Positions 1-64,000 of a DNA stretch of 64,000 nt are shown here, one piece after another. The position numbers were made by a program, and so were the translations under genes. Below the pieces are notes generated by a model. It saw nothing but the letters and a program-made list of their open reading frames with translations, was not told the DNA's origin and searched no databases. How positions within the stretch are numbered: the stretch's first letter is position 1; every line of letters begins with the position of its first letter. This DNA comes from an uncultured Pseudomonadota bacterium (GTDB lineage: Bacteria; Oederibacteriota; Muellerivitia; Muellerivitales; Muellerivitaceae). The stretch covers positions 320,001 through 384,000 of the forward strand of contig CAWIIP010000002.1 of assembly GCA_963836235.1 (NCBI GenBank), written 5' to 3'.

Positions 1-2
1 AA

Positions 3-122
3 ATAACCTTTTTGGATGATGAAACTTTCTCCTACGACCAGGTGACGAAAATCAAAATCAAAGGCCAGCCGAAAATTTTTGAACACCGAGACAAGAACAC
101 CCTCACACGAGTGAACGCTTAA
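3..122 (+). CDS. 3' end of a CDS entering the window (ITFLDDETFSYDQVTKIKIKGQPKIFEHRDKNTLTRVNA*)
   Basis: Frame 3 is open from the window edge to TAA at 120-122; product unknown. Confidence 0.4.
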   Translation: MTFLDDETFSYDQVTKIKIKGQPKIFEHRDKNTLTRVNA

Positions 123-224
123 CAAATAGTAAAGTGTCCAAGACGGGGACCCGTCGCGGGAAGGTTGTTTTGAAGGCCGGGTTTTAACTCACTCGAAAAT
201 CGGATCGAATATTGGGGGAAGGTT

Positions 225-473
225 ATGAACAAGAAGAAAACGATCCTAGTGGAAAAAATTGAAAAAAAAGAAAGCCCGGCGATGGTAATTTTACGCTCGT
301 ATATAATGCTCGCTATTTTTTTCTTAATTTTAATGTTCGTTTATTCTCATTTGCCAGAAACGAGTCCCTTTGCCAATGGAGTAATTTTTTTACTAATCTT
401 TGTGGCCATTCTCTTTAGTTGGCGTATTTTCTTGAAAATAAGAAGCGTTTTTAAAAAGCAGAAACAATTCTAG
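225..473 (+). CDS. Small two-TM membrane protein
   Basis: GGGGGAAGG RBS upstream; two hydrophobic stretches, basic termini, AT-rich. Confidence 0.6.
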   Translation: MNKKKTILVEKIEKKESPAMVILRSYIMLAIFFLILMFVYSHLPETSPFANGVIFLLIFVAILFSWRIFLKIRSVFKKQKQF

Positions 474-496
474 AAGAATTCCTTGTCTACAACGGG

Positions 497-1189
497 GTGG
501 TGTTTTTGAAAAAACAATTTTTAGCTTTATTTTTTTCTATCTTGCTTTGTCTCACTTCACACGTCTGGAGTAAGGGTTCTCCCCTCAATGCTCCGGGGAC
601 GGTTTTCATCCGTCAAAAAATCTCAGATTTCAAAACCTTTCGCCAAGTCTTCGTCGATCAAAAGCAAAACCTCAAGGACCATGGCTTTTCCGCTTACAGC
701 CTTCATCGGGATTTGAACGATCCCCTGACCTATATCCTGACCCTCAAATGTTCCGATCTGGAAAAGGGCGTGGATTTTGTTAGGTCAGCCAATTTCATGG
801 CCTCCATGGACAAAGCGGGGGGCAAAATCCCAATGGTCTGGTACGGGCTGGATTCGAAAGAGCGGAAATACACCGATCAGCCCAAGATGACGGGTGGCGT
901 CGTGATCGCCCGAAATGAAGTGCGGGACTATAAATTTTGGTTGGACTGCTTCTATAAAGAGGACGGGGGAAAGCACAATCACCCCGGTCGGAAATATAAA
1001 AACAGCAATTACAGCATCCACCATCTGCCGGGTGAACCGGCGGTGGCGATTGTGGTTCACGAAGCCTCCGATGTCTCGAAAGCCCCGGTCTTTATGACTT
1101 CCGACCCCATGAACGGTGAAATGGAAGCCACGGGTGTGATAGGCTTGGAAATCTGGTACGGGATCAATTTGGAAGAAGGTCTGTTTTAA
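497..1189 (+). CDS. Exported protein with two tandem dimeric alpha/beta-barrel (ABM/cyclase-like) repeats
   Basis: Signal-peptide-like N-terminus; two similar halves (ISDFKTF..YSLHRD..SDLEKG..FM..M..AG..VWYG and VRDYKFW..YSIHHL..SDVSKA..FM..M.ATG..IWYG). Confidence 0.65.
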   Translation: MVFLKKQFLALFFSILLCLTSHVWSKGSPLNAPGTVFIRQKISDFKTFRQVFVDQKQNLKDHGFSAYSLHRDLNDPLTYILTLKCSDLEKGVDFVRSANFMASMDKAGGKIPMVWYGLDSKERKYTDQPKMTGGVVIARNEVRDYKFWLDCFYKEDGGKHNHPGRKYKNSNYSIHHLPGEPAVAIVVHEASDVSKAPVFMTSDPMNGEMEATGVIGLEIWYGINLEEGLF

Positions 1190-1215
1190 AAGTCTTAAAA
1201 GCGGAGAAATCGATA

Positions 1216-2001
1216 ATGCAAAACACCGATAAAATCCAACAACCGGTAATGAACAAGCCCCTGACGGTTCCTACCTATTCCAAGTGGACGGAAGACGAAT
1301 TAATGAAACTCAGTGCGAACGAGTTCATGCAAAAGCTTTACCACCGCGCCAAGGATATCGGCGACGACCTCTACGATTCCGAGAAATACGAGTTCTTCAC
1401 CCTGGACCCTGAAGTTTACAGGGAAAACCTAGTCGCTTACATGAGACGTCGGGCTTGGTCTGAGTGGTATTTCGGAACCGTGGCCCAAGCGAGGGAAATC
1501 ACCCTTTTGCCCGAAAACCAGGTTGACCTGAAGTTGCGGCTGGCCAGGCAGATCCAAGATGAAATGCGACATTACGATGTCTTCGCCCAGCAACTTCGCC
1601 GTTTCGGGTCCGAACCCCGCATTTCCGATTTTGTATTGCCTGAAATCCTAGTCCAAATGCAGAAGGTCCAAGTGGAGGCCGAGACGGCTTCGGAAATCGC
1701 CGCCGCCAACCAGTTTGCCGGTGAAATCGTGCTTTCCTCCATGACGGACCTGGAAACCAGCATATTCAAGCGCTTATTCGATGAGGAACTGATGAATGCC
1801 ATTTACGATATTGAGAAAGATGAACCGCCGCATATCGCCAATGGGAAGGACTTGATTCTTTTGGATTGCGGAACTTTCGAGCGGAGGCGGAAATTGGCCT
1901 TGGCCCAGGAAAAGTATCTCGGTTACATGATGCAGTTACACGTCACCGAAATCGTAAAGCTAGGCTGCCGCCGCCTCGGCCCCTTGCCTATTTTTAATTA
2001 A
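1216..2001 (+). CDS. Ferritin-like diiron protein
   Basis: Two ExxH motifs (QDEMRH, KDEPPH) plus upstream Glu residues (WSEW, AGEIV); GGAG RBS. Confidence 0.75.
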   Translation: MQNTDKIQQPVMNKPLTVPTYSKWTEDELMKLSANEFMQKLYHRAKDIGDDLYDSEKYEFFTLDPEVYRENLVAYMRRRAWSEWYFGTVAQAREITLLPENQVDLKLRLARQIQDEMRHYDVFAQQLRRFGSEPRISDFVLPEILVQMQKVQVEAETASEIAAANQFAGEIVLSSMTDLETSIFKRLFDEELMNAIYDIEKDEPPHIANGKDLILLDCGTFERRRKLALAQEKYLGYMMQLHVTEIVKLGCRRLGPLPIFN

Positions 2002-2012
2002 TTCGCCTGACA

Positions 2013-2687
2013 TTACTTGGCCGCGTTGATGAATTCCGTTAGGTGGTTAAAGTAATTCCCCCAAACCGATAAGCCGAACTTAAAACCTGATAACAGTTCT
2101 TCCCATCCACCATTAGTTTCAGCCTCTTTCACCATGATCATAGTGATTTCCTTGACATGGTCTTCCTCCAGCACCAGGTGTTTCTCGAAATATTCCTGGT
2201 CCGCGCCGGGATAGTGGGGTTTCAAGACCTTATAAATGTGGGTCAAAGCGGGCTGAGCCAGATATTCCCCGGCGGCCAGGGCTCCCAGCACAGTCCCGGC
2301 GCTTTCGGCGTTCTTAATATAATTAGACAGACAGGTTCTCCATTCCGAAGCGAAGTCGTTTTCGGAAATGGTGGAAAGGTCGATGCCCGCCGTGGAAAGG
2401 AACTTACGGTAAATGGCATAATGGGTGCGCCGGGTGTCCCCTTCCCCGCATTCCTGATACAAATTCACTGCCAGAACCGAGCGGGATTCCTCGTCCGTCA
2501 TGCGCGCCGCCCCTGCCGCGATCAAAGCCGGAAAACTTTTTACAAGGGCGTCAAAGGTAACGAGGAATTTCCCGCACATCGTCCGGTCGATAAGGCCCTC
2601 TTTCCAAATCACGAAAAACGGACAGTTTTTCATGAAGGTCTCGATTAATCCGTCGAGATCATGCTTTATTTTTTCTTCAGAAATCAT
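2013..2687 (-). CDS. Heme-oxygenase-like diiron oxidase (CADD/TenA/PqqC-like iron-containing redox enzyme)
   Basis: NLYQECG..THYAIY, AGEYLA and YFEKHLVLEEDH ligand pattern. Confidence 0.8.
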   Translation of the reverse strand: MISEEKIKHDLDGLIETFMKNCPFFVIWKEGLIDRTMCGKFLVTFDALVKSFPALIAAGAARMTDEESRSVLAVNLYQECGEGDTRRTHYAIYRKFLSTAGIDLSTISENDFASEWRTCLSNYIKNAESAGTVLGALAAGEYLAQPALTHIYKVLKPHYPGADQEYFEKHLVLEEDHVKEITMIMVKEAETNGGWEELLSGFKFGLSVWGNYFNHLTEFINAAK

Positions 2688-2797
2688 CTTAGAAAGCCTT
2701 TTTCAGAACCAGTTTTAGAAACCTAGTATAAACTGAGTCGGATTTATTGACCCCCACTATGTTTTAGAGTTCAAATAGCGCAAAGGCGGAAATCAAA

Positions 2798-3850
2798 ATG
2801 ATAAGACCCCGAAAGCACCTGGAAAAACTAACCCGTCATAAACAAAATTGGGACACCCGCGCCGATTTCCTACGGCTGGATCTCAATGAAATTGTTCCCC
2901 ATATAGATGAGAAGGCCTTTCATCAAATGATGGGGGCGATCAAACCCTGGATGGTTTCGGCCTACACCGATACGAACCCGGTCTATGCGGCCTTGTCTCA
3001 TTCCCTGAAAATGTCGGAAGATCATTTAATCCTGACCAACGGCGCCGACGCGGGCATCCGGCAGGTGTTGGAGGTCTTTTGCGATCCGGGGGATGAAATC
3101 CTTACCCCCTACCCCACTTACGAGTTTTACCGAATCTACGTTGAAATTCTCAATTTAAAGTGCGTAAAGGTTAAGTACTCGAAAGAATTCGAGATTTCGA
3201 TTGGCGAAATTCTTAACAACATCAGGCCCGCTACGAAAGTCATCGCCATCGCCAATCCCAACGGCGTCATTGGGTGCGTCATGGAGGCCCACGATTTGGA
3301 GCTGGTCATTGATAAAGCCTCGGCCAACGGAACCATCGTGCTCCTGGACGAGGCCTACGTCGAATTTTATGGGGATTCTTGGATCAACCGCGTGGATGAA
3401 TTTGATAATTTGATCGTGCTCCGCACCTTCTCCAAAGCCGGGGGGCTGGCCGGACTCCGCTTCGGCTATATCGCCACAAACCCGGAAGTCCGTCAGTGGC
3501 TGTATAAAACCATCCCTAACGTGGAAATCAACAGCATCGCCGCCTGCGCTGGCCGGTATTTGATGGAAAACCCGCAAGTAATCAGCTCCGCCGTTCAGAA
3601 GACTTTGGAGGGCAAAAGCTACTTCATCCAGGCCCTCAAGGAATTAGGGTTGGGCGGCTACGCCGGGCATGCCAATTTCATTCTCGTGAAATTTGGTGAA
3701 AAACGAAAAAATATTTTAGAAGCTTTCACCCATGAAAAAATAAGGGTGAAGGATTTCGCGGGTGATGAACTTTTGGATGAATACACCCGAATCACGCTTG
3801 GGCCAAAAGAATATATGGAGAAGGTAGTGGAAATCATCAAGGGTATTTAA
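2798..3850 (+). CDS. PLP-dependent aminotransferase class I/II (HisC-like)
   Basis: LDLNE, TNGAD, ANPNG, LDEAY and RTFSKAGGLAGLRFGY motifs. Confidence 0.88.
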   Translation: MIRPRKHLEKLTRHKQNWDTRADFLRLDLNEIVPHIDEKAFHQMMGAIKPWMVSAYTDTNPVYAALSHSLKMSEDHLILTNGADAGIRQVLEVFCDPGDEILTPYPTYEFYRIYVEILNLKCVKVKYSKEFEISIGEILNNIRPATKVIAIANPNGVIGCVMEAHDLELVIDKASANGTIVLLDEAYVEFYGDSWINRVDEFDNLIVLRTFSKAGGLAGLRFGYIATNPEVRQWLYKTIPNVEINSIAACAGRYLMENPQVISSAVQKTLEGKSYFIQALKELGLGGYAGHANFILVKFGEKRKNILEAFTHEKIRVKDFAGDELLDEYTRITLGPKEYMEKVVEIIKGI

Positions 3851-3918
3851 AGACAACAAGAACTCTTTGAACCGCAAAGACACTAGAAACAGCTAAAAAC
3901 AAAGAGGTTCAAATTAGG

Positions 3919-4872
3919 ATGAGAATACAAATTTCAGTTTTGATTTTCTTGATGCCTTGGTGCTTTGGTGATTCAAATTTTTTTCTTTGGGCTGGCGATG
4001 TTCCCACCACTCCATCCCCCCTATCTCATCCCTATTTGGCCCAATGGGGCGGCTCGGGCCCGGGCAAGGGGCAATTGTGGGGCGCCTTTGGAATCGCCGT
4101 GAATCAAAGCGGAAACGTCTACGTGGCCGATTATGTCAATGACCGCATTGAAGTGTTCGATTCCTTCGGGGCTTATGTCAACCAATGGGGCAGTAAAGGC
4201 AACGGAAGCCTACAATTCCACCACGCTTTGGGCGTGGCGGTGGATTCCAAGCAAAATGTCTATGTCGCGGATACCCTGAACGACCAAATCAAAAAATTCG
4301 ATTCCTCCGGCGTCTATATCACCGAGTGGGGGGGATATGGGGACAGCAAAGGCCAGCTTTTCAATCCCACTTCTCTTTCGACGGACAAGGCCGATAACGT
4401 CTATGTCGTGGATTCGGCCAACAACCGCGTCCAAGAGTTCACTTCCGTCGGAGTCTATTTAAACGGCTGGGGCGGGCTGGGCAAGGATGAGGGCCAATTC
4501 GATTCCCCCAATAGTGTCGCGCTGGACTCTACTGGAAATGTCTACATTTCGGATTTTCACAATAACCGCGTTGAGAAATTCACCGCTTCCGGAGCCTTCC
4601 TCACCCAATGGGGAAAGATCGGTAATGAGAATGGACAATTTAGCGGTCCGGATGGAATCGCCATCGACGGCAAGGATCATGTATATGTGGTGGATTCGGA
4701 CAACAACCGTGTTGAGGAGTTCACTTCCGCCGGAACCTATTTGACCCAATGGGGCGCATCCGGCAAGGGCGATGGCCAATTTTCCATGCCCGCAGGCGTT
4801 GCCGTAGATAACAAGGGCAACCTCTATGTTGTGGACTGGGGCGCCGACCGCATAGAGAAGTTCGGGCCCTAA
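3919..4872 (+). CDS. Secreted NHL-repeat beta-propeller protein
   Basis: Six repeats of GQF..P.GIAVD..GNVYV.D..NNRVEKF; hydrophobic N-terminus. Confidence 0.9.
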   Translation: MRIQISVLIFLMPWCFGDSNFFLWAGDVPTTPSPLSHPYLAQWGGSGPGKGQLWGAFGIAVNQSGNVYVADYVNDRIEVFDSFGAYVNQWGSKGNGSLQFHHALGVAVDSKQNVYVADTLNDQIKKFDSSGVYITEWGGYGDSKGQLFNPTSLSTDKADNVYVVDSANNRVQEFTSVGVYLNGWGGLGKDEGQFDSPNSVALDSTGNVYISDFHNNRVEKFTASGAFLTQWGKIGNENGQFSGPDGIAIDGKDHVYVVDSDNNRVEEFTSAGTYLTQWGASGKGDGQFSMPAGVAVDNKGNLYVVDWGADRIEKFGP

Positions 4873-4898
4873 TAGAATTTTGCCCTAAAACGCAAATG

Positions 4899-4922
4899 CG
4901 GGGCGGTAAGTTACCCGCCCCT
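4899..4922. terminator. Hairpin between convergent genes (probable terminator)
   Basis: GGGGCGG-loop-CCGCCCC inverted repeat. Confidence 0.5.
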
Positions 4923-4950
4923 CATTATCCAACCCATTATCCTTCAAACT

Positions 4951-6861
4951 TTACTGAGGCCGAAATCCACCTGGCCTTGGTTTTCCCGGTCCAGACCTTT
5001 TAAAGCCGCCCTTGGGATGGAAATTCCCAGGACGGTGTTCTCCCCCCGGACGACCCCCACTGAAGGAGCGCTCACCCGGGCGGTGTTCGGAACGATGCTG
5101 ACCATCCCGGGCAAAAGGCCGGGGGCCGCTATGGGGTCTCTCCCCTTGTGACGGCCTGCGGTGCGGAGCGCCGCTGGGGCCATTGAACCCGCCTTCCCGA
5201 CGGAAACCGGAACGGTCCTGGAAACCACCACGGCTCTGCCCGGGGCGACCTTCCCTACGGTATCCACCGCGATCCTCACGGGGAAAGGGGCGGCTGGGAG
5301 AAGAGGGCCTTCCTCCTCCCATGAATTTCTGGCCCATTCGTTGAATAAAGCCCACGGGCTTTCCCCAATTGCGGGATTCGTTCGACATCGGCTGTTTCTC
5401 ATCGGCTTCATCAAAAGGCGTGGCGGCATTGGCCGGCGCCTCTTCCCTCGGAGCTTGGAATCTTTCCTGGTGCATTTGCGATCTCTGCTGGTGCCTTCCA
5501 TCCGGATGGCGATTTTTCTGACGGAAATCCTGCGACTGGGAATCCCGGTGTCCGCCTTGGAACCCACGGTTTTCCTGCTCCCGCTGAGGGGGGCGGCCAT
5601 GGGAAGGACTATGAGGCGCCCGGCCTGGATGGGGGCCGGAAGGCCTGCCTCCGGGTGCCCGGTTATGCCTTTGAGGCCCGTGCGACGAGGGGCGGTGCCC
5701 CTGGGAGTGGCTCGAAGCCGACCCTTCCTTAGGAGCGGTGAAGCCAAAATGGGAAGGCTTGACTTCGATGGTTTCCTTGTTGGCACCCATCAGTTTCAAG
5801 ATTCTTCCCCATAATTCCCGGTCCTCGGGAGTCAGGAAACACAAGGCTTCGCCTTCGGCCCCCGCCCTGGCGGTGCGGCCCACGCGATGAATATAGTCTT
5901 CCGGGTTGCGGGGCAGATCATAGTTGATCACATGGGCGATATGGTGGATATCCAAACCCCGGGCCGCGATGTCCGTGGCCACCAGGATGAGGAACTTCCC
6001 TTCCCGGAACTGGTCGATAGCCTGGCGCCTTTGGGATTGGGTGCGGCCCCCGTGGATACGGGTGACCTTGAGGCCCTCTTCCTTGAGGCGGTTCATGACG
6101 CGGTCCACCCGATGTTGGGTACGGGTAAAAATGAGGATCGAGCCCTGCCTTTCCTTCAGTTCGGCGGAAAGCTCCTCAGGTTTCTTCGCTTCGGTGGTGT
6201 AGAGAATCTTCTGGGCGATCTTCTGAAGGGGCTGGGTGGTGGAACCAATGGTGATGCGCACCGGGTTTTTCAAATACTTCGAGGCCATCTGTTGGATATT
6301 GTTTGGGATGGTGGCGGAGAAAAGAAGAGTCTGGCGCTCCCCTGTCAGCCTCTTGCGGATTTCATCCAATTGGGGCGCGAAACCCATGTCCAGCATGCGA
6401 TCCGCCTCGTCCAAAACGAGGAAGCCCGTGTGGCTCAGGTTCAAGGACCCGCGGTTGAGATGGTCGATCACCCGGCCCGGCGTGCCGATAACGAGCCGGG
6501 GCTTGCGGGTAAGCTGGGTGAATTGGGTGCTCATGTTGGCGCCACCGATAAGAAGCACGGACCCACCCAAATGATGGGTACCGCTGAGTTTGCGCAGTAC
6601 TTCCTGCACCTGCACGGCCAGTTCCCGAGTAGGAGTCAAAATGAGCGCGGTCTTGTCCTTATGTTTTTCCAGGTAATTGAGAAGGGGAATGCCGAAGGCG
6701 GCGGTCTTTCCCGTACCCGTTTGGGCGGAGGCGATGACGTCCTTGCCTTCCAATCCCGGCGGGATGGCCTGCGCCTGTACCGGCGTGGGCTTTTCGAAAT
6801 TCATCTGCTTGATGGAGTGCGCTAAAAACTCGGGCAATCCTAACTCTTGAAAACTTTCCAT
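4951..6861 (-). CDS. DEAD-box RNA helicase with a long R/G/P/H-rich disordered C-terminal tail
   Basis: Q-motif, AQTGTGKT, PTRELA, DEAD, SAT, ARGLD and HRVGRTAR motifs. Confidence 0.96.
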   Translation of the reverse strand: MESFQELGLPEFLAHSIKQMNFEKPTPVQAQAIPPGLEGKDVIASAQTGTGKTAAFGIPLLNYLEKHKDKTALILTPTRELAVQVQEVLRKLSGTHHLGGSVLLIGGANMSTQFTQLTRKPRLVIGTPGRVIDHLNRGSLNLSHTGFLVLDEADRMLDMGFAPQLDEIRKRLTGERQTLLFSATIPNNIQQMASKYLKNPVRITIGSTTQPLQKIAQKILYTTEAKKPEELSAELKERQGSILIFTRTQHRVDRVMNRLKEEGLKVTRIHGGRTQSQRRQAIDQFREGKFLILVATDIAARGLDIHHIAHVINYDLPRNPEDYIHRVGRTARAGAEGEALCFLTPEDRELWGRILKLMGANKETIEVKPSHFGFTAPKEGSASSHSQGHRPSSHGPQRHNRAPGGRPSGPHPGRAPHSPSHGRPPQREQENRGFQGGHRDSQSQDFRQKNRHPDGRHQQRSQMHQERFQAPREEAPANAATPFDEADEKQPMSNESRNWGKPVGFIQRMGQKFMGGGRPSSPSRPFPREDRGGYRREGRPGQSRGGFQDRSGFRREGGFNGPSGAPHRRPSQGERPHSGPRPFARDGQHRSEHRPGERSFSGGRPGGEHRPGNFHPKGGFKRSGPGKPRPGGFRPQ

Positions 6862-7279
6862 TTTTTTCCTTTTTAATGGGCTGTTGTTGCGAAGAATGTC
6901 CGGTGAATAAAGGACAGCGACGAAGCAACCCCAGTTTAAAAAGACCGATCAACTTGGATGGCTTAGGCCGGTCCTGTTTTGATAAAAACAGGCCACGGCG
7001 ATCGCAAAAGCAGCGTTTAATTTTTATTTTGGAATGAATCGGGGGAAATATAAGGATTGAAACTCCGTCACGCTATTTCTGCGGTGCCTATCGGCTGCCG
7101 CCACCCCGTGACGTCAATGAAGAAGGGTAACCAAATACATTCGGTACAGCGCACATACAATAACTTAAAAAGCTCTTTTTGGGGAAGATTCTTTCGTTTT
7201 CCACCATTTTAGATTTTGGTTCAGGAGCCGTCTTTTCATCGAAACTTCTATGATAAACTTGCCTTGATCATCACTAAAC

Positions 7280-9664
7280 ATGGATAAAGCCATCAAAAAG
7301 TTCTTTTTCTTCCTCACAATACTTCTCATGGGTAACAACCTCCGGGCGGCTACCATCACTTTTACCGTCAACGCGGGGGCTGCCGGTTTGACCATCCCTC
7401 CTTATACCTATGGCTCTAACGATCTCATCACCAATAATCCGACCACCGTCACTACCCCAACCGTAATCCTTGTTCACGGAATCCCACTGTATCGTCAGGG
7501 TGGTAATCGCCTGACCGCCTACAATTGGGAAAACAACGCCTCCAACGCCGGAACCGACTACGGTCCCAATCATGAGGATTGGTACATGGTGCCCAATGGA
7601 GTGACGCCTCCGGGAATGCCTGCCACGACCTTAACGACATTCATTGCCGGTAATAACGCCCTCAATGCCGCTTCCTTGGTCACCCTGCAAATGGCAGGCT
7701 ACGTTTCGGCCGATGGTAATTGTAATTGCGACGTGACGGAAACCGGGGCGGCAGACACCAGCGGAACCTATTGGAAGGCCGTCAGTTTTACCGGAAGTGC
7801 TCTGACAGGGACCACCGCGCCTGTCACCACCGACAAGGTTGTCTATATGAACGAAGAAATGTCCTATCTTTTAGCCACCGTGGGCGGAGCCAATTCGGGT
7901 GGCGCCAAGTTTTACGACCTGGATAACGAACCGGCCCTTTGGAATAGCACCCATCCCCTGGTCCATCCCAGCCAAGCCGCCTGCACTGAGGTGGCCGGGA
8001 AAGGCATCAGTCTCTCTACTGTTATCACCGCCGCCGATTCTAATGCCCAGGTTTTGGGGCCGGTCGCTTATGGCTGGAGTGAATACGTGAATAACCAAGG
8101 GGCGCCGGACGATAGCCCGACCTTGAATGCCTATTCAGGCAATCCCAATATTATCGCCTACCTGGATTATTACCTGGCCACGATGAAAACCGCCTCGAAC
8201 ACCGCAGGCCGGCGGCTATTGCATTATCTGGATTTACACTGGTATCCAGAAGCTACAGGATTGGACGCAGGTACCGCCGTACGCATCACCAATGACGATA
8301 CGACCTATGGAGTGGCGGTAGCCCGCATGCAAGCCCCCCGCAGCCTCTGGGACCCGACTTACACGGAAACGAGCTGGATCGCGCAGGATTCCACAGGCGG
8401 CCCCATTACTCTGATCCCCCGCCTTCAGTCCGCTGTCAGCCAATATTATCCCGGCACGGGACTCTCTTTCTCCGAATACCAATATGGATCGGGCGAGGAT
8501 ATTTCAGGCGGCGTGGCCCAAGCGGACGCGTTGGGAGTCTTCGGCCAATATGGCGCCATTGCCTGCCGGTGGGACGACGGGACGAACAACACCTACGTTG
8601 CCGCCGCCTATAACCTTTACTTGAATTACAACGGAGCCGGGGCCAGCTTCGGCAACCTTTCCATCCCCGCCACTAGTTCCAGCGTATCCTTGATGTCGGC
8701 TTACGCCTCGCGAAGCGCCGTCTCCCCCAACATGATCTGGGTGGTGGTGATCAACCGCGATTTCCCCAGCCCCGGTACCGCCGTCACCGACACGGGCAGT
8801 TTCAGCATCAATAATTTGGCCGGGGGGCAGTCCATCGCTTCCATCCGGGCCTATCGATTCGATCCCACCCACTCCTCCCCCACCAGTGTTGCGGCTCCCT
8901 CTTTCACCACGAATACCTTTACGGACAGTTCCATCCCTGGACGTTCGGGAACCCTTTACGAAATTACCTTGAACCAATACACGCCCACCCCCAGCAATAC
9001 CGCCACTTCCACACCCACAGCCACCCACAGCTCAACGCCGACATCCTCCCCGACATTCACCTCCAGTCCCACGGCAACCAACAGCCCCACCCCAACGTCC
9101 ACTTCGACGGTTTGTACCGACGGATCGGGAAACACCTGTACCTTTACTTCCACCTTTACCGCAACGAACACTTTTACGACAACCGCCACCCCGACCTGGA
9201 CCGCCTCACCGACCGTGACATCTACCTTCACTTCAACTCCCACTTTTACTTCTACCGCGACCCCGACCAACAGCTTCACCCCCACCCACACTTACACTCC
9301 CACTTCTTCGCCGACCGTCACTTCAACACCGACAATTACCTTTACCCCCACCATCACCCCAACCACCTTCAACGGCCCTCCCATTGGCGGCCTATTCATT
9401 TACCCCAATCCAGTTTACGGTTCTGGCCCGGTGAGTATCCAGTTCGCTTTGAATGGCTCGGCGGGACAGGTGAATCTGAAACTCTTCACAACGGCTTTTA
9501 GAAAAGTGAGGGAATCCTCGTTACAAAACACTCCGGCAGGCCTGGTCCAAACCCAATTGAATATGGTGGACGACCATGGCACCCCCTTGGCCAATGGCCT
9601 TTATTACTTGGTGATTACCGCCCCCCAAGGCCATGTCGTCGGTAAAATCATTAACCTCCAATAA
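7280..9664 (+). CDS. Secreted GH44-family endoglucanase with Thr/Pro linker and T9SS-like C-terminal domain
   Basis: RQGGNRLTAYNWENNASNAGTD, LDNEPALWNSTHP, LDLHWYPE and FSEY motifs; CTD YPNP..FTTAFRKV..LANGLYY. Confidence 0.88.
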   Translation: MDKAIKKFFFFLTILLMGNNLRAATITFTVNAGAAGLTIPPYTYGSNDLITNNPTTVTTPTVILVHGIPLYRQGGNRLTAYNWENNASNAGTDYGPNHEDWYMVPNGVTPPGMPATTLTTFIAGNNALNAASLVTLQMAGYVSADGNCNCDVTETGAADTSGTYWKAVSFTGSALTGTTAPVTTDKVVYMNEEMSYLLATVGGANSGGAKFYDLDNEPALWNSTHPLVHPSQAACTEVAGKGISLSTVITAADSNAQVLGPVAYGWSEYVNNQGAPDDSPTLNAYSGNPNIIAYLDYYLATMKTASNTAGRRLLHYLDLHWYPEATGLDAGTAVRITNDDTTYGVAVARMQAPRSLWDPTYTETSWIAQDSTGGPITLIPRLQSAVSQYYPGTGLSFSEYQYGSGEDISGGVAQADALGVFGQYGAIACRWDDGTNNTYVAAAYNLYLNYNGAGASFGNLSIPATSSSVSLMSAYASRSAVSPNMIWVVVINRDFPSPGTAVTDTGSFSINNLAGGQSIASIRAYRFDPTHSSPTSVAAPSFTTNTFTDSSIPGRSGTLYEITLNQYTPTPSNTATSTPTATHSSTPTSSPTFTSSPTATNSPTPTSTSTVCTDGSGNTCTFTSTFTATNTFTTTATPTWTASPTVTSTFTSTPTFTSTATPTNSFTPTHTYTPTSSPTVTSTPTITFTPTITPTTFNGPPIGGLFIYPNPVYGSGPVSIQFALNGSAGQVNLKLFTTAFRKVRESSLQNTPAGLVQTQLNMVDDHGTPLANGLYYLVITAPQGHVVGKIINLQ

Positions 9665-9769
9665 AAAGCAACTCTCTATTTATTCCCGCCATTTTAAAGA
9701 TTTATCAACCTTTTGGCGTCATGAACACGTCCAATAGAGGCGAGCAAATCCACTTTGAGGAGAGGAACA

Positions 9770-10561
9770 ATGAACCTTCGCCTGCAAATCGCGCCCATGG
9801 CTCTCATGGCCGCTGCTTTTCTAACAGCGTCCCTTTCTTACGCCGATGACAAGGCTTGGGTCCAATATTTAAAGCTTTCGAAAACTCAGATGATGGAACT
9901 CCGCAACGCGAATCAGACCAGAAAAGGAACGGTGCAACCCGAAAGGCAGGAACAGGAAGTCGCCACCCAAAGCCTGATGAACCAGGTCCTGGCCAATGCC
10001 GGGGATTCGGCGGTTCAACCCATTCTCAACCAGATTTTAGGGAAAATTAAAACGATCGACGGCGCCGATGAAAATTATTGGCAATCCTTAATGGGAGCCC
10101 TGAACCCAGCCCAAGTCGCCAAAATTTACTTGAAAGACCATCCCCCCAAAAACCCTTCGGCGGCGGCTTCCACCCCGGTAGCTCCCATACCCAATCCGGC
10201 GCCTCCCTATAACTGGAACGCTTATTTCGGCCTCACCCAAGACCAGCAAACCAAGTTAAAGGCGGCGGATCAGGACAAAAACAGCCAGATGAAATCAAAC
10301 CGGGATGAGAAAGAAGCCGCGGTCGAGCAATTAGACCAACTCGTCAATTCCAACGCTCCGGACGGTTCCATCCAACCGACTTTAGAAACCCTTTTCGCGG
10401 ATATACAAATTGAGCACCAAGGCAACCAGGCCTTCTGGGGAACTACATTACCGGGATTCTTGTCATCGACCCAAATGGCCAAGCTTTATCTTCACCGTCA
10501 CACACCGAAAGGGGTATTTAATCCGCCCGCGGTTCTTTCTCCGGCGGCCGCTTCTCATTAA
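9770..10561 (+). CDS. Periplasmic protein with two tandem Spy/CpxP-like (LTxxQ) repeats
   Basis: Signal peptide; repeats L(S/T)xxQ...L(N/S)xxQxAKxYL joined by a Pro-rich linker; ATG at 9770 follows a GAGGA RBS. Confidence 0.65.
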   Translation: MNLRLQIAPMALMAAAFLTASLSYADDKAWVQYLKLSKTQMMELRNANQTRKGTVQPERQEQEVATQSLMNQVLANAGDSAVQPILNQILGKIKTIDGADENYWQSLMGALNPAQVAKIYLKDHPPKNPSAAASTPVAPIPNPAPPYNWNAYFGLTQDQQTKLKAADQDKNSQMKSNRDEKEAAVEQLDQLVNSNAPDGSIQPTLETLFADIQIEHQGNQAFWGTTLPGFLSSTQMAKLYLHRHTPKGVFNPPAVLSPAAASH

Positions 10562-10570
10562 ACCAAAAAC

Positions 10571-10603
10571 AACAAAGAGCCGATAATTTGCCGGCCCTTT
10601 GTT
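10571..10603. terminator. Bidirectional terminator-like hairpin
   Basis: AACAAAG.GCCG...CGGC.CTTTGTT between convergent genes. Confidence 0.55.
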
Positions 10604-10620
10604 AATTCACCCGTCTTTTA

Positions 10621-12288
10621 TCATTTTTCCGACAGCTCAATGATACCCTGCCAGTCTTTCGGGGGACGGCGGCGATGCACTTCGGCCAGGGTCTTGATAT
10701 AACGGGCCGGACGGTCGCTGGGGGGCAGGTGGTCCAATATCTCATAGGCGCTTTCCCAGGCGCCTTTCTCGAATTCTTCCAGGCCCTTGGCGAAAAGTTT
10801 CTCATGATCCAAGTCAGCCGCCAGGGAATGGATCTCAAACAGGTCCAGGGCCACGTTCATTCCCGCGGGCTGGAACCTACCAATACGCCTGACACCGATC
10901 GTATCCAAGGTAATTTTGTTCGCCACTTCCCGGGTAACCAGGATGGGAACCTCGACGATTTTGGTAATGCCTTCGAGCCGGGAGGCCTGGTTGACCACCG
11001 GCCCCATCACCGTATAGGAAAAGAGTTGTTTAGCCCCCATGGATCCGGCCACAACTTGGCCCGTGTGGATGCCGATACCGCAACGCCAGGTAGGTGCTAC
11101 TTTTTCCAGGGCCGCCACCATGGCCAAAGCCGCGCGGCAGGACCGGTTGACGTGCTCAGGATCGGGGAAAGGCAGGTTCCAGCAGGCTAATATCCCATCG
11201 CCCAGGAACTGGAGCACGACCCCGTTTTCCTTGAAAATTTCCTCGGTCATGGCGGTCATCACGTCCTGCAGTTCCCCGGTTTTTTCCAGGATCTTCTCAG
11301 CCCTTCCCTCCGTGAGCTTGGAAAAACCCCTGATATCGAAAAACATGACGGTTCCTTCCGTGAGTTTGGGCTTGAGCTCGTCGGCCTCGGAGGATTCGAT
11401 GATTTTGGAGACAACTTGGCCCGAGAAAAACCTCTGGAGTCTTTCCTTCAACCCCTCCAGCCTCTGCACGGATAAGCTGCGGCCCACCATGTCGGCGATG
11501 AGCCCCACCAGGCGGCAATTGTCCTTGAGAATGGGTTCGTTCCCGCCCTGGCCCGCCACGTAAAAAAGTAGGGGCTCCTCGCCGGGAATTTGGGTGGCGG
11601 CACAAACCGCCCAGTCCGCGCCTTCCTGCAGTGTGGCGGAAAGGCTTTGTTCCCCGCTGGTCCAGCAATAAAGGAAAGGATGGGGGGCGTTTTTCAAAGC
11701 CTCCTCAATGAGGGTCCGGCTGGTCCTGAACCCCGTCGAATCAATCGCCGAATCGACCGCCAATACCTTTCCGCCCGGGCGCATGATCTGGGACCAAGCG
11801 CCCCCGCTGACCGATCTGAGGAGGCTGGCAATATGGGCAAAGGAATCGGAATCAGATTTTTCCCGCAGGATTTCGGGAAGTTCCAGAAGGTCTAAGATAC
11901 GCAAGCGATCGGAAACCTCGCTTTTTTCGTAAATTTCTGCGTGGCCCATCGAAAGTTTCAGGTCTGGTTTTACTTCATCCCGGCGGGAACTTAACAGAGA
12001 GAAAAGAAAACGGGTTTTGCCCACGACGAACTGGTCGCCGTTCTCGATGAAGAAGGCTTCCTTTTCCTGTCCCTGGTGGAAGACGGGATTGGTGGCCCCG
12101 GTTAGGCGCTTGACGTTCAAGCGGCCCGATTTCATGCGCAATTCCAGGTGCCTTCGGCTAAGAAATTTCTCGTGAGAAACCGGCCAATCGGATTCGTCCG
12201 TGCGGCCCAACACCACGGACTGGTTTTCGCCTAACTCGAAGCGAAGGGTGGTCTCGCCCTGCCGGATGGCCTCTACGACGGCCTTCAT
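10621..12288 (-). CDS. FHA-domain class III adenylate/guanylate cyclase
   Basis: FHA motifs LGR, LSRRH and TNPV; cyclase motifs FFDIRGFS, FLGDGIL, GIGIHTG and VNQASRLE; likely start ATG at 12288. Confidence 0.88.
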   Translation of the reverse strand: MKAVVEAIRQGETTLRFELGENQSVVLGRTDESDWPVSHEKFLSRRHLELRMKSGRLNVKRLTGATNPVFHQGQEKEAFFIENGDQFVVGKTRFLFSLLSSRRDEVKPDLKLSMGHAEIYEKSEVSDRLRILDLLELPEILREKSDSDSFAHIASLLRSVSGGAWSQIMRPGGKVLAVDSAIDSTGFRTSRTLIEEALKNAPHPFLYCWTSGEQSLSATLQEGADWAVCAATQIPGEEPLLFYVAGQGGNEPILKDNCRLVGLIADMVGRSLSVQRLEGLKERLQRFFSGQVVSKIIESSEADELKPKLTEGTVMFFDIRGFSKLTEGRAEKILEKTGELQDVMTAMTEEIFKENGVVLQFLGDGILACWNLPFPDPEHVNRSCRAALAMVAALEKVAPTWRCGIGIHTGQVVAGSMGAKQLFSYTVMGPVVNQASRLEGITKIVEVPILVTREVANKITLDTIGVRRIGRFQPAGMNVALDLFEIHSLAADLDHEKLFAKGLEEFEKGAWESAYEILDHLPPSDRPARYIKTLAEVHRRRPPKDWQGIIELSEK

Positions 12289-12319
12289 GAGGCACCACCA
12301 CTCAAAGGCAAAAACCTTT

Positions 12320-12409
12320 TGAACAACCAAGACACAAAGGGCACCCTGCCAACCTCTTTGAAAGGTTTATGGAAGGTCGACATGGTGTTCTTTGTGTCTT
12401 CGTGGTTCA
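12320..12409. repeat. Long imperfect intergenic palindrome (REP-like)
   Basis: GAACAACCAAGACACAAAGGGCACC pairs with GGTGTTCTTTGTGTCTTCGTGGTTC. Confidence 0.7.
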
Positions 12410-12412
12410 TGT

Positions 12413-15400
12413 TTATTTTTCGCCTTTACGGTATTGCACCCATAATCGTACCCACTGGTCCGCGGGTACCGGATCCAAGGAGCCTTGGGAATTGACTTGG
12501 CACCGCCCCGCCACCTGTGAGGCCAGTAAAAGCCGTTCCGGGTCCGCCTGGGGGCTCACCCAATCGGCATCAATCTTGGTTAGGGTACCGTCCTTGCCCA
12601 ACAGTTTGACGTAATTTTCAGAGGGATCAAATCCCATGGCCCGGACCAAGGTTCCGTCCTGCACTTCTTCGCTGATGGCTTCCCCAGTTCGGGTATCCCA
12701 CCATTGCCATCCCCCATCCTGATAGGCCACGAAAAGGGCTTCGCCTTTCGGACTGAAGGAACAGTCCTGGATCGGCCCCTCATGCTTCAAGGAATTACCG
12801 ATGGGTAAGCCTGTAACGAGGTCCCAAAGACGGATGTTTCCGTCCCCTCCCAAGGTAGCTGCCTTCTTGCTGTCCGGGCATAAGATCGCGCCCGAAAGCC
12901 CCGGACCATGTTTTAAGCTCAAAAGGATCTTGCCGGTCTTCGTGTCATATAGAACCGCCGTGGAACCGGAGTACAAAAGCAGGCTGCCGCTATCCGGGCT
13001 GAAAACGGCATTTTTCACGCCCTTCTCGATTTTCACCAATGGCTTCATATCCCCCTCGCCCGCCGGATAAAGTTTGAAGCCCCCGTTCACGCTCAAGGCC
13101 GCCATTTTCTCCCCGTCCGGGGAAAGCAGGGCTTTGGTGATGTTCAAACCCGTTGGAACTGGCTTACCCCATTCCTCACCGGTTGAGGCTTTCCAAGACC
13201 TTAAATACTTATCCTCGCCGCCCGTTAGGATTTTCATTCCATCCGCGCTAAAAGCCCCTCCGTGCACGGCCTTTTCATGAGGAAGGGCCGTGAATTTGCC
13301 CGTCGCTAGGTTCCAAAGGCGGGCTTCATTGTCCTTGTCACATATCAACAGGCTTGAGCCGTCCGGATTAAAAACAGCCCGCAAAATGCTTCCCCCGGCG
13401 ACCATAACCTCACCCACCGGACCACCGGTGGCCGCGTCCCATAAGCAAGCGGTCTTGCCCCCATAGGTCAGGACTTGCTTCAAATCCGGGCTAAAAAGGG
13501 CATGGTCCTGGAGTTTTTTGAAATGTTCCCGGCCGGATTTTTCCCATTCGAGCGAAGCCGGGTCTTCTTCATCCCCGCCTCTTTTCCAAAGACAGGCCAA
13601 TCCATCCTTGCATCCAGTCGCCAAGCTATTCCCCTGGGGCTGGAAAGCTGCAGCAGTGATCATGTCTCCCTGCCAAAAAGCGTGGTCCAGCAGTTCGCCC
13701 CGTTGGGCGTCCCAAACCCGGACTACATGGTCGGTGTCGCCGGTGAGAATCTCGCTACCGTCTGAATTAAAGGCAAGGACCATGATCTTGCCCGGCGTTT
13801 TCAGACTAAATTTCAAGGGGAGGTGGGATTGGGCGCCCCAAACCCGGGCCAACCCCACCGCCCCGCCAAAAACAACCGAGGTCAGCACGCGTTTTCCATC
13901 CGGGCTATAAACAGCCCGGGCTCCCACTCCATCCAGAAAAAGCGGATGCCCCGACCGCCGGGCCTTATTGTCGTAAAATTTCACCGTTCCATCCCATCCG
14001 GTAACCAGGAAACCCCTTCCGTCCGGGTTAAAAACTACGCTGGGCTTATACCAAGCCGGTGCTCCTTGGAGATCCACTTTAATGGAATCGCCCAAAGCGT
14101 TGCCGTTGTCCGCCTCCCACAGTTGGACGGCTCCTTCCTTATCCACCGTCAAGACCCTATCGGCGTTCGGGTTGAAAGCCGCCAGAAAAAGGGGCCGGTC
14201 ATGTTCCATCGGGGTCGCCAAAGGCCTTCCGGTAGCTGTGTTCCATTCCCGTGCGATGCCGTCCGCACTGGCGGTGAGCACTTTTTGACCGTCATCGCTG
14301 AAGGATACGGAGGTGATTTCTTTTTTCTGCTCGACTTGGCGGCCCACGGCCTTTTGGGTGGCCACATCGAAAACCTGGGCTTCCCCTTGTGAGTCTCCCA
14401 GAACCAATTTGGAACCGTTCTTGCTGAAAGCCGCAGCGGTTAAGGCTCCGCCCAACTTGAGAGGACGGCTCACGGCTTGCCCTGTTTCAGCGTCCCAAAG
14501 CTTGGCTCCCAAGGTGCCGCCCGCGGTCAAAAGGATTTTCCCGTCCGGACTGTAGGCCACCGCCACCACGCTTCCATCGTGGGCGAAAAAACGCTTCGGA
14601 ATTGGCGGCATGTGCAATACGGCGTTGCCCCGGGCCAAAAGTGATGGAAACATCTTGTTGGAAGCGGCGAAATAGGCGGTTGCCGAAGCCTCATCCCCCT
14701 TCTCCAGAAATTCCCTTCCCCGCAGGACATAGTTAAAAGCGGTATCCTGGATTTGGGCCTTTTGGTGCTGGGATACAATGAAAAGCGCGGCCAGCACTGC
14801 CACGAGGGCCGCACAAGTGACCAACACCGAGGTCCGGTAACGCAGGAAGAATTTACCCAGCCAATAGCCCAAATCCTGGGAGAGGGGGCTGACCGGCTTG
14901 CCTTCCCGCCGGTTTTTGAGGTCCTTGAGCACCCCGGCAGCAGAGCTATACCTTTCATCGGGATTAGCCCTCATGCATTTGGCCACAATAGCCGAAAGGT
15001 CCCGATCCACCGCGCCTTTGGTGCGGGTGAAAAGGTCAGGTACGGTCTGGAATTCGATGGCCTCGCGGTAGATTTTTAATCTTTCACTCACGCCGGGGGC
15101 CATCTCCAATTGGTCCGATATTTCAGCATGGGGAACTTGGTGGGCCAGGACGGCATAAATGGTGCACCCTAAGGCGTAAATATCCCACCGGGGATCGGGT
15201 TGGGGAGGATTTTCCGGATCTTCCATTAAGGCCTGTTCGGGTGCCATAAAAAAAAGGGTTCCCAGGGCTCCGCCCGATTCCCTCAAAATCCGGGAGTTTC
15301 CAAAATCCGCCACCCGAACATGCCTTTCCTCATCCAGAAGAACATTAGCGGGTTTGAGATCGCAATGGACCATCTGTTTGGCATGGACATATTGAAGGGC

Positions 15401-15883
15401 CTGGGCGATTTCCTCCATCCAATCGGCGACCTCGCCCGTTTCCAAAGCCTCTTTCCCTGCCCGACCGCTTTCCATCAACTGCTCCAGGGAACCTTCCTGG
15501 GCCAGGTCCATCACGTAATAGGGAATCTCGCCGCTGAGGTCCGCGTCCAACAGGGACACGATATGGGGATGCTTGTCCAAACGAATGAGGCGATCGGCCT
15601 CCCGTTGCAGGTAAAACCAATAGACGCCGCTTTTTTTGGTGAAGATTTTCACAGCAACGAATTTACGCGTGCGGAGCTGAACGGCTTCCCAAACCTCGGC
15701 ATAGGCCCCACGGCCAATGGGCTTCAGGAGCATGTAACCGGTGATCTTAGGGGCATCGGAATGCTGTTTTAAATCCGGCAATTCAGACAACTTCTGGGAA
15801 ACCTTTTGGGCATCTATCGTTTGGGCCATGGTGTGGAGGATATTGTCGGGTTCTTCGGATGGGTTTTTCTTTTTCCGAGCCAT
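12413..15883 (-). CDS. Hanks-type Ser/Thr kinase with a TM segment and multiple WD40 repeats
   Basis: GRGAYAEV, VAVK, HCDLKPAN, DFG and APEQ motifs; many 'AFSPDG..LT...D..ARLWD' repeats. Confidence 0.93.
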   Translation of the reverse strand: MARKKKNPSEEPDNILHTMAQTIDAQKVSQKLSELPDLKQHSDAPKITGYMLLKPIGRGAYAEVWEAVQLRTRKFVAVKIFTKKSGVYWFYLQREADRLIRLDKHPHIVSLLDADLSGEIPYYVMDLAQEGSLEQLMESGRAGKEALETGEVADWMEEIAQALQYVHAKQMVHCDLKPANVLLDEERHVRVADFGNSRILRESGGALGTLFFMAPEQALMEDPENPPQPDPRWDIYALGCTIYAVLAHQVPHAEISDQLEMAPGVSERLKIYREAIEFQTVPDLFTRTKGAVDRDLSAIVAKCMRANPDERYSSAAGVLKDLKNRREGKPVSPLSQDLGYWLGKFFLRYRTSVLVTCAALVAVLAALFIVSQHQKAQIQDTAFNYVLRGREFLEKGDEASATAYFAASNKMFPSLLARGNAVLHMPPIPKRFFAHDGSVVAVAYSPDGKILLTAGGTLGAKLWDAETGQAVSRPLKLGGALTAAAFSKNGSKLVLGDSQGEAQVFDVATQKAVGRQVEQKKEITSVSFSDDGQKVLTASADGIAREWNTATGRPLATPMEHDRPLFLAAFNPNADRVLTVDKEGAVQLWEADNGNALGDSIKVDLQGAPAWYKPSVVFNPDGRGFLVTGWDGTVKFYDNKARRSGHPLFLDGVGARAVYSPDGKRVLTSVVFGGAVGLARVWGAQSHLPLKFSLKTPGKIMVLAFNSDGSEILTGDTDHVVRVWDAQRGELLDHAFWQGDMITAAAFQPQGNSLATGCKDGLACLWKRGGDEEDPASLEWEKSGREHFKKLQDHALFSPDLKQVLTYGGKTACLWDAATGGPVGEVMVAGGSILRAVFNPDGSSLLICDKDNEARLWNLATGKFTALPHEKAVHGGAFSADGMKILTGGEDKYLRSWKASTGEEWGKPVPTGLNITKALLSPDGEKMAALSVNGGFKLYPAGEGDMKPLVKIEKGVKNAVFSPDSGSLLLYSGSTAVLYDTKTGKILLSLKHGPGLSGAILCPDSKKAATLGGDGNIRLWDLVTGLPIGNSLKHEGPIQDCSFSPKGEALFVAYQDGGWQWWDTRTGEAISEEVQDGTLVRAMGFDPSENYVKLLGKDGTLTKIDADWVSPQADPERLLLASQVAGRCQVNSQGSLDPVPADQWVRLWVQYRKGEK

Positions 15884-16010
15884 GGTTTCCTCAAGGTGTC
15901 ATCACCGGGGTCACCCGGCGGATAGATCGAGACCAAATGATACCTGATTTAAGGGGAACAAAAAAGCCGGGATCCTCATCGAAGTTTTCCTTGAAGATTG
16001 TGATTCGAGG

Positions 16011-17246
16011 TTAAAACCAGTAGCGGAAACGAAAAAAAATCGCTGAAAGGATTTTGCTCCAAAGAGGTCTTTGTTTCAACTCCGCTAAATTAATTTCTCG
16101 GCAATGAGCTTGGTCTTTTTCAAACCGAAGTTCCAAATTTAGGAGAGATTTTTTTTCCTGGGGAATGACATTGACTTCCAAATCCTTTCGTAGGCTTCGG
16201 TAATCCAAATTGCTGGAACCCACCAAAGCCCAAGAATCCATTAAAATCGTTTTTGCGTGAAGAATCCGTCCCTCCAATTCGAAAATTCGGCAACCTGCTT
16301 TCAGAAGGGAGGGAAAATAAGTCATGGAGACCCATCGCACCATGGGAACATCCGATCTGCCGGGCAAGATCAGGCGGACGTCACAGCCCCTTTTGGCCGC
16401 CCGGACCAGCCCCCTTAAAAGAGGCCCAGTTGGAATAAAATAAGGCGTGATCAGCCAAGTGCGGCGCCGGGCCGAGCCGATGCGTTGAAGTAATTCCCTC
16501 CGGAACAACCGACGCAGTTTTCGGCTGGCGGTCATACGAATGGGGCTTCCCATCACATCGTTCGTAAGCCACTTGATCAGGGAATGACGGTACAAGTGGG
16601 CGAAATGGTGGGGCCAGGGATCTTCCCAAGCCACATGGAAGGCCAGTTGAAAAACCAGGCTATGAACTCCTGAAAGACCGATACCCGTGTCCCGCCAGGC
16701 CGTCTTCCCTCTCACCTTTTCCAAGTGCCAATCGGAAACATTGAAACTTCCGATCCAAACCTTCTGACCGTCAACAATATATTGTTTTCGGTGGTCCCGG
16801 TGTTTTCCGCTGTTAAAGATGGAAAACGCGTATTGGACGGATTGAACCGGACGAAGAAACCGAAAACGGTGGAGGATGGATGAAAAAAAAGTGGGCCAAG
16901 AACGGTATATCCGGTGCTGAACCCGCCCTTTTTCCAATCGCGGGCCATAATGGGCAAGAAAGTCGGGTGAACCAACCCCATCCACCAATAATCGCACCCG
17001 GACGCCGCGCCGTTGGGCTCGAATAAGGGCATCGACCATTTGATCCGCCAAACGGCCCGGCTCGAAGATATAGGTTTCGATATCAATGTTCTTACGGGCT
17101 TTTTTAAGGGCTTTCAAGACATCCCGGAAATAATCGTCGCCGCGGAAATAAATTTTTTCTTTGGCCCAGTTTTTTCTGGATTTAGCCGCAGGGGGCTGTT
17201 TCGATAGGGTTGAAGGAGATTTCATGGATTTGTTCGGATTCCTCAA
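16011..17246 (-). CDS. Cardiolipin synthase-like phospholipase D (ClsB type)
   Basis: Two HKD motifs (HRKQYIVD, HAKTILMD); TPYFIP and GSSNLD. Confidence 0.9.
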   Translation of the reverse strand: MRNPNKSMKSPSTLSKQPPAAKSRKNWAKEKIYFRGDDYFRDVLKALKKARKNIDIETYIFEPGRLADQMVDALIRAQRRGVRVRLLVDGVGSPDFLAHYGPRLEKGRVQHRIYRSWPTFFSSILHRFRFLRPVQSVQYAFSIFNSGKHRDHRKQYIVDGQKVWIGSFNVSDWHLEKVRGKTAWRDTGIGLSGVHSLVFQLAFHVAWEDPWPHHFAHLYRHSLIKWLTNDVMGSPIRMTASRKLRRLFRRELLQRIGSARRRTWLITPYFIPTGPLLRGLVRAAKRGCDVRLILPGRSDVPMVRWVSMTYFPSLLKAGCRIFELEGRILHAKTILMDSWALVGSSNLDYRSLRKDLEVNVIPQEKKSLLNLELRFEKDQAHCREINLAELKQRPLWSKILSAIFFRFRYWF

Positions 17247-17339
17247 AGAGACATGGTTGATCGTAACCTTTGTACCCCTCCAAACCTATAAAAGGAAGGT
17301 TGGATTGCTTTTTAAAAAGGACAGGGCTAATTTAAAGAC

Positions 17340-17732
17340 ATGAGTTTTAAAAACATCTTCTTAATCATGGGTATTTTTCTCTGGTTGGCCGAACCCTTCC
17401 TCACCCCGGGGGTGACCACTCAGCGCGCCAAGACCCAGGTTTGTTCCACTTGCGGGATGAAAAACACCTGTGGTGTCGTTTGTTGCTGCTCTCATTCCCC
17501 CTGTTCAAAGCAGTCCTCTCAACAAGTGCCGGGTCTTTACGCCGCCGGTTGCCATCCGGACGGTTCCCGTTCCAGCCTTTTTCCCAATAGCTTCGCAAGG
17601 TGGATGCCCCCTCCGGGTTTTAAAATCCTTCCCCTCTTCACCCAGCATAAGCTGACCCTCATGACCGTCGTTCCTTTGGCAGTCTTTTCGGAAGTTCCTA
17701 CCCCTCCTCCTAATTTGGATTTTCGCTCGTAG
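17340..17732 (+). CDS. Cys-rich exported leader protein with C-terminal polyproline (DUF2946/CutF/CruR-like putative arrest peptide)
   Basis: Hydrophobic N-terminus, CSTC..C..CCC..C cluster and EVPTPPP six residues before the stop. Confidence 0.65.
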   Translation: MSFKNIFLIMGIFLWLAEPFLTPGVTTQRAKTQVCSTCGMKNTCGVVCCCSHSPCSKQSSQQVPGLYAAGCHPDGSRSSLFPNSFARWMPPPGFKILPLFTQHKLTLMTVVPLAVFSEVPTPPPNLDFRS

Positions 17733-17756
17733 TTTTTTCACAAAAATCCAAAGGAG
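17707..17756 (+). promoter_or_regulatory. Stem-loop sequestering the RBS of the downstream barrel gene
   Basis: CTCC-taa-TTTGGATTTT (17707-17723) pairs with AAAATCCAAA-GGAG (17743-17756). Confidence 0.65.
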
Positions 17757-17764
17757 AAAATTCA

Positions 17765-18796
17765 ATGATGAATCAATGGCGTTTGCTGTTTTTGTTATTA
17801 GCTTGTTTCTTAACGGCATTTCAATCGGTAATGGCTTGTTCGGTCTGCGGTTGCGGCGACCCCTTGGCTTCCTCGGGCAGCGCCCATCCGATGGCGGATT
17901 CCTTCCGGTTGGATTTCGAGAGTATTTATCTCACGGCCGCCGCGATAGGCGACGCCCCCGGCGATACCCAATGGGAATCATTGCGCCAAGTCAACTTAAA
18001 CACCACCTTGAGCTATGCTCCAACTGACGACATCTCGCTTATAGTGATGCTGCCATTGGTTGAAAAGTATTGGTCGCTTTCAGCCGGACCCGGCAACGCA
18101 TATGCCGTTGTACCGGGCGGGGACATAGCGGATACGGGCACACCTTTCGGTATTGGTGATATTAATATCGGAGCCCGTTACTTTTTTTGGCAGGAGACCG
18201 ACTTCAAAACGAAAATACACCAGGCCTTGGCGCTTTCCGTCGGTTCTTATCTGCCTACCGGCACGACAAACATTATCTCCGGCATTACGGGAAATCCGAT
18301 TGATACCCATGCCCAATTAGGCACGGGCGCTTTTGGACTTTACGCCGGTTTGTTATACAACCATGTTTGGGATGATTTTACCCTGAGCGCAAACGGGAAC
18401 GTGATTTTCCATACAGCCGCCCTTACGAACGACACCGATTCGGCGGTTTATGAATATACTTTTGGCACTTCTTACACCGGAGGTATTTCAGGTCAACTAA
18501 AGGTCGGAGATACCCTGGCGGTTGGTTTGGCGTTGGAAGGACGATACACAGACCCCGACACCGAACCCAACCCTAACGATAGCAACAGTGACGGAAGTAT
18601 AGCCGCCGGACAGCCCATATGGGACACGCCCAACACCGGTGGCACGGTCATCGATCTTTCACCTTCGGTTTATTGGAATGTGTCGGGCGATTCGGTTCTT
18701 TACGGAAAAGTTCAGATCCCCACGATCACCAATTTCATTGGTTCGCAGACACTGGGACCCACTTACGTTTTCGGCACCCAATTTCTTATCCACTGA
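17765..18796 (+). CDS. Outer-membrane beta-barrel transporter-like protein with N-terminal CxxCGC motif
   Basis: Signal peptide followed by CSVCGCGD; GIGDINIGARY, LPTG and QLGTG motifs of the MetA-pathway/transporter barrel family; amphipathic strands. Confidence 0.75.
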   Translation: MMNQWRLLFLLLACFLTAFQSVMACSVCGCGDPLASSGSAHPMADSFRLDFESIYLTAAAIGDAPGDTQWESLRQVNLNTTLSYAPTDDISLIVMLPLVEKYWSLSAGPGNAYAVVPGGDIADTGTPFGIGDINIGARYFFWQETDFKTKIHQALALSVGSYLPTGTTNIISGITGNPIDTHAQLGTGAFGLYAGLLYNHVWDDFTLSANGNVIFHTAALTNDTDSAVYEYTFGTSYTGGISGQLKVGDTLAVGLALEGRYTDPDTEPNPNDSNSDGSIAAGQPIWDTPNTGGTVIDLSPSVYWNVSGDSVLYGKVQIPTITNFIGSQTLGPTYVFGTQFLIH

Positions 18797-18826
18797 TATT
18801 TAAGAAGCAAGAATTCGGGTAGAATT

Positions 18827-18866
18827 GAGCTCGTTCGCAACAAAAAACCGAACGGGCTCTTTACTT
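18827..18866 (+). terminator. Rho-independent terminator
   Basis: GAGCTCGTTCG..CGAACGGGCTC followed by a short T-run. Confidence 0.55.
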
Positions 18867-18927
18867 AGGGCTCGGGATCATTTAGCTTTGTGCCCTTCCA
18901 TAATTAGCGGGTAAAGAAAGGAAAAAG

Positions 18928-19389
18928 ATGACTCTCTTTAAATATTTCAACCCTGTTTTTTTTCTCTTTATCTTGGGGATCCTGCTTCCGCGAACCCTCC
19001 TGGCGGACGCGAAAGATCTCAAAAGCCTTCAATCAGATTTCTCAAAAACGGCGCTTCCCATCCTCCAGCAAAGTTGTTTCGCCTGTCACGGTCCTAAGCC
19101 GCAAAGCACGGATGGCATCCAAGACTCCAACCTGAAGAAAAAGACCGTTAAAGTGATTGCCAAAGCCCAAAAAGAATTCTCCATGGTCGAAACTTTTCCC
19201 TTTCCCGAAAGCGATGATCCCAAGGACGATTTGAAAGATATAACTAAAGCACTTCAAAAAGGATGGATGCCTCCCAAATCTCAAAAAACTTTGAATTTGG
19301 GCCAACCCTTGAGCGCCCAGGATAAAAAAGTCCTTTTAGATTGGGCGCTCAGGACACTAAAATCAACTCCCGATAAATCCGTTCAATAG
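18928..19389 (+). CDS. Monoheme c-type cytochrome (heme-binding domain)
   Basis: Signal peptide, SCFACH, distal WMPP and C-terminal LLDW. Confidence 0.8.
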   Translation: MTLFKYFNPVFFLFILGILLPRTLLADAKDLKSLQSDFSKTALPILQQSCFACHGPKPQSTDGIQDSNLKKKTVKVIAKAQKEFSMVETFPFPESDDPKDDLKDITKALQKGWMPPKSQKTLNLGQPLSAQDKKVLLDWALRTLKSTPDKSVQ

Positions 19390-19397
19390 GAAAACCG

Positions 19398-20780
19398 ATG
19401 TTTGAGCAATTAACCGAAAAAATCCAAAAGGTTTTCAAGAACCTCCGCGGCCAGGGAAAAATTAGCGAGGAGAATATTCAGGAAGCTCTCAAGGAAGTCC
19501 GGCTCGCCCTTCTTGAGGCCGACGTCAATGTCGAAACGGTGAAACTTTTCTTGGAAAGGGTCAAGGCCAAGGCCCTCGGCAAAGAAGTGACCCTGAGCCT
19601 CACCCCAGGCCAGGTGATGGTAAAGATAGTTCATGAGGAATTAATTGCGCTTTTGACGCCTAAGGACAAAAACGCCAACAAACTTAAATTTGCTCCAGCC
19701 CCTCCCACGCTTATCCTTTTAGCCGGTCTTCAGGGAACGGGCAAAACCACTACCGCCGCCAAGCTGGCCCTGTGGCTTAAAAAAGACGGACGCAAACCGG
19801 GTTTAGTGGCCGCGGACTTGGTGCGCCCGGCGGCCATCAACCAATTAGCGGCGCTCGCCCAGGAAATCGGGGTTCCCTGCTTTAGGCCCGAAACCGGGGA
19901 AAAGGCTTTGGACGTTTGCCAAAGGGCGGTCAAAACTTGCCTCCAAAACGACGCGAACATCCTGATCTTGGACACGGCGGGCCGCCTGCAAATTGACGAA
20001 CAAATGATGAACGAGATCTCTGAAATTCAAAAAAAACTGAAGCCCACCAATATCATGCTGGTGGTGGACGCCATGACGGGCCAAAACGCCGTTCAAGTGG
20101 CGACGGCTTTCCACGCGAGGCTCCCCTTAACCGGCCTGGTCTTGACGAAAGCCGATGGCGACGCCCGTGGAGGGGCTATCTTTTCCATCACATCGGTGAC
20201 CGGGGTCCCAATTCAATTCGTGGGTGTCAGTGAGAAAATGGATGGATTAGAAGCCTTTTACCCGGACCGTATGGCTTCCCGGATTCTGGGCATGGGCGAC
20301 ATGCTGACACTCATTGAAAAAGCCGAGGAAGTGGCCCGCCAATCGGCCTTTGATAAACAAAAGATGGCCAAAGGGTCCGACTTCAACCTGGACCACTTGC
20401 TGGACCAGCTTCGCCAACTCAAGAAAATGGGTTCCATGGAAGAAATCATTAACATGCTTCCCGGGGACCATGCGCAGAAAAAACAAATGGCGGCCAACGC
20501 CCCCGACGAGAAGAAAATCAAGCGGATGGAAGCGATTATCCTTTCCATGACGGCCAAGGAACGTCAGTTCCCCCAATTGCTCGACGGTTCCCGTAAGCGC
20601 CGGATCGCGTCAGGAAGCGGCACCCAACCGAGTGAAATCAATACGCTTTTAAAACAATATGACATGATGAAGAAAATGGCCAAAAAGGGTGGCATGGCAC
20701 AGAAAGCCATGAACATGATGGGCGGGGGCATGCCGGGAAGCTTTCCTCCCGGAGGCCTTCCCCCGGGATTTCCTCGTTAA
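19398..20780 (+). CDS. ffh: Signal recognition particle protein Ffh
   Basis: ALLEADV, GLQGTGKTTT, DTAGR, TKADGDARGG and Met-rich M domain. Confidence 0.97.
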   Translation: MFEQLTEKIQKVFKNLRGQGKISEENIQEALKEVRLALLEADVNVETVKLFLERVKAKALGKEVTLSLTPGQVMVKIVHEELIALLTPKDKNANKLKFAPAPPTLILLAGLQGTGKTTTAAKLALWLKKDGRKPGLVAADLVRPAAINQLAALAQEIGVPCFRPETGEKALDVCQRAVKTCLQNDANILILDTAGRLQIDEQMMNEISEIQKKLKPTNIMLVVDAMTGQNAVQVATAFHARLPLTGLVLTKADGDARGGAIFSITSVTGVPIQFVGVSEKMDGLEAFYPDRMASRILGMGDMLTLIEKAEEVARQSAFDKQKMAKGSDFNLDHLLDQLRQLKKMGSMEEIINMLPGDHAQKKQMAANAPDEKKIKRMEAIILSMTAKERQFPQLLDGSRKRRIASGSGTQPSEINTLLKQYDMMKKMAKKGGMAQKAMNMMGGGMPGSFPPGGLPPGFPR

Positions 20781-20903
20781 TAGATTCTGTTCCATCTTCC
20801 AAAGAAACGTCCGGTACAAGTTGACCTTTCAAAAGAACCGGCGATACAATGAACGTTCTCATTTCAATTGACTGAATTCAACCAAGGTTAAACGGCTCGG
20901 CTC

Positions 20904-22832
20904 ATGGGACTTTTCGGCAATAAAGAAGATAAAAAGAAAGAGTTGCTGGAGTCCGCCCAAAAACTCGCCGACCAAGGCGATACCCCTAAAGCCTTGAAAG
21001 AGCTTCAGAAGGCCCTGGAACTTGACCCCAATTACAAAGAAGCCCACACGGCCATGGGCTTCATCTATTCCGATATGGGCCAATCCGACGATGCCGTCCA
21101 GGTTTTTAAAAAAGTCATTTCCATCGACAACAATTCCCCCGAAGCCTGGAACAACTTGGGCCTTATGCTGGCCCGTTCCGAGAAATACAAGGAAGCCATC
21201 AAGACCTTTGAAGACGCCATTGCCCGCAACCCTAAAACAGCCACTTTCTACAATAATTTGGGTAACGTTTATTACGAACTCGGGCAATTTTCCCAAGCCA
21301 TGCAGGTTTTTCAAACCGCCGTTGAGTTGGATCCCTCTTACGCGGAGTCCTACCACCGCTTAGGTATCGACAAGAATACCGCCGGTAATATGGAAGTAGC
21401 GATGAAACGTCTAGAAGAAGCCGCCAAATCCGGAAAAAACAAAGCCAAGGTGGCCTACGATATGGGCACCCTCTACGCCAAACAAGAACTCCACGACAAG
21501 GCCATCAAATCTTTCCAAGACGCAACCCGCCTGGACGGGCGTTTTGAAGCGGCTTACATGGCCATGGGTTTCGCCTACGAACGCAAAGGCGACTTGCAAA
21601 AGGCGCTGGAGACCTTTGCGCAGGTTATCACTCTAAATCCTCAAAGCGCCAAAATTCACAATACGGTAGGACTTATCTACGACAAACTGCGACTTTATAA
21701 ACAGGCTATTAAGGAATACCGAATCGCAATCCAATTGGAGCCGAGTTACGCAAACGCGCATTTCATCTTGGGCCAAGTTTACGAGAACAAGGGGATTATG
21801 GAAAAAGCCGTGGCTGAGTACGAAAAGTTTGTCCGTATCCACGAGACCGGCGCCATGGTGGATGAAGCCAAGTCGCGAATCGCTAAAATAAAGAACATCA
21901 GTCTGGATGAATTAGAAAAATTGCTGAACATGAAGAAGTTAGATGCTCCCGCCAGTGCCGAAACCGCGCCTAAGGAGCCTATTCCTTCTTCCATTGACGC
22001 ACTCTCCAGTCCGACTCCGGCGCCAACACCGCCTAACGCCGCACCCCTACCGGCGGAAACCGGAGGAGTCAAACTGACCGATCCCAAGGAATACTTAAAA
22101 CAAGTTTTGGCCAAAGCTAAGGCCGCCAAAAACCCCCAGGGTACTGCTCCAACCACCGCCTCTTCAACCCAGGCCGCTACCGAAACATCCGAATCCAAAC
22201 CAATGGCCACCGCCGTCTTAACATCTCCTGTTTCAATCCTTGAACCTCCATCGGTGAGCATTCCCTCCATAACCCCGCATTCGACGGGAGTCCCCACTCA
22301 AACCGATCCTATTCCTCCAATCGAATCAGTTCAACCTTCATCCCGGCAAGCCACTGATCTCTCAAAAACCACCTTGCCTCCCATTGTGCCCATAGCTTTT
22401 CAAGCTCAGCCCGTCCCTGTCGTGGAAATATCGGCGGCACCTATAGAATTGGCCGCAACAGAAGTCCTTCATACACCCTATAGCGCCGAAGAAGAAACAA
22501 ACTCCTCTATCCCGGTCTACAATCCAGATCAACCTCTTCCCGCTTCGGCATTGGATGGTTATGTATTAGATGAACAGGAAGTACTCAACGCCATTGTTCA
22601 AGTTGATACCCAAAACGTCGAGCAAGAAGCTCAAGTCCTTGAAGCAGTAGAAGCCATGAGAGCCTCCCACATTACCGGGGATGAACTTTTGGAGGATTCC
22701 CCTCAGATGCCCCCCATACCAATATCCATACCCTCCCTTTCGTCTATCCCTAAGCCACCAACAGCCCCTCCGATCCCAACCCCACTTCCATCCACACCTC
22801 AAAAATCTACGATCAAACACGGCTTTTTCTAA
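20904..22832 (+). CDS. Tetratricopeptide repeat protein with Pro/Ser/Thr-rich and acidic C-terminal extension
   Basis: Multiple TPR motifs in the first ~330 aa, followed by a low-complexity tail. Confidence 0.85.
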   Translation: MGLFGNKEDKKKELLESAQKLADQGDTPKALKELQKALELDPNYKEAHTAMGFIYSDMGQSDDAVQVFKKVISIDNNSPEAWNNLGLMLARSEKYKEAIKTFEDAIARNPKTATFYNNLGNVYYELGQFSQAMQVFQTAVELDPSYAESYHRLGIDKNTAGNMEVAMKRLEEAAKSGKNKAKVAYDMGTLYAKQELHDKAIKSFQDATRLDGRFEAAYMAMGFAYERKGDLQKALETFAQVITLNPQSAKIHNTVGLIYDKLRLYKQAIKEYRIAIQLEPSYANAHFILGQVYENKGIMEKAVAEYEKFVRIHETGAMVDEAKSRIAKIKNISLDELEKLLNMKKLDAPASAETAPKEPIPSSIDALSSPTPAPTPPNAAPLPAETGGVKLTDPKEYLKQVLAKAKAAKNPQGTAPTTASSTQAATETSESKPMATAVLTSPVSILEPPSVSIPSITPHSTGVPTQTDPIPPIESVQPSSRQATDLSKTTLPPIVPIAFQAQPVPVVEISAAPIELAATEVLHTPYSAEEETNSSIPVYNPDQPLPASALDGYVLDEQEVLNAIVQVDTQNVEQEAQVLEAVEAMRASHITGDELLEDSPQMPPIPISIPSLSSIPKPPTAPPIPTPLPSTPQKSTIKHGFF

Positions 22833-22970
22833 AACCAGTCGGCGACCGATAGCCAGAACTTTTTTAGTTTTTAGGCGCCAGTCGTTAAAGGCGACTATCG
22901 ACTTTTTATCCTTGCGTCTTCAAGGAAGAATCCTACAATTGGGGTGCACCCCATTACCCAAGGAGTTTTT

Positions 22971-23426
22971 ATGCCCGACGTGAGTTATTTGTCCAAATAT
23001 CCTCCCTTTAAATCCTTCGATGGAAATGATTTGGATGCGATGGGTGCGGCGGGAGAGGAAAAGGCAGTCAAAAAAGACGAGTTGGTTTTCGACGAAGATT
23101 CCAAGGGCGACAGTATGTACGTGATTAAATCCGGCGCTGTCAAGATCCTGAAGAAAGTCAAGAACCAGGAAAATACCATCGCCGTTTTAAACCCAGGCGA
23201 ATTCTTCGGCGAAATGGCGCTGTTAGACGGCCTTCCCCGTTCCGCCGCGGTCCGAGCCACCACCGATTCTGAACTTTTTATGGTTTCACTTGATGGCTAC
23301 CAAAAATTGAGAAAAGAAAAACCCCATACCGCTCTGAAATTAATGGATATCATCATCAAGGTTCTTTCCAACCGCCTCCGCCAAGCCAATAAAAATCTTG
23401 AAGTCATCAGCTTCTGGATTGAATAG
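22971..23426 (+). CDS. Stand-alone cyclic-nucleotide-binding domain protein
   Basis: GEFFGEMALLDGLPRSA motif; no HTH; AGGAG RBS before the ATG at 22971. Confidence 0.88.
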   Translation: MPDVSYLSKYPPFKSFDGNDLDAMGAAGEEKAVKKDELVFDEDSKGDSMYVIKSGAVKILKKVKNQENTIAVLNPGEFFGEMALLDGLPRSAAVRATTDSELFMVSLDGYQKLRKEKPHTALKLMDIIIKVLSNRLRQANKNLEVISFWIE

Positions 23427-23435
23427 TAAAGACAG

Positions 23436-23486
23436 TTTTCAGTTCTAAGTTAAGCTGAGCAGCAACTTAAAACTTAGAACTCAAAA
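23436..23486. repeat. Palindrome with heptamer periodicity
   Basis: TTTTCAGTTCTAAGTT pairs with AACTTAGAACTCAAAA; 7-mers AACTTAA-AACTTAG-AACTCAA-AATTTAA. Confidence 0.55.
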
Positions 23487-23530
23487 TTTAAAAATTTTTT
23501 CCCTCAAACGGCTAAAAACAGATTGAGAGC

Positions 23531-23562
23531 AAAAAAAAGCCCCGGATGGGGATCCGAGGCTT
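23531..23562 (-). terminator. Rho-independent terminator
   Basis: Minus strand reads AAGCCTCGGATCCCCATCCGGGC followed by T8. Confidence 0.7.
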
Positions 23563-23626
23563 CAAAGAGGGGGGGATCCCCTCAGTGCCCAGCGGTTAAG
23601 CGGAGCACAAGCTGTCTAAAATGGTG

Positions 23627-23905
23627 TTAATTTTGCTGTTGTTGCTTTTTTACCTGTTCCTCTTCCCATTGCTTACGACGGTTTTCGCGGGCTTCGTCCA
23701 GCTGCATGGCCACAACGATATTTCCGATACGCGCTTGGATATTCTGAAGGGCCTTGTCCTTGCCTCCCCCAAAATCCGGAACCATAACCTCGCCAAAATT
23801 ATTCACGTGGGTTTTGGCGAATACTTTTCCCTGTTTTTCAAAAAGCTCAATCTCAAAATCCTTTTCATGGATGATCACTTTTACTTTTTCCGTCGCTGGG
23901 GCCAT
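23627..23905 (-). CDS. Small hypothetical protein
   Basis: AAAGGTG upstream, plausible composition and a downstream terminator. Confidence 0.6.
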   Translation of the reverse strand: MAPATEKVKVIIHEKDFEIELFEKQGKVFAKTHVNNFGEVMVPDFGGGKDKALQNIQARIGNIVVAMQLDEARENRRKQWEEEQVKKQQQQN

Positions 23906-24045
23906 GGGACACCTTTGAATGATTTATTGCGGGCAAAACCGTCAAAAGCGGCTTTGAGGCCGGTATATTAACGATCCCTCCTGGCTTTTGCAAGCCAAAC
24001 CGGCCGCTTTTGGCCAACTTTGTGGTTTTTTCCATGCATATTTTC

Positions 24046-24104
24046 TTGATAAACTTTGGAGGCCTTGTTATATACCCCTCACAACTCCCTCCAAGTTATC
24101 CACA
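24046..24104 (+). promoter_or_regulatory. Putative sigma70 promoter and a perfect DnaA box upstream of comM
   Basis: TTGATA-17 nt-TATATA with extended TG; TTATCCACA at 24096-24104. Confidence 0.35.
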
Positions 24105-24120
24105 AATTAAGGGTGCGTAA

Positions 24121-25095
24121 ATGCTCGCAAATATCAGAAGCGCCGCTCTCTTGGGGATTGACGCCTATGCCGTCGAGTGCGAGGTCGATATTGCTCCCGG
24201 GCTGCCTACTTTCCAAACGGTAGGATTACCGGACGCCGCCGTCAAGGAATCCAAGGACCGGGTCAAAAGTGCCGTCACCAATTCCCAGTTCAATTTTCCC
24301 GTCCAACGTATCACGGTCAATTTAGCCCCGGCTGACACCAAAAAAGAGGGCCCTTCTTTCGACTTACCCATGGCTGTTGGAATATTGGTGGCTTCCGGCC
24401 GCCTCCCCCAAAAATCGGTCGAGGGTTATTGGATGGTGGGCGAATTGGCGCTCGATGGGAAAATCAGGCCGATTCGTGGGGCTCTTTCTATCGCCCTGGC
24501 TGCCCGGGATGCGGGCGTCAAAGGCTTGTTGGTCCCTTCCGAAAACGCCAAGGAAGCGGCGGTCGTCCAGGAACTTCCCGTCTATGCCGTTAAAAACTTG
24601 AAGGAAACCTTTGAGTTTCTCAATGGGAACAAGCAGTTGCATCCCACCCAGGTCAACATCGAGGAGGAGTTTCGCAATCACTCTAACTACAAGCTGGACT
24701 TTTCCGACGTTAAAGGCCAAGAGAACGCCAAAAGGGCTTTGGAAATCGGGGCTGCCGGCGGACACAATATTTTACTGGTGGGGCCCCCCGGCTCCGGGAA
24801 ATCCATGCTTACCAAGCGTCTTCCTACCATTTTGCCTTCCCTATCCCTGGAAGAAGCCATCCAAACCACCAAAATCCACTCCATCGCGGGTACCTTGGCC
24901 CGGCGCAAGGCCCTCATGGCCACCCGTGCCTTCCGATCACCCCACCATACGGTTTCGGATGCTGGTCTCATTGGCGGCGGGACTATTCCTAAACCAGGCG
25001 AGGTCAGTTTGGCTCACAACGGAGTCCTGTTTTTGGATGAGTTTCCGGAGTTTAATAAAAATGTGCTGGAAGTTTTGCGCCAGCCTTTGGAGGAC
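24121..25095 (+). pseudogene. comM: comM/YifB Mg-chelatase-like ATPase, N-terminal part (interrupted)
   Basis: [24 protein letters not shown] and [18 protein letters not shown]; homology stops abruptly at codon 325. Confidence 0.92.
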
Positions 25096-25155
25096 TTTCG
25101 GGTAAGCGGAAGATTGCGGCTTTTTGGGTTTAAATTGGAGGTTGCAGAAAGGCAA
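25095..25155 (+). repeat. Left 61-bp direct repeat
   Basis: ctttcgggtaagcggaagattgcggctttttgggtttaaattggaggttgcagaaaggcaa; 54/61 identical to 28789-28849. Confidence 0.92.
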
Positions 25156-25232
25156 AAAAACCATGCATCTTCGCCTACGCGAATATCATTAACAAAGAGT
25201 GAATCTCGGTTACGATCTTAACTGGTTTTCCA

Positions 25233-25895
25233 TTATTTTTTTAGTCGGCTTACTTTTTTTGGCAATATATATAAACTTTCAATTATGTGGTCAATAATAT
25301 CAATGCAAATTTTTAAGTCCTTTTCTGAATGATCACTTAGCTCATGTAAAGCTTCGTTTCCCAGCAACCTTATTTTATGAAGAAATTCTACCTGTTTATT
25401 GTTTAGAATCCCTTTCTCCGCAAGTCCATTCAGCTTTCCTTCCAATGTGTTCTTTGTTTTTACAAGGCCACTATTTTTATCAACAACAAGCCCTTTTAAA
25501 ACTGATTGTTCCTTGCAAATTCCTTCCAGCACCATTCTAATTCCAGCTGCGCACAAGTGAAAATGATTCGCGTTAAATGCCCAAATTGTTTGGTAGTAGA
25601 TGTTTTCTATGTCTTTCGGCGTTCCAGTAGAAGTTTTAATTTGGATATTATTTATTTTTCTGTCGGGATAAATAAATTCATGATCACCAAAATCATCAGC
25701 ATCCATATAATGCCTAAATGTAATTTGATCGCACCCATTACACCTAATAATTTGAAAAGTGTCATCGGTTTCCATTGCAGTGATATCACCGTCTATTTCA
25801 ACATCTTCATTGGAATGGCTTTTAATTTCTTTTAAAACTTTGTGGTGAGTTTTTCTTTTGCAGGAAAGACAATATACATTCATTAAATTTTCCAT
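25233..25895 (-). CDS. DUF4145 (HEPN-like) domain protein with N-terminal Zn-binding motifs
   Basis: CLSC...CNGC; AAGIRMVLEGIC; IRLLGNEALH (Rx4-6H-like). Confidence 0.8.
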   Translation of the reverse strand: MENLMNVYCLSCKRKTHHKVLKEIKSHSNEDVEIDGDITAMETDDTFQIIRCNGCDQITFRHYMDADDFGDHEFIYPDRKINNIQIKTSTGTPKDIENIYYQTIWAFNANHFHLCAAGIRMVLEGICKEQSVLKGLVVDKNSGLVKTKNTLEGKLNGLAEKGILNNKQVEFLHKIRLLGNEALHELSDHSEKDLKICIDIIDHIIESLYILPKKVSRLKK

Positions 25896-25907
25896 TTGAT
25901 TTTCGAA

Positions 25908-26555
25908 TTACAACGGTTCAGTTGGCTGGGATTTTGATTTTGCCCAAAACAAACCCCAGATTTCATTTTCGGAGAATGTTTCATGCAGTAAGACTCTTGC
26001 CCCTTCAAAATGTGCACCACTCGTTGTGACATCGTCTAAAAGAGTTAAAATTTTTCCGCTTTTATGTTTTCTTCGAAAATCTTCATTTATTCGTAACGAA
26101 TCATAAACCGATTTCCAATTACGAGGCTTTTTCGATTCATGAAAGGCTGGCATTTTATCACCTTCCAGAATTGGAAAATATTCAACATTTTGGCATTGTT
26201 TTGCGATGGCCTGAGCAACCAAATCAATACGATCGTCATAGTCTTTATGGGATCTTTGTTTTGAACATGGCATTGGGATAATCAAAAACTTTTCGTCACT
26301 ACGCTTTTTCGAAGTCAAAAAATCCGTTACTTCTTGTGAAAACGTATCAATCGCTCCGTTGCGATATCCAATTCGGTTGCTTGGAGCTTTTTTACCCATT
26401 TGAAAATTGGCGATTAATTGATTGGTCTCGGAGAATCCGAAACCCTTGCCAGGAGTGTATGTTCTTGCATAATAAATGTTTTTTTCTAGGTGACCATTGC
26501 AACAATAAAAATCGTCAGTTTCGTCGGCCTGACGCCACCTTTTTTCATTTTGCAT
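25908..26555 (-). CDS. Phosphoribosyltransferase-like protein (partner of DprA)
   Basis: IIPMPCS and the PRPP-binding motif LLDDVTTSGAH. Confidence 0.8.
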   Translation of the reverse strand: MQNEKRWRQADETDDFYCCNGHLEKNIYYARTYTPGKGFGFSETNQLIANFQMGKKAPSNRIGYRNGAIDTFSQEVTDFLTSKKRSDEKFLIIPMPCSKQRSHKDYDDRIDLVAQAIAKQCQNVEYFPILEGDKMPAFHESKKPRNWKSVYDSLRINEDFRRKHKSGKILTLLDDVTTSGAHFEGARVLLHETFSENEIWGLFWAKSKSQPTEPL

Positions 26556-26574
26556 GTTAAACCGATTCCCATAT

Positions 26575-27480
26575 CTAATTTAACGACTGTAGTTCATCTA
26601 CTAATTGTTTATCATCAGTAATTTTTATGGCACCTTTTTTAAGATATGTTTCTGGCCAGTTCAACCCTTTATCAAAACAAGACTTCAAAATAAATAATTT
26701 TTTACCTTGTTTAATGGCGGCTCGTGCCTGAATTAAAGAACCGCTTGTATCAGAAGCTTCAACTATAACTGTTGCCGCACTCAAGGCGGCCATCGTTACA
26801 TTTCTTGCGGGGAAAAAATTTCTTTTGTACTTCCAAAAAGTGCTCAAAGAATTTACATAAAATGGAACTTGGCTTAAAACCAAATACTCTTTAGCAATTT
26901 CTTCTTGGAGTGTTTTATTGTTCTTTGGATAAACTTCATTTAAGGCGGTTCCTAAAACTGCGATAGTTTTGCCTCCATTTTCAATAGTCGCTTGATGTGC
27001 GGCTGAATCAATGCCTTCTGCTAATCCCGACATAACCGTAAATTTATTTTCCACAAGAAGGCTTGCAACTTTTTTCGCTCTTTTAATGCCTTCAGGCGAA
27101 GCTTGTCGAGCACCAACTACAGAGACAATTCTAGATGAAAGTAAGTCTAGCGCTCCACGATAATAAAGAACTTCCAGTGGATACTCCGCCAATCTTAATC
27201 TTTCTGGATATTCAAAATCTTTGTGAAAAATTGCCGAATAACTTTTGAAAGGCATTAACCCATTTATTGTGTTTTTAATTTGTTCGATCTTTTCGTCAAC
27301 AATCCCAACTAATTTCGCAATATTTGATGGCAATTCGTAATTATGACTTTGGAATAGTTCGGCAATTTTTTTAACACTTGGGTATTTCTCCCATAAAGAT
27401 TCATAGGCGGAAATTTCCCAAGTAGGGCGTATCACATCATCTTGATTTTCAAAAAAACCTACCTGAGCACTTGTGTTCAT
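26575..27480 (-). CDS. DprA/Smf (SLOG) family protein, defence-associated type
   Basis: YPERL, LYYRG, VVGAR, SGLAEGIDSAAH, FPARN and VEASDTSGS motifs; no C-terminal winged helix. Confidence 0.88.
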   Translation of the reverse strand: MNTSAQVGFFENQDDVIRPTWEISAYESLWEKYPSVKKIAELFQSHNYELPSNIAKLVGIVDEKIEQIKNTINGLMPFKSYSAIFHKDFEYPERLRLAEYPLEVLYYRGALDLLSSRIVSVVGARQASPEGIKRAKKVASLLVENKFTVMSGLAEGIDSAAHQATIENGGKTIAVLGTALNEVYPKNNKTLQEEIAKEYLVLSQVPFYVNSLSTFWKYKRNFFPARNVTMAALSAATVIVEASDTSGSLIQARAAIKQGKKLFILKSCFDKGLNWPETYLKKGAIKITDDKQLVDELQSLN

Positions 27481-27640
27481 GGAAAATCTCCCCTATTTCG
27501 TGGATGGCGGATAGTATACGGGAGTATACTTTTAAAATTCAAGAGATTCTAATCCTAGCAGAATCAGACCTCATTTTAAGCGGTTTTCCTCTTAATAAAG
27601 TTCCTTAAATCTTCTAAATTATTTAGACCCCCATAAAATA

Positions 27641-28357
27641 TTATTCAGAAAACAAAAGCTGAAACCCATCAACTATTTTTTCATAGTCTATCGCCGTGGA
27701 TGACTCTGTCAGAGTTAGGCCGTTAACGAACCCTATAAATCGTACAGCGCGCTCATATTCTTCCTCGTACATTTTCAGGGTAATCACTTTTGGTGTGCCT
27801 CCAACACTCCCATCCTTTCCCAAAAGAACATAAAGAGAATTTTGTTTTCGTTTATCTTTTTTACCATTAGCAATTTTCATTGCTTCCTCATCCCAATCAG
27901 TACTTCCATAGCTGTATACTGGCCCCCACCTGCCAACTTTTTCAAACTTAAGAATATTCATCGAATCAGCAACTTTGCTTGGTAACCTAAAATCTCCTGT
28001 TTTCATTTGCTCTTTATGTCTCGCAAGCATTTCTTCAAAGTCGGGGGATAAATGGTCGACAATAATACTTAATAAATGTTTACAATTATGGTCGCGAGTA
28101 ATCCGAAGTATGTTTTTATTCCAAGGGATAACACCCTTAGCTACTAAATGAAGCAAAAATCCCTTGGCGCATTCTTCTTGTGAAATTACGGAAAGAAAAT
28201 AAGGCGTAGCCAGAGAATAATCCCACTCTTTTAAATGTTGGCTTTCTTCCAATAATCGATTTGCATTTTCAACACAAACCTTAATTGACCGTGTCCAATT
28301 TTTTTTCTTCTTCAATGTTTTTTCAATCCTAACGTGATGTATCCTGCCTTTTTTCAC
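27641..28357 (-). CDS. AbiV-family (HEPN) abortive infection-like protein
   Basis: ENANRLLEES, SQEECAK, RDHNCKH and KQNSLYV patterns typical of AbiV; start codon uncertain. Confidence 0.7.
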   Translation of the reverse strand: MKKGRIHHVRIEKTLKKKKNWTRSIKVCVENANRLLEESQHLKEWDYSLATPYFLSVISQEECAKGFLLHLVAKGVIPWNKNILRITRDHNCKHLLSIIVDHLSPDFEEMLARHKEQMKTGDFRLPSKVADSMNILKFEKVGRWGPVYSYGSTDWDEEAMKIANGKKDKRKQNSLYVLLGKDGSVGGTPKVITLKMYEEEYERAVRFIGFVNGLTLTESSTAIDYEKIVDGFQLLFSE

Positions 28358-28411
28358 ACTATGAAATAGTCGGGTGACAAACCTGATTTTTCCATTTTCC
28401 CTGAAGCCGGA

Positions 28412-28855
28412 TTATTTCCTCGATTCTATTATTATCGAGAGCTTTTTAATGAGTTTTTTTGATGGCTCATGTTTCCCACGTTCCCACTTCGCGACAGTCG
28501 TTTCATCTACCCCGACCAATTGAGCGAATTTCTCCTGACTCAATCCATGGGTTAGGCGATAAAGCTTCATCTGTTCAACAACGTTGTCAGTTTTCTTGCA
28601 GTAGGGTGGTGGGGTGTACCCCAGGAAGGCAATGATCTTGGGTAGGTAGGTGAAATAGGGCGTGACCCGGTTCAGTTCCCAGTTTGTGACCGCCGATTCG
28701 GTGACCCCCAAGGTGGCCGCCACGTCTTTTTGCCACAGCCCCAGGTCAAGGCGGCGCTTCCTGATGTGATCCCCCAGGGTAGTCAGAGCTTTCGGGTAAG
28801 CGCGAGATTGGGGCTTTTTCGCTTTAAATTGTAGCTTGCAGAAAGGCAACGCCAC
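28412..28855 (-). CDS. Tandem (double) XRE-family HTH protein
   Basis: LGDHIRKRRLDLGLWQKDVA..VTNWE and YRLTHGLSQEKFA..VAKWE; its GTG start overlaps the comM junction. Confidence 0.85.
   Translation of the reverse strand: MALPFCKLQFKAKKPQSRAYPKALTTLGDHIRKRRLDLGLWQKDVAATLGVTESAVTNWELNRVTPYFTYLPKIIAFLGYTPPPYCKKTDNVVEQMKLYRLTHGLSQEKFAQLVGVDETTVAKWERGKHEPSKKLIKKLSIIIESRK
28789..28849 (+). repeat. Right 61-bp direct repeat (lies within the 5' end of the HTH gene)
   Basis: ctttcgggtaagcgcgagattggggctttttcgctttaaattgtagcttgcagaaaggcaa. Confidence 0.92.
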
Positions 28856-29340
28856 CCTGCCCCTGTGGTTATTACACCGACCCTTCCAAGGAATGCACTT
28901 GCACGCCCCACCAAATACAGAAATACCTGAGCAAGATTTCCGGCCCCCTTTTGGATCGCATTGACCTGCATATCGACGTACCCGCTTTGAAATGGAAGGA
29001 AATATCCGATACTGAACCCAGCGAGCCTTCGGGAGCCATCCGTGAGCGGATCAGCAAGGCCCGGACCATTCAACAAAAGCGTTTCACGGGCGAGGGCTTA
29101 CATTGCAATTCCCAAATGGCGACTACCCAATTGCGCAAATACTGCGGCCTGGACGAGCCGTCCCAGTCCCTCTTAAAGAACGCCATGGAAAAATTCGGCC
29201 TCTCAGCTCGCGCTTACGACCGAATCCTGAAAGTCGCCCGCACCATCGCTGACTTGGATTCCGAAGAATTTATCAAACCCGCCTATATCGCCGAAGCCAT
29301 CCAATACCGTAACTTGGATAGAAGTGTTTGGCGGAATTAA
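28855..29340 (+). pseudogene. comM: comM/YifB C-terminal part
   Basis: Resumes at PCPCGYY..CTC..YLSKISGPLLDRIDLH and ends with LSARAYDRILKVARTIADL..EAIQYR. Confidence 0.92.
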
Positions 29341-29423
29341 ACAGTACTCTTCGAGTAAAAGATCGTGCCCGATAACTGGAATTAATCAAAATCTTGCTTG
29401 TAACCGTGGACCATCCATTTAAC

Positions 29424-30404
29424 CTACCGATTAACGGCGCTCATATCCGGATAACGCTGGCCGGCCGCCACACCCATTGGAAAAGCCTCGTTCAAGCGGT
29501 TCAAGTCGTCGGTCGTGAGTTTTACGTCTAAAGCCGCGGCATTTTCTTCCAAACGTGAAATCTTTCGAGTCCCCGGGATCGGAACAATATCCTCCCCTTG
29601 GGCCATTACCCAAGCCAGCGCCAACTGGGCGGGAGTGATTTTCTTTTCGTCCGCCAACTTTTTAACAAAATTGGCCAAATGAAGATTTTTCTCAAAATTC
29701 TCCTCAGTGAATCTGGGATTTTTCCGGCGCCAATCGCTTTCGGCCAAATCGTCCCGTTTTTGGAAAACTCCGGTCAGAAATCCCCTTCCCAAGGGGCTGT
29801 AAGATACGAACCCGATCCCCAATTCACGGGTGGTCTTCAACAGCTCGTCCTCCGGTTCCCTGCTCCAAAGGGAATATTCAGTTTGGAGGGCTGAAATGGG
29901 ATGCGCCGCGTTGGCTCGGCGGATGGTTTGGGGTCCCGCCTCGGATAAGCCCAGGTACCGCACCTTTCCCTGTTGGACCAGCTTGGCCATGGCCCCCACC
30001 GTGTCTTCGATGGGAACGGTGTTGTCTACCCGGTGCTGGTAATAAAGGTCAATCACATCGATTTTGAGGCGCTTCAATGAGGCGTCGCAACATTGGAGGA
30101 CATATTCGGGCTTTCCACTAATCCCCAGGAACTTCCCGTCCGTTGACCTCTGGTTTCCAAACTTAGTAGCGACGATGATTTGAGATCGCCTGCCTTGTAG
30201 AAACTTCCCCAACAATTCCTCATTGGTAAAAGGCCCGTACATATCAGCCGTATCGAGAAAATTAATCTCTAAATCCAGGGCCTTTTGCAGGACTTCTAGC
30301 GATTCCTGGTCATTGCGTGGCCCGTAAAAATCCGACATACCCATGCATCCCAATCCTAAACGCGAAACCCTGAGTCCCTGTCGTCCCAACGGAATTTTTC
30401 TCAT
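29424..30404 (-). CDS. Aldo/keto reductase
   Basis: [27 protein letters not shown] and PIPGT motifs. Confidence 0.95.
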
Positions 30405-30642
30405 CCTGGTCCCCCTATAATCTTTGCAAAAGAAAAATCATCATAATTTCACTCATTCTGCCATTGCAATAGCCTGAAACGAGGGGAAAGGCCTCCAGTA
30501 TCCCTAAAAGATAGCCTCTTTATGGGCAGTTTTCAGGAATCTAACTCTGATGGATAATCACTCTGTTCAAAAGACGTAAATTGGAGTATCCCTCTATAGA
30601 AATATGAATGACCCTTCTTAAACCGCGCAGGCTTGGTTACCG

Positions 30643-33082
30643 ATGAACGCAAAAATCAAACTCATTTTCGGGATTTTCCTTTTTCTGGTTTTTTCAATTT
30701 TTGAGATCACTAAATCCGATAAGGGCACCCCCTTGGTCGTTTTGGGTATTCTTTCCGCCTGCGTCATTTGCGGTTTAGCCGGTTATTTCATCAACCGGCA
30801 AATCAACGAGCGGCAGGCGTTCCTGAACCACCTGAAATCCAGCGAAGAAAAATTTCGATTTCTCACCGAGACCGCGTACGATGCCTTTATTACCACAGAC
30901 TCCGATGGAAATATCACCGATATCAATCCGGCCGGGGAAGCAATGTTCGGTTATTCCAAACCGGAATTGGTCTGCAAACCCCTCTCGTTACTGATGCCTC
31001 AAAAATTCGACCTCGAAGGAATTGATTTATCCTTTGAGAAATTCGTTTCCATCGTCTCCGGCGTCCAAACCCTTGAGATCACGGGAATAAAGAAAGATTT
31101 GTCTATTTTCCCTTCAGAGGTCTCGGTTTCAAAGTGGAAAACGAAAGATGGAGTCTTTCACACGGCTATCGTCCGCGACATAACCGAAAGAAAATTTTTT
31201 ATCAAAACTCTATTGAATAACGAACACCGACTATTCCAATTTTTGGACGCCATTCCCATGGGGGTTCTGGTTCGAGATCCTACTGGTGCCCCCTATTACT
31301 CCAATCACGCCCACGATGAATTATTCGGATCGGACATGGTCAAAAACAAAACACTTATCGATCAAACACCGGAAGCCCACCATCTTTTCATTGCCGGGTC
31401 GGATCAGCCCTATCCTCCAGATGAATTGCCGGGGGCGAAAGCCCTGCTGGGGGAAAAATCACATATTGACGATATCGAGATGCGTCATTTAAATCGCGTC
31501 ATTCCATTGGAAGGCTGGGGATCCCCTATTCTGGACGAAAAGGGAGGCGTTAAATTTGCCTTGACCGCCATCATGGATGTTAGCCGTCAGAGAGAAATCC
31601 ACGAAGCCACGAAGGAGCGTGAGGAATTTTTCAGAAACTTGTTCGAGGAAAGCCCCATCGGCATGACTTTGACCTTTCCCGACGGCACTTTCGCCAACGT
31701 CAACCGGGCTTTTTGCGATATGTTGGGATACTCCAAAAACGAATTGATCGGCCTTTCCTGCATGAACTTTACCTTCGCCGAGGATGCTTCGGTCGAAAAA
31801 TCCTTAAACAAAAAGCTTTTTGAAAAAATACTGCCGAAGTACCAAATTGAAACACGCTACATCCCCAAGAATGGGGGTCTCATCCGGTGTAAAGTATCCG
31901 CGTCAGTGATGCGAAACCTAGAGGACGAACCCCTTTTCCGCCTCGCCATGACGGAAAATATCACCGAACAAAAAACCGCCGAAGCCGAACTGAAAGAGAG
32001 TGAGGAAAAATTCCGCACCTTGACCGAATCGGCCAATGACGCCATTATTTCGATCAATTCCAAAGGCGTTATTATTTTTTTCAATCCTGCCGCAGAAAAG
32101 ATATTCGGTTATTCCCAAGTTGAAGCCCTGGGCCAGCCCTTCAGCTTCTTGATGATCGAATCCGCTTGGAAGGCCAATATGCAGCTTATTCAAAATTACC
32201 TGTCCTCAGGAAAGTCTACCATTCCCGGCCGAACCTTAGAACTGGAAGGCCGGCGCAAGAATGGCGAGGAATTCCCTGCCGAGATATCCTATTTTTCTTG
32301 GAAAACCGAAGCTGGACTCTTTTTCACCTCCATCATGAGGGACATTACTTGGCGCAAGCAGGTTGAGGAAATGAAAAATGATCTCATTTCGGTCGTTTCC
32401 CACCAACTCAAAACACCGGTGGCCGAGATCAATGGCTATATCGAAAACATGCTGGAAGGGATTACAGGTGACCTGTCGGAAACTCAAAAAGATTACCTCA
32501 GAGACATGCGGAATATCGGAAACGGGAATTATCGCCTTATTTCTGACCTGTTAAGCATGTCAAAAATTGAGAGAGGCGTCATGACCGTTGATTTAATCCC
32601 TGTCCGATTGGAAGAAATTGTAGAATTGGCGACAAGGGATCTTGAAGACCTTATTGAAAAGAAAAACCTCAAGTTCACCGTCGATAAGGCATCCGAAGAT
32701 CTTTGGGTCCTCGCCGACAAGGACAAAACGGCGGAAGCCTTAGAAACATTATCGATAATGCCATCAAGTGTACCGACCGGGGTTCTGTTCGAATCCGCGT
32801 CCGTCCGAAACGGCCAGTTTGTATGGGTGGAAGTCTCCGATACGGGAATTGGTATGACGGACGCCACTCTTCAACGGCTCTTCACAAAGTCCCGGGTTTT
32901 GGGCTCGGAAGCTTCCCGATCGGGGGCGGGCTTAGGGCTTTATATTGCGAAAAGTTTTATGAACTTGCAAAATGGGGAATATTACGGTCACATCCGAATG
33001 GGGAAAGGGCAGTAGTTTTCGAGTCACAATACCTTTAACGAACAAGAAAGGAGGAACAACATGTCTAAGGGAACCATACTGA
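30643..33082 (+). CDS. Multi-PAS sensor histidine kinase; HATPase region carries apparent frameshifts
   Basis: Two TM segments, four PAS domains, SHQLKTP H-box; the N-box (RNIIDNAIK) and the C-terminal ITVTSEWGKGSSF lie in another frame. Confidence 0.8.
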
Positions 33083-33652
33083 TCGTGGAGGACCAACAGG
33101 GATTCCGGCGCATATACCATGATGTGCTGGTGAATGACGGATATGAGGTACTGGAAGCGCAAGACGGAGAAGAAGGTTGGAATATGGTGAGAAGCCATCA
33201 AACCCCACTTGGTGTTATTGGATTTGGGCTTGCCTAAAATCGATGGATTTGAGGTCTTAAAGCGAATTCGTGCGGACGGCGAAACCAAGAATATCCCGGT
33301 TATTATCTTTTCGGTCCTGGGAGAACAAAAGGACGTGAAAAAAGGGCTGGAGATGGGCGCCAACGACTACACCGTCAAGGGCTTTTATACTCCCCGGCAA
33401 ATCCTGAGCAAGATCAAGGGCCTGATGACCCAGATAGATGTTAAGAAAAGCGTCAATTCCTACAATTTGAAAATCGACGGTGCAAAAGAGGACGCCTTGA
33501 AACTTCAAAGTGAAATCGGCCTCACTCAAGGGTACCATTGCCCCCATTGTGGCAACGAAATGGTTTTAGAGCTTTTCCCGGATTACGTTCGCAACGAAGG
33601 ACATTGGTTCACGGCCCATTTCACTTGCCACAAATGCGGGAAATCTTTTTAA
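33061..33652 (+). CDS. Response regulator (REC) with C-terminal C4 zinc ribbon; one frameshift near 33195
   Basis: MSKGTILIVEDQ.., then LLDLGLP.. in a shifted frame; CPHC...CHKC. Confidence 0.8.
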
Positions 33653-33859
33653 AGTCTTATTTCTAAACTAAAAGTAAAGACGTCATTTTTTTATGTTTTC
33701 ATACCTTTCATTTATAAATCAAAGCAGGTGGGTAAAAAGAACCTACCGGGGAATATTCACCCACCATTTAAGGATTAAACCGCGTTAAAAGCAGGTTTTA
33801 GTTGGCATTATTCTTGTTGTGTATAAACCTCGAAGTTGAATAAAACAGCGAGGTAAACT

Positions 33860-34508
33860 ATGGAGCAAATTATGGAATCCATTGAAAACAAAATTGAGTC
33901 GCCCTCAAACGATCCCGTAAAAAAAGGAACAATCCTGATCATGGAAGATCAGCGTGGATTCCGGCGTATATACCGGGACGTGCTTGAGCAGGATGGTTAC
34001 GAGGTACTGGAGGGCGCCGATGGTGAAGAAGGATGGGAACTTATCATCACCCGAAAGCCAGATTTGGTCCTTTTGGACTTGGGATTACCGTTGATTGGAC
34101 GGGTTCCAGGTTCTCGGGAAAATTCGCCGAAGTGATCAGACCAAACATATCCCCGTCATTATTTTTTCTGTTTTAGGCGAACCCAGAGATGTCAAGAAAG
34201 CCATGGAAATGGGTGCCAACGATTACACTGTTAAAGGCTTCTACACGCCCCGACAGATTTTAAGCAAGATCAAGGAACCTGTTGAAGGACAGCAAGCAAC
34301 AAAACACCACGAATTCCTACCGGCTTATGATCAACGGGGAAAGTAAAAACGTTGGCAGACTGGAACAGGACTTGGGACTGGAAAAAGGCTTCAAATGCCC
34401 CCAATGCAGTACCAAATGGAAACGGAGTTCTTCCCGGACTACGCCCGGGCCGACGGCCACTGGTTTGCGGCGCGTTTCGTCTGCCCAACCTGTGAAAAGC
34501 CTTTCTAA
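33860..34508 (+). CDS. Paralogous REC-zinc-ribbon response regulator; about three frameshifts
   Basis: ILIMEDQ, LLDLGLP, ANDYTVKGFYTPRQI and CPQC...FPDY..GHWF..CPTC assembled across frames. Confidence 0.7.
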
Positions 34509-34615
34509 AGCGGGATATAAACAAGCCTTCATTTAACGGAAACGTTACTTCCTTTTCACAAGCTCAATTTCTCACATCCCTAGGCTAGCCTTCCAAATGA
34601 GTTGGGGAGGCCTTC

Positions 34616-35839
34616 CTGAAAGTCGCTTATTTTACCGAAAGCGTGCCTCCGTTGACCGACGGAGTCGCTCGCACCTATACCCGTCTTGCCGAAACTTTAA
34701 ATTCAAAAAAAATAGATTTCCGCTTTTTCGCACCTGTCCTTCCCTCCGAAACCGAACCCTGGAAAGGAAGGGTTAAAAAAGTCCCCTCAGTTCCCTTTCC
34801 ACTTTACCGTTATTATCGGGTTGGCATTCCTTATGGCCAAAACCTCGATACCCTTTTGGACCGATTTCAACCCGATTTAATCCAAGTAGCCGCTCCAACT
34901 CCCCTCTGTATCTACGGTCAAAACTACGCCTTCCGAAAAAAGCTTCCATTGGTGGCCAGTTACCACACCCATTTCGTCGATTATTTCCCTTACTATGGTT
35001 TCAATTGGGCCGTGGATTTGGGTTGGCAATTCATGCGATGGTTTTATAATCGAAACTTAGTCACCTTCGCGCCAACTGCTGGAACCATATCCGAATTGGT
35101 TGGGAGAGGGTTTCGAAACGTCCAAGCATGGCCCCGGGGAATTGACGGTCATAAATTCTCACCCACCCACCGGAATATGGCCTTGAGAAAAAAACTTGGT
35201 TTAGGAAAGGAATATCTCCTCCTTTTCGTGGGCCGCATGGTAGGGGAAAAAGATTTGGCCGATTTGGCGAAGGCCGCTCATCTACTGCGGCAAAGAGGAT
35301 ATAAGTTCCAATTGGCCTTTGCCGGCGACGGGCCTTACCGATCCATCATGCAAAAACAATTTCCAAAAGACCATTTTTTTGGATTTATTCAGGGCCGAAA
35401 ACTTTCCGAACTTTACGCCTCATCCGACCTCTTCGTCTTCCCTTCCACGACCGAAACCTTCGGCAACGTGGTTTTGGAAGCTTTTGCTTCCGGATTACCA
35501 GTTATCGGAGTTCGCAAAGGGGGCGTCGCCGATTTAATTCAGGATCGAACGAACGGCTTTCTGGCCCGTCCGAATCATCCACAGGATTTTGCCCGGCGAA
35601 TCCAATTCTTCCTGGATCATCCGGTAGCCATGCAAAAGGCCAGAAGGGGGGCGATCGCTACCGCCACTCATTACGACTGGCCCACCATTAATGGACGCTT
35701 GATTAATAGTTATGAACTTCTGATTCGGGAACACAAAGGTAAAACTTCGAATTTATTGAAAGCGTCGGCCGACCCTTTCCCATGGAACTCTCGGCTTCAA
35801 ATTACTAAAGAAGTCTCATCCAAACGAATCGCCGGTTAA
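34616..35839 (+). CDS. GT4-family glycosyltransferase (probable CTG start)
   Basis: KVAYFTES, YHTHF, FVGR and ETFGNVVLEA motifs; GGAGG lies 5 nt before the CTG at 34616. Confidence 0.88.
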   Translation: MKVAYFTESVPPLTDGVARTYTRLAETLNSKKIDFRFFAPVLPSETEPWKGRVKKVPSVPFPLYRYYRVGIPYGQNLDTLLDRFQPDLIQVAAPTPLCIYGQNYAFRKKLPLVASYHTHFVDYFPYYGFNWAVDLGWQFMRWFYNRNLVTFAPTAGTISELVGRGFRNVQAWPRGIDGHKFSPTHRNMALRKKLGLGKEYLLLFVGRMVGEKDLADLAKAAHLLRQRGYKFQLAFAGDGPYRSIMQKQFPKDHFFGFIQGRKLSELYASSDLFVFPSTTETFGNVVLEAFASGLPVIGVRKGGVADLIQDRTNGFLARPNHPQDFARRIQFFLDHPVAMQKARRGAIATATHYDWPTINGRLINSYELLIREHKGKTSNLLKASADPFPWNSRLQITKEVSSKRIAG

Positions 35840-35904
35840 AAATCTTCCGGCTATTCATCCTCACTTTATCCCCGACAAAATAGAGCATTCCCTTGTAAAA
35901 TGAA

Positions 35905-36567
35905 TTGGTGAAAAAAATTCTTCTCTTGGTTATTTTGCTTTGGGGTGGTCAGGCCACCGCTCAAACCCCAGAAGTACCCAATTTCAGCATTTTGGGGCAA
36001 TTGGGAATGTCGAAATGTTCGGGCTTCCTGGGAAACGGCAATCCGTCACCTGCGGGTGGTTTATGGCTGGGCATCGGCCTTTCCGACCGCTTTGACGGTC
36101 TTTGGGGCTTTGATTACTACAGTATGCCCAATCTGGAACTCCCGGTTACTCTGACACCGACTCCCAGCAATCCCGCTACCGTTATGCTCATTTTGCCCAC
36201 GAATGACCTTTCCTTTACCGTTAACACCCGATGGTATTGGGCTTCCAAATACGACCAACTCCACCAAAAGTTCAATACCGTCCCTTACTTCTTGGCTGGC
36301 TTCGGGATGGATATGGTGGTGGATGAGGATCCCCGTCCTCCAAACACAACCTTATTCGGCGCTTCCTTTGACGCCCTATTTTCCCTCAACCTGGGAGTGG
36401 GAATGGATTTTCCTCTGGGGGATGGCAAGCAATGGTTTCTTTACGGGGAAGGACTAGATCATCTGATCGCTTGGCAAGGGCTGACTCAAATCTATTCTTT
36501 CCGGGCCGGTTTTAAGGTGATGCTGGACTCCGCCCACGTAGACCCTTTCCGGGGCCTTTTGCAATAG
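35905..36567 (+). CDS. Small outer-membrane beta-barrel protein
   Basis: Signal peptide, amphipathic strands, VPYFLAGFG and NLGVGMDF. Confidence 0.65.
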   Translation: MVKKILLLVILLWGGQATAQTPEVPNFSILGQLGMSKCSGFLGNGNPSPAGGLWLGIGLSDRFDGLWGFDYYSMPNLELPVTLTPTPSNPATVMLILPTNDLSFTVNTRWYWASKYDQLHQKFNTVPYFLAGFGMDMVVDEDPRPPNTTLFGASFDALFSLNLGVGMDFPLGDGKQWFLYGEGLDHLIAWQGLTQIYSFRAGFKVMLDSAHVDPFRGLLQ

Positions 36568-36664
36568 AAAAGGCCAAGAAATTTCCCCTTTCATCATGGG
36601 GTCCATATCTATTTGTATAATGCCCTGTCTTTCAACTCCGATCGTAAACCGAGTAATGAGAACT

Positions 36665-37044
36665 ATGGATTTCCACTAGCCATACCGATATTTGTCCCCA
36701 TTGCGGCGTCGAAATCCCTAAAAGACTCCTTTTCTGTCCCGGCTGCCAAAAGCCCGCCCATTCAGAGAGCCTACAACAACTCTCCCAACAAGCAATCCAG
36801 GCCGAACAAGGAAATCGCCCGTCCGACGCCTTGTCCTTTTGGCGGGAAGCTTTGGAACTAGTCCCTCCCTCATCAAGCCAATACCATACCTTAACGAAGA
36901 GAATCACGGACTTGGGCCGCCAGGTAGATGGACTTGCCCCTACCAGATCAAATTCCTCGGTAGTCCAAGAACAAAAATCCCTTTTTTGGAAAATCAGAGG
37001 TAAGGTTGGGATTCTTGGTTTCCTGGCGGTTCTTTTTTCAAAAC
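36665..37044 (+). pseudogene. 5' part of a zinc-ribbon/site-2 protease gene (1-nt frameshift just after the ATG, then cut by IS30)
   Basis: CPHC..CPGC..FWREALEL..LFSK; joins the 3' part in frame once the IS and one target duplication copy are removed. Confidence 0.75.
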
Positions 37045-38096
37045 GCTGAATTCAACCAGTAAGTGCAACACCTAGACGAAAGACCTGCTCCGGCGTTTTG
37101 AAGCGAAGGCACTTGCGTGGACGGCTGTTGAGAGCCCGCTCCACACGTCGCACGTTCGCTGGAGTTATGGTAGCAAAATCGGTTTTCTTTGGATAGAAGC
37201 GCCGCACCAAACCATTAGTGTTTTCGACGGTTCCCTTTTCCCAACTGTGGAAAGGAAGACAGAAAAAGGAACGGGTTCCTAAGAGATTGTTAACTTGAAG
37301 ATGCTCGATGTTTTCAGAGCCGTTGTCGTAAGTAATGGTCCGGCGTAACCCCTTCGGAAAGAGGGTGAGCCGTCGATTGATAGCTGCTCGTGTTTTCGAA
37401 GCGGACTTTTGAGGCAACCAGGCGAGTTTCACGAGGCGGCTTTTTCGTTCGACCATCACCAAAAGGGAGGCTTTACTTTTTCTGGAGATGATGGTGTCCG
37501 CTTCCCAGTGACCAAATTGACGCCGCGTCTGCACGATGGCGGGTCGTTGAGTGATCGGAGTTCGTTCTGGAATATGGCTTTTTCGATGTTTGTGCGAATG
37601 CCATCGGCGAAGCCGCTTTCGATGGGAACGAGCCAAGAGAGGGATGAGGTTTCGGGCTTCGGAATAAATGAACTGGTAGACGGCCTCGTGGGAAATGAAT
37701 AGTTTGGAGTTCTCAAGGCGAAGCTGACCAGCAATTTGTTCGGGAGAAAACCCCTGATGAAGCTTACGCAAAACATGTTGTCGGATCCCTGGTTTTTTGA
37801 GACGCAGATGGGTCCGAGAGAGTTGGTTACGCTGGGTAGATCGCAGGTGAGCCCGAGCTGGTAGATAACGGCCAGGACGTAAAGGTGGTGCGTTACGCTT
37901 CAACTCTCGGGAAACACTGGACACATCACGTTCGAGGCGTCGGGCGATTTCTCGTATGGAGAGGCCTTCTGCCTTCCAAACTGCGATTTCTTCACGTTCG
38001 GCCAACGACAGGTGCTTGTAGGATTGTTTCATAAAACTTAGGATAACCCCCGGATTCTGCCGGGGCTAAGTGTTGCACTTCGCTATTGAACTGGGG
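37045..38096 (-). mobile_element. IS30-family insertion sequence (1052 bp) with 3-bp target duplication AAC
   Basis: Imperfect IRs GCTGAATTCAACCAGTAAGTGCAACACCTAG and CCCCAGTTCAATAGCGAAGTGCAACACTTAG; AAC at 37042-44 and 38097-99. Confidence 0.92.
37052..38032 (-). CDS. IS30-family transposase
   Basis: N-terminal HTH; SPEQIAG, HWEADT, TYDNGSE, EKGTVENTNG and LNSRPRK motifs. Confidence 0.95.
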   Translation of the reverse strand: MKQSYKHLSLAEREEIAVWKAEGLSIREIARRLERDVSSVSRELKRNAPPLRPGRYLPARAHLRSTQRNQLSRTHLRLKKPGIRQHVLRKLHQGFSPEQIAGQLRLENSKLFISHEAVYQFIYSEARNLIPLLARSHRKRLRRWHSHKHRKSHIPERTPITQRPAIVQTRRQFGHWEADTIISRKSKASLLVMVERKSRLVKLAWLPQKSASKTRAAINRRLTLFPKGLRRTITYDNGSENIEHLQVNNLLGTRSFFCLPFHSWEKGTVENTNGLVRRFYPKKTDFATITPANVRRVERALNSRPRKCLRFKTPEQVFRLGVALTG

Positions 38097-38099
38097 AAC

Positions 38100-38746
38100 T
38101 GAAATTATTGGTCTTCGGTTTGGCTAAACTCCATACTCTTTTATCCATGCTCTTGTTCTTTGGGGTCTACTGGAGTATGTGGGGATGGAAATTCGCCCTT
38201 GGCTTCGTTCTTTCCATTTATATCCACGAAATGGGCCATGTCGCGGCCCTCAATCGTTACGGTATCAAGGCCACCGCCCCGGTTTTTATCCCCTTTGTCG
38301 GCGCCATCATCCGGGTCAAACAAACCCTCACCAACCCAAGAGAAGACGCGCGGGTGGGACTGGCGGGCCCGATTTGGGGATTGGGCACGGCGGTTGCCTC
38401 TTTCCTGTTATTCCAAGTAACCGATGACGAAATCTTTAAGGCGATCGCCCGGATGGGCGCCTGGGTCAACCTCTTTAATTTGATGCCGTTCTGGCAATTG
38501 GATGGAGGACGGGGATTTCATTCATTAAGCCGTTGGCAGCGGTGGGCGGCTGTCCTCGTGATCGCCGGAATGTGGTTTTACACGCAGGAAGGATTGTTAA
38601 TGATCTTGTTCCTCTTTGCGGTTTTAAAAGCTTTGCGGAAGGACACCCCCCCAGATCCGGACTACATTGGATTGGTCGAGTATGGCTTCTTAGTCGTTAT
38701 ACTTTCGATCATGTGCGCCATCCCCCTTGCCACGGGCCCCCCTTAA
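38100..38746 (+). pseudogene. 3' part of the site-2 protease (M50) gene
   Basis: IHEMGH, LAGP and NLMPFWQLDGGR motifs. Confidence 0.85.
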
Positions 38747-38751
38747 ACTCC

Positions 38752-39852
38752 TCAAAGTTTTTGGGCCAAGCCCATGGTAGCCTTCTGGTTTCTTCGCCCG
38801 TTATATTCATAGCCCTTTTCGAGAACCTTTTGGATCATCACAGCCTGGGCATTTTGCTCGGCCAAGGGCTCCGGCCTCCCCGAACCGAGGTCGAGCGGCA
38901 CCGCTTTCCATTGGGGCGTTTTCCCCTTCCACAAATCTACGATCAGGATGCAGCTATTGAAACAAACATCGTATTTCAGGTCGAAAATAAAGTTCCCCAA
39001 GCTATAGGCCACCAGGGTCTTTCCCAATTTTTGGACTTTTTGGAGAACATGGGGATGCGCCCCAATCACTAAGTCCGCTCCGCCTTGGTGTAAAGATTTG
39101 GCTAGTTTTTTCTGCAGTGCGTTGGTTCCGTAATATTCCGTTCCCCAATGCACTAAAACGATGACGTAATTGGCTTTCTTCTTGGCCTTTTTGATTTCAG
39201 GAAGCATGACGGTGGAAAGAGCCACTTCAACTCCCGGCCTTTTTCCCTGGGCTTCGAACTTGCCCGGGCAAACCGAGCAGTAACCCAGGAAGGCCAGCGT
39301 CACCCCCTGGGTTACGACATAAACTGGTTCCTGGCTTTTCTCCCCCGACTGGGTCAAGCCCGTATGCAGTATTCCCCTACGGTCAAGCCCCTCCATCGTC
39401 TGGCGCATAACATCGGGGCCATAATCCAGCACATGGTTATTCGCCAGGGTCACCAGGCCAATCCCAGCGTAAGAAAGGGCATCCAAGTCCTTCGTTTTTC
39501 CCTTCAAATAGACGGATTTAGGGGTGTATTTTTCACCCCCCACGCCCACGGGAGACTCCAGGTTGGCTACCACTAGATCCGTGTCGTCAAAAATGGGTTT
39601 GCAGGCTTCAGATACCCATCGATCGCCTTTTCTCCTCAAGAGGTCTTTTACATGGCGGCCCAAGTTGATGTCGCCTACGAAGGCTAATCGAACATGCCCG
39701 GGATCATCAATGCGTGCTGGATGATAATCCTTGGATTGAACGGGAGGATAGGGTGTCGGTGACTGGGTTGTAATATTCAGAATTGGTTCGGCTTTGCAAA
39801 AAGCAAATGACATCAGGAATAAGAAAAACACCCAAACGTTATGCGAAACCAT
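38752..39852 (-). CDS. CapA/PGA_cap family metallophosphoesterase
   Basis: VGDI, NLESP, ANNHVLDYG, HWGTE, GAHPH and YSLGNF motifs. Confidence 0.9.
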   Translation of the reverse strand: MVSHNVWVFFLFLMSFAFCKAEPILNITTQSPTPYPPVQSKDYHPARIDDPGHVRLAFVGDINLGRHVKDLLRRKGDRWVSEACKPIFDDTDLVVANLESPVGVGGEKYTPKSVYLKGKTKDLDALSYAGIGLVTLANNHVLDYGPDVMRQTMEGLDRRGILHTGLTQSGEKSQEPVYVVTQGVTLAFLGYCSVCPGKFEAQGKRPGVEVALSTVMLPEIKKAKKKANYVIVLVHWGTEYYGTNALQKKLAKSLHQGGADLVIGAHPHVLQKVQKLGKTLVAYSLGNFIFDLKYDVCFNSCILIVDLWKGKTPQWKAVPLDLGSGRPEPLAEQNAQAVMIQKVLEKGYEYNGRRNQKATMGLAQKL

Positions 39853-39913
39853 ATTTACCCTTTAAATTGAACCTTGGCACAATTTTGTACACGCAATATA
39901 AACTCCCACATAT

Positions 39914-40678
39914 TCAGCCTAACTCTTCGGTTAAAACTCTGAAAAATTCATCCCGGGCTTGTTTTTCCATCCAAGGGGTATGCCCACATTTTTCAAGTAG
40001 GATAAATCTGAAATTCTTGAGCGTTTGAGACAAGGGTTTTTGCACTCCCTCCGCTGGATGGGGGTCATGGTCTCCGTGAATGGCCAGGACAGGACATTGG
40101 ATTTTCTCCGTCGCCTTTAAAAGCTTCCCGTTCTTCCGGAGTTTCTTGGCCTCCGGCCAAACACCTTGGTAGATATCCGGGCGTAACTCCACGCCCTCTA
40201 TTTTTATTGGCAGTGGATCGTAATAATCGGTCCCGGCCATGATTTCGCCGAACCGGGAAAAAGCCTTGGGATCTTCCAAGTTTTTTTGAAGGATCTGGAC
40301 TTCCCTTTTTTCCTCCCAACTCAACCGGTTTAAACGGTTCCGCTGGACTTCCGCCGCGTATTTTTCCTCGAATGGGCCACTGGAAATCAAAATGATCTTT
40401 TTAACTAAGGCTGGATGGTGGGCGGCCAAAAGGAAACCCAACCAGGCTCCCCAGGAATAGCCTACCAGAGTGAAAGGGTCGTCCCCATGCCTATCCAGGA
40501 TTGACCTCAGTTCCTCCACCTGGCCGTCCAGGGAATCCAGAGTCTGAAGTGGTTCCAAAATCCCGCACTGGGTTGATAGTTCCTCGGCAACCGGCGCCAT
40601 TTCACCGCTGACACCGGGACCGCCGTGCAAAAGAGCGACGGTATAAGGCGGATGGCCATAAATCCGGGGATTGTTCAT
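39914..40678 (-). CDS. Alpha/beta hydrolase
   Basis: HGGPG, GYSWG, HGDHD and CGHTPW motifs. Confidence 0.9.
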   Translation of the reverse strand: MNNPRIYGHPPYTVALLHGGPGVSGEMAPVAEELSTQCGILEPLQTLDSLDGQVEELRSILDRHGDDPFTLVGYSWGAWLGFLLAAHHPALVKKIILISSGPFEEKYAAEVQRNRLNRLSWEEKREVQILQKNLEDPKAFSRFGEIMAGTDYYDPLPIKIEGVELRPDIYQGVWPEAKKLRKNGKLLKATEKIQCPVLAIHGDHDPHPAEGVQKPLSQTLKNFRFILLEKCGHTPWMEKQARDEFFRVLTEELG

Positions 40679-40849
40679 ATCTTGGGTTTATCCTTGGTTT
40701 TAAAGGAAATAGTCTGATCAAACCCCTTTGAGAAGACAAGGCAAAACCAGCGAATTTAATCGATTTTAGTCGTTTGCTAGGCGATAGGTATCAGAGTACA
40801 CTTAATATAAGTTGCGCCTTCATAGTTACGGGCGAAAAGGCGGTAAGGA

Positions 40850-41308
40850 ATGACAATTCAAAAAGGATGGATGGAACAGCGCCGACATGAACGGGTCGCG
40901 GCCACTTTAAAAATTTCCTACCGTATTTTGGACGATAACGAAAAAGCCGGGACTATCAACCAACCCCGTTACAATCAAACTAAAGCCGAACATCTCCCCC
41001 ACTTATCCCAAAAATTTCAGGTCTACCACGCCGTTACCCGTGATATTTCTGAGGGTGGCCTCTCCATCAGCGGTGAAAAACCTTTTGCTCAAGGTCAACA
41101 TGTTGAACTTTCAATCGTTCTTCCCCAATACAACGTCCAAGTTACTTTCCTAACCGAAGTCATGCGTTCCGGGTCTTTCTTTGAGCTAGGAAAGACCATG
41201 TATAACGCCGGGGTCAAAATCCTGGCCCTCAACCGGGAAGATATGGATCGTTTGATGAAATACGTGCTTTCCGAGAAGCTCCGCCAACAAGCCAGTAAAC
41301 AGAATTAA
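40850..41308 (+). CDS. PilZ domain protein
   Basis: EQRRHER (RxxxR) and DISEGG. Confidence 0.88.
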   Translation: MTIQKGWMEQRRHERVAATLKISYRILDDNEKAGTINQPRYNQTKAEHLPHLSQKFQVYHAVTRDISEGGLSISGEKPFAQGQHVELSIVLPQYNVQVTFLTEVMRSGSFFELGKTMYNAGVKILALNREDMDRLMKYVLSEKLRQQASKQN

Positions 41309-41345
41309 TTCACCCCACTAATCATTGTTATTCTCGTCTTACATC

Positions 41346-43496
41346 TCATCTTTGACCAACAGACTTGAGGGATTGATCAATAGTTGGTCGAAGTTCCTTT
41401 TCCGCATCTTTTTGGAGACCTGTTAAAAATTCAATGGTCGATGGCGTATTGAAATGGCCCAGAGCCTCCAGGGCCGTCCGCCGGACCTCCAGGCTCCTGT
41501 TTTTCCTGCTTTCCATCATCTTATACTTGTCGGCCCATTCTATGAGAAACTCTACACCGGAAGGGTCTTCCAGCTCTCCCATGGTCTGGCATGCTTTCAT
41601 CCAAAATAATTCCCGACCTTTGGCGTGGGCCGGATATTGTTTAACAGCTTCGGCTATCGCCTGGCTGTCCCCTTCCAAACCAACTTTTGAAAGCACTTGT
41701 AGCGCTTGAAGCGCTAAAGGACTTTCCGGCTTCCGTAAAAGTTCCAGCAGGAGCCCGCGGAAATCCGCTCTTTTCCATTGCTCCGCGATTCCTAGTATCT
41801 TTGATTGAGCGGATGGGCCAAAAGAGGTCCAATGCCGTTCAAAGTAATCGGCCATCTCCCCCGTGAGGGGTTTCACACTAAAAATTTCCAGGAACTTTTC
41901 CAATTGGTTTCTTTTCTCCGGCCATTCCAGCCAAAATTCAAAAACACGCGCCCCCCCGGCCTGGAGGGCAGCCAAACAGTCCACCGCTTTTGACCATTCG
42001 GGGCTTTTCAAAGGTTCTTCTTCCATTTTTTGGAAAAGAAAAGGCGACACACGGTTTCCCAAAAGCGTAAAAAGTTTCAACAGGCCGTCGCCCTCACGAG
42101 TTCCCGCTTGGTATCTTTTCAAAAGTGAGTCAAGGATGGGTTCACAAAAAATGGTTTCCAACGCGACTTTGGCGGCCTCGTTTTGTTTTTCAAAAGACGG
42201 GGGCTTTTTTTCGGCATCCTCCTTCAATAAGCGGGCCATTTCCACTATTTCTTCCCAATCCGGATGAGCCAGTTCCGAGGGAATCCAATCCTGCAGAAGG
42301 GTAAGGGCGATGGGATAAACCGTTGAGCGGTCATTTTCCAAAAGGAATTTCCGTAAATTCCGAAAACCTTCCATTTGGAGGGCTCGCGGCATACGATTCC
42401 ATTGAAAACGGTTCAAATGCCTCAGGCAAAGGGCTTGGGTTTTTTCGTCGGCAGAAAATATCTTTTTCCACAATCCATTCCACAGGCCCTCGAAAGCCTC
42501 CAGCTTTTCGGGATCCTGCAGCTCGGATATGCGCTGGACTACCTTTTCTTCTAAATTAGGATCCCAAAAAATCTCCCAACGCCCCTCGTCGATTGCGGCC
42601 AGCACTGGGTCAGCCTCAAAAAGCGCGGTCTGTTCTGGAACCACGTCAGTAGCTTGAAAAAGTGGAATAGACTCGTCCGTCTCCTGAATTTGAATGCCTT
42701 GGGCCTCGCCCAAAATCACTAATTTTTTGAGCAGTTCATCCATTCCGATTTGAACATCCTTAACAGGGGCAGCCGTCAGGTTGTTTTTAAGGGCCATGAA
42801 GCCTCCCAATAGGTCAGTCCAAACTTGGGCGGTTGCGGGAGAAGCCTGTTCAGCCCCTTGAACTGTTCCATGACCTTCTGTTTTTAGCCAATCCCCCATA
42901 TTATCGAAAAGCTTTCTTGCCACTTCATGCTTATTGCTATCGGGTTTAATCCGGGCGAATATTTGGAGAAAATATTGAAGGGCCTCCAGAGCCTCTTGCA
43001 GGTTTTGTTCACCACCGCCTCCTCCCACCGCCCCCGCTGGAACCACTACCTCTCCTTCCCCTACGGCCACGAAAACCTTTTCATTGGCCCGGATATGCTC
43101 AAGGGAATGCTGGACCAGGGCTTGGGAAAAAGAGAGGCCGGTAGGCAGGCCTTTGGGTTTCAAAAGGGAAAAAAGCATTTTGACCTCCTCCAACGTGATA
43201 CCCTTCTGGAAGGTGAGGCTATGGATCTTATGCGTGAGGAAAAGATCCTTGATCATATTGGTAGACCCCGTCGTGTGTTCATCCAAAGGAGTTCCCTCCA
43301 CAACCAGGCGTCCCTCCGATTCCCCTAAGATAACGGAAGGCAAATCGCGAAAAAGTTCTTCCAACGCGGTCAGTAGTCTTTGAATTGAAAGAAGAGCCAT
43401 ATTGTTTCCAGAGGTATAAAGGAAAAAGTTGGAGAGGGAAACACGCAGCTCGCGCACCATTGAGGAAGCCACTTGAACTTGGAGCGGATTTAACAC
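41346..43496 (-). CDS. HEAT-repeat protein
   Basis: Long helical ORF with C-terminal HEAT-like repeats (VRRTALEALGHF). Confidence 0.7.
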   Translation of the reverse strand: MLNPLQVQVASSMVRELRVSLSNFFLYTSGNNMALLSIQRLLTALEELFRDLPSVILGESEGRLVVEGTPLDEHTTGSTNMIKDLFLTHKIHSLTFQKGITLEEVKMLFSLLKPKGLPTGLSFSQALVQHSLEHIRANEKVFVAVGEGEVVVPAGAVGGGGGEQNLQEALEALQYFLQIFARIKPDSNKHEVARKLFDNMGDWLKTEGHGTVQGAEQASPATAQVWTDLLGGFMALKNNLTAAPVKDVQIGMDELLKKLVILGEAQGIQIQETDESIPLFQATDVVPEQTALFEADPVLAAIDEGRWEIFWDPNLEEKVVQRISELQDPEKLEAFEGLWNGLWKKIFSADEKTQALCLRHLNRFQWNRMPRALQMEGFRNLRKFLLENDRSTVYPIALTLLQDWIPSELAHPDWEEIVEMARLLKEDAEKKPPSFEKQNEAAKVALETIFCEPILDSLLKRYQAGTREGDGLLKLFTLLGNRVSPFLFQKMEEEPLKSPEWSKAVDCLAALQAGGARVFEFWLEWPEKRNQLEKFLEIFSVKPLTGEMADYFERHWTSFGPSAQSKILGIAEQWKRADFRGLLLELLRKPESPLALQALQVLSKVGLEGDSQAIAEAVKQYPAHAKGRELFWMKACQTMGELEDPSGVEFLIEWADKYKMMESRKNRSLEVRRTALEALGHFNTPSTIEFLTGLQKDAEKELRPTIDQSLKSVGQR

Positions 43497-43645
43497 GGGA
43501 GTCTCCTAAAAGAGCCTCACAAAGGGTGAAAAAAAATTTAATCACTCTCATTTTCTCAGGGTTTTTGAAAAAGGACAGGCAATTTCTTCATTTTTCAAAA
43601 CTTTGGTGAAGAAAGGAATTTTAAATCCGGTTTTGAAATAATCTT

Positions 43646-45061
43646 CTAGGGATTTTGACGGTAATCCCAGGTGGTGGTAGAAAGCAAAGGCTCGGCCAGT
43701 GCTTCTTCCAACTTAGGCCTGAAAGGCGAAAGCCCGCAAGCCGGGTCCGTGACCGTTGGATCCCCGGTGAGCAGGGCCGCCTGACAGCGGCATCCGCCGA
43801 AATCGACTTCCTTGAGGTCGCAGGAAGCGCAGGGTTCGGGCATCCATTGGGTGCCCCGGAAGCGGTTGAAGGATTCGGACTCATTCCAAATCCAGGCAAG
43901 AGACTTTTCCCCCACGTTTTCCAGTTTCAAGGAATCGATGGAATAAGCCGTGGGACAGGGCAGAACCTGTCCCGAGGGGTTCACCGTGATATAGCGCCGC
44001 CCCCAGCCGTTCATGCAGGGCTTGGGCCGGTCGTAAAAATAATCGGGGATCACGTAAAGGACTTCCATTTTTCCCCTCAACCGCGCGCGGGCCTTCTCGG
44101 CCACCTTGGAGGAAGCGAGAACCTGTTCCCTCGTGGGTAAAAGCTTGGCCCGGTTACGGAAGGCCCAGCCGTAATACTGGGTATTGGCTAATTCCAGCCG
44201 ATGAGCCCCCAACCGCTCCGCCAGCGCGATTAAAGCCTCTAGATGGTCAATATTGGCCCGATGGAGGACGATGTTGACGGTAAGGGGCAATCCCAGGGAC
44301 CTGGCTATCCGGGCCGTTTCCAGTTTTTTTATATGGGCGTGGGTCCCGGCGATCTCATCGGCGAAGGATTCCTCCTCGGCTTGGAAGCTGAGTTGGACGC
44401 TGTCCAACCCCGCCTCTTTCAGGGCGGCTCCCCTTTTGTCGGAAAACCCCAGGCCACTGGTGATGAGGTTGGTATAAAGGCCCAAACCATGGGCATGGCC
44501 CACCAGTTCTTCCAAATCCGGCCGTTGAAGTGGTTCGCCGCCGGAAAAGAACGCGTGCAAGACCCCCAAGTCTCGGGCCTGGCTTAAAACCTCTTTCCAC
44601 TTTTCACCGGTCAATTCCCCGCCTTTACCGGCGCCCTTCTCAACTGGATTGGAACAATAGGGGCAATGTAAGGGGCAGCGGTAGGTGAGTTCGGCTAAAA
44701 GCCCCAAGGGGCGGAATTCCATCGGGTTTTCCAGCCCCAGGGGTTCGAAGACGGATATCTGCTCAACCTTAGTGGAAAAGCTAGAAGGCTTCCCCCATTC
44801 GATCAGGCCCTTGGATTCCAGCCTTTGGAGAAGTTCCCGGACGTCCCCTTCCAATTGGGGAACAGGCGTTTTGAAGCGGGTAGACATTTTTTCCAATAAT
44901 TGGGGCAGGTTTCCTTTCCCATCGCAAAACCCCAGGATCGCAGCGGCGCTTTCATTGAGATTCAGGAGTCCTTCGGGGAACAAAAGCACCCACTGGCCTG
45001 TGGCCGGGTCTTTCTGAAGCTTTGCCCTGGCCGCCAGCCGGGGAGCAAGGTGATCATCCAT
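43646..45061 (-). CDS. pqqE: Fused PqqD-PqqE (RRE plus radical SAM/SPASM)
   Basis: N-terminal WVLLFPEG..LNESAAAIL..DG (PqqD); ELTYRCPLHCPYCSNP, ANTQYYGWA and CMNGWG..GGCRCQA (PqqE). Confidence 0.93.
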   Translation of the reverse strand: MDDHLAPRLAARAKLQKDPATGQWVLLFPEGLLNLNESAAAILGFCDGKGNLPQLLEKMSTRFKTPVPQLEGDVRELLQRLESKGLIEWGKPSSFSTKVEQISVFEPLGLENPMEFRPLGLLAELTYRCPLHCPYCSNPVEKGAGKGGELTGEKWKEVLSQARDLGVLHAFFSGGEPLQRPDLEELVGHAHGLGLYTNLITSGLGFSDKRGAALKEAGLDSVQLSFQAEEESFADEIAGTHAHIKKLETARIARSLGLPLTVNIVLHRANIDHLEALIALAERLGAHRLELANTQYYGWAFRNRAKLLPTREQVLASSKVAEKARARLRGKMEVLYVIPDYFYDRPKPCMNGWGRRYITVNPSGQVLPCPTAYSIDSLKLENVGEKSLAWIWNESESFNRFRGTQWMPEPCASCDLKEVDFGGCRCQAALLTGDPTVTDPACGLSPFRPKLEEALAEPLLSTTTWDYRQNP

Positions 45062-45064
45062 GTT

Positions 45065-45766
45065 TCAGCCTTCCACTCCGCCATAAGCTTCGGCCATGGC
45101 ATCCAAAAGGTCCCACAAAAGCCCGCACTTGAAGGAAAGGGCTTTTACGGCTTCCTCTTGGAGCTCACGGGTATCGCAATAGGTGAAAGTCAATTCCACG
45201 CCCTGGTCCGAATCCACCCGGGCCTGGGTGACACGGGAACGGAAATAATCCAAACCCCAGGGTTTCACCCAGGTGTAATACTTCTCGAAAGCCAGGATTC
45301 TTTCCTTCATTAGGTCGGGGGCGAAAAGTTCCGTCAAAGAGGAGGCTATGGCGATGGGCCAGGGTTTGGTGCGGGCAAAGGTGACGTAGGAATCCACTGC
45401 CGCCTTGGCCTTGGGAAGAACTAGCTCCCCGGAAAACAATTTGTCACGGGTAAGCCCCGTGGCTTCCCCCAGCTTGAGCCAGTTCTCGATTCCACCCTCG
45501 CCTTCTTTCAAACCATCATGGTCACTGATGCGATGCAGCCATATCCGCCGGACTTCCCGGATGGGACAGTTGGAAATAATGGCCGCATCTTTGATGGGAA
45601 TATTGACCTGGTAATAAAAGCGGTTGGCCACCCATCCCCGCACCTGGTCGGGGGTGAGCTTCCCCGCGTTCATGTGCCGGTGGAATGGATGCTTATCGTG
45701 GTAGCGGGTCATCCCGATGGCCCGTAGCCGCTCAAGAAAGGCAGATCGGTCAAGAAGTGGTTCCAT
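45065..45766 (-). CDS. pqqC: Pyrroloquinoline-quinone synthase PqqC
   Basis: YHDKHPFH, WVANRFYYQ..IPIKDAAI and SSLTELFAP motifs. Confidence 0.95.
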   Translation of the reverse strand: MEPLLDRSAFLERLRAIGMTRYHDKHPFHRHMNAGKLTPDQVRGWVANRFYYQVNIPIKDAAIISNCPIREVRRIWLHRISDHDGLKEGEGGIENWLKLGEATGLTRDKLFSGELVLPKAKAAVDSYVTFARTKPWPIAIASSLTELFAPDLMKERILAFEKYYTWVKPWGLDYFRSRVTQARVDSDQGVELTFTYCDTRELQEEAVKALSFKCGLLWDLLDAMAEAYGGVEG

Positions 45767-45830
45767 TAAAATTCCTTAGGAATCAAAAATTCTAACTTAT
45801 TCGGGCCCCGTCTTGGACAGCCGTTCCAAA

Positions 45831-46271
45831 TCATTTCTTTTTTAACTTCTTCATTTGTTCCAAAATAGACGGCGGGATTTCTATTTTCGGATTTTTCTCT
45901 TGGATAATCGCAATAACTCCAGACAAAACTTTCGAATAATTCTTCGTCAAGGTCCTCGACAACATAACCCGGTCATTATTATTCGTTAAGATGGATAACG
46001 CGTCCCCAATGCTACTCGCGTTTACCGAATTTACATCTTCCCATTTATATTTATTCCTGATTATAAAAAAGATGTTTTTTTCAAAACCATTTTTATCGTA
46101 AGACCAAATCGGAAAAATACTATAAAAAAGAAAAACCAAAAAACCCAAAGCACCAAAAACCATCAACAAAAGAGAACCCATCTCAGGACTTTTTATAAAT
46201 TTTCCAGCTGCCGCCAAAAAACAAATTCCCACAACAACAGCAAAAATTCCTTTAAAAAATACTTTTTGCAT
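45831..46271 (-). CDS. AT-rich two-TM membrane protein (PH-like soluble domain) inserted in the pqq operon
   Basis: GGAG RBS, two TM segments and YKWEDV; composition differs from the flanking genes. Confidence 0.65.
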   Translation of the reverse strand: MQKVFFKGIFAVVVGICFLAAAGKFIKSPEMGSLLLMVFGALGFLVFLFYSIFPIWSYDKNGFEKNIFFIIRNKYKWEDVNSVNASSIGDALSILTNNNDRVMLSRTLTKNYSKVLSGVIAIIQEKNPKIEIPPSILEQMKKLKKK

Positions 46272-46366
46272 TTCTTATCTCCGAAAATTGAAAAAGCGAG
46301 TCATTCTAAATCATTTTTCCTTGTCCAATCCGAGTTCCCGTCATAAGCAAGTCTATGTCTCCAGTT

Positions 46367-47281
46367 TTAAATCTCAAACTCCATCCCATCCAAGCCCACT
46401 TCCACCCCCACCTCCTTTACCTTTTGGTGTTGAGGCGTGGATTCGCTCAAAATGGGGTTTGTGTTGTTGATGTGCATGTAGATTTTACGCTTGATGGGCA
46501 GGTTGCGAAGGATTTCCAGGCTGCCTCGGAACCCTCCAACCGTTATATGGGCCATTTGGGAGGCTGTCAGCATGCCGGTGCCGGTCTTGGTCATTTCCTC
46601 TTCGTCCCAAAAGGTGCCGTCCAAAAGGAGGGTGTCGCAATCTTTGAGTTTATCCAGGACAGCTTCCGGGAGTCCCGCCGTGTCAGGCAGGAAAACTAGG
46701 CGTCCTTTGGTGGCGGGATCCACTATCCGGTAGCCTACCGCGCTTCCCTTGAGAGCGGCCGAACCCGCATAACGGGGAAGCTTGCCGGGCACCTCAAAAG
46801 CTTCATAAAGGAGCCCACTTTCCGATCCGTCGCTTTTCAAAAGGGGCTTTAAGCTGGAGGGCGGTTCGTGCCAGGACACCCCACCGTAGGACTTCAGAAC
46901 TTCCGAAATTCTAAGACCCTCATCCAGGGCTTTACGGACAGCGGCGGGTGCGTGCAAAGGGAGTATCCCTCCCTCCCTGAGGATGAAGATACCAAGCACA
47001 TGGTCCAAATCCGCATTGGTAATAAGCACACCTTCAATGGAAGTTCCACGAATATGTTCTGGGGGAGGCAACAAGGGGGGGAAAGCTTCGATCTGATGGC
47101 GTATATCGGGTGAGGCGTTCAGCAGGAACCAGGATTTGCCGTCGGCGCTGACCGTGGCCGAGGATTGGGTGCGGGCTGTTATACCTGGGCGGCCCTGCCG
47201 CACTTCCCGGCAGAGGATGCAATTACAATTCCATTGGGGGAACCCGCCGCCCGCGGCGGTTCCTAGCAATCGGAGTCGCAA
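46367..47281 (-). CDS. pqqB: PQQ biosynthesis protein PqqB
   Basis: LGTAAGGGFPQWNCNC, RTQSS, NASPD, DGTFW and HINNTNP motifs. Confidence 0.95.
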   Translation of the reverse strand: MRLRLLGTAAGGGFPQWNCNCILCREVRQGRPGITARTQSSATVSADGKSWFLLNASPDIRHQIEAFPPLLPPPEHIRGTSIEGVLITNADLDHVLGIFILREGGILPLHAPAAVRKALDEGLRISEVLKSYGGVSWHEPPSSLKPLLKSDGSESGLLYEAFEVPGKLPRYAGSAALKGSAVGYRIVDPATKGRLVFLPDTAGLPEAVLDKLKDCDTLLLDGTFWDEEEMTKTGTGMLTASQMAHITVGGFRGSLEILRNLPIKRKIYMHINNTNPILSESTPQHQKVKEVGVEVGLDGMEFEI

Positions 47282-47301
47282 AGCCGGATTTCGACCGGTC
47301 T

Positions 47302-47394
47302 CTAGATAACACTGTCGTCAATGCCCGAATAGGCGGTGCATTCCGAATTGACGCTGACTTCTTCGGCAACCGGCTTTGTCCAAAGGCTTTCCAT
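47302..47394 (-). CDS. pqqA: PQQ precursor peptide PqqA (MESLWTKPVAEEVSVNSECTAYSGIDDSVI)
   Basis: 30-aa ORF with GGAGG RBS, WxKP and E-x3-Y, immediately upstream of pqqB. Confidence 0.9.
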   Translation of the reverse strand: MESLWTKPVAEEVSVNSECTAYSGIDDSVI

Positions 47395-47470
47395 CGGCTT
47401 CCTCCAACTTTATTTCAAAATCCATCAGGATTTTGGCATATCCAAACATCCAAAAACAAGCCCAAAGGGC

Positions 47471-50400
47471 TTACCCCAGTATCAAAAGCTTCAAAACCGA
47501 GCGTTTCCCGTTAGCCGTGATCAAAACGTAATAGAGACCATTAGCAAGAGGTTTCCCTTGGTTATCGACCAACGGAACAGGCAATTTCACCGTTCCTACC
47601 GGGACATTCGGAATGGTTTCATCCACTACTTTCCGGAAAGCCACGGTAAAAATTTCGATTCTCACGTTGGTGATGGAACTAAGGTTCAAAAGAAGCGTGA
47701 CCGGCGCTCCACCGGGAGCGGGATTAGGGTAGACAATTGGAGTGGACGAAACCCCTGGTGTCGCGGCCGTGGTTAGTGGAATAGTCGGGCTTGGCTCCGT
47801 TGTAAGAGTCGAAGAAGGTGTCGAAGTAAAACTAGGTTGAAGCGTAGAAGTGAAAGTAGGTGAGCTGGTTGGAGAATTTGTTGGCGTTGGGGTCGCCGTT
47901 GAGGTACTGGTTGCGGTATTTATTGATGTGTTGGTAAAGACTGGCGTAAAAGTACGGGTAACCGTAGACGTGGAAGTTAAAGTCAAGGTGATCGTATTTG
48001 TAAGCGTAGCCGTTGGAGTTGAAGTCACAGTATTCACTGAGGTATTGGACGGAGTACTGGAGGCAGTCGGCGTGGATGTTTTGGTGGAAGAAGACGTCAC
48101 CGTGAACGAAGGAGTCGATGATGGCGTGTTGGAAGCGGTAGGGGTCCAAGTGGGAGTGTCGGTCGGCGGCACGGTTCCCGTAAAGGTGGGAGTAAATGTC
48201 TCCGTTGTGGTAGGACTGTTCGTGACCGTGGCGGTTGATGTTGCGGTTTGAGTTAAGGAGACGGTTAAGGTCGACGTTGAAGTTGCTGTTCTTGTAACCG
48301 AAGAAGTTGTGGTTTGGGACGGGGTAAAGGTTAAGGTCGGCGTAATCAGGGCCGTGTTGGTGTTGGTAAGGGTAATTGTCTGAGTCGCAGTGGCCGTCGG
48401 ACTTGCCGTCGGGGTTGCGGTAAAACTCAAAGAGCTGGTGGCCGAGGAAGATGCCGTCGAAGACGGGGTTCCAGAAACTGTCAGAGTGGCGGTTTGTGTT
48501 GCGGTATTAGTTGAAGTGGCAATGACGGTGTTGGAGGGTGTCAATGTAGGGCTAGAGGTGGATGTCATGCTCGCAGTCGTTGTCGGTGTCTTTGAAACTG
48601 TGGGAGTGGAAGACAAAGTAACCGTGGCGGTCGCCGTTGAAGTCGCTGTCCGGGTAAGTGTAAAGGTAGGGGTGAATGACGGCGTTGCCGAAACTGTCAT
48701 AGTGGTTGTTTGCGTCACAGTATTCGTTGAAGTGGCAATGACGGTGTTGGTGACAGTCAAAGTAGGCGTAGAGGTGGCTGTCATGCTAGCGGTCGTTGTG
48801 GGTGTCCGGGAAGCCGTGAAAGTGGAGGTCAAAGTCGGGGTGGAAGTAGCCGTTAAAGTTACTGTCCTAGTAGGCGTGGAGGTAGCCGTTGTGGAAGCTG
48901 TCGCCGTGGGCGTCCGACTTGCCGTCGGGGTTGCCGTCATTACCGGGCTACCAGTTGGCGTGGGACTAGGGGCCGACAGAAGCCCATAAACCACCAGACT
49001 ATTGGCGGTTGGCACATAAACCTTTCCGTTAACTACACTCGGAGGCGCGAATTTGACCGCAGCACCTACTGCCGAATCCCGGTTACCCGACGCCTGACCA
49101 CTATAGTAAAGTTCGGTACCCAAATTGGTTGCGGTATAGGCATGGAGTGTAACGGGTGTTCCGTATGATAGGGCCCAAACAATACCATTAGAGTTTCCGT
49201 TTGACGAAACGCTTGGAACACAACCCGAGGGACTGGCAAAACTTTCAGTGGTAGCGGAGGAGTAAGGCGTGACATATTGGCCGTTGGCAAAGGTAAAAGC
49301 CTTTAACGGAGATCCGGTCATGCCCCAATAAACATAATTGGTTGTCCCGTTACTATAAATAGCGGCCGTGGTATAACCCTTGCCGCCGATAGCCGCCACG
49401 GTTTGTGGTACGTTATTAGTCGTTGTGCTAAACTTTCCCATGCTTCCAGTGTCCGCATCCACAACGTAAAGATCGCCTGGTTTATCCGCTCCCAACATAA
49501 GATTGGGATGGGCGGTCGTACCCCAGGAAGCGGGCAAGAGGCACTGACCCGCAGAACCAACGTCGTTATCCGCACTGCTCATGGTTGACTGATTATAGGG
49601 CGCGAAATAATCCAACACCGTCACCGAATTGCCGGAAGTGTTCAACTTGAGAAAGCATTGTCCGTAGTCCGAAACTGGGGCCGTTTGGTCGAAAATTCCG
49701 TTTGCGACTAGGTAGTAAAGATTTCCCGCCGAATCCACCGATGGACCATCCCCAGATTCCCAAAAGGAAGACTCACTGCCGTTGGGGGAAGCGTTGAAAA
49801 CGGAGACTTGTTTGGTAATGTTGGATGCGTTGTATCCAATAACCCAGCCATGATAATTTCCCGCTATCCCATTATTGTCGCAGTGACCGGTCCAACTGGT
49901 ATAAACCACCCCATTGACCAGTGCCAGGGCGCACCTTTCCTTATAGGCTTGGGGAACAAAAGTGACAGCAGAAGCTCCAGAACCATTCGTACCTGGAAAT
50001 GTAGCTCCAATGGTCTGGGGGCCGCTAAACTTTTCAGTGCCAGTCGTGATATCTAGAGCGTGAAGAGTTTGGGAGAAAGTTGTCACTCCTCCTGAAACAG
50101 TCTTGGTCATGGCGACAAAGTAAATGGTTCCAGTGGAAGGATCAATGACCGGGGTATCTGTAATTCCAATTTCCGGGGTGACTTGGGGACAACCGCCTGC
50201 ATCAGTAGTCGCGGACACCGTCGTGACACCGGCTCCAGTGATGAAACTGTCGTGCCAATAAGTAACCCCGGCGTTGTCAGCGTCAAAAGCATAGGCACTG
50301 TCATGTTCGGTTTCGACGTAAACAACATTATGGGTGCCACCACCAATGCTGACATTGGGCATATAGAGGGGCTGGGCGTAAACTTGCCCATCCACCGCAT

Positions 50401-50605
50401 CCGAAAAAAGCTTTCCGAAGGAGGTACTGTTGACGTTGGCAGTGGTAAGAATGGTTTCGTTTTGATTCCATCCATCCCGAGCCTGGTCGTTATGGTAGGT
50501 TGTTAAGGAAGTTTGGGCGAAAACCTCCGAGACCGAAAGAAAAACAAAACCGAAGAGAGGTAGTGCGATTTTTGAAAAATGGTGGTTAGAATTAATGACT
50601 CTCAA
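47471..50605 (-). CDS. Secreted PQQ-type beta-propeller protein with ~400-aa Thr/Ser/Pro linker and T9SS-like CTD
   Basis: TYHNDQARDG..FGKLF..VDGQVYAQPLY, GITDTPVID and KFAPPSVVNGKVYV; CTD YPNP..FTVAFRKV..LANGLYY. Confidence 0.82.
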   Translation of the reverse strand: MRVINSNHHFSKIALPLFGFVFLSVSEVFAQTSLTTYHNDQARDGWNQNETILTTANVNSTSFGKLFSDAVDGQVYAQPLYMPNVSIGGGTHNVVYVETEHDSAYAFDADNAGVTYWHDSFITGAGVTTVSATTDAGGCPQVTPEIGITDTPVIDPSTGTIYFVAMTKTVSGGVTTFSQTLHALDITTGTEKFSGPQTIGATFPGTNGSGASAVTFVPQAYKERCALALVNGVVYTSWTGHCDNNGIAGNYHGWVIGYNASNITKQVSVFNASPNGSESSFWESGDGPSVDSAGNLYYLVANGIFDQTAPVSDYGQCFLKLNTSGNSVTVLDYFAPYNQSTMSSADNDVGSAGQCLLPASWGTTAHPNLMLGADKPGDLYVVDADTGSMGKFSTTTNNVPQTVAAIGGKGYTTAAIYSNGTTNYVYWGMTGSPLKAFTFANGQYVTPYSSATTESFASPSGCVPSVSSNGNSNGIVWALSYGTPVTLHAYTATNLGTELYYSGQASGNRDSAVGAAVKFAPPSVVNGKVYVPTANSLVVYGLLSAPSPTPTGSPVMTATPTASRTPTATASTTATSTPTRTVTLTATSTPTLTSTFTASRTPTTTASMTATSTPTLTVTNTVIATSTNTVTQTTTMTVSATPSFTPTFTLTRTATSTATATVTLSSTPTVSKTPTTTASMTSTSSPTLTPSNTVIATSTNTATQTATLTVSGTPSSTASSSATSSLSFTATPTASPTATATQTITLTNTNTALITPTLTFTPSQTTTSSVTRTATSTSTLTVSLTQTATSTATVTNSPTTTETFTPTFTGTVPPTDTPTWTPTASNTPSSTPSFTVTSSSTKTSTPTASSTPSNTSVNTVTSTPTATLTNTITLTLTSTSTVTRTFTPVFTNTSINTATSTSTATPTPTNSPTSSPTFTSTLQPSFTSTPSSTLTTEPSPTIPLTTAATPGVSSTPIVYPNPAPGGAPVTLLLNLSSITNVRIEIFTVAFRKVVDETIPNVPVGTVKLPVPLVDNQGKPLANGLYYVLITANGKRSVLKLLILG

Positions 50606-50836
50606 AAGTCCCCCGGAGAATTCGACGCTTCAACGTCAAATAGAAACTATTTGATACTATTCCGCGAAGTCTCAAACACGTTTCCTGAGTTAAAAGTATC
50701 ACTTTTCCTGTTTTTTTGCCTTCATTACTATCAAATTCTTTGGAAACCGACTACACCTTGTACTTTAACGTTTCAGAGATACTGATTTTGAAATTTCTAA
50801 AAGCTTTTTAAATATGTCCAACCTAACCTATATTCC

Positions 50837-53300
50837 ATGGTCATGAAGACAATCACCGCCCTGCCCATCGATCCTCTGATCCCCGAAATCCTTGCGGCCC
50901 TGGAAAAACACAATGCCGCCGTGGTATCCGCCGAGCCGGGTGCGGGTAAAACCACAAGGCTTCCACCTTCCCTTCTTTCCGCTTCCTTCACTAAAAATAA
51001 GGAAATCTGGGTTCTTCAGCCCCGGCGCCTGGCCGCCAAATACGCGGCCCTACGAGTCGCCGAAGAGCTGGGCGAGGAGCCCGGCCAAAGCGTGGGTTAC
51101 CAGTTCCGTTTTGAAAAAAAGTTGGGACCCCAAACCCGCCTGCGGTTCATGACCGATGGAATGCTTCTTCCCCTATCCCAATCCGATCCGACCCTCACCA
51201 ACGTTGCTGCGGTGGTCTTGGATGAGTTCCATGAACGAAGCCTGGCCTTGGAACTGGGATTGGCTTGGCTCCACCGCCTTCAACTGGGCCCAAGACCCGA
51301 CCTTCGACTTTTGGTGATGAGCGCTACGCTGGATTCGGAAGCCCTTTCCACTTATCTTTCAGGTTGCCCGGTTTTCAAAAGTTCCGGTCGGATATTTCCC
51401 GTGACCGTTGAATACCACCCTTTTCCTCAAGAATCCGATTTAAGTCTCAAAGTCAAATCCGCCGTCCGCCAAATAGCCGCCAAAGGCCTCCAAGGAACTA
51501 CCTTGGTTTTCTTGCCGGGACTAGCTGAAATTAAACTGCCTGTCAAAATCAGCCCTCGGTAAAGAACCTGGGGAAGTTCATGCCCTCTACGGCGATCTTT
51601 CCGTACAGGAACAACAGGCGGTCCTCAGCCCCACTCAAGGAAACAAGGTTATTTTGAGCACCAACTTGGCGGAAACTTCCTTGACCGTTCCGGGCGTCAC
51701 TGCCGTCATTGACTCAGGCTTAACTCGTCAATCCCGCGTCTCCGCCTGGTCAGGTCTACAAAGCCTCGTCACAGTCCCCGCCAGCCAAGCCTCGGCCACC
51801 CAAAGGGCCGGACGAGCAGGGCGCCTCCAGGAAGGTCACTGCCTTCGCCTCTTCGCGAAATATGATTTTGACCACCGGGCCGCTTTTGATGTGCCCGAAC
51901 TTTTACGGAGCGATCTTTCTAAAAGCCTGTTGGACTTATTGTTTCTCGGGGTTGGAGATTTGGATTCCTTTCCCTGGTTTCTAAAACCTTCCCCAGCCGC
52001 CCTTGAGGCCGCCCACACTTTATTAACTCGCCTCGGTGCCCAAACCTCTAGGGGCGATCTCACCGAAGTGGGCCGCCGTATGGCCCGTATCCCCTTGACT
52101 CCACGATTGGGCAAGTTTTTGTTACAAGTAGAGGAACTGGCGCTTGGTCATTTTACGGTTTTACGACAAGCCTGCCGCCTGGCAGCCTTGATCAGCGAGG
52201 AAAAACCAGAATCCGAGGATATCCTTGAGGAACTTCGAAAATTCAATCCCGGTTTCGAAGCCAAAAGGCTTGAGGAACAGTTGGTCGGGTATCTTCGTCT
52301 GGAGTCTTCCAGTGTAAAAACAAATCCAGGCGACTCCCATTTATTAGCCAAGGGGCTCTTGGCCGCCTTTCCCGATCGAGTGGCCCGGGTCCGTCTCACC
52401 GATTCCTTCCAAACCCGCAACCGTTCCGGAAAGGTTCGAGAACTTCTTCTTTCTTCTGGAGGAACGGCTTTAGTTAATGACAGCGCTCTCACCCGGGAAC
52501 ATGAATTTTTCGTCGTAGTGGAGGCCCAAGAAGCCGTTCAAGGGACCGGTGGCCAGGTCAAAGCCAGGTCCATCTGCCCGATTGAAATCGATTGGTTGTT
52601 GGACCTGTTCCCCGATGATCTTACGGATGAACAAACTTACGAATGGAATGAAAAAGCCAAACGAGTGGAAGGCTTTAAGCGCCTGAAATACGGCCAACTG
52701 GTCCTGGATGAAAAGCCACTTTCCGCCAGGGACTTCAGCCTCGAAACCCAGGCATTGCTTTTCAAGGAAGCCCAGGCAGCGGGCTCTTTGGCCTACTGCG
52801 ATCCAGAGGAATTGGCATTATTCCTCAATCGTGTAAAGTTCGTCGCTGGACGGTCCAAAAGCTTTCCTGAAATCACTTCGAAATTAATGGAAGGAACGTT
52901 GAAAGAACTCTGCCAGGGTTGCCGGAGTTTCGAGGATTTAAAAGCCACCGGCTTTGTCGCAGCTTTAAGATCTCATTTTCCCCAAAAAGACCAATCTTTG
53001 TTGGAAAAGCTAGCCCCCAATTCCATTACTCTTTCCTCAGGCCGCCGGATGGACATTCACTACGAGGAAGGGAAACCGCCTTGGGGCGAATCCCGCATCC
53101 AGGATTTTTTTGGGTTGAATCAGGGTCCTACCGTCGCTGGAGGCGAGGTTCCGGTTGTTTTGCACCTTTTATCCCCCGCTCGAAGGCCGGTTCAAGTCAC
53201 CAGTGACTTGGCAGGGTTCTGGAAAAACCACTATCCCCAAATCCGCAAGGAACTCAGCCGCAAATATCCCCGGCACAAGTGGCCTGAAAACCCGGTTTAA
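50837..53300 (+). CDS. hrpB: ATP-dependent helicase HrpB; frameshift(s) near 51535-51575
   Basis: GAGKTT, DEFHER, MSAT, STNLAETSLT, QRAGRAGR and the C-terminal DLAGFW..YP..RKEL..KYPRHKWP. Confidence 0.85.
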
Positions 53301-53321
53301 GCTCCTAGGAATAATGATAAT

Positions 53322-54368
53322 TTAAGTGGTGTGGATAGAATTGCGGTTGCTCATGTCGCCCATGATGCTGTAAGGAATGACTTTCTCGGTCTTACCCTTG
53401 AGCTGCACTGGCATACGGGATTCGATGTGGAATCGATCGGAAACCATCATGGCCAATTCCTCGTTCACCAATATTTCCCATTCGGGAGCGATGCCACACA
53501 ATCGGGAAGCCAAGTTGACCGCGTCTCCAATGAGGGTGAATTCCATGCGGTTGCGGGAACCGAGGTTTCCCATCAGGGCCTCTCCCGAAACAATTCCGAT
53601 GCCCAACCCGATTGAAATGGACTTGGTATTTAATTCATTGCTAGCCTTGATGGCTTGTCGAAACTTTTCCTGCATATCGATCGCCGCGCGAATAACTTTT
53701 TGGGCGTCGACTTTCTCGTTTTCGGCCGACCGCCTGAAGTAGGCCAGGATAGCGTCTCCAATGAATTTGTTGATTTCACCACCTTGGACCTCAATGGCTA
53801 TTCCCAGGGAAGTGTAAATTTGATTCAATACCCTCATCGTTTCCTGGGGTGTCAACTGTTCGGACATTTGGGTGAAACCTCTTATGTCCGAAAAAAGAAT
53901 AAACACTTTTTGCATTTGACCACCAAGGGAAGTATTGCTTCCCTTGGCCTGGCGAGAAGCCTCCGAACCCAGGTATTTTTCCAGAGTGTGGCGGCTTGAG
54001 ACAATTTCCTTTTCCCTGCTTTGCACAGTCTCGAAGGCCGCCTTAACGACCGCATCAATGCCCGGCTTGACCTTTAAGGGAGAAGCATCGTCCGAATATA
54101 TATAGTCCTTTGGAAGCAAGTTTAATTTAGCGAGAGTTAATTGAAGGTTGCAAAACCAGGTAACTGAAGTTTGCCATTGGAGCAAAAACCACCAGGTACC
54201 AAAGATCAGGGCGCATGCCCAACCCGTGTAAAGTGCTAAATCCAAACGTTCGGAATAAGACCAAACCAGCCACCCGGCGCAAACCGATATAAAAAGAAGG
54301 GCAAAGAAAAAAACAAACTGAATGGAGTTTGTTTCGGCCCGCTTTTTGACGGAAAAAAGAGTCGCCAT
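53322..54368 (-). CDS. Membrane-anchored class III adenylate cyclase
   Basis: Two TM segments; FSDIRGFT, NKFIGDA and FTLIGDAVNLASRL motifs. Confidence 0.9.
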   Translation of the reverse strand: MATLFSVKKRAETNSIQFVFFFALLFISVCAGWLVWSYSERLDLALYTGWACALIFGTWWFLLQWQTSVTWFCNLQLTLAKLNLLPKDYIYSDDASPLKVKPGIDAVVKAAFETVQSREKEIVSSRHTLEKYLGSEASRQAKGSNTSLGGQMQKVFILFSDIRGFTQMSEQLTPQETMRVLNQIYTSLGIAIEVQGGEINKFIGDAILAYFRRSAENEKVDAQKVIRAAIDMQEKFRQAIKASNELNTKSISIGLGIGIVSGEALMGNLGSRNRMEFTLIGDAVNLASRLCGIAPEWEILVNEELAMMVSDRFHIESRMPVQLKGKTEKVIPYSIMGDMSNRNSIHTT

Positions 54369-54428
54369 AGTCCACTCCGCCTTGATTGGGATGATGCAAC
54401 CCTTCAAAAACCGTTCGATAGGTTCGGC

Positions 54429-55577
54429 TCAACTGCCTCCGGAATGATAAACACTTTTGACGGCCTGAAGCATTTTCTTGTAGATTTCCGTCAGGGTATC
54501 GGCCGTGCTTCGGGCTTGCTGGAAATTAGGATTGACCTCGATAGCCTTATTCATTTCTTTCAAAGAACGGTGGATGAGAAAATTGGATTTCATGAGAGTT
54601 CCCATACCATAATGGAGCCTCAAATCGACATATTGTGGATTGGATTCCACCAATTGTTCCAACTGACGGACATATTCCTCTGTCTCCTGGGCGCTGACAC
54701 CCCTGTCGCCAAAGAGAAGTTTTAAGGTGTAAAAATAAACGACTTCCGAGCCCGTCTTGGGAATATATTTCGGACGGGCTTCCAAGTAGTTTTTAAAGGC
54801 AATGGGATATTTACCCGATTTTAGATTTGCCGTACCGGTCAATAACGAACCGCTCATGATCTTGGAATTGCAATCCAGCGCCAGTTGAGTCTCCCGCTGG
54901 GCTTCTTCGACATAACCCTGGACCGCCGCCTCCACCAAGCTGCTATTTTCTCCCGCGATTACGGCGACAGCGCAAGTGGCCAGCTTCAAATGGGCATCGG
55001 CGTAATTTGGATTGATTTTAATTGCCTGCTCATACTGTTTTTTCGCTTTTTCAAATTGTCTCTGGAACAAATGGACATTCCCTAGGTAATAATAAATATC
55101 CGCGTAAACCGAACCCGACTCCAGAATGTGGTTGAAAACATGAAGGGCGTTTTCATAATCACCCTTGAGCGTAAGGGTAATACCGTAATGCTTGATGGCT
55201 TGAATATGTCCCGAATCCAGATCCACCGATTTTTGAAATTGTTCGAGGGCGTCGTCGTAAAAACCCCGAGTCAAGAGAATAACCCCCATTGCAAAACACA
55301 TATGAGAGGAAGGTTTTTCGAGGATTTTCTTCGCCGTCGTGAAAATGAACTCCATTTCGGAGATAAGCACTTGGTGAGTTTGGGTTAAAAGCTTTTCCGT
55401 ATCACCTTGGGAGCCTGAAACCATTTCTTTGGTGATAGATTTTTTTCGCTCAAATACCAACGTACCGTCCCTTTGAACGGTTGAAATGAGTTGCTTTTGC
55501 GACTCATTGATTGAGGTTTCGAAAGCGAGCTTCTTGCGATCCATCTCAACAAGTGTTCTTAAATTTTGAGATGCCAT
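54429..55577 (-). CDS. Tetratricopeptide repeat protein
   Basis: Several TPR motifs (YADIYYYLG, AIKINPNYADAH). Confidence 0.82.
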   Translation of the reverse strand: MASQNLRTLVEMDRKKLAFETSINESQKQLISTVQRDGTLVFERKKSITKEMVSGSQGDTEKLLTQTHQVLISEMEFIFTTAKKILEKPSSHMCFAMGVILLTRGFYDDALEQFQKSVDLDSGHIQAIKHYGITLTLKGDYENALHVFNHILESGSVYADIYYYLGNVHLFQRQFEKAKKQYEQAIKINPNYADAHLKLATCAVAVIAGENSSLVEAAVQGYVEEAQRETQLALDCNSKIMSGSLLTGTANLKSGKYPIAFKNYLEARPKYIPKTGSEVVYFYTLKLLFGDRGVSAQETEEYVRQLEQLVESNPQYVDLRLHYGMGTLMKSNFLIHRSLKEMNKAIEVNPNFQQARSTADTLTEIYKKMLQAVKSVYHSGGS

Positions 55578-55909
55578 CTTAAAAGCCTTCCGGTTTCATA
55601 ACTTAACTTAAAATCCGCGAAATCAAGGATTCCAACGGGAACTATAAGATGCAATAATAAAGCATAATAATCCAGGGTATTTCAGGTTAAAACAAACAAA
55701 TTTCTCCAAAAGCATCAAGAAATGAAATAGGCTTCCGGAACCGGAAGGAAAAAAATAGGGTTTAACATTTACCGGTCATTTTGAAGGTTTTGGAAAACTA
55801 TATCTTAATTTTTCCACTAAGAAGAGATTTCTTTTAAAAGAACTCTTCCAACGTCGAACAAATCCTGTTTATTCGTCGTCTAATCATCAAAGAATTTCGG
55901 AGCAACTTC

Positions 55910-56764
55910 GTGACCCTTATAAAAATATACTTTTTTTTCGTCCTCATCGGATTCTGTTCCCCACTTTGGGCGGTGCCCGCAACAGTCGAAAACCTGGATT
56001 ATAAAGTCACCCTCTCGGAAACGCTTCCCGGCTTAGATGACCAGACCATTCCTCAAATGGGTCCCACCATCACTGTCACAATTCAAGATAAATTTCGATC
56101 CAGCGGAGTGGTTTATCCCTTAAGTGTTTATGCCATTAACGATTACGCCTTGTCCGGCAATTATTTAAACCTTCTTTGCCGGGTGACTCCCAAGGTTTCG
56201 GATGCTGGCCCCCGTTATACCTTCATCCAATTGAACCTTTCTTCTCCTTCCGATTCCAGACAATTCCAGCCTTTAAAAATATATTCCTTTTCACCGGGTA
56301 ACCAATATCTTTTGACCTCTTTCGACGGAAAGGACCAGCCGGACTCCATCGGTCTCATCCAACTTGACGGACCCGCCAAACTGGGCTGGATATACTCCAA
56401 TAAAAACGCGACCAATCTATTTCAAAAAGCCCTGCCAACCCTGACTCAAGGAATAACCCTCAACAACCCGGTCGGTTGGTCCGGGGATTCCTCAACCGCT
56501 GTTTTCGTGGTCTCCGCAAACGATGGCACCCAGGATGCCCAAGGCAAATGGGTCCAAAAGGATTATTTGACCCGCCTGGGATTAAATGGAGATGATTTTA
56601 GTCTAGCTGTCAAACCTGTGGATTTATCGCCTTATCATTACCGAAACGGTTCGATCATTTCAGATATGAAATGCTCAACCGACAAGGCCACCCTTATCTT
56701 CAGCCAATCCAATTCATCCGACCTCCTCCAGGCCGACTTCCCCCTTCCTGGCCTTTCCCACTAA
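55910..56764 (+). CDS. Hypothetical secreted protein
   Basis: Signal peptide and beta-rich sequence. Confidence 0.6.
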   Translation: MTLIKIYFFFVLIGFCSPLWAVPATVENLDYKVTLSETLPGLDDQTIPQMGPTITVTIQDKFRSSGVVYPLSVYAINDYALSGNYLNLLCRVTPKVSDAGPRYTFIQLNLSSPSDSRQFQPLKIYSFSPGNQYLLTSFDGKDQPDSIGLIQLDGPAKLGWIYSNKNATNLFQKALPTLTQGITLNNPVGWSGDSSTAVFVVSANDGTQDAQGKWVQKDYLTRLGLNGDDFSLAVKPVDLSPYHYRNGSIISDMKCSTDKATLIFSQSNSSDLLQADFPLPGLSH

Positions 56765-56811
56765 TTTTACAATTCTTTTGCATTGGGTCGGAGCGTCTTC
56801 CTTCTTAATCG

Positions 56812-58123
56812 TTGTACAATGCGCTCGTGGAATCCCTTACGCTCAACACCGATGGTACGCCGACCCCACCCCGGTCCCGCCCTTCCTGGGTGAAGGATCA
56901 AATCCGCAGTTTTAACCAAAACCTGGAATCGCGTTCCCGGGATAAAAAATTTTCCCTCATGGCCCACTCACCCGATACCTTCTTCCAAGGCACCAATCAT
57001 CTCTTTTGGACGGATTTCGCCGAAAGCGACTGGTTGGGCGCTTTTGGAGGGGACAAAGGTACCCGCATTTGGATCAGCGGGGACCTTCACTTCACCAACT
57101 TTGGAAGTTTTATCGATGCCACCGGAAGACTGGTTTACGACCTTAATAACTTTGACGAATCCATTGTGGCGGATTACCAGTTCGATTTATGGCGATTGGG
57201 CGTAAGCCTGGTGCTCTTAGGCCGGAAGAATAAAAAAAAATCCAAAGGCCATCCGCCGAATGGTGGTGGAATGCACCCGGGGCTATTGGCGGGAAGTCAA
57301 AAGCTGCCGCTGGTATAAATCCCTCAATCAGGCTCCCTGGGATGAAGAACAATCCGCCCAATCCCTTCGCCATTATCTGTCCCACGCGAGAAAACACTAC
57401 GGCTTCCCTTACATGTTAGAGCGTTGGACCAAACCCGGAAAAAAAGCTCTGATCTTCAAGACCCAAGGGAATTCCGATTTGGAAACCGTCCCTAAGGAGA
57501 TTACCCGAAAATTGGAAAAGACCTTGAAGGATTACGCCCTGCGCCTCAAGCCCTGGCCCATGGAAAAGCCTCGTGTTTTTGAGATCGACGATTTGGCCCA
57601 GCGCTTGAATTTGAGACCAGAAAACGAGGGGAAAAAACATTACTACGCGCTGGTTCGGGTTCGAGAAGAAGCGCAAAATCCTTATAGGATATTGCAAATC
57701 AAACAACAGGTAGAACCCAGTGCCTGGGATCATTTGTCCAAGAAATCAATACGAAAAACCCGAAAACTTTGTGGAAACAACCGTGCCCTCCGGGTCGAAC
57801 TGGCCCATCGTGCTTTAAGCCGCCATCCCGATCCCTGGTTAGGAAGCTTGGAATTGAAGGGAGAAGACTACACGGTCGGTGAATTATCGCCTTACAACGG
57901 TGTCTTGCCGGAGGACATGTTGGACGAAAACATAGCTTATCAATTGGGAGGCATCCTGGCCCGGACTCATTGCCGTACTAAGGATTCCTTCGCCAAAAAG
58001 GCGTTCGAAAGAATTAAAAAGGATAAGAAGGAATTTCGCCGGCTCATCGCTGACCTTTCCCTGGCCTATGCAGACCAGGTGGAAGAAGACTACCGAGGCT
58101 TTTGCAGTCCTAAACAACATTAA
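56812..58123 (+). CDS. DUF2252 family (kinase-like) protein; frameshift near 57240
   Basis: MAHSPDTFFQGT, GDLHFTNFG, YDLNNFDES and YADQVEEDY motifs, split across two frames; start uncertain. Confidence 0.75.
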
Positions 58124-58271
58124 CTTTTCTATAAAAATCAAACGTCTTTTCAAAATAAAACGTTATTTTTATCAAATAAAATTTTTATCTAAACCTCATG
58201 GTCATCCCTTTCAAATACCATCGCGCCCATCAAAGATATTCGGGATTTTATTTATTTTTCAGGAGAAAGAA

Positions 58272-58439
58272 ATGGGTTCAATATTAGGTTTGATCATTTT
58301 GGTGGCGGACGTTTACGCCATTGTCGTCACCTCTCAGAGCAAGGCTTCCACCAACAAAAAAGTTTTATGGATTGTTTTGATTCTGCTCCTGCCGATATTG
58401 GGTTGTATCCTCTGGTATTTTGCGGGACCAAAAAAATAA
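58272..58439 (+). CDS. PLDc N-terminal-like small membrane protein
   Basis: AGGAG RBS; KVLWIVLILLLPILGCILWY. Confidence 0.8.
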   Translation: MGSILGLIILVADVYAIVVTSQSKASTNKKVLWIVLILLLPILGCILWYFAGPKK

Positions 58440-58465
58440 TAAACCCCTAGAACTTTAAAGAACTT

Positions 58466-59026
58466 TCAGGGAGATGAGGAAGCTTCCAATTCTTCAAGCT
58501 TGGGTCCTACTAAATCAACCAAGTGGTCACCGGCAGTAAACAAAACGACGATAAAAACGATCAGCATCAGTGCCAAGGCGACAAAAGACCAGAGATGCCG
58601 CGATTCAAAACGCTTGATGGATCGCGCGTAGGCTACCAAGCCGATCAACGCCGCCACCACGATAACCGCGTCCAAACTAGCCCTTTGCCAATAGCTCCCA
58701 CCCAAGTGCAGCCACATCCCGAATTCATCGAAGGTCAAGGCCATGGCAAAGCCGTAAAGAAGCGCGTTAATTTCCGCCGCGCGCCCGGTCGGCCTGCGAA
58801 AAACGCTATACCCTCCCACACCGGAGAGGAGGAAGATTCCGTAATTCAAATGATGGACATGAGTGCCTTGAAGAAAAAAATACATATTGGGAATCTGATG
58901 GGACATGATCAGGAAAACATCCACCCGCGCGATGAGAAAGGTCATCAGAAAAGCGAACAGGGCCCTCCTCGCCAGACGGTAAGTTGTTTCGACGTGAAAT
59001 GTAGGCTCTTTCATTTTTTTAACCAT
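58466..59026 (-). CDS. Conserved integral membrane protein
   Basis: Several TM segments; HVHHLNYGI and DEFGMWLHL. Confidence 0.75.
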   Translation of the reverse strand: MVKKMKEPTFHVETTYRLARRALFAFLMTFLIARVDVFLIMSHQIPNMYFFLQGTHVHHLNYGIFLLSGVGGYSVFRRPTGRAAEINALLYGFAMALTFDEFGMWLHLGGSYWQRASLDAVIVVAALIGLVAYARSIKRFESRHLWSFVALALMLIVFIVVLFTAGDHLVDLVGPKLEELEASSSP

Positions 59027-59058
59027 GACAAATGAGGATTATGGATTCAAAAATTACC

Positions 59059-59352
59059 CTATGATTTACGGGAAGCCACAAATGCCTTCACGGCGGAGAG
59101 CGGGTTATCCAGGGGGGGAACACCTATGACCGTCACATATTCGATTTTCTTTTGGTCATTTTGGTAACCCCAACCGAAAGCCAATTTGGCTTGGGGATGG
59201 TCCTTTAGTTGGTACACTTCCACTTTTCCATTCCAAACCACCTTGCCATCGATGGCCAACCGGACAGGTTGGGTTTGAAGATAAACCGCGTGGCATTTGG
59301 CCCTGTTTTCAATGGCCGCTAAAAGCGCTTCTCGATATTCCCGGTGATCCAT
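59059..59352 (-). CDS. Hypothetical protein
   Basis: AAGGA RBS; VWNGKVEVYQL..HP.A..AFGW. Confidence 0.65.
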   Translation of the reverse strand: MDHREYREALLAAIENRAKCHAVYLQTQPVRLAIDGKVVWNGKVEVYQLKDHPQAKLAFGWGYQNDQKKIEYVTVIGVPPLDNPLSAVKAFVASRKS

Positions 59353-59492
59353 AACTTAATTTTCCTTAATAAAATTTACTGTTTTTTCCCCGGCCAACCG
59401 GCTAAATCAAAGCGCCCTGAAAGATTTTAAATTTTTTTAAATAACTTTTTTTCGACATCTAAACCTTTTCGCGGAAAACTTTAAATTCCCAC

Positions 59493-60707
59493 TCAATAAA
59501 CTGGAGCAATCGTTATGGTGGCCATGGGGCCTTCACCTCCTTCAGCATTCACCGTTGTAATGCCGAAAATATATGCTTTTCCTTGCTTCATTTTTTTGAG
59601 CGTGAGGGTGGTTTCGAGCAGAAGGCTTTTATTCGCCCGCCGGAAATCCTCTGAATCTGACTTCTTCACGTAAAAATTGTAACCCGTCACCCCTTTATCT
59701 TGAACACTATTCCAATGGAGAATAACTGCGCTCTCATCCACGGTATAATCCAGTCCCGTCGGGGCCGGAAGAATCGGGGCTTCAAAGGGGCCAAACCGAT
59801 AACTAAGCGATATCTGGCTTCCAGAGCCCAGGTCTCCCAAAGTGGTTAGGGCATAATCCAATTCCGTCTGCTCCAGTTTTATCCCCACCCCGGCTGACAA
59901 GCCAGCCAATCCCTGGAGATTGCCATAACCGGCTAAACGGTACCCTGCCCGCAAAGCAACCATCCCCTTATACCAATACTCAGCGCCCATGCTCGCGGTG
60001 GAAGCCGTGGAATCATTAAGGGCCAAGTTTCCATCGAGTCCAAACAATAACAGGTTATCCGGAGATAACCGGTTGACGTAGGAACCCGCCACATCTACGG
60101 AAAAAGGAAGGTCGGACCCCTCCAGTGTTCCTCCCAAGTTCAATAAGGTCAGACTCCCCCCCAACCCTATTAGGTAATTCTTGTACTTCAACCCTACGTC
60201 TGCCGCCTCGGTTGAGGAGCTCATGCCGGTTTCCAAGTTTTCCATGATGAATTTTCCATCCACACCAAATTCCAAACCATGGAACAAGGTTAAACCCACC
60301 CCTCCGTAAAGGTCCAAACCCAAGGGGGTAAAACTGCCATTGGCCACCGGAATTCCGGACGAATTCAGGTTATAGAAATCAACCTGGCCAAAATTGAAAT
60401 AATCGCCCCCAAGAGCCAATGCCCAACCTCCGAAACCATGACCGTAAGATAAGTGTTCCACCGTTAGATTTTGAGCCCAAATATTGTGAAGCAACTCACC
60501 TTCGTTTCCCGAAAGCTCGGCCAGCCCCGCCGGATTGACTCCCAGGGCGTCCACATCGTCGGCCAGTGCCCCGAAGGCTCCTGAAAGGGCGGCATCCCGG
60601 GTGCTGTTGGGAATGAGAAGCCACGAGGCGGCTATATCGCCGGCATGGGCGGTCTCTTGGATCAATCCCAATAGGGCAAACAGAACAACCAGCTTCCTTT
60701 TGTTCAT
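59493..60707 (-). CDS. PorV/PorQ-like outer-membrane barrel with C-terminal FN3 domain
   Basis: LLIPNSTRDAALSGAFGALADD..NPAGL, GAEYWY..LRAGY and LDYA..GDLG; FN3 PAPTGL..LHWN..GYNFY. Confidence 0.82.
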   Translation of the reverse strand: MNKRKLVVLFALLGLIQETAHAGDIAASWLLIPNSTRDAALSGAFGALADDVDALGVNPAGLAELSGNEGELLHNIWAQNLTVEHLSYGHGFGGWALALGGDYFNFGQVDFYNLNSSGIPVANGSFTPLGLDLYGGVGLTLFHGLEFGVDGKFIMENLETGMSSSTEAADVGLKYKNYLIGLGGSLTLLNLGGTLEGSDLPFSVDVAGSYVNRLSPDNLLLFGLDGNLALNDSTASTASMGAEYWYKGMVALRAGYRLAGYGNLQGLAGLSAGVGIKLEQTELDYALTTLGDLGSGSQISLSYRFGPFEAPILPAPTGLDYTVDESAVILHWNSVQDKGVTGYNFYVKKSDSEDFRRANKSLLLETTLTLKKMKQGKAYIFGITTVNAEGGEGPMATITIAPVY

Positions 60708-60744
60708 TAAAGCTTCCTGCTTTTTATTAGGTTTGATCAAACTC

Positions 60745-62940
60745 TCAAGGCGTAATCACGATCTTCTTCCAAATCGTTGCCTTAGTGCCATCGGCATAAA
60801 CCATCTTTACCCGTACCAGATAAACCCCCGCCGCTGTTCCAGTGGTATTCCAGCAGTCGTTGAGGCCCGAGGAAAAGGTTAAGGTGGCCTTCGATTCCCT
60901 AACGAAATTAAAGACGTCCCATTGGCTGCTTTGGATCGGCTTGTCAGGGTAAAGGCAGATGGTCCCTCCTTTGGAGACAGGTACCGGCGCCAGGATCGCT
61001 TGGCCAAATGAGGATAATATCGGGGTGGGGGTGGCGGTGAAGGTGGAAGTGGGAGTGTAAGTATAAGTTGGAGTGCAGGTATTACCTGGGTAACCACAGG
61101 GCGTATAGGTTGGAGTCGGGGTGGGCGTATAAGTAATCGTCGGGGTATAGGTATGGGTGAAAGTTGGCGTGAAAGACATGGCCAAACTCACCAGATTATT
61201 GATTAGGTTTTGACCATTGGGGCTTCCCCAACCAGTTGCCAAGTCGAAACCTGTCACAGCAGGAAATTGGGTGACGCTGCCGTTGTTGCCCATAGTGATA
61301 TCGTGGAAGTCGCTATTGTAATTGACCCCTTTGGCAATTGAATAAAGGGTTGGATTCATAAAACCCATCGACCCTATCCCCGAAATGGCCGCTTGCTGGT
61401 TAACGAGCGCGGTAAACCCGGCCCAAAGAGGTGCCGAAGCGCTAGTGCCGCCCTCGTCATCTTGCCCTAGGCAATCGTAAACATAACAATCCGCCCCTAC
61501 CATGGAAACATCGGGAACGTTTCGATAAGTTGAAGAAACATAGTTAGTCCCCGTATTGAGTCCCGATTGATAGGGGGCATAGGTTGAAAGCGAATCACCC
61601 AGGAAGGAACCCGTTAATATCCCCCCGGTCGAATAAAACCAACCATCCGCGGGGGTTACGGCTTTTTCAGAGGACCATGCCGTACCGCTTCCACTCATGG
61701 TCAACTCGGTGGCCCCCACTAGGGTTTGATTAATTTCATCGTCATTTCCCAAACTATAATCACCATAGGGTGGATCAGAAATAAAACCACCTTCGTATGG
61801 CGAATTAGAATTACCATCTCCAGCGGCGAGAAAGTAAGACTGCCCTTGTGCGGCAAATTGACTTAAGATGTTGTTTTCGGTCGTTCGTGTGTCCGGGTCC
61901 CACCCCCAAGAACAGCTGATCTGTTGGCAGCTGTCATCAGTAGCTATACGGTTCAATACGTCGGCTTGAGCGGTTCCCATATAAACCACCACTTGGTTAA
62001 GGCCGGGTGCCATGGACATGGATAATTCGATGTCCATGGCCACTTCCACTTCAGGAGTACCGTCAGCCAAAGAACAATCGGTCGTTGTCGCTGCTGATAG
62101 ACCATCTAAATAAACGTTTGAAATGGGAACACTCAGGGGTGGATTGCATTGACTCTCGTAAGTAATTGGATCACTAGCCGTATAAACGGTGAATTCAACC
62201 AAAGCTAAGGATTGCCCGGCACCGGTAAGTGTTACGCCCGGCACATAGGCGTTCCGGTAATCGCTTCCAATAAAAGTTCCAAAACCACCAACCGTAGGAC
62301 CCGATCCTCCAACATGACCGACAGGCCTTCCATTGTTAAAAGACCGCCTTAGACGAGGCTTGGGACGAGTTTCATTATCAAGCCCGCTGATATGTTCAAC
62401 TTGAACATCCGAATCCAATGAGGGTTCTTGGTCCGGCGCATAGAAAACACTCCCATCCGGCCTTCGGTAGTCGTTAATGTGGACATAGAAGGCTTTTTCG
62501 ACGTCTTGGGCTGACCCACTGACATCCAAAATCAATCGGTTGTTATAAGTGGCAGTCACTGTCAGATGATGGGACTGCGCGAAATCCTGGAGAGTTTGGT
62601 AATCCTGCTGGGTGGGGCCGAACATTTCGGCGAATTGGCCCGGATTGAGGTAATGGCGATACGAAGGACTTTGGGGATCATAAAGTTGTTTTAATAAATT
62701 CTGAAGATTTTGGGTGTTTCGAAGAGGCAAAGAAATAGCCAATCGAATAATAGAAGCCCCATCATGATGTCCCACAAGGAGGGCCGCTGGAATCGATTGG
62801 TTTCGGTGGCCTTTCAGTTGTTGTCGTCCCGCTGCCCAGGTTCGCGCCTGACCGTCCGCAAGTAAAAAGAACATCGTGAAAAAGGTCGCTAGAACCCAAA
62901 AGAACCCTGAATTAGTTCGTTTTTCCAATGTTATTCCCAT
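60745..62940 (-). CDS. S53 (sedolisin/kumamolisin) peptidase with propeptide, TP linker and CTD
   Basis: Pro-domain YDPQSPSYRHYL; EVAMDIE, AAGDG, GGTSASAP and GFDLATGWGSP motifs. Confidence 0.9.
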   Translation of the reverse strand: MGITLEKRTNSGFFWVLATFFTMFFLLADGQARTWAAGRQQLKGHRNQSIPAALLVGHHDGASIIRLAISLPLRNTQNLQNLLKQLYDPQSPSYRHYLNPGQFAEMFGPTQQDYQTLQDFAQSHHLTVTATYNNRLILDVSGSAQDVEKAFYVHINDYRRPDGSVFYAPDQEPSLDSDVQVEHISGLDNETRPKPRLRRSFNNGRPVGHVGGSGPTVGGFGTFIGSDYRNAYVPGVTLTGAGQSLALVEFTVYTASDPITYESQCNPPLSVPISNVYLDGLSAATTTDCSLADGTPEVEVAMDIELSMSMAPGLNQVVVYMGTAQADVLNRIATDDSCQQISCSWGWDPDTRTTENNILSQFAAQGQSYFLAAGDGNSNSPYEGGFISDPPYGDYSLGNDDEINQTLVGATELTMSGSGTAWSSEKAVTPADGWFYSTGGILTGSFLGDSLSTYAPYQSGLNTGTNYVSSTYRNVPDVSMVGADCYVYDCLGQDDEGGTSASAPLWAGFTALVNQQAAISGIGSMGFMNPTLYSIAKGVNYNSDFHDITMGNNGSVTQFPAVTGFDLATGWGSPNGQNLINNLVSLAMSFTPTFTHTYTPTITYTPTPTPTYTPCGYPGNTCTPTYTYTPTSTFTATPTPILSSFGQAILAPVPVSKGGTICLYPDKPIQSSQWDVFNFVRESKATLTFSSGLNDCWNTTGTAAGVYLVRVKMVYADGTKATIWKKIVITP

Positions 62941-63127
62941 GGAAGGGCCCAAAATTACCCCATATGGACCCAAAATTTCATTCCAACTCACTTAATTAAG
63001 ATTATCACAAGACATTGGGCTTAAGACATTCCAAATATTGAATCTTTTAGTAAATCGACGAATCAGCCTAGGAATGGCAAAAGATTGGAATCTCGAAAAA
63101 TGGCATCTCTTTAAAAAATAAAGGGAC

Positions 63128-63790
63128 TTAACCCAACCGGTTGATATCCCGGCTCTCAATCCATTTTTCGGGAGCCCCATCCTTGGCGAGTTTGATCATC
63201 GCCCGTCCCACCTTTCGAGTGGTCGTAACGGAATCAGGAAAGAAAAGTTTAAACAAAGGAAAGAGCGGCCCCAAAACCGTTAGGAGAACCCGAAGCCATT
63301 TGTTCTTGGGCTTGATCCCGTCTTGTGGCTCAATGGCACCAGGCCGAAACATATAAGCCGCCTTGAAAGGCAGGCCTAGGATGGCATTCTCCGTCTCGCC
63401 CTTCACCCTCGCCCACATAACCCGTCCCTTTTCCGTGTTGTCGGTTCCCGTCCCGGACACATAAATGAAGGTCATATCCGGGTTCAACTTGGCCAAAATC
63501 TTCGCCGCCGCCAAAGTGAAATCATAGGTCACATGACGGTAAGCCTGCTCACTCATCCCCACCGAGGAAACGCCCAGGCAGAAAAAACAGGCGTCATAGC
63601 CCGACAATTCGCTTTCAATGGGAGAAAAATCTTCAAAGTTTTTGTGGATGAATTCACGCAGCTTGGGATGATTTTGCCCTGTGGTCCCTCTGCCAATGAC
63701 CAGCACCTGGGTGACATCCGGATCGGTCAGGCATTCCCTCAGGACACCCTGCCCCACCATACCTGTCGCCCCAAATAGTATGACCTTCAT
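63128..63790 (-). CDS. NAD(P)-binding epimerase-like protein
   Basis: GATGMVG, CFFCLG and WARVKG motifs. Confidence 0.88.
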   Translation of the reverse strand: MKVILFGATGMVGQGVLRECLTDPDVTQVLVIGRGTTGQNHPKLREFIHKNFEDFSPIESELSGYDACFFCLGVSSVGMSEQAYRHVTYDFTLAAAKILAKLNPDMTFIYVSGTGTDNTEKGRVMWARVKGETENAILGLPFKAAYMFRPGAIEPQDGIKPKNKWLRVLLTVLGPLFPLFKLFFPDSVTTTRKVGRAMIKLAKDGAPEKWIESRDINRLG

Positions 63791-64000
63791 TGCGCCGCTA
63801 CCTTATTTCGTTTGGCTTCTAATTCTTCCCAACGCATGAAAAAGGAATCCAGCTTGACTTGCTCGGCGTCAGCCTTCTTCTGTTGTTGCCGTAGTTTGTG
63901 GACATCCGAAGCGATTTCGGGATCCTCCAGTTTAGCTTTGGCCACTCGAAGCTTTTCCTCGGCGGCTCGAATCGCGGTTTCCATATCTTTAAGTTCCTGA
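63787..64000 (-). CDS. C-terminus of an ABC-F (Uup-like) ATPase, partial
   Basis: ELKDMETAI..LEDPEI..RWEELE coiled-coil CTD. Confidence 0.7.
   Translation of the reverse strand, partial: QELKDMETAIRAAEEKLRVAKAKLEDPEIASDVHKLRQQQKKADAEQVKLDSFFMRWEELEAKRNKVAAQ

Follow-up and report, generated by a model that had tools for sequence, protein, structure and literature searches.

A defense island between the two parts of comM

Within the window (the whole 64,000-nt stretch of DNA analyzed here), the two halves of comM, ending at QPLED and resuming at PCPCG, are separated by 3.76 kb of AT-rich DNA. The comM 5′ part (24121–25095, plus strand) encodes residues 1–325, with QPLED at its end, and matches Pfam Mg_chelatase (positions 1–135 of 207) and ChlI; its Walker B motif, LFLDE, lies at 25027–25041, and its open reading frame continues out of frame to 25221. 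The comM 3′ part (28858–29340, plus strand) is an open frame from CPCG to the stop codon, is single-copy in the genome, and matches Mg_chelatase_C (3e-34) and, from 28843 on, Mg_chelatase positions 155–206 of 207. The Pfam matches of both halves bear out the interruption described in an earlier note on this DNA. The 5′ part is 78–93% identical to comM of same-family relatives, where 25 further residues precede PCPCG. As the uninterrupted gene reads QPLED, 25 residues, and PCPCG in 10 relatives, 75 nt of comM are missing from the window, which also has no target duplication. GC content is 0.33–0.39 over 25200–28400, compared with 0.50–0.56 in the flanks and the helix-turn-helix (HTH) gene. A repeat search of the window found neither an inverted repeat nor a short duplication at the island ends, and the reported absence of terminal inverted repeats thus stands.

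The cargo lies entirely on the minus strand. It comprises a DUF4145/PD-T7-4-like gene with an N-terminal zinc ribbon (25233–25895; Pfam DUF4145 1.6e-14, PADLOC PD-T7-4 8.6e-5), the phosphoribosyltransferase-like ShosT (25908–26555; PADLOC 2.7e-35), the DprA-like/SLOG protein ShosA (26575–27480; PADLOC 2.2e-80, Pfam DNA_processg_A 3.4e-56), and a HEPN AbiV-like abortive-infection protein (27641–28357; Pfam HEPN_AbiV 1.6e-13, PADLOC AbiV 0.0049). ShosT and ShosA are adjacent on the same strand, 19 nt apart, as in the Shosta (ShosTA) defense system. By annotation, this is a small anti-phage island with four predicted defense genes.

The last gene of the island, H1 (28412–28849, minus strand), encodes a double-XRE HTH protein (Pfam HTH_3 twice, 1.9e-22). 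Its start had been placed at a GTG at 28855; the TTG at 28849, which yields 145 aa, is likelier. Between this start codon and the comM TGC codon, the first Cys codon of CPCG, is an 8-nt leader (28850–28857), with the form CGCA plus four variable nucleotides across 46 distinct junctions of the family. An AF2 model (pLDDT 89.5) has a conserved, unstructured N-terminal arm of ~24 residues and two helical HTH domains, and Foldseek matched it solely to Cro/CI/C-protein/HipB/CapH-like repressor folds. With two HTH_3 stretches and no catalytic domain, H1 has the composition of an XRE/Cro-type regulator; all of its 209 relatives at E ≤ 1e-10 are generically named. On its predicted structure, H1 is a plain two-domain XRE regulator.

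The direct repeat and a second HTH gene

A single repeat family was found in the window, with copies at 25095–25166 and 28789–28860 in the same orientation (83% identity over 72 nt). Realignment confirmed the 61-nt direct repeat noted earlier: 25095–25155 and 28789–28849 are identical at 54 of 61 positions, and, read in the minus-strand HTH frame, 4 of the 7 mismatches affect the third base of a codon. Peptides were compared for both copies, that of the right copy being LPFCKLQFKAKKPQSRAYPK. The right repeat (28789–28860) spans the H1 5′ end and the leader and just enters the comM 3′ part. The genome search that had been proposed for further copies returned just these two, both at the island ends.

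The left repeat had been taken for a dedicated terminal copy of the HTH 5′ end. It is instead the stub of a second HTH gene (H2′; 25096–25163, minus strand), which retains a TTG start, 20 complete codons, and parts of two more, along with the 8-nt leader; its closest N-terminal allele is that of locus L036 (61/68 nt). In contigs of two public sequencing runs, X1 and X2, the sequence goes on from 25096 into a full HTH body. Read against these contigs, the left repeat is evidently the first 22 codons of a paralogous HTH gene, H2, complete in both, and no terminal signal. One deletion evidently truncated this second gene and took the 75 nt of comM. Nor does the homology of the left copy end at 61 nt, as had been stated; it extends ~65 nt beyond the start codon, where a decayed stub of the comM 3′ start lies (25164–25228, plus strand; CPCGY... 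region, 17-nt deletion), of the kind that accompanies “stub-type” HTH genes. When the stub was aligned with L034, L036, H2 of G012, and true comM 3′ copies, 42–48 of 67 nt were identical to L036/L034, while a free local alignment to comM 3′ alone was without significance.

A family of HTH-capped modules at comM

Relatives of the double-HTH gene, marked by ALPFC..YP..LGDH, are encoded in at least 446 metagenome stretches, and the proposal that this gene marks a widespread family with variable cargo held up. We examined 92 loci: the best 80 of these at least 446 matches and 12 genome loci. In 56 of the 92 (51/80 metagenome and 5/12 genome loci, the window included), a comM 3′ fragment has its CPCG codons 8 nt away from the HTH start codon, so that the predicted placement of HTH modules at gene-interrupting comM junctions was recovered. 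Across 46 distinct junctions, the conservation profile has GGCAACGCA in common, then four variable nucleotides, then TG; the leader TGCG is kept though non-coding. Many junctions (“GGAA-type”) carry a 6-bp inverted pair, CGCAGG/CCTGCG, around a 6-nt center.

The usual order is intact comM, cargo, HTH gene, and a displaced ~480-nt comM 3′ copy. Eight loci have a visible comM 5′ part: in six (L056, L084, L086, L109, G070, and G002, the last joined from overlapping contigs C169 and C152) comM is intact and a displaced 3′ copy is present, and in two (L115 and the window) comM is broken. At L115 the junction between comM (...CCCTG) and the island is sharp, with TG alone in common and without a full comM 3′ copy. 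The duplication stops at the comM stop codon, and 3′ copies within one locus are 65–97.5% identical (75–97.5% for full-length copies). As the family normally duplicates ~480 nt of the comM 3′ end, the missing target duplication, correctly noted for the window, is peculiar to its decayed copy and does not extend to the family, where the duplication usually keeps comM intact.

Tandem arrays occur at L093, L097, L099, L102, L038, L084, and G002. The search for distal HTH copies that had been suggested found second same-strand copies or stubs several kb away in 7 of the 80 metagenome loci and in G012 and G029. Stub-type units, in which ~80 nt of comM survive in decayed form, were seen in four contexts, and HTH modules are also found off comM, as in G012 beside rluD. 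Presence is sporadic: besides G000, it was seen in 4 of 30 genomes of the taxonomic family, and in the phylum the count is 9 of 99 with G000 included. As judged from these alignments, the family signature is the junction of HTH start and comM CPCG codons, usually with the ~480-nt comM 3′ duplication. HTH-capped comM cargo modules are thus a widespread and apparently as yet undescribed family. The earlier idea of a class of mobile cargo modules survives as a widespread, recombinase-less HTH family at comM, and loses the terminal copy as its signature.

Recombinase genes are absent from the modules examined

The window holds no tyrosine or serine recombinase, and the suggested genome-wide search placed all 8 PF00589 and 2 PF00239 matches elsewhere. 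An HMM/phmmer screen of open reading frames of ≥80 aa in loci L017–L127, most on short contigs, and in the window gave 0 recombinase matches; the integrase of L035 (6.6e-20) served as positive control. The 25 commonest Pfam families listed for 125 cargo open reading frames include no recombinase, and the viral contigs searched held no relatives of the HTH family. The claim that the modules lack an integrase or transposase of their own therefore applies to every locus examined among the 80 top-ranked metagenome matches (of at least 446) and the 12 genome loci. A recombinase lying further off on the short contigs, or in the deleted part of the window, would be compatible with this screen.

Exchange of cassettes between comM backgrounds

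The X1 contig matches 25096–28786 at 99%, with 34 differences, and flanks this cassette with a further HTH body on one side and with 339 diverged nucleotides and a 76%-identical comM 3′ end on the other. A cassette 99% identical beside a comM 3′ end merely 76% identical has been exchanged between backgrounds, and this occurrence, in another comM background, of the cassette bounded by the repeat positions supports the earlier reading. In the X2 contig, a 79%-identical HTH body is joined to 25096–25569 with 0 differences. HTH distances co-vary with those of the adjacent comM 3′ ends (Mantel r = 0.63; 0 of 2,000 permutations reach r; 21 pairs), as several models would predict for linked genes. 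Between H1 of the window and G002, 41 of 66 positions agree in the N-terminal module and 113 of 132 in the gene body, so the similarities are incongruent. No circle or empty site was seen, and one joint at which the sequence “goes back” is accounted for by H2.

Comparison with known elements

Tsy and the Tn6022/AbaR-type Tn7-like elements target comM and are, according to Faure et al. 2023 (PMC10293859), moved by TnsABC with TniQ and TnsF, or by YRec with TnsF; they disrupt comM at Walker B, with an attachment site ≤40 bp upstream of the insertion point. The present family shares with them the target and the cargo between comM fragments, and Tsy also lacks terminal inverted repeats and has an HTH gene, although at a different position. 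Unlike these elements, the family lacks their enzymes, has its junction at the CPCG codons, and usually restores comM by the 3′ duplication. No match to YRec or a TnsF-like tyrosine recombinase was found in the window or L017–L127; measured downstream from LFLDE, the CPCG junction is at 129 nt in intact comM and the left island junction in the window at 54 nt. Of tnsABC, tniQ/tnsF, inverted ends, and a 5-bp duplication there was likewise no sign, the cargo frames being DUF4145, ShosT, ShosA, AbiV, and HTH only.

CIMEs derive from ICEs or IMEs by deletion, and their integrase-bearing relatives use the same site. They resemble the modules in lacking a recombinase, in direct repeats from the target 3′ end, and in tandem stacking at one site (tandem accretion); here, comM 3′ copies or HTH 5′ ends flank units without recombination genes. 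Unlike in CIMEs, the repeat joins a ~480-nt gene end to a conserved regulator gene and is not a short att core. No integrase-bearing element was found at the same site in the 92 loci (80 of them the top-ranked of at least 446 metagenome matches, mostly on short contigs) or in viral contigs. Integron arrays likewise stack recombinase-less, variable-cargo cassettes promoter-proximally with a recurring module between them, and depend on an IntI platform and an attC hairpin. No IntI-like platform gene, and no tyrosine recombinase, was found in the window or the arrays, and what recurs between the cassettes is a protein-coding regulator gene with a piece of the target gene. Some prophages and islands likewise replace the end of their target (icd or tRNA genes, for example), whose duplicated 3′ end keeps it whole and leaves a displaced pseudo-copy; unlike the modules examined here, they carry an integrase next to the att site. 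The ssrA islands of Dehalococcoides (PMC3146451) were compared alongside CIMEs for the same likenesses. IMEX elements are reported (PMC6744903, PMC9226527) also to integrate without a recombinase of their own, exploiting XerCD at dif with an element-encoded activator, XafT, a small protein that can license the host enzyme. Unlike IMEX, the modules target comM rather than dif, and H1 has only XRE HTH domains; no dif-like sequence was recognized at the junction, whose sequence occurs in the genome at the two repeat copies only. The Shosta (ShosTA), AbiV, and DUF4145/PD-T7-4 cargo of the window matches existing PADLOC models and is ordinary; what is unusual is its vehicle, another form of recombinase-less island.

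Anatomy and mobility of the cassettes

What the window contains is very probably a two-unit array, since damaged, of comM-anchored, HTH-capped cargo cassettes. Along comM, a unit would consist of whole comM, variable cargo, an HTH gene reading back into the cargo, and a displaced comM 3′ copy; comM would stay whole because the unit brings or duplicates its last ~480 nt, which start at the CPCG codons and end with the stop. Stacked units would be divided by full comM 3′ copies or by the ~80-nt decayed stub. Unit 1 would then comprise the stub (25164–25228), DUF4145, ShosT, ShosA, AbiV, and H1, adjoining the comM 3′ part. A second unit would have lain to its left, and close relatives retain the HTH gene of that unit, H2, in full. 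A single deletion, beginning at comM codon 326 and reaching H2 codon 22, would have removed the remainder of the second unit and broken comM, leaving the 61–72-nt “repeat”. The HTH gene heads its cassette and may encode a transcription regulator of it, of the Cro/C-protein/CapH-like kind. The ribosome site and promoter of the gene would have to lie in the antisense comM 3′ fragment or stub, and this could account for the constant presence of that piece beside it.

Host homologous recombination acting on the repeated modules, the ~480-nt comM 3′ copies and the conserved HTH gene, may be what exchanges cassettes, a proposal we rate at slightly under an even chance. Looping out between direct repeats would yield circles, and incoming module-bearing DNA would recombine into a sufficiently similar comM or resident HTH gene, adding or swapping a unit. 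Such homology-limited spread agrees with the HTH/comM 3′ co-variation, the sporadic presence, and the incongruent N-terminal and body similarities. Against it, most repeats are now just 75–86% identical and would be poor RecA substrates unless the events are old, the comM insertion point is exact across HTH genes merely 45% identical, and pure homologous recombination is unable to create the sharp L115 junction. We also observed that the 6-bp inverted pair and 4-nt hypervariable spacer resemble a recombinase core or coupling sequence and that HTH modules occur away from comM (G012, rluD), both of which speak against host recombination. Taken together, the anatomy, the regulator, and mobility by host recombination form the best explanation overall, with roughly balanced chances of being correct.

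These junction features would suit non-autonomous, CIME- or IMEX-like site-specific elements, a possible though doubtful alternative in which a recombinase from a helper element or the host acts at the HTH-leader/CPCG site, the partner being the same site in comM or a resident junction, the HTH protein perhaps an accessory DNA-binding factor, and arrays the product of unit accretion and decay. The exact, invariant spacing and GGCAACGCA-NNNN-TG across 46 junctions, the inverted pair flanking its 6-nt center, the conserved non-coding TGCG, the clean L115 junction sharing TG alone, and the stub-type units in four contexts all point this way, as does the spacer, since coupling sequences of tyrosine-recombinase transposons resemble it. 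However, no enzyme candidate was found in any locus screened or near comM in this genome, viral contigs held no relatives, and the HTH lineages diverge together with those of comM, a pattern not expected of a site-specific element with a broad range; the N-terminal codons are free to vary at their third positions, so this region is conserved as protein and not as a DNA site. If a recombinase had instead been lost in the deletion that runs from codon 326 of comM into H2, the island would be a decayed integrase-encoding one. That deletion is real, and past H2 the X1 contig extends for ~3 kb more. However, no recombinase lies in the islands that have both boundaries visible, at L056, L084, L086, L109, L093, L097, L102, L115, G070, and G002 (between its two displaced comM 3′ copies), which makes this quite improbable.

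An old, vertically inherited hotspot beside comM, with cargo turnover through other elements and local duplication, would account for the co-divergence of HTH and comM and for the many old, decayed comM copies; the sporadic distribution (4/30 and 9/99 genomes, as above), the comM 3′ pair that is recent at 97.5% identity, the 99%-identical cassette beside a 76% comM 3′ end, and the shuffled N-terminal and body modules make an immobile locus very improbable. Least probable are relatives of Tsy or Tn6022 that kept the HTH gene alone and are moved by TnsF and YRec in trans. According to the published description (PMC10293859), Tsy requires a small HTH protein for transposition, splits comM, forms circles, and has cargo adjoining the comM 3′ portion without inverted repeats. 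Yet those elements act at Walker B and the junction here is 129 nt downstream of LFLDE, the Tsy HTH gene lies between YRec and TnsF on the comM 5′ side and here on the 3′ side, no YRec- or TnsF-like gene was found in any locus screened, and comM is mostly kept whole.

Returning to host recombination, the modules could, rather tentatively, constitute a cassette class that is mobile without a recombinase, its portable homology being the comM 3′ copy joined to a conserved double-HTH gene. If so, host recombination, for example after natural transformation, would insert, stack, swap, and loop out units while comM stays functional, and the HTH protein with its conserved N-terminal arm would control the cassette or license its exchange. 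Any related comM, a near-universal competence helicase gene, could then receive such units.

The window's comM gene is split by an AT-rich defense island

In the window, comM starts at 24121, reads normally to 25095, and is out of frame beyond that point. It resumes at 28858, where its final 161 codons begin with CPCG and run to the stop. The left part matches positions 1–135 and the right part positions 155–206 of the 207-position Pfam Mg_chelatase domain, and GC content is 33–39% over the 3.76 kb between the two parts versus 50–56% in the flanks. Uninterrupted comM, with 25 residues between QPLED and PCPCG, was found in 10 same-family relatives. The split at QPLED and PCPCG by AT-rich DNA, as described in the earlier note, was thus borne out. 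Because the intact relatives carry those 25 residues, 75 nt of comM are absent from the window; as the earlier note had stated, there is no target duplication, and sequence is missing instead. A gene for a long TPR/proline-rich protein upstream of comM (20904–22832) is syntenic in the same-family genome G070 (L138, 6564–8567), indicating that the 5′ flank is native. The 3′ flank varies among relatives, with an aldo-keto reductase in the window and a sigma-54 activator in the related genome G002.

PADLOC/Pfam-type annotation of the window placed five genes in the island, all on the minus strand and all assigned by domain match. These encode a DUF4145/PD-T7-4-like protein, ShosT, ShosA, a HEPN AbiV-like protein, and a 145-aa protein with two XRE HTH domains (H1, 28412–28849). 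A repeat search yielded one outstanding direct repeat, 25095–25166 and 28789–28860. This search and a codon comparison confirmed that the island is bounded by repeats whose best 61 nt differ at seven positions, four of them third codon positions. Following the suggestion that further copies be sought, we found only these two in the whole genome.

A conserved HTH/comM junction marks a widespread family

A profile of seven homologues identified at least 446 relatives of the HTH protein in metagenome contigs, the best 80 of which were analyzed as loci, and placed the family in 9 of 99 genomes of the phylum, including that of the window; a single-protein scan of genome contigs returned only two loci, one of them unrelated. 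At E ≤ 1e-10 there were 209 protein relatives, all from metagenomes or MAGs and all bearing generic XRE names only; the lineages are environmental, with database proteins labeled as Gemmatimonadales and Ignavibacteria MAGs in two cases. A scan of viral contigs found no relatives there. Several public sequencing runs that share part of the window's sequence are labeled peat, permafrost, or wetland, and parts of it occur in contigs of wetland and permafrost runs X3 and X4; runs X5–X15 share only small portions, and no habitat claim rests on them. Among these, the X10 metatranscriptome shares a small fraction (0.11) of the words of window 24600–29400, a word share only and no measure of expression.

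We then located HTH N termini and comM fragments by tblastn and broad patterns. A comM 3′ fragment starting at CPCG lies directly beside the HTH start, in divergent orientation, at 56 of 92 loci: 51 of the 80 from metagenomes and 5 of the 12 from genomes. The window's own locus is one of these. At many loci scored as lacking comM, remnants of the CPCG region, though decayed, can be recognized upstream of the HTH gene. Read in comM orientation, the 46 distinct junctions consist of a near-invariant GGCAACGCA, in which lie the start codon TTG and a leader of 4 conserved nt, then four variable bases, then an invariant TG belonging to the first Cys codon. On the HTH strand, the TGCG directly upstream of the TTG start is non-coding, yet conserved about as strongly as coding positions (window 28850–28857), and the hypervariable 4 nt that follow are of two classes, one purine-rich (GGAA-like) and the other comM-like (ACCC-like).

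In 23 of the 80 metagenome loci the contig begins within the 200 nt preceding the HTH gene, but in only 3 does it end less than 200 nt after the gene. Such upstream breaks would be expected in assemblies if a comM segment is repeated, and the family is therefore likely to be under-assembled and undercounted in short-read metagenomes.

comM is usually whole, and units can form arrays

Where the 5′ part of comM was visible, the gene was whole in six of eight loci: metagenome loci L056, L084, L086, and L109; G070, whose HTH gene is 81% identical; and G002, in which the site is spanned by the overlapping contigs C169 and C152. It was broken in L115 and the window. The order in whole-comM loci is intact comM, cargo, the HTH gene on the opposite strand, and a displaced second comM 3′ copy, with the duplicated segment beginning at the CPCG codons and extending 1–3 nt past the stop codon. 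The comM 3′ copies within one locus are 65–97.5% identical (75–97.5% for full-length copies), and both copies in G070 are 81% identical to the copy in its sister genome, a tie that favors neither as the native one.

Units also occur in tandem. Two comM 3′/HTH modules are present in L093, L097, and L102, and three comM 3′ copies in L084 and G002, the oldest being frameshifted or reduced to a leader remnant. In G002, an HTH gene (L033, contig C8, 1259–1681) has TTC at the family's TTG/ATG start beside a frameshifted comM 3′ copy, and this unit may be decaying. A second unit form has no full comM copy and instead carries a decayed stub of ~80 nt. A 17-nt deletion is common to these stubs, which lie upstream of the HTH genes of L034 and L036, of a second HTH gene in genome G012, and of the window's left repeat copy. 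Two loci of G012 lie in other settings. In L027 (contig C6, 8635–13984), ~55 kb from intact comM, a TOTE conflict system beside rluD has an HTH family gene on either side. The system comprises an AEP primase-helicase, an AAA_14/DUF4143 ATPase, and a small ORF, and the stub lies upstream of the second HTH gene. In L030 (contig C4, 6252–10076), a frameshifted HTH family gene is flanked by two transposase genes, one of IS1595 type and one IS200-like (Y1), the latter fused to sigma-70 region 4/DnaA-C-like HTH domains.

The earlier proposal of an HTH-marked family of cargo modules was thus upheld as to a recombinase-less family; its signature, however, is the HTH/comM-CPCG junction with comM 3′ duplication, not a terminal repeat.

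The left repeat derives from a second HTH gene

Two public runs of a single study, X1 and X2, have contigs that carry the window's island. A 7.7-kb X1 contig matches window 25096–28786 at 99% (34 differences). Past 25096 it continues into a further HTH gene body that aligns to 28526–28789 with two differences and then into diverged HTH sequence; on the other side, 339 diverged nt lead to a comM 3′ end whose identity is just 76% (52 differences in 216). In the X2 contig, an HTH body 79% identical is joined to 25096–25569 without a difference. Gaps in contig cover of the window in X1–X4 (e.g., 24591–24984) were not counted as evidence. Since both contigs run on into HTH bodies, the left repeat can be recognized as the 5′ end of H2, a paralogous HTH gene that close relatives carry in full; its N-terminal allele is nearest to that of L036 (61/68 nt). 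The join between comM codon 325 and H2 codon 22 in the window accordingly reads as a deletion scar. Repeat length is set by the deletion endpoint and by the point at which the upstream regions diverge, one being a full comM 3′ copy and the other a stub. The earlier view of the repeat as a dedicated terminal signal was therefore abandoned in favor of the scar of a truncated second unit.

A 99% identical island beside a 76% identical comM 3′ end shows that the cassette has been exchanged between differing comM/N-terminal backgrounds. Compared with G002, H1 matches at 41 of 66 nt in its N-terminal part and at 113 of the next 132; N-terminal modules and gene bodies are incongruent in similarity, in keeping with cassette exchange.

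We also considered whether the first 22–26 HTH codons were born antisense from comM codons 326–352, which would make the left junction a true duplication edge. This was ruled out with nhmmer, as a profile of 46 HTH-side segments had no match (E ≤ 10) in 14 intact comM segments versus one in 280 shuffles. Free local alignment of the 66-nt flank of the left repeat to the comM 3′ region gave scores reached by 72 of 300 and 124 of 300 shuffles, which is not significant; reading this flank as a comM 3′ remnant thus rests on multiple alignment with stub-type relatives.

Cargo is variable, and no recombinase was found in it

Cargo is highly variable across loci. It comprises Shosta and AbiV in the window, the TOTE primase-helicase system in G012, an RHS protein with a small neighboring ORF in L084, a TonB/NosL/ABC cluster in L093, KatG and pirin in G002, and TetR, an NmrA-like protein, and GAPDH in G070; T9SS-tailed proteins are also found in cargo of family loci. 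We scanned 125 of 129 cargo-side ORFs, leaving out four duplicates of the L056 and L076 loci, and matches included MADS (mad8 three times, mad3 twice), a CBASS cyclase and E1-E2, DrmD, and Ppl. No recombinase family ranks among the 25 most frequent Pfam families of these 125 ORFs, and a few IS-type genes (IstB, HTH_21) lie inside cargo.

All ORFs of 80 aa or more from L017–L127 and from the whole window were independently screened with an HMM built from the genome's eight integrases and by phmmer with its two serine recombinases. The sole match was an unrelated integrase in L035 (6.6e-20). The island has no integrase, as previously noted: the genome's eight tyrosine and two serine recombinase genes all lie outside the window. 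The eight tyrosine recombinase genes are scattered over contigs C1, C2, C4, and C5 (L128–L135) with open frames of 369–432 aa, six of them 369–374 aa, and their uniform size makes them look like a multi-copy element family. A suspected serine recombinase fragment in genome G029 (L028, 705–1211) matched no Pfam family. In L050 and L063, TrwB/TraG-like ATPases accompany SMC-like and 8xMP proteins without a relaxase or recombinase, and we did not take these loci as evidence of an ICE.

The HTH protein resembles regulators

An AlphaFold2 model of the HTH protein (32-sequence alignment, pLDDT 89.5) has two helical HTH domains, at residues 25–76 and 90–143, and an unstructured 24-residue arm carrying the conserved LPFC..KKP..AYPK motif. 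Foldseek returned only Cro/CI repressors, restriction-modification controller proteins, HipB, CapH, ImmR, and similar proteins (best E 4.6e-3), and nothing in the model suggests catalysis. As the start codon lies only 8 nt from comM sequence, the transcription and translation signals of the HTH gene would be located in the antisense comM fragment or stub, which would explain why the two always occur together. A consensus scan for sigma-70-like promoters listed none upstream of the HTH gene in the comM 3′ part, its regional count (14 versus 10.3 ± 3.2 in shuffles) being uninformative.

How the units may move

We tentatively favor mobility by host homologous recombination between repeated modules. 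The units are flanked by direct repeats of 430–480 nt, and a looped-out circle, or incoming DNA with a comM 3′ copy and an HTH gene, could recombine with a resident HTH gene, or with any comM that is similar enough, and so give exactly the structures observed. Distances among HTH genes co-vary with those among adjacent comM 3′ copies (Mantel r = 0.63, reached by 0 of 2,000 permutations; 21 pairs), and a dependence on homology would explain why HTH lineages track comM lineages. The family is sporadically present among relatives.

Several features speak against host recombination and would fit an unseen site-specific recombinase acting in trans, a reading that we rate as somewhat less probable. 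Deeply diverged units share one exact insertion point, the switch from comM (...CCCTG) to island in L115 is sharp, and stub-type units offer too little comM homology; junctions also show a 6-bp inverted pair around a 6-nt center and the hypervariable 4-nt spacer. It is improbable that an integrase was lost in the window's own deletion, and low odds also attach to a hotspot that is not mobile at all.

Relation to known elements

comM is known to be favored as a target by resistance islands and by Tsy. The described comM specialists are the Tsy transposon and Tn7 elements of the Tn6022 type (PMC10293859); these encode their own enzymes, recognize the Walker B region, and split comM. Here, in contrast, the junction lies 129 nt downstream of LFLDE (Figure 6G and the supplement of that paper may define the Tsy site more exactly), the units have no such enzymes, and comM is mostly kept whole. 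By site, enzymes, and the state of comM, the units fall outside the Tsy and Tn6022 families, and that they are non-autonomous Tsy relatives is improbable. In behavior they resemble CIMEs and tandem accretion, 3′-end-restoring integrative elements, IMEX elements, and integron cassettes. However, no integrase-bearing partner, which defines CIMEs and accompanies 3′-end-restoring elements, was found among the 92 loci, most of them on short contigs, or in viral contigs; no dif-like sequence, the IMEX target, was recognized at the junction, and the IntI platform of integrons is lacking. A limited full-text literature search found no description of an HTH-capped, comM-3′-duplicating island.

The units are thus apparently a third, undescribed, and much more widespread occupant of comM. 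They are distinguished by another, exact site in the gene, by the usual repair of the gene they enter, and by the carriage of defense systems (Shosta, AbiV, CBASS, MADS-like, TOTE, and RHS) and metabolic genes without any recombinase. The HTH/comM 3′ junction provides a simple sequence marker for finding such islands and explains the recurrent assembly break. The units belong with recombinase-less integrative islands, and there is a fair chance of further novelty should host recombination or the HTH protein itself drive their mobility. If they move by host recombination or with a hidden helper enzyme, they would represent a new route for the circulation of defense genes, and a concrete, testable case in which to address an old question, namely how islands without a recombinase spread.
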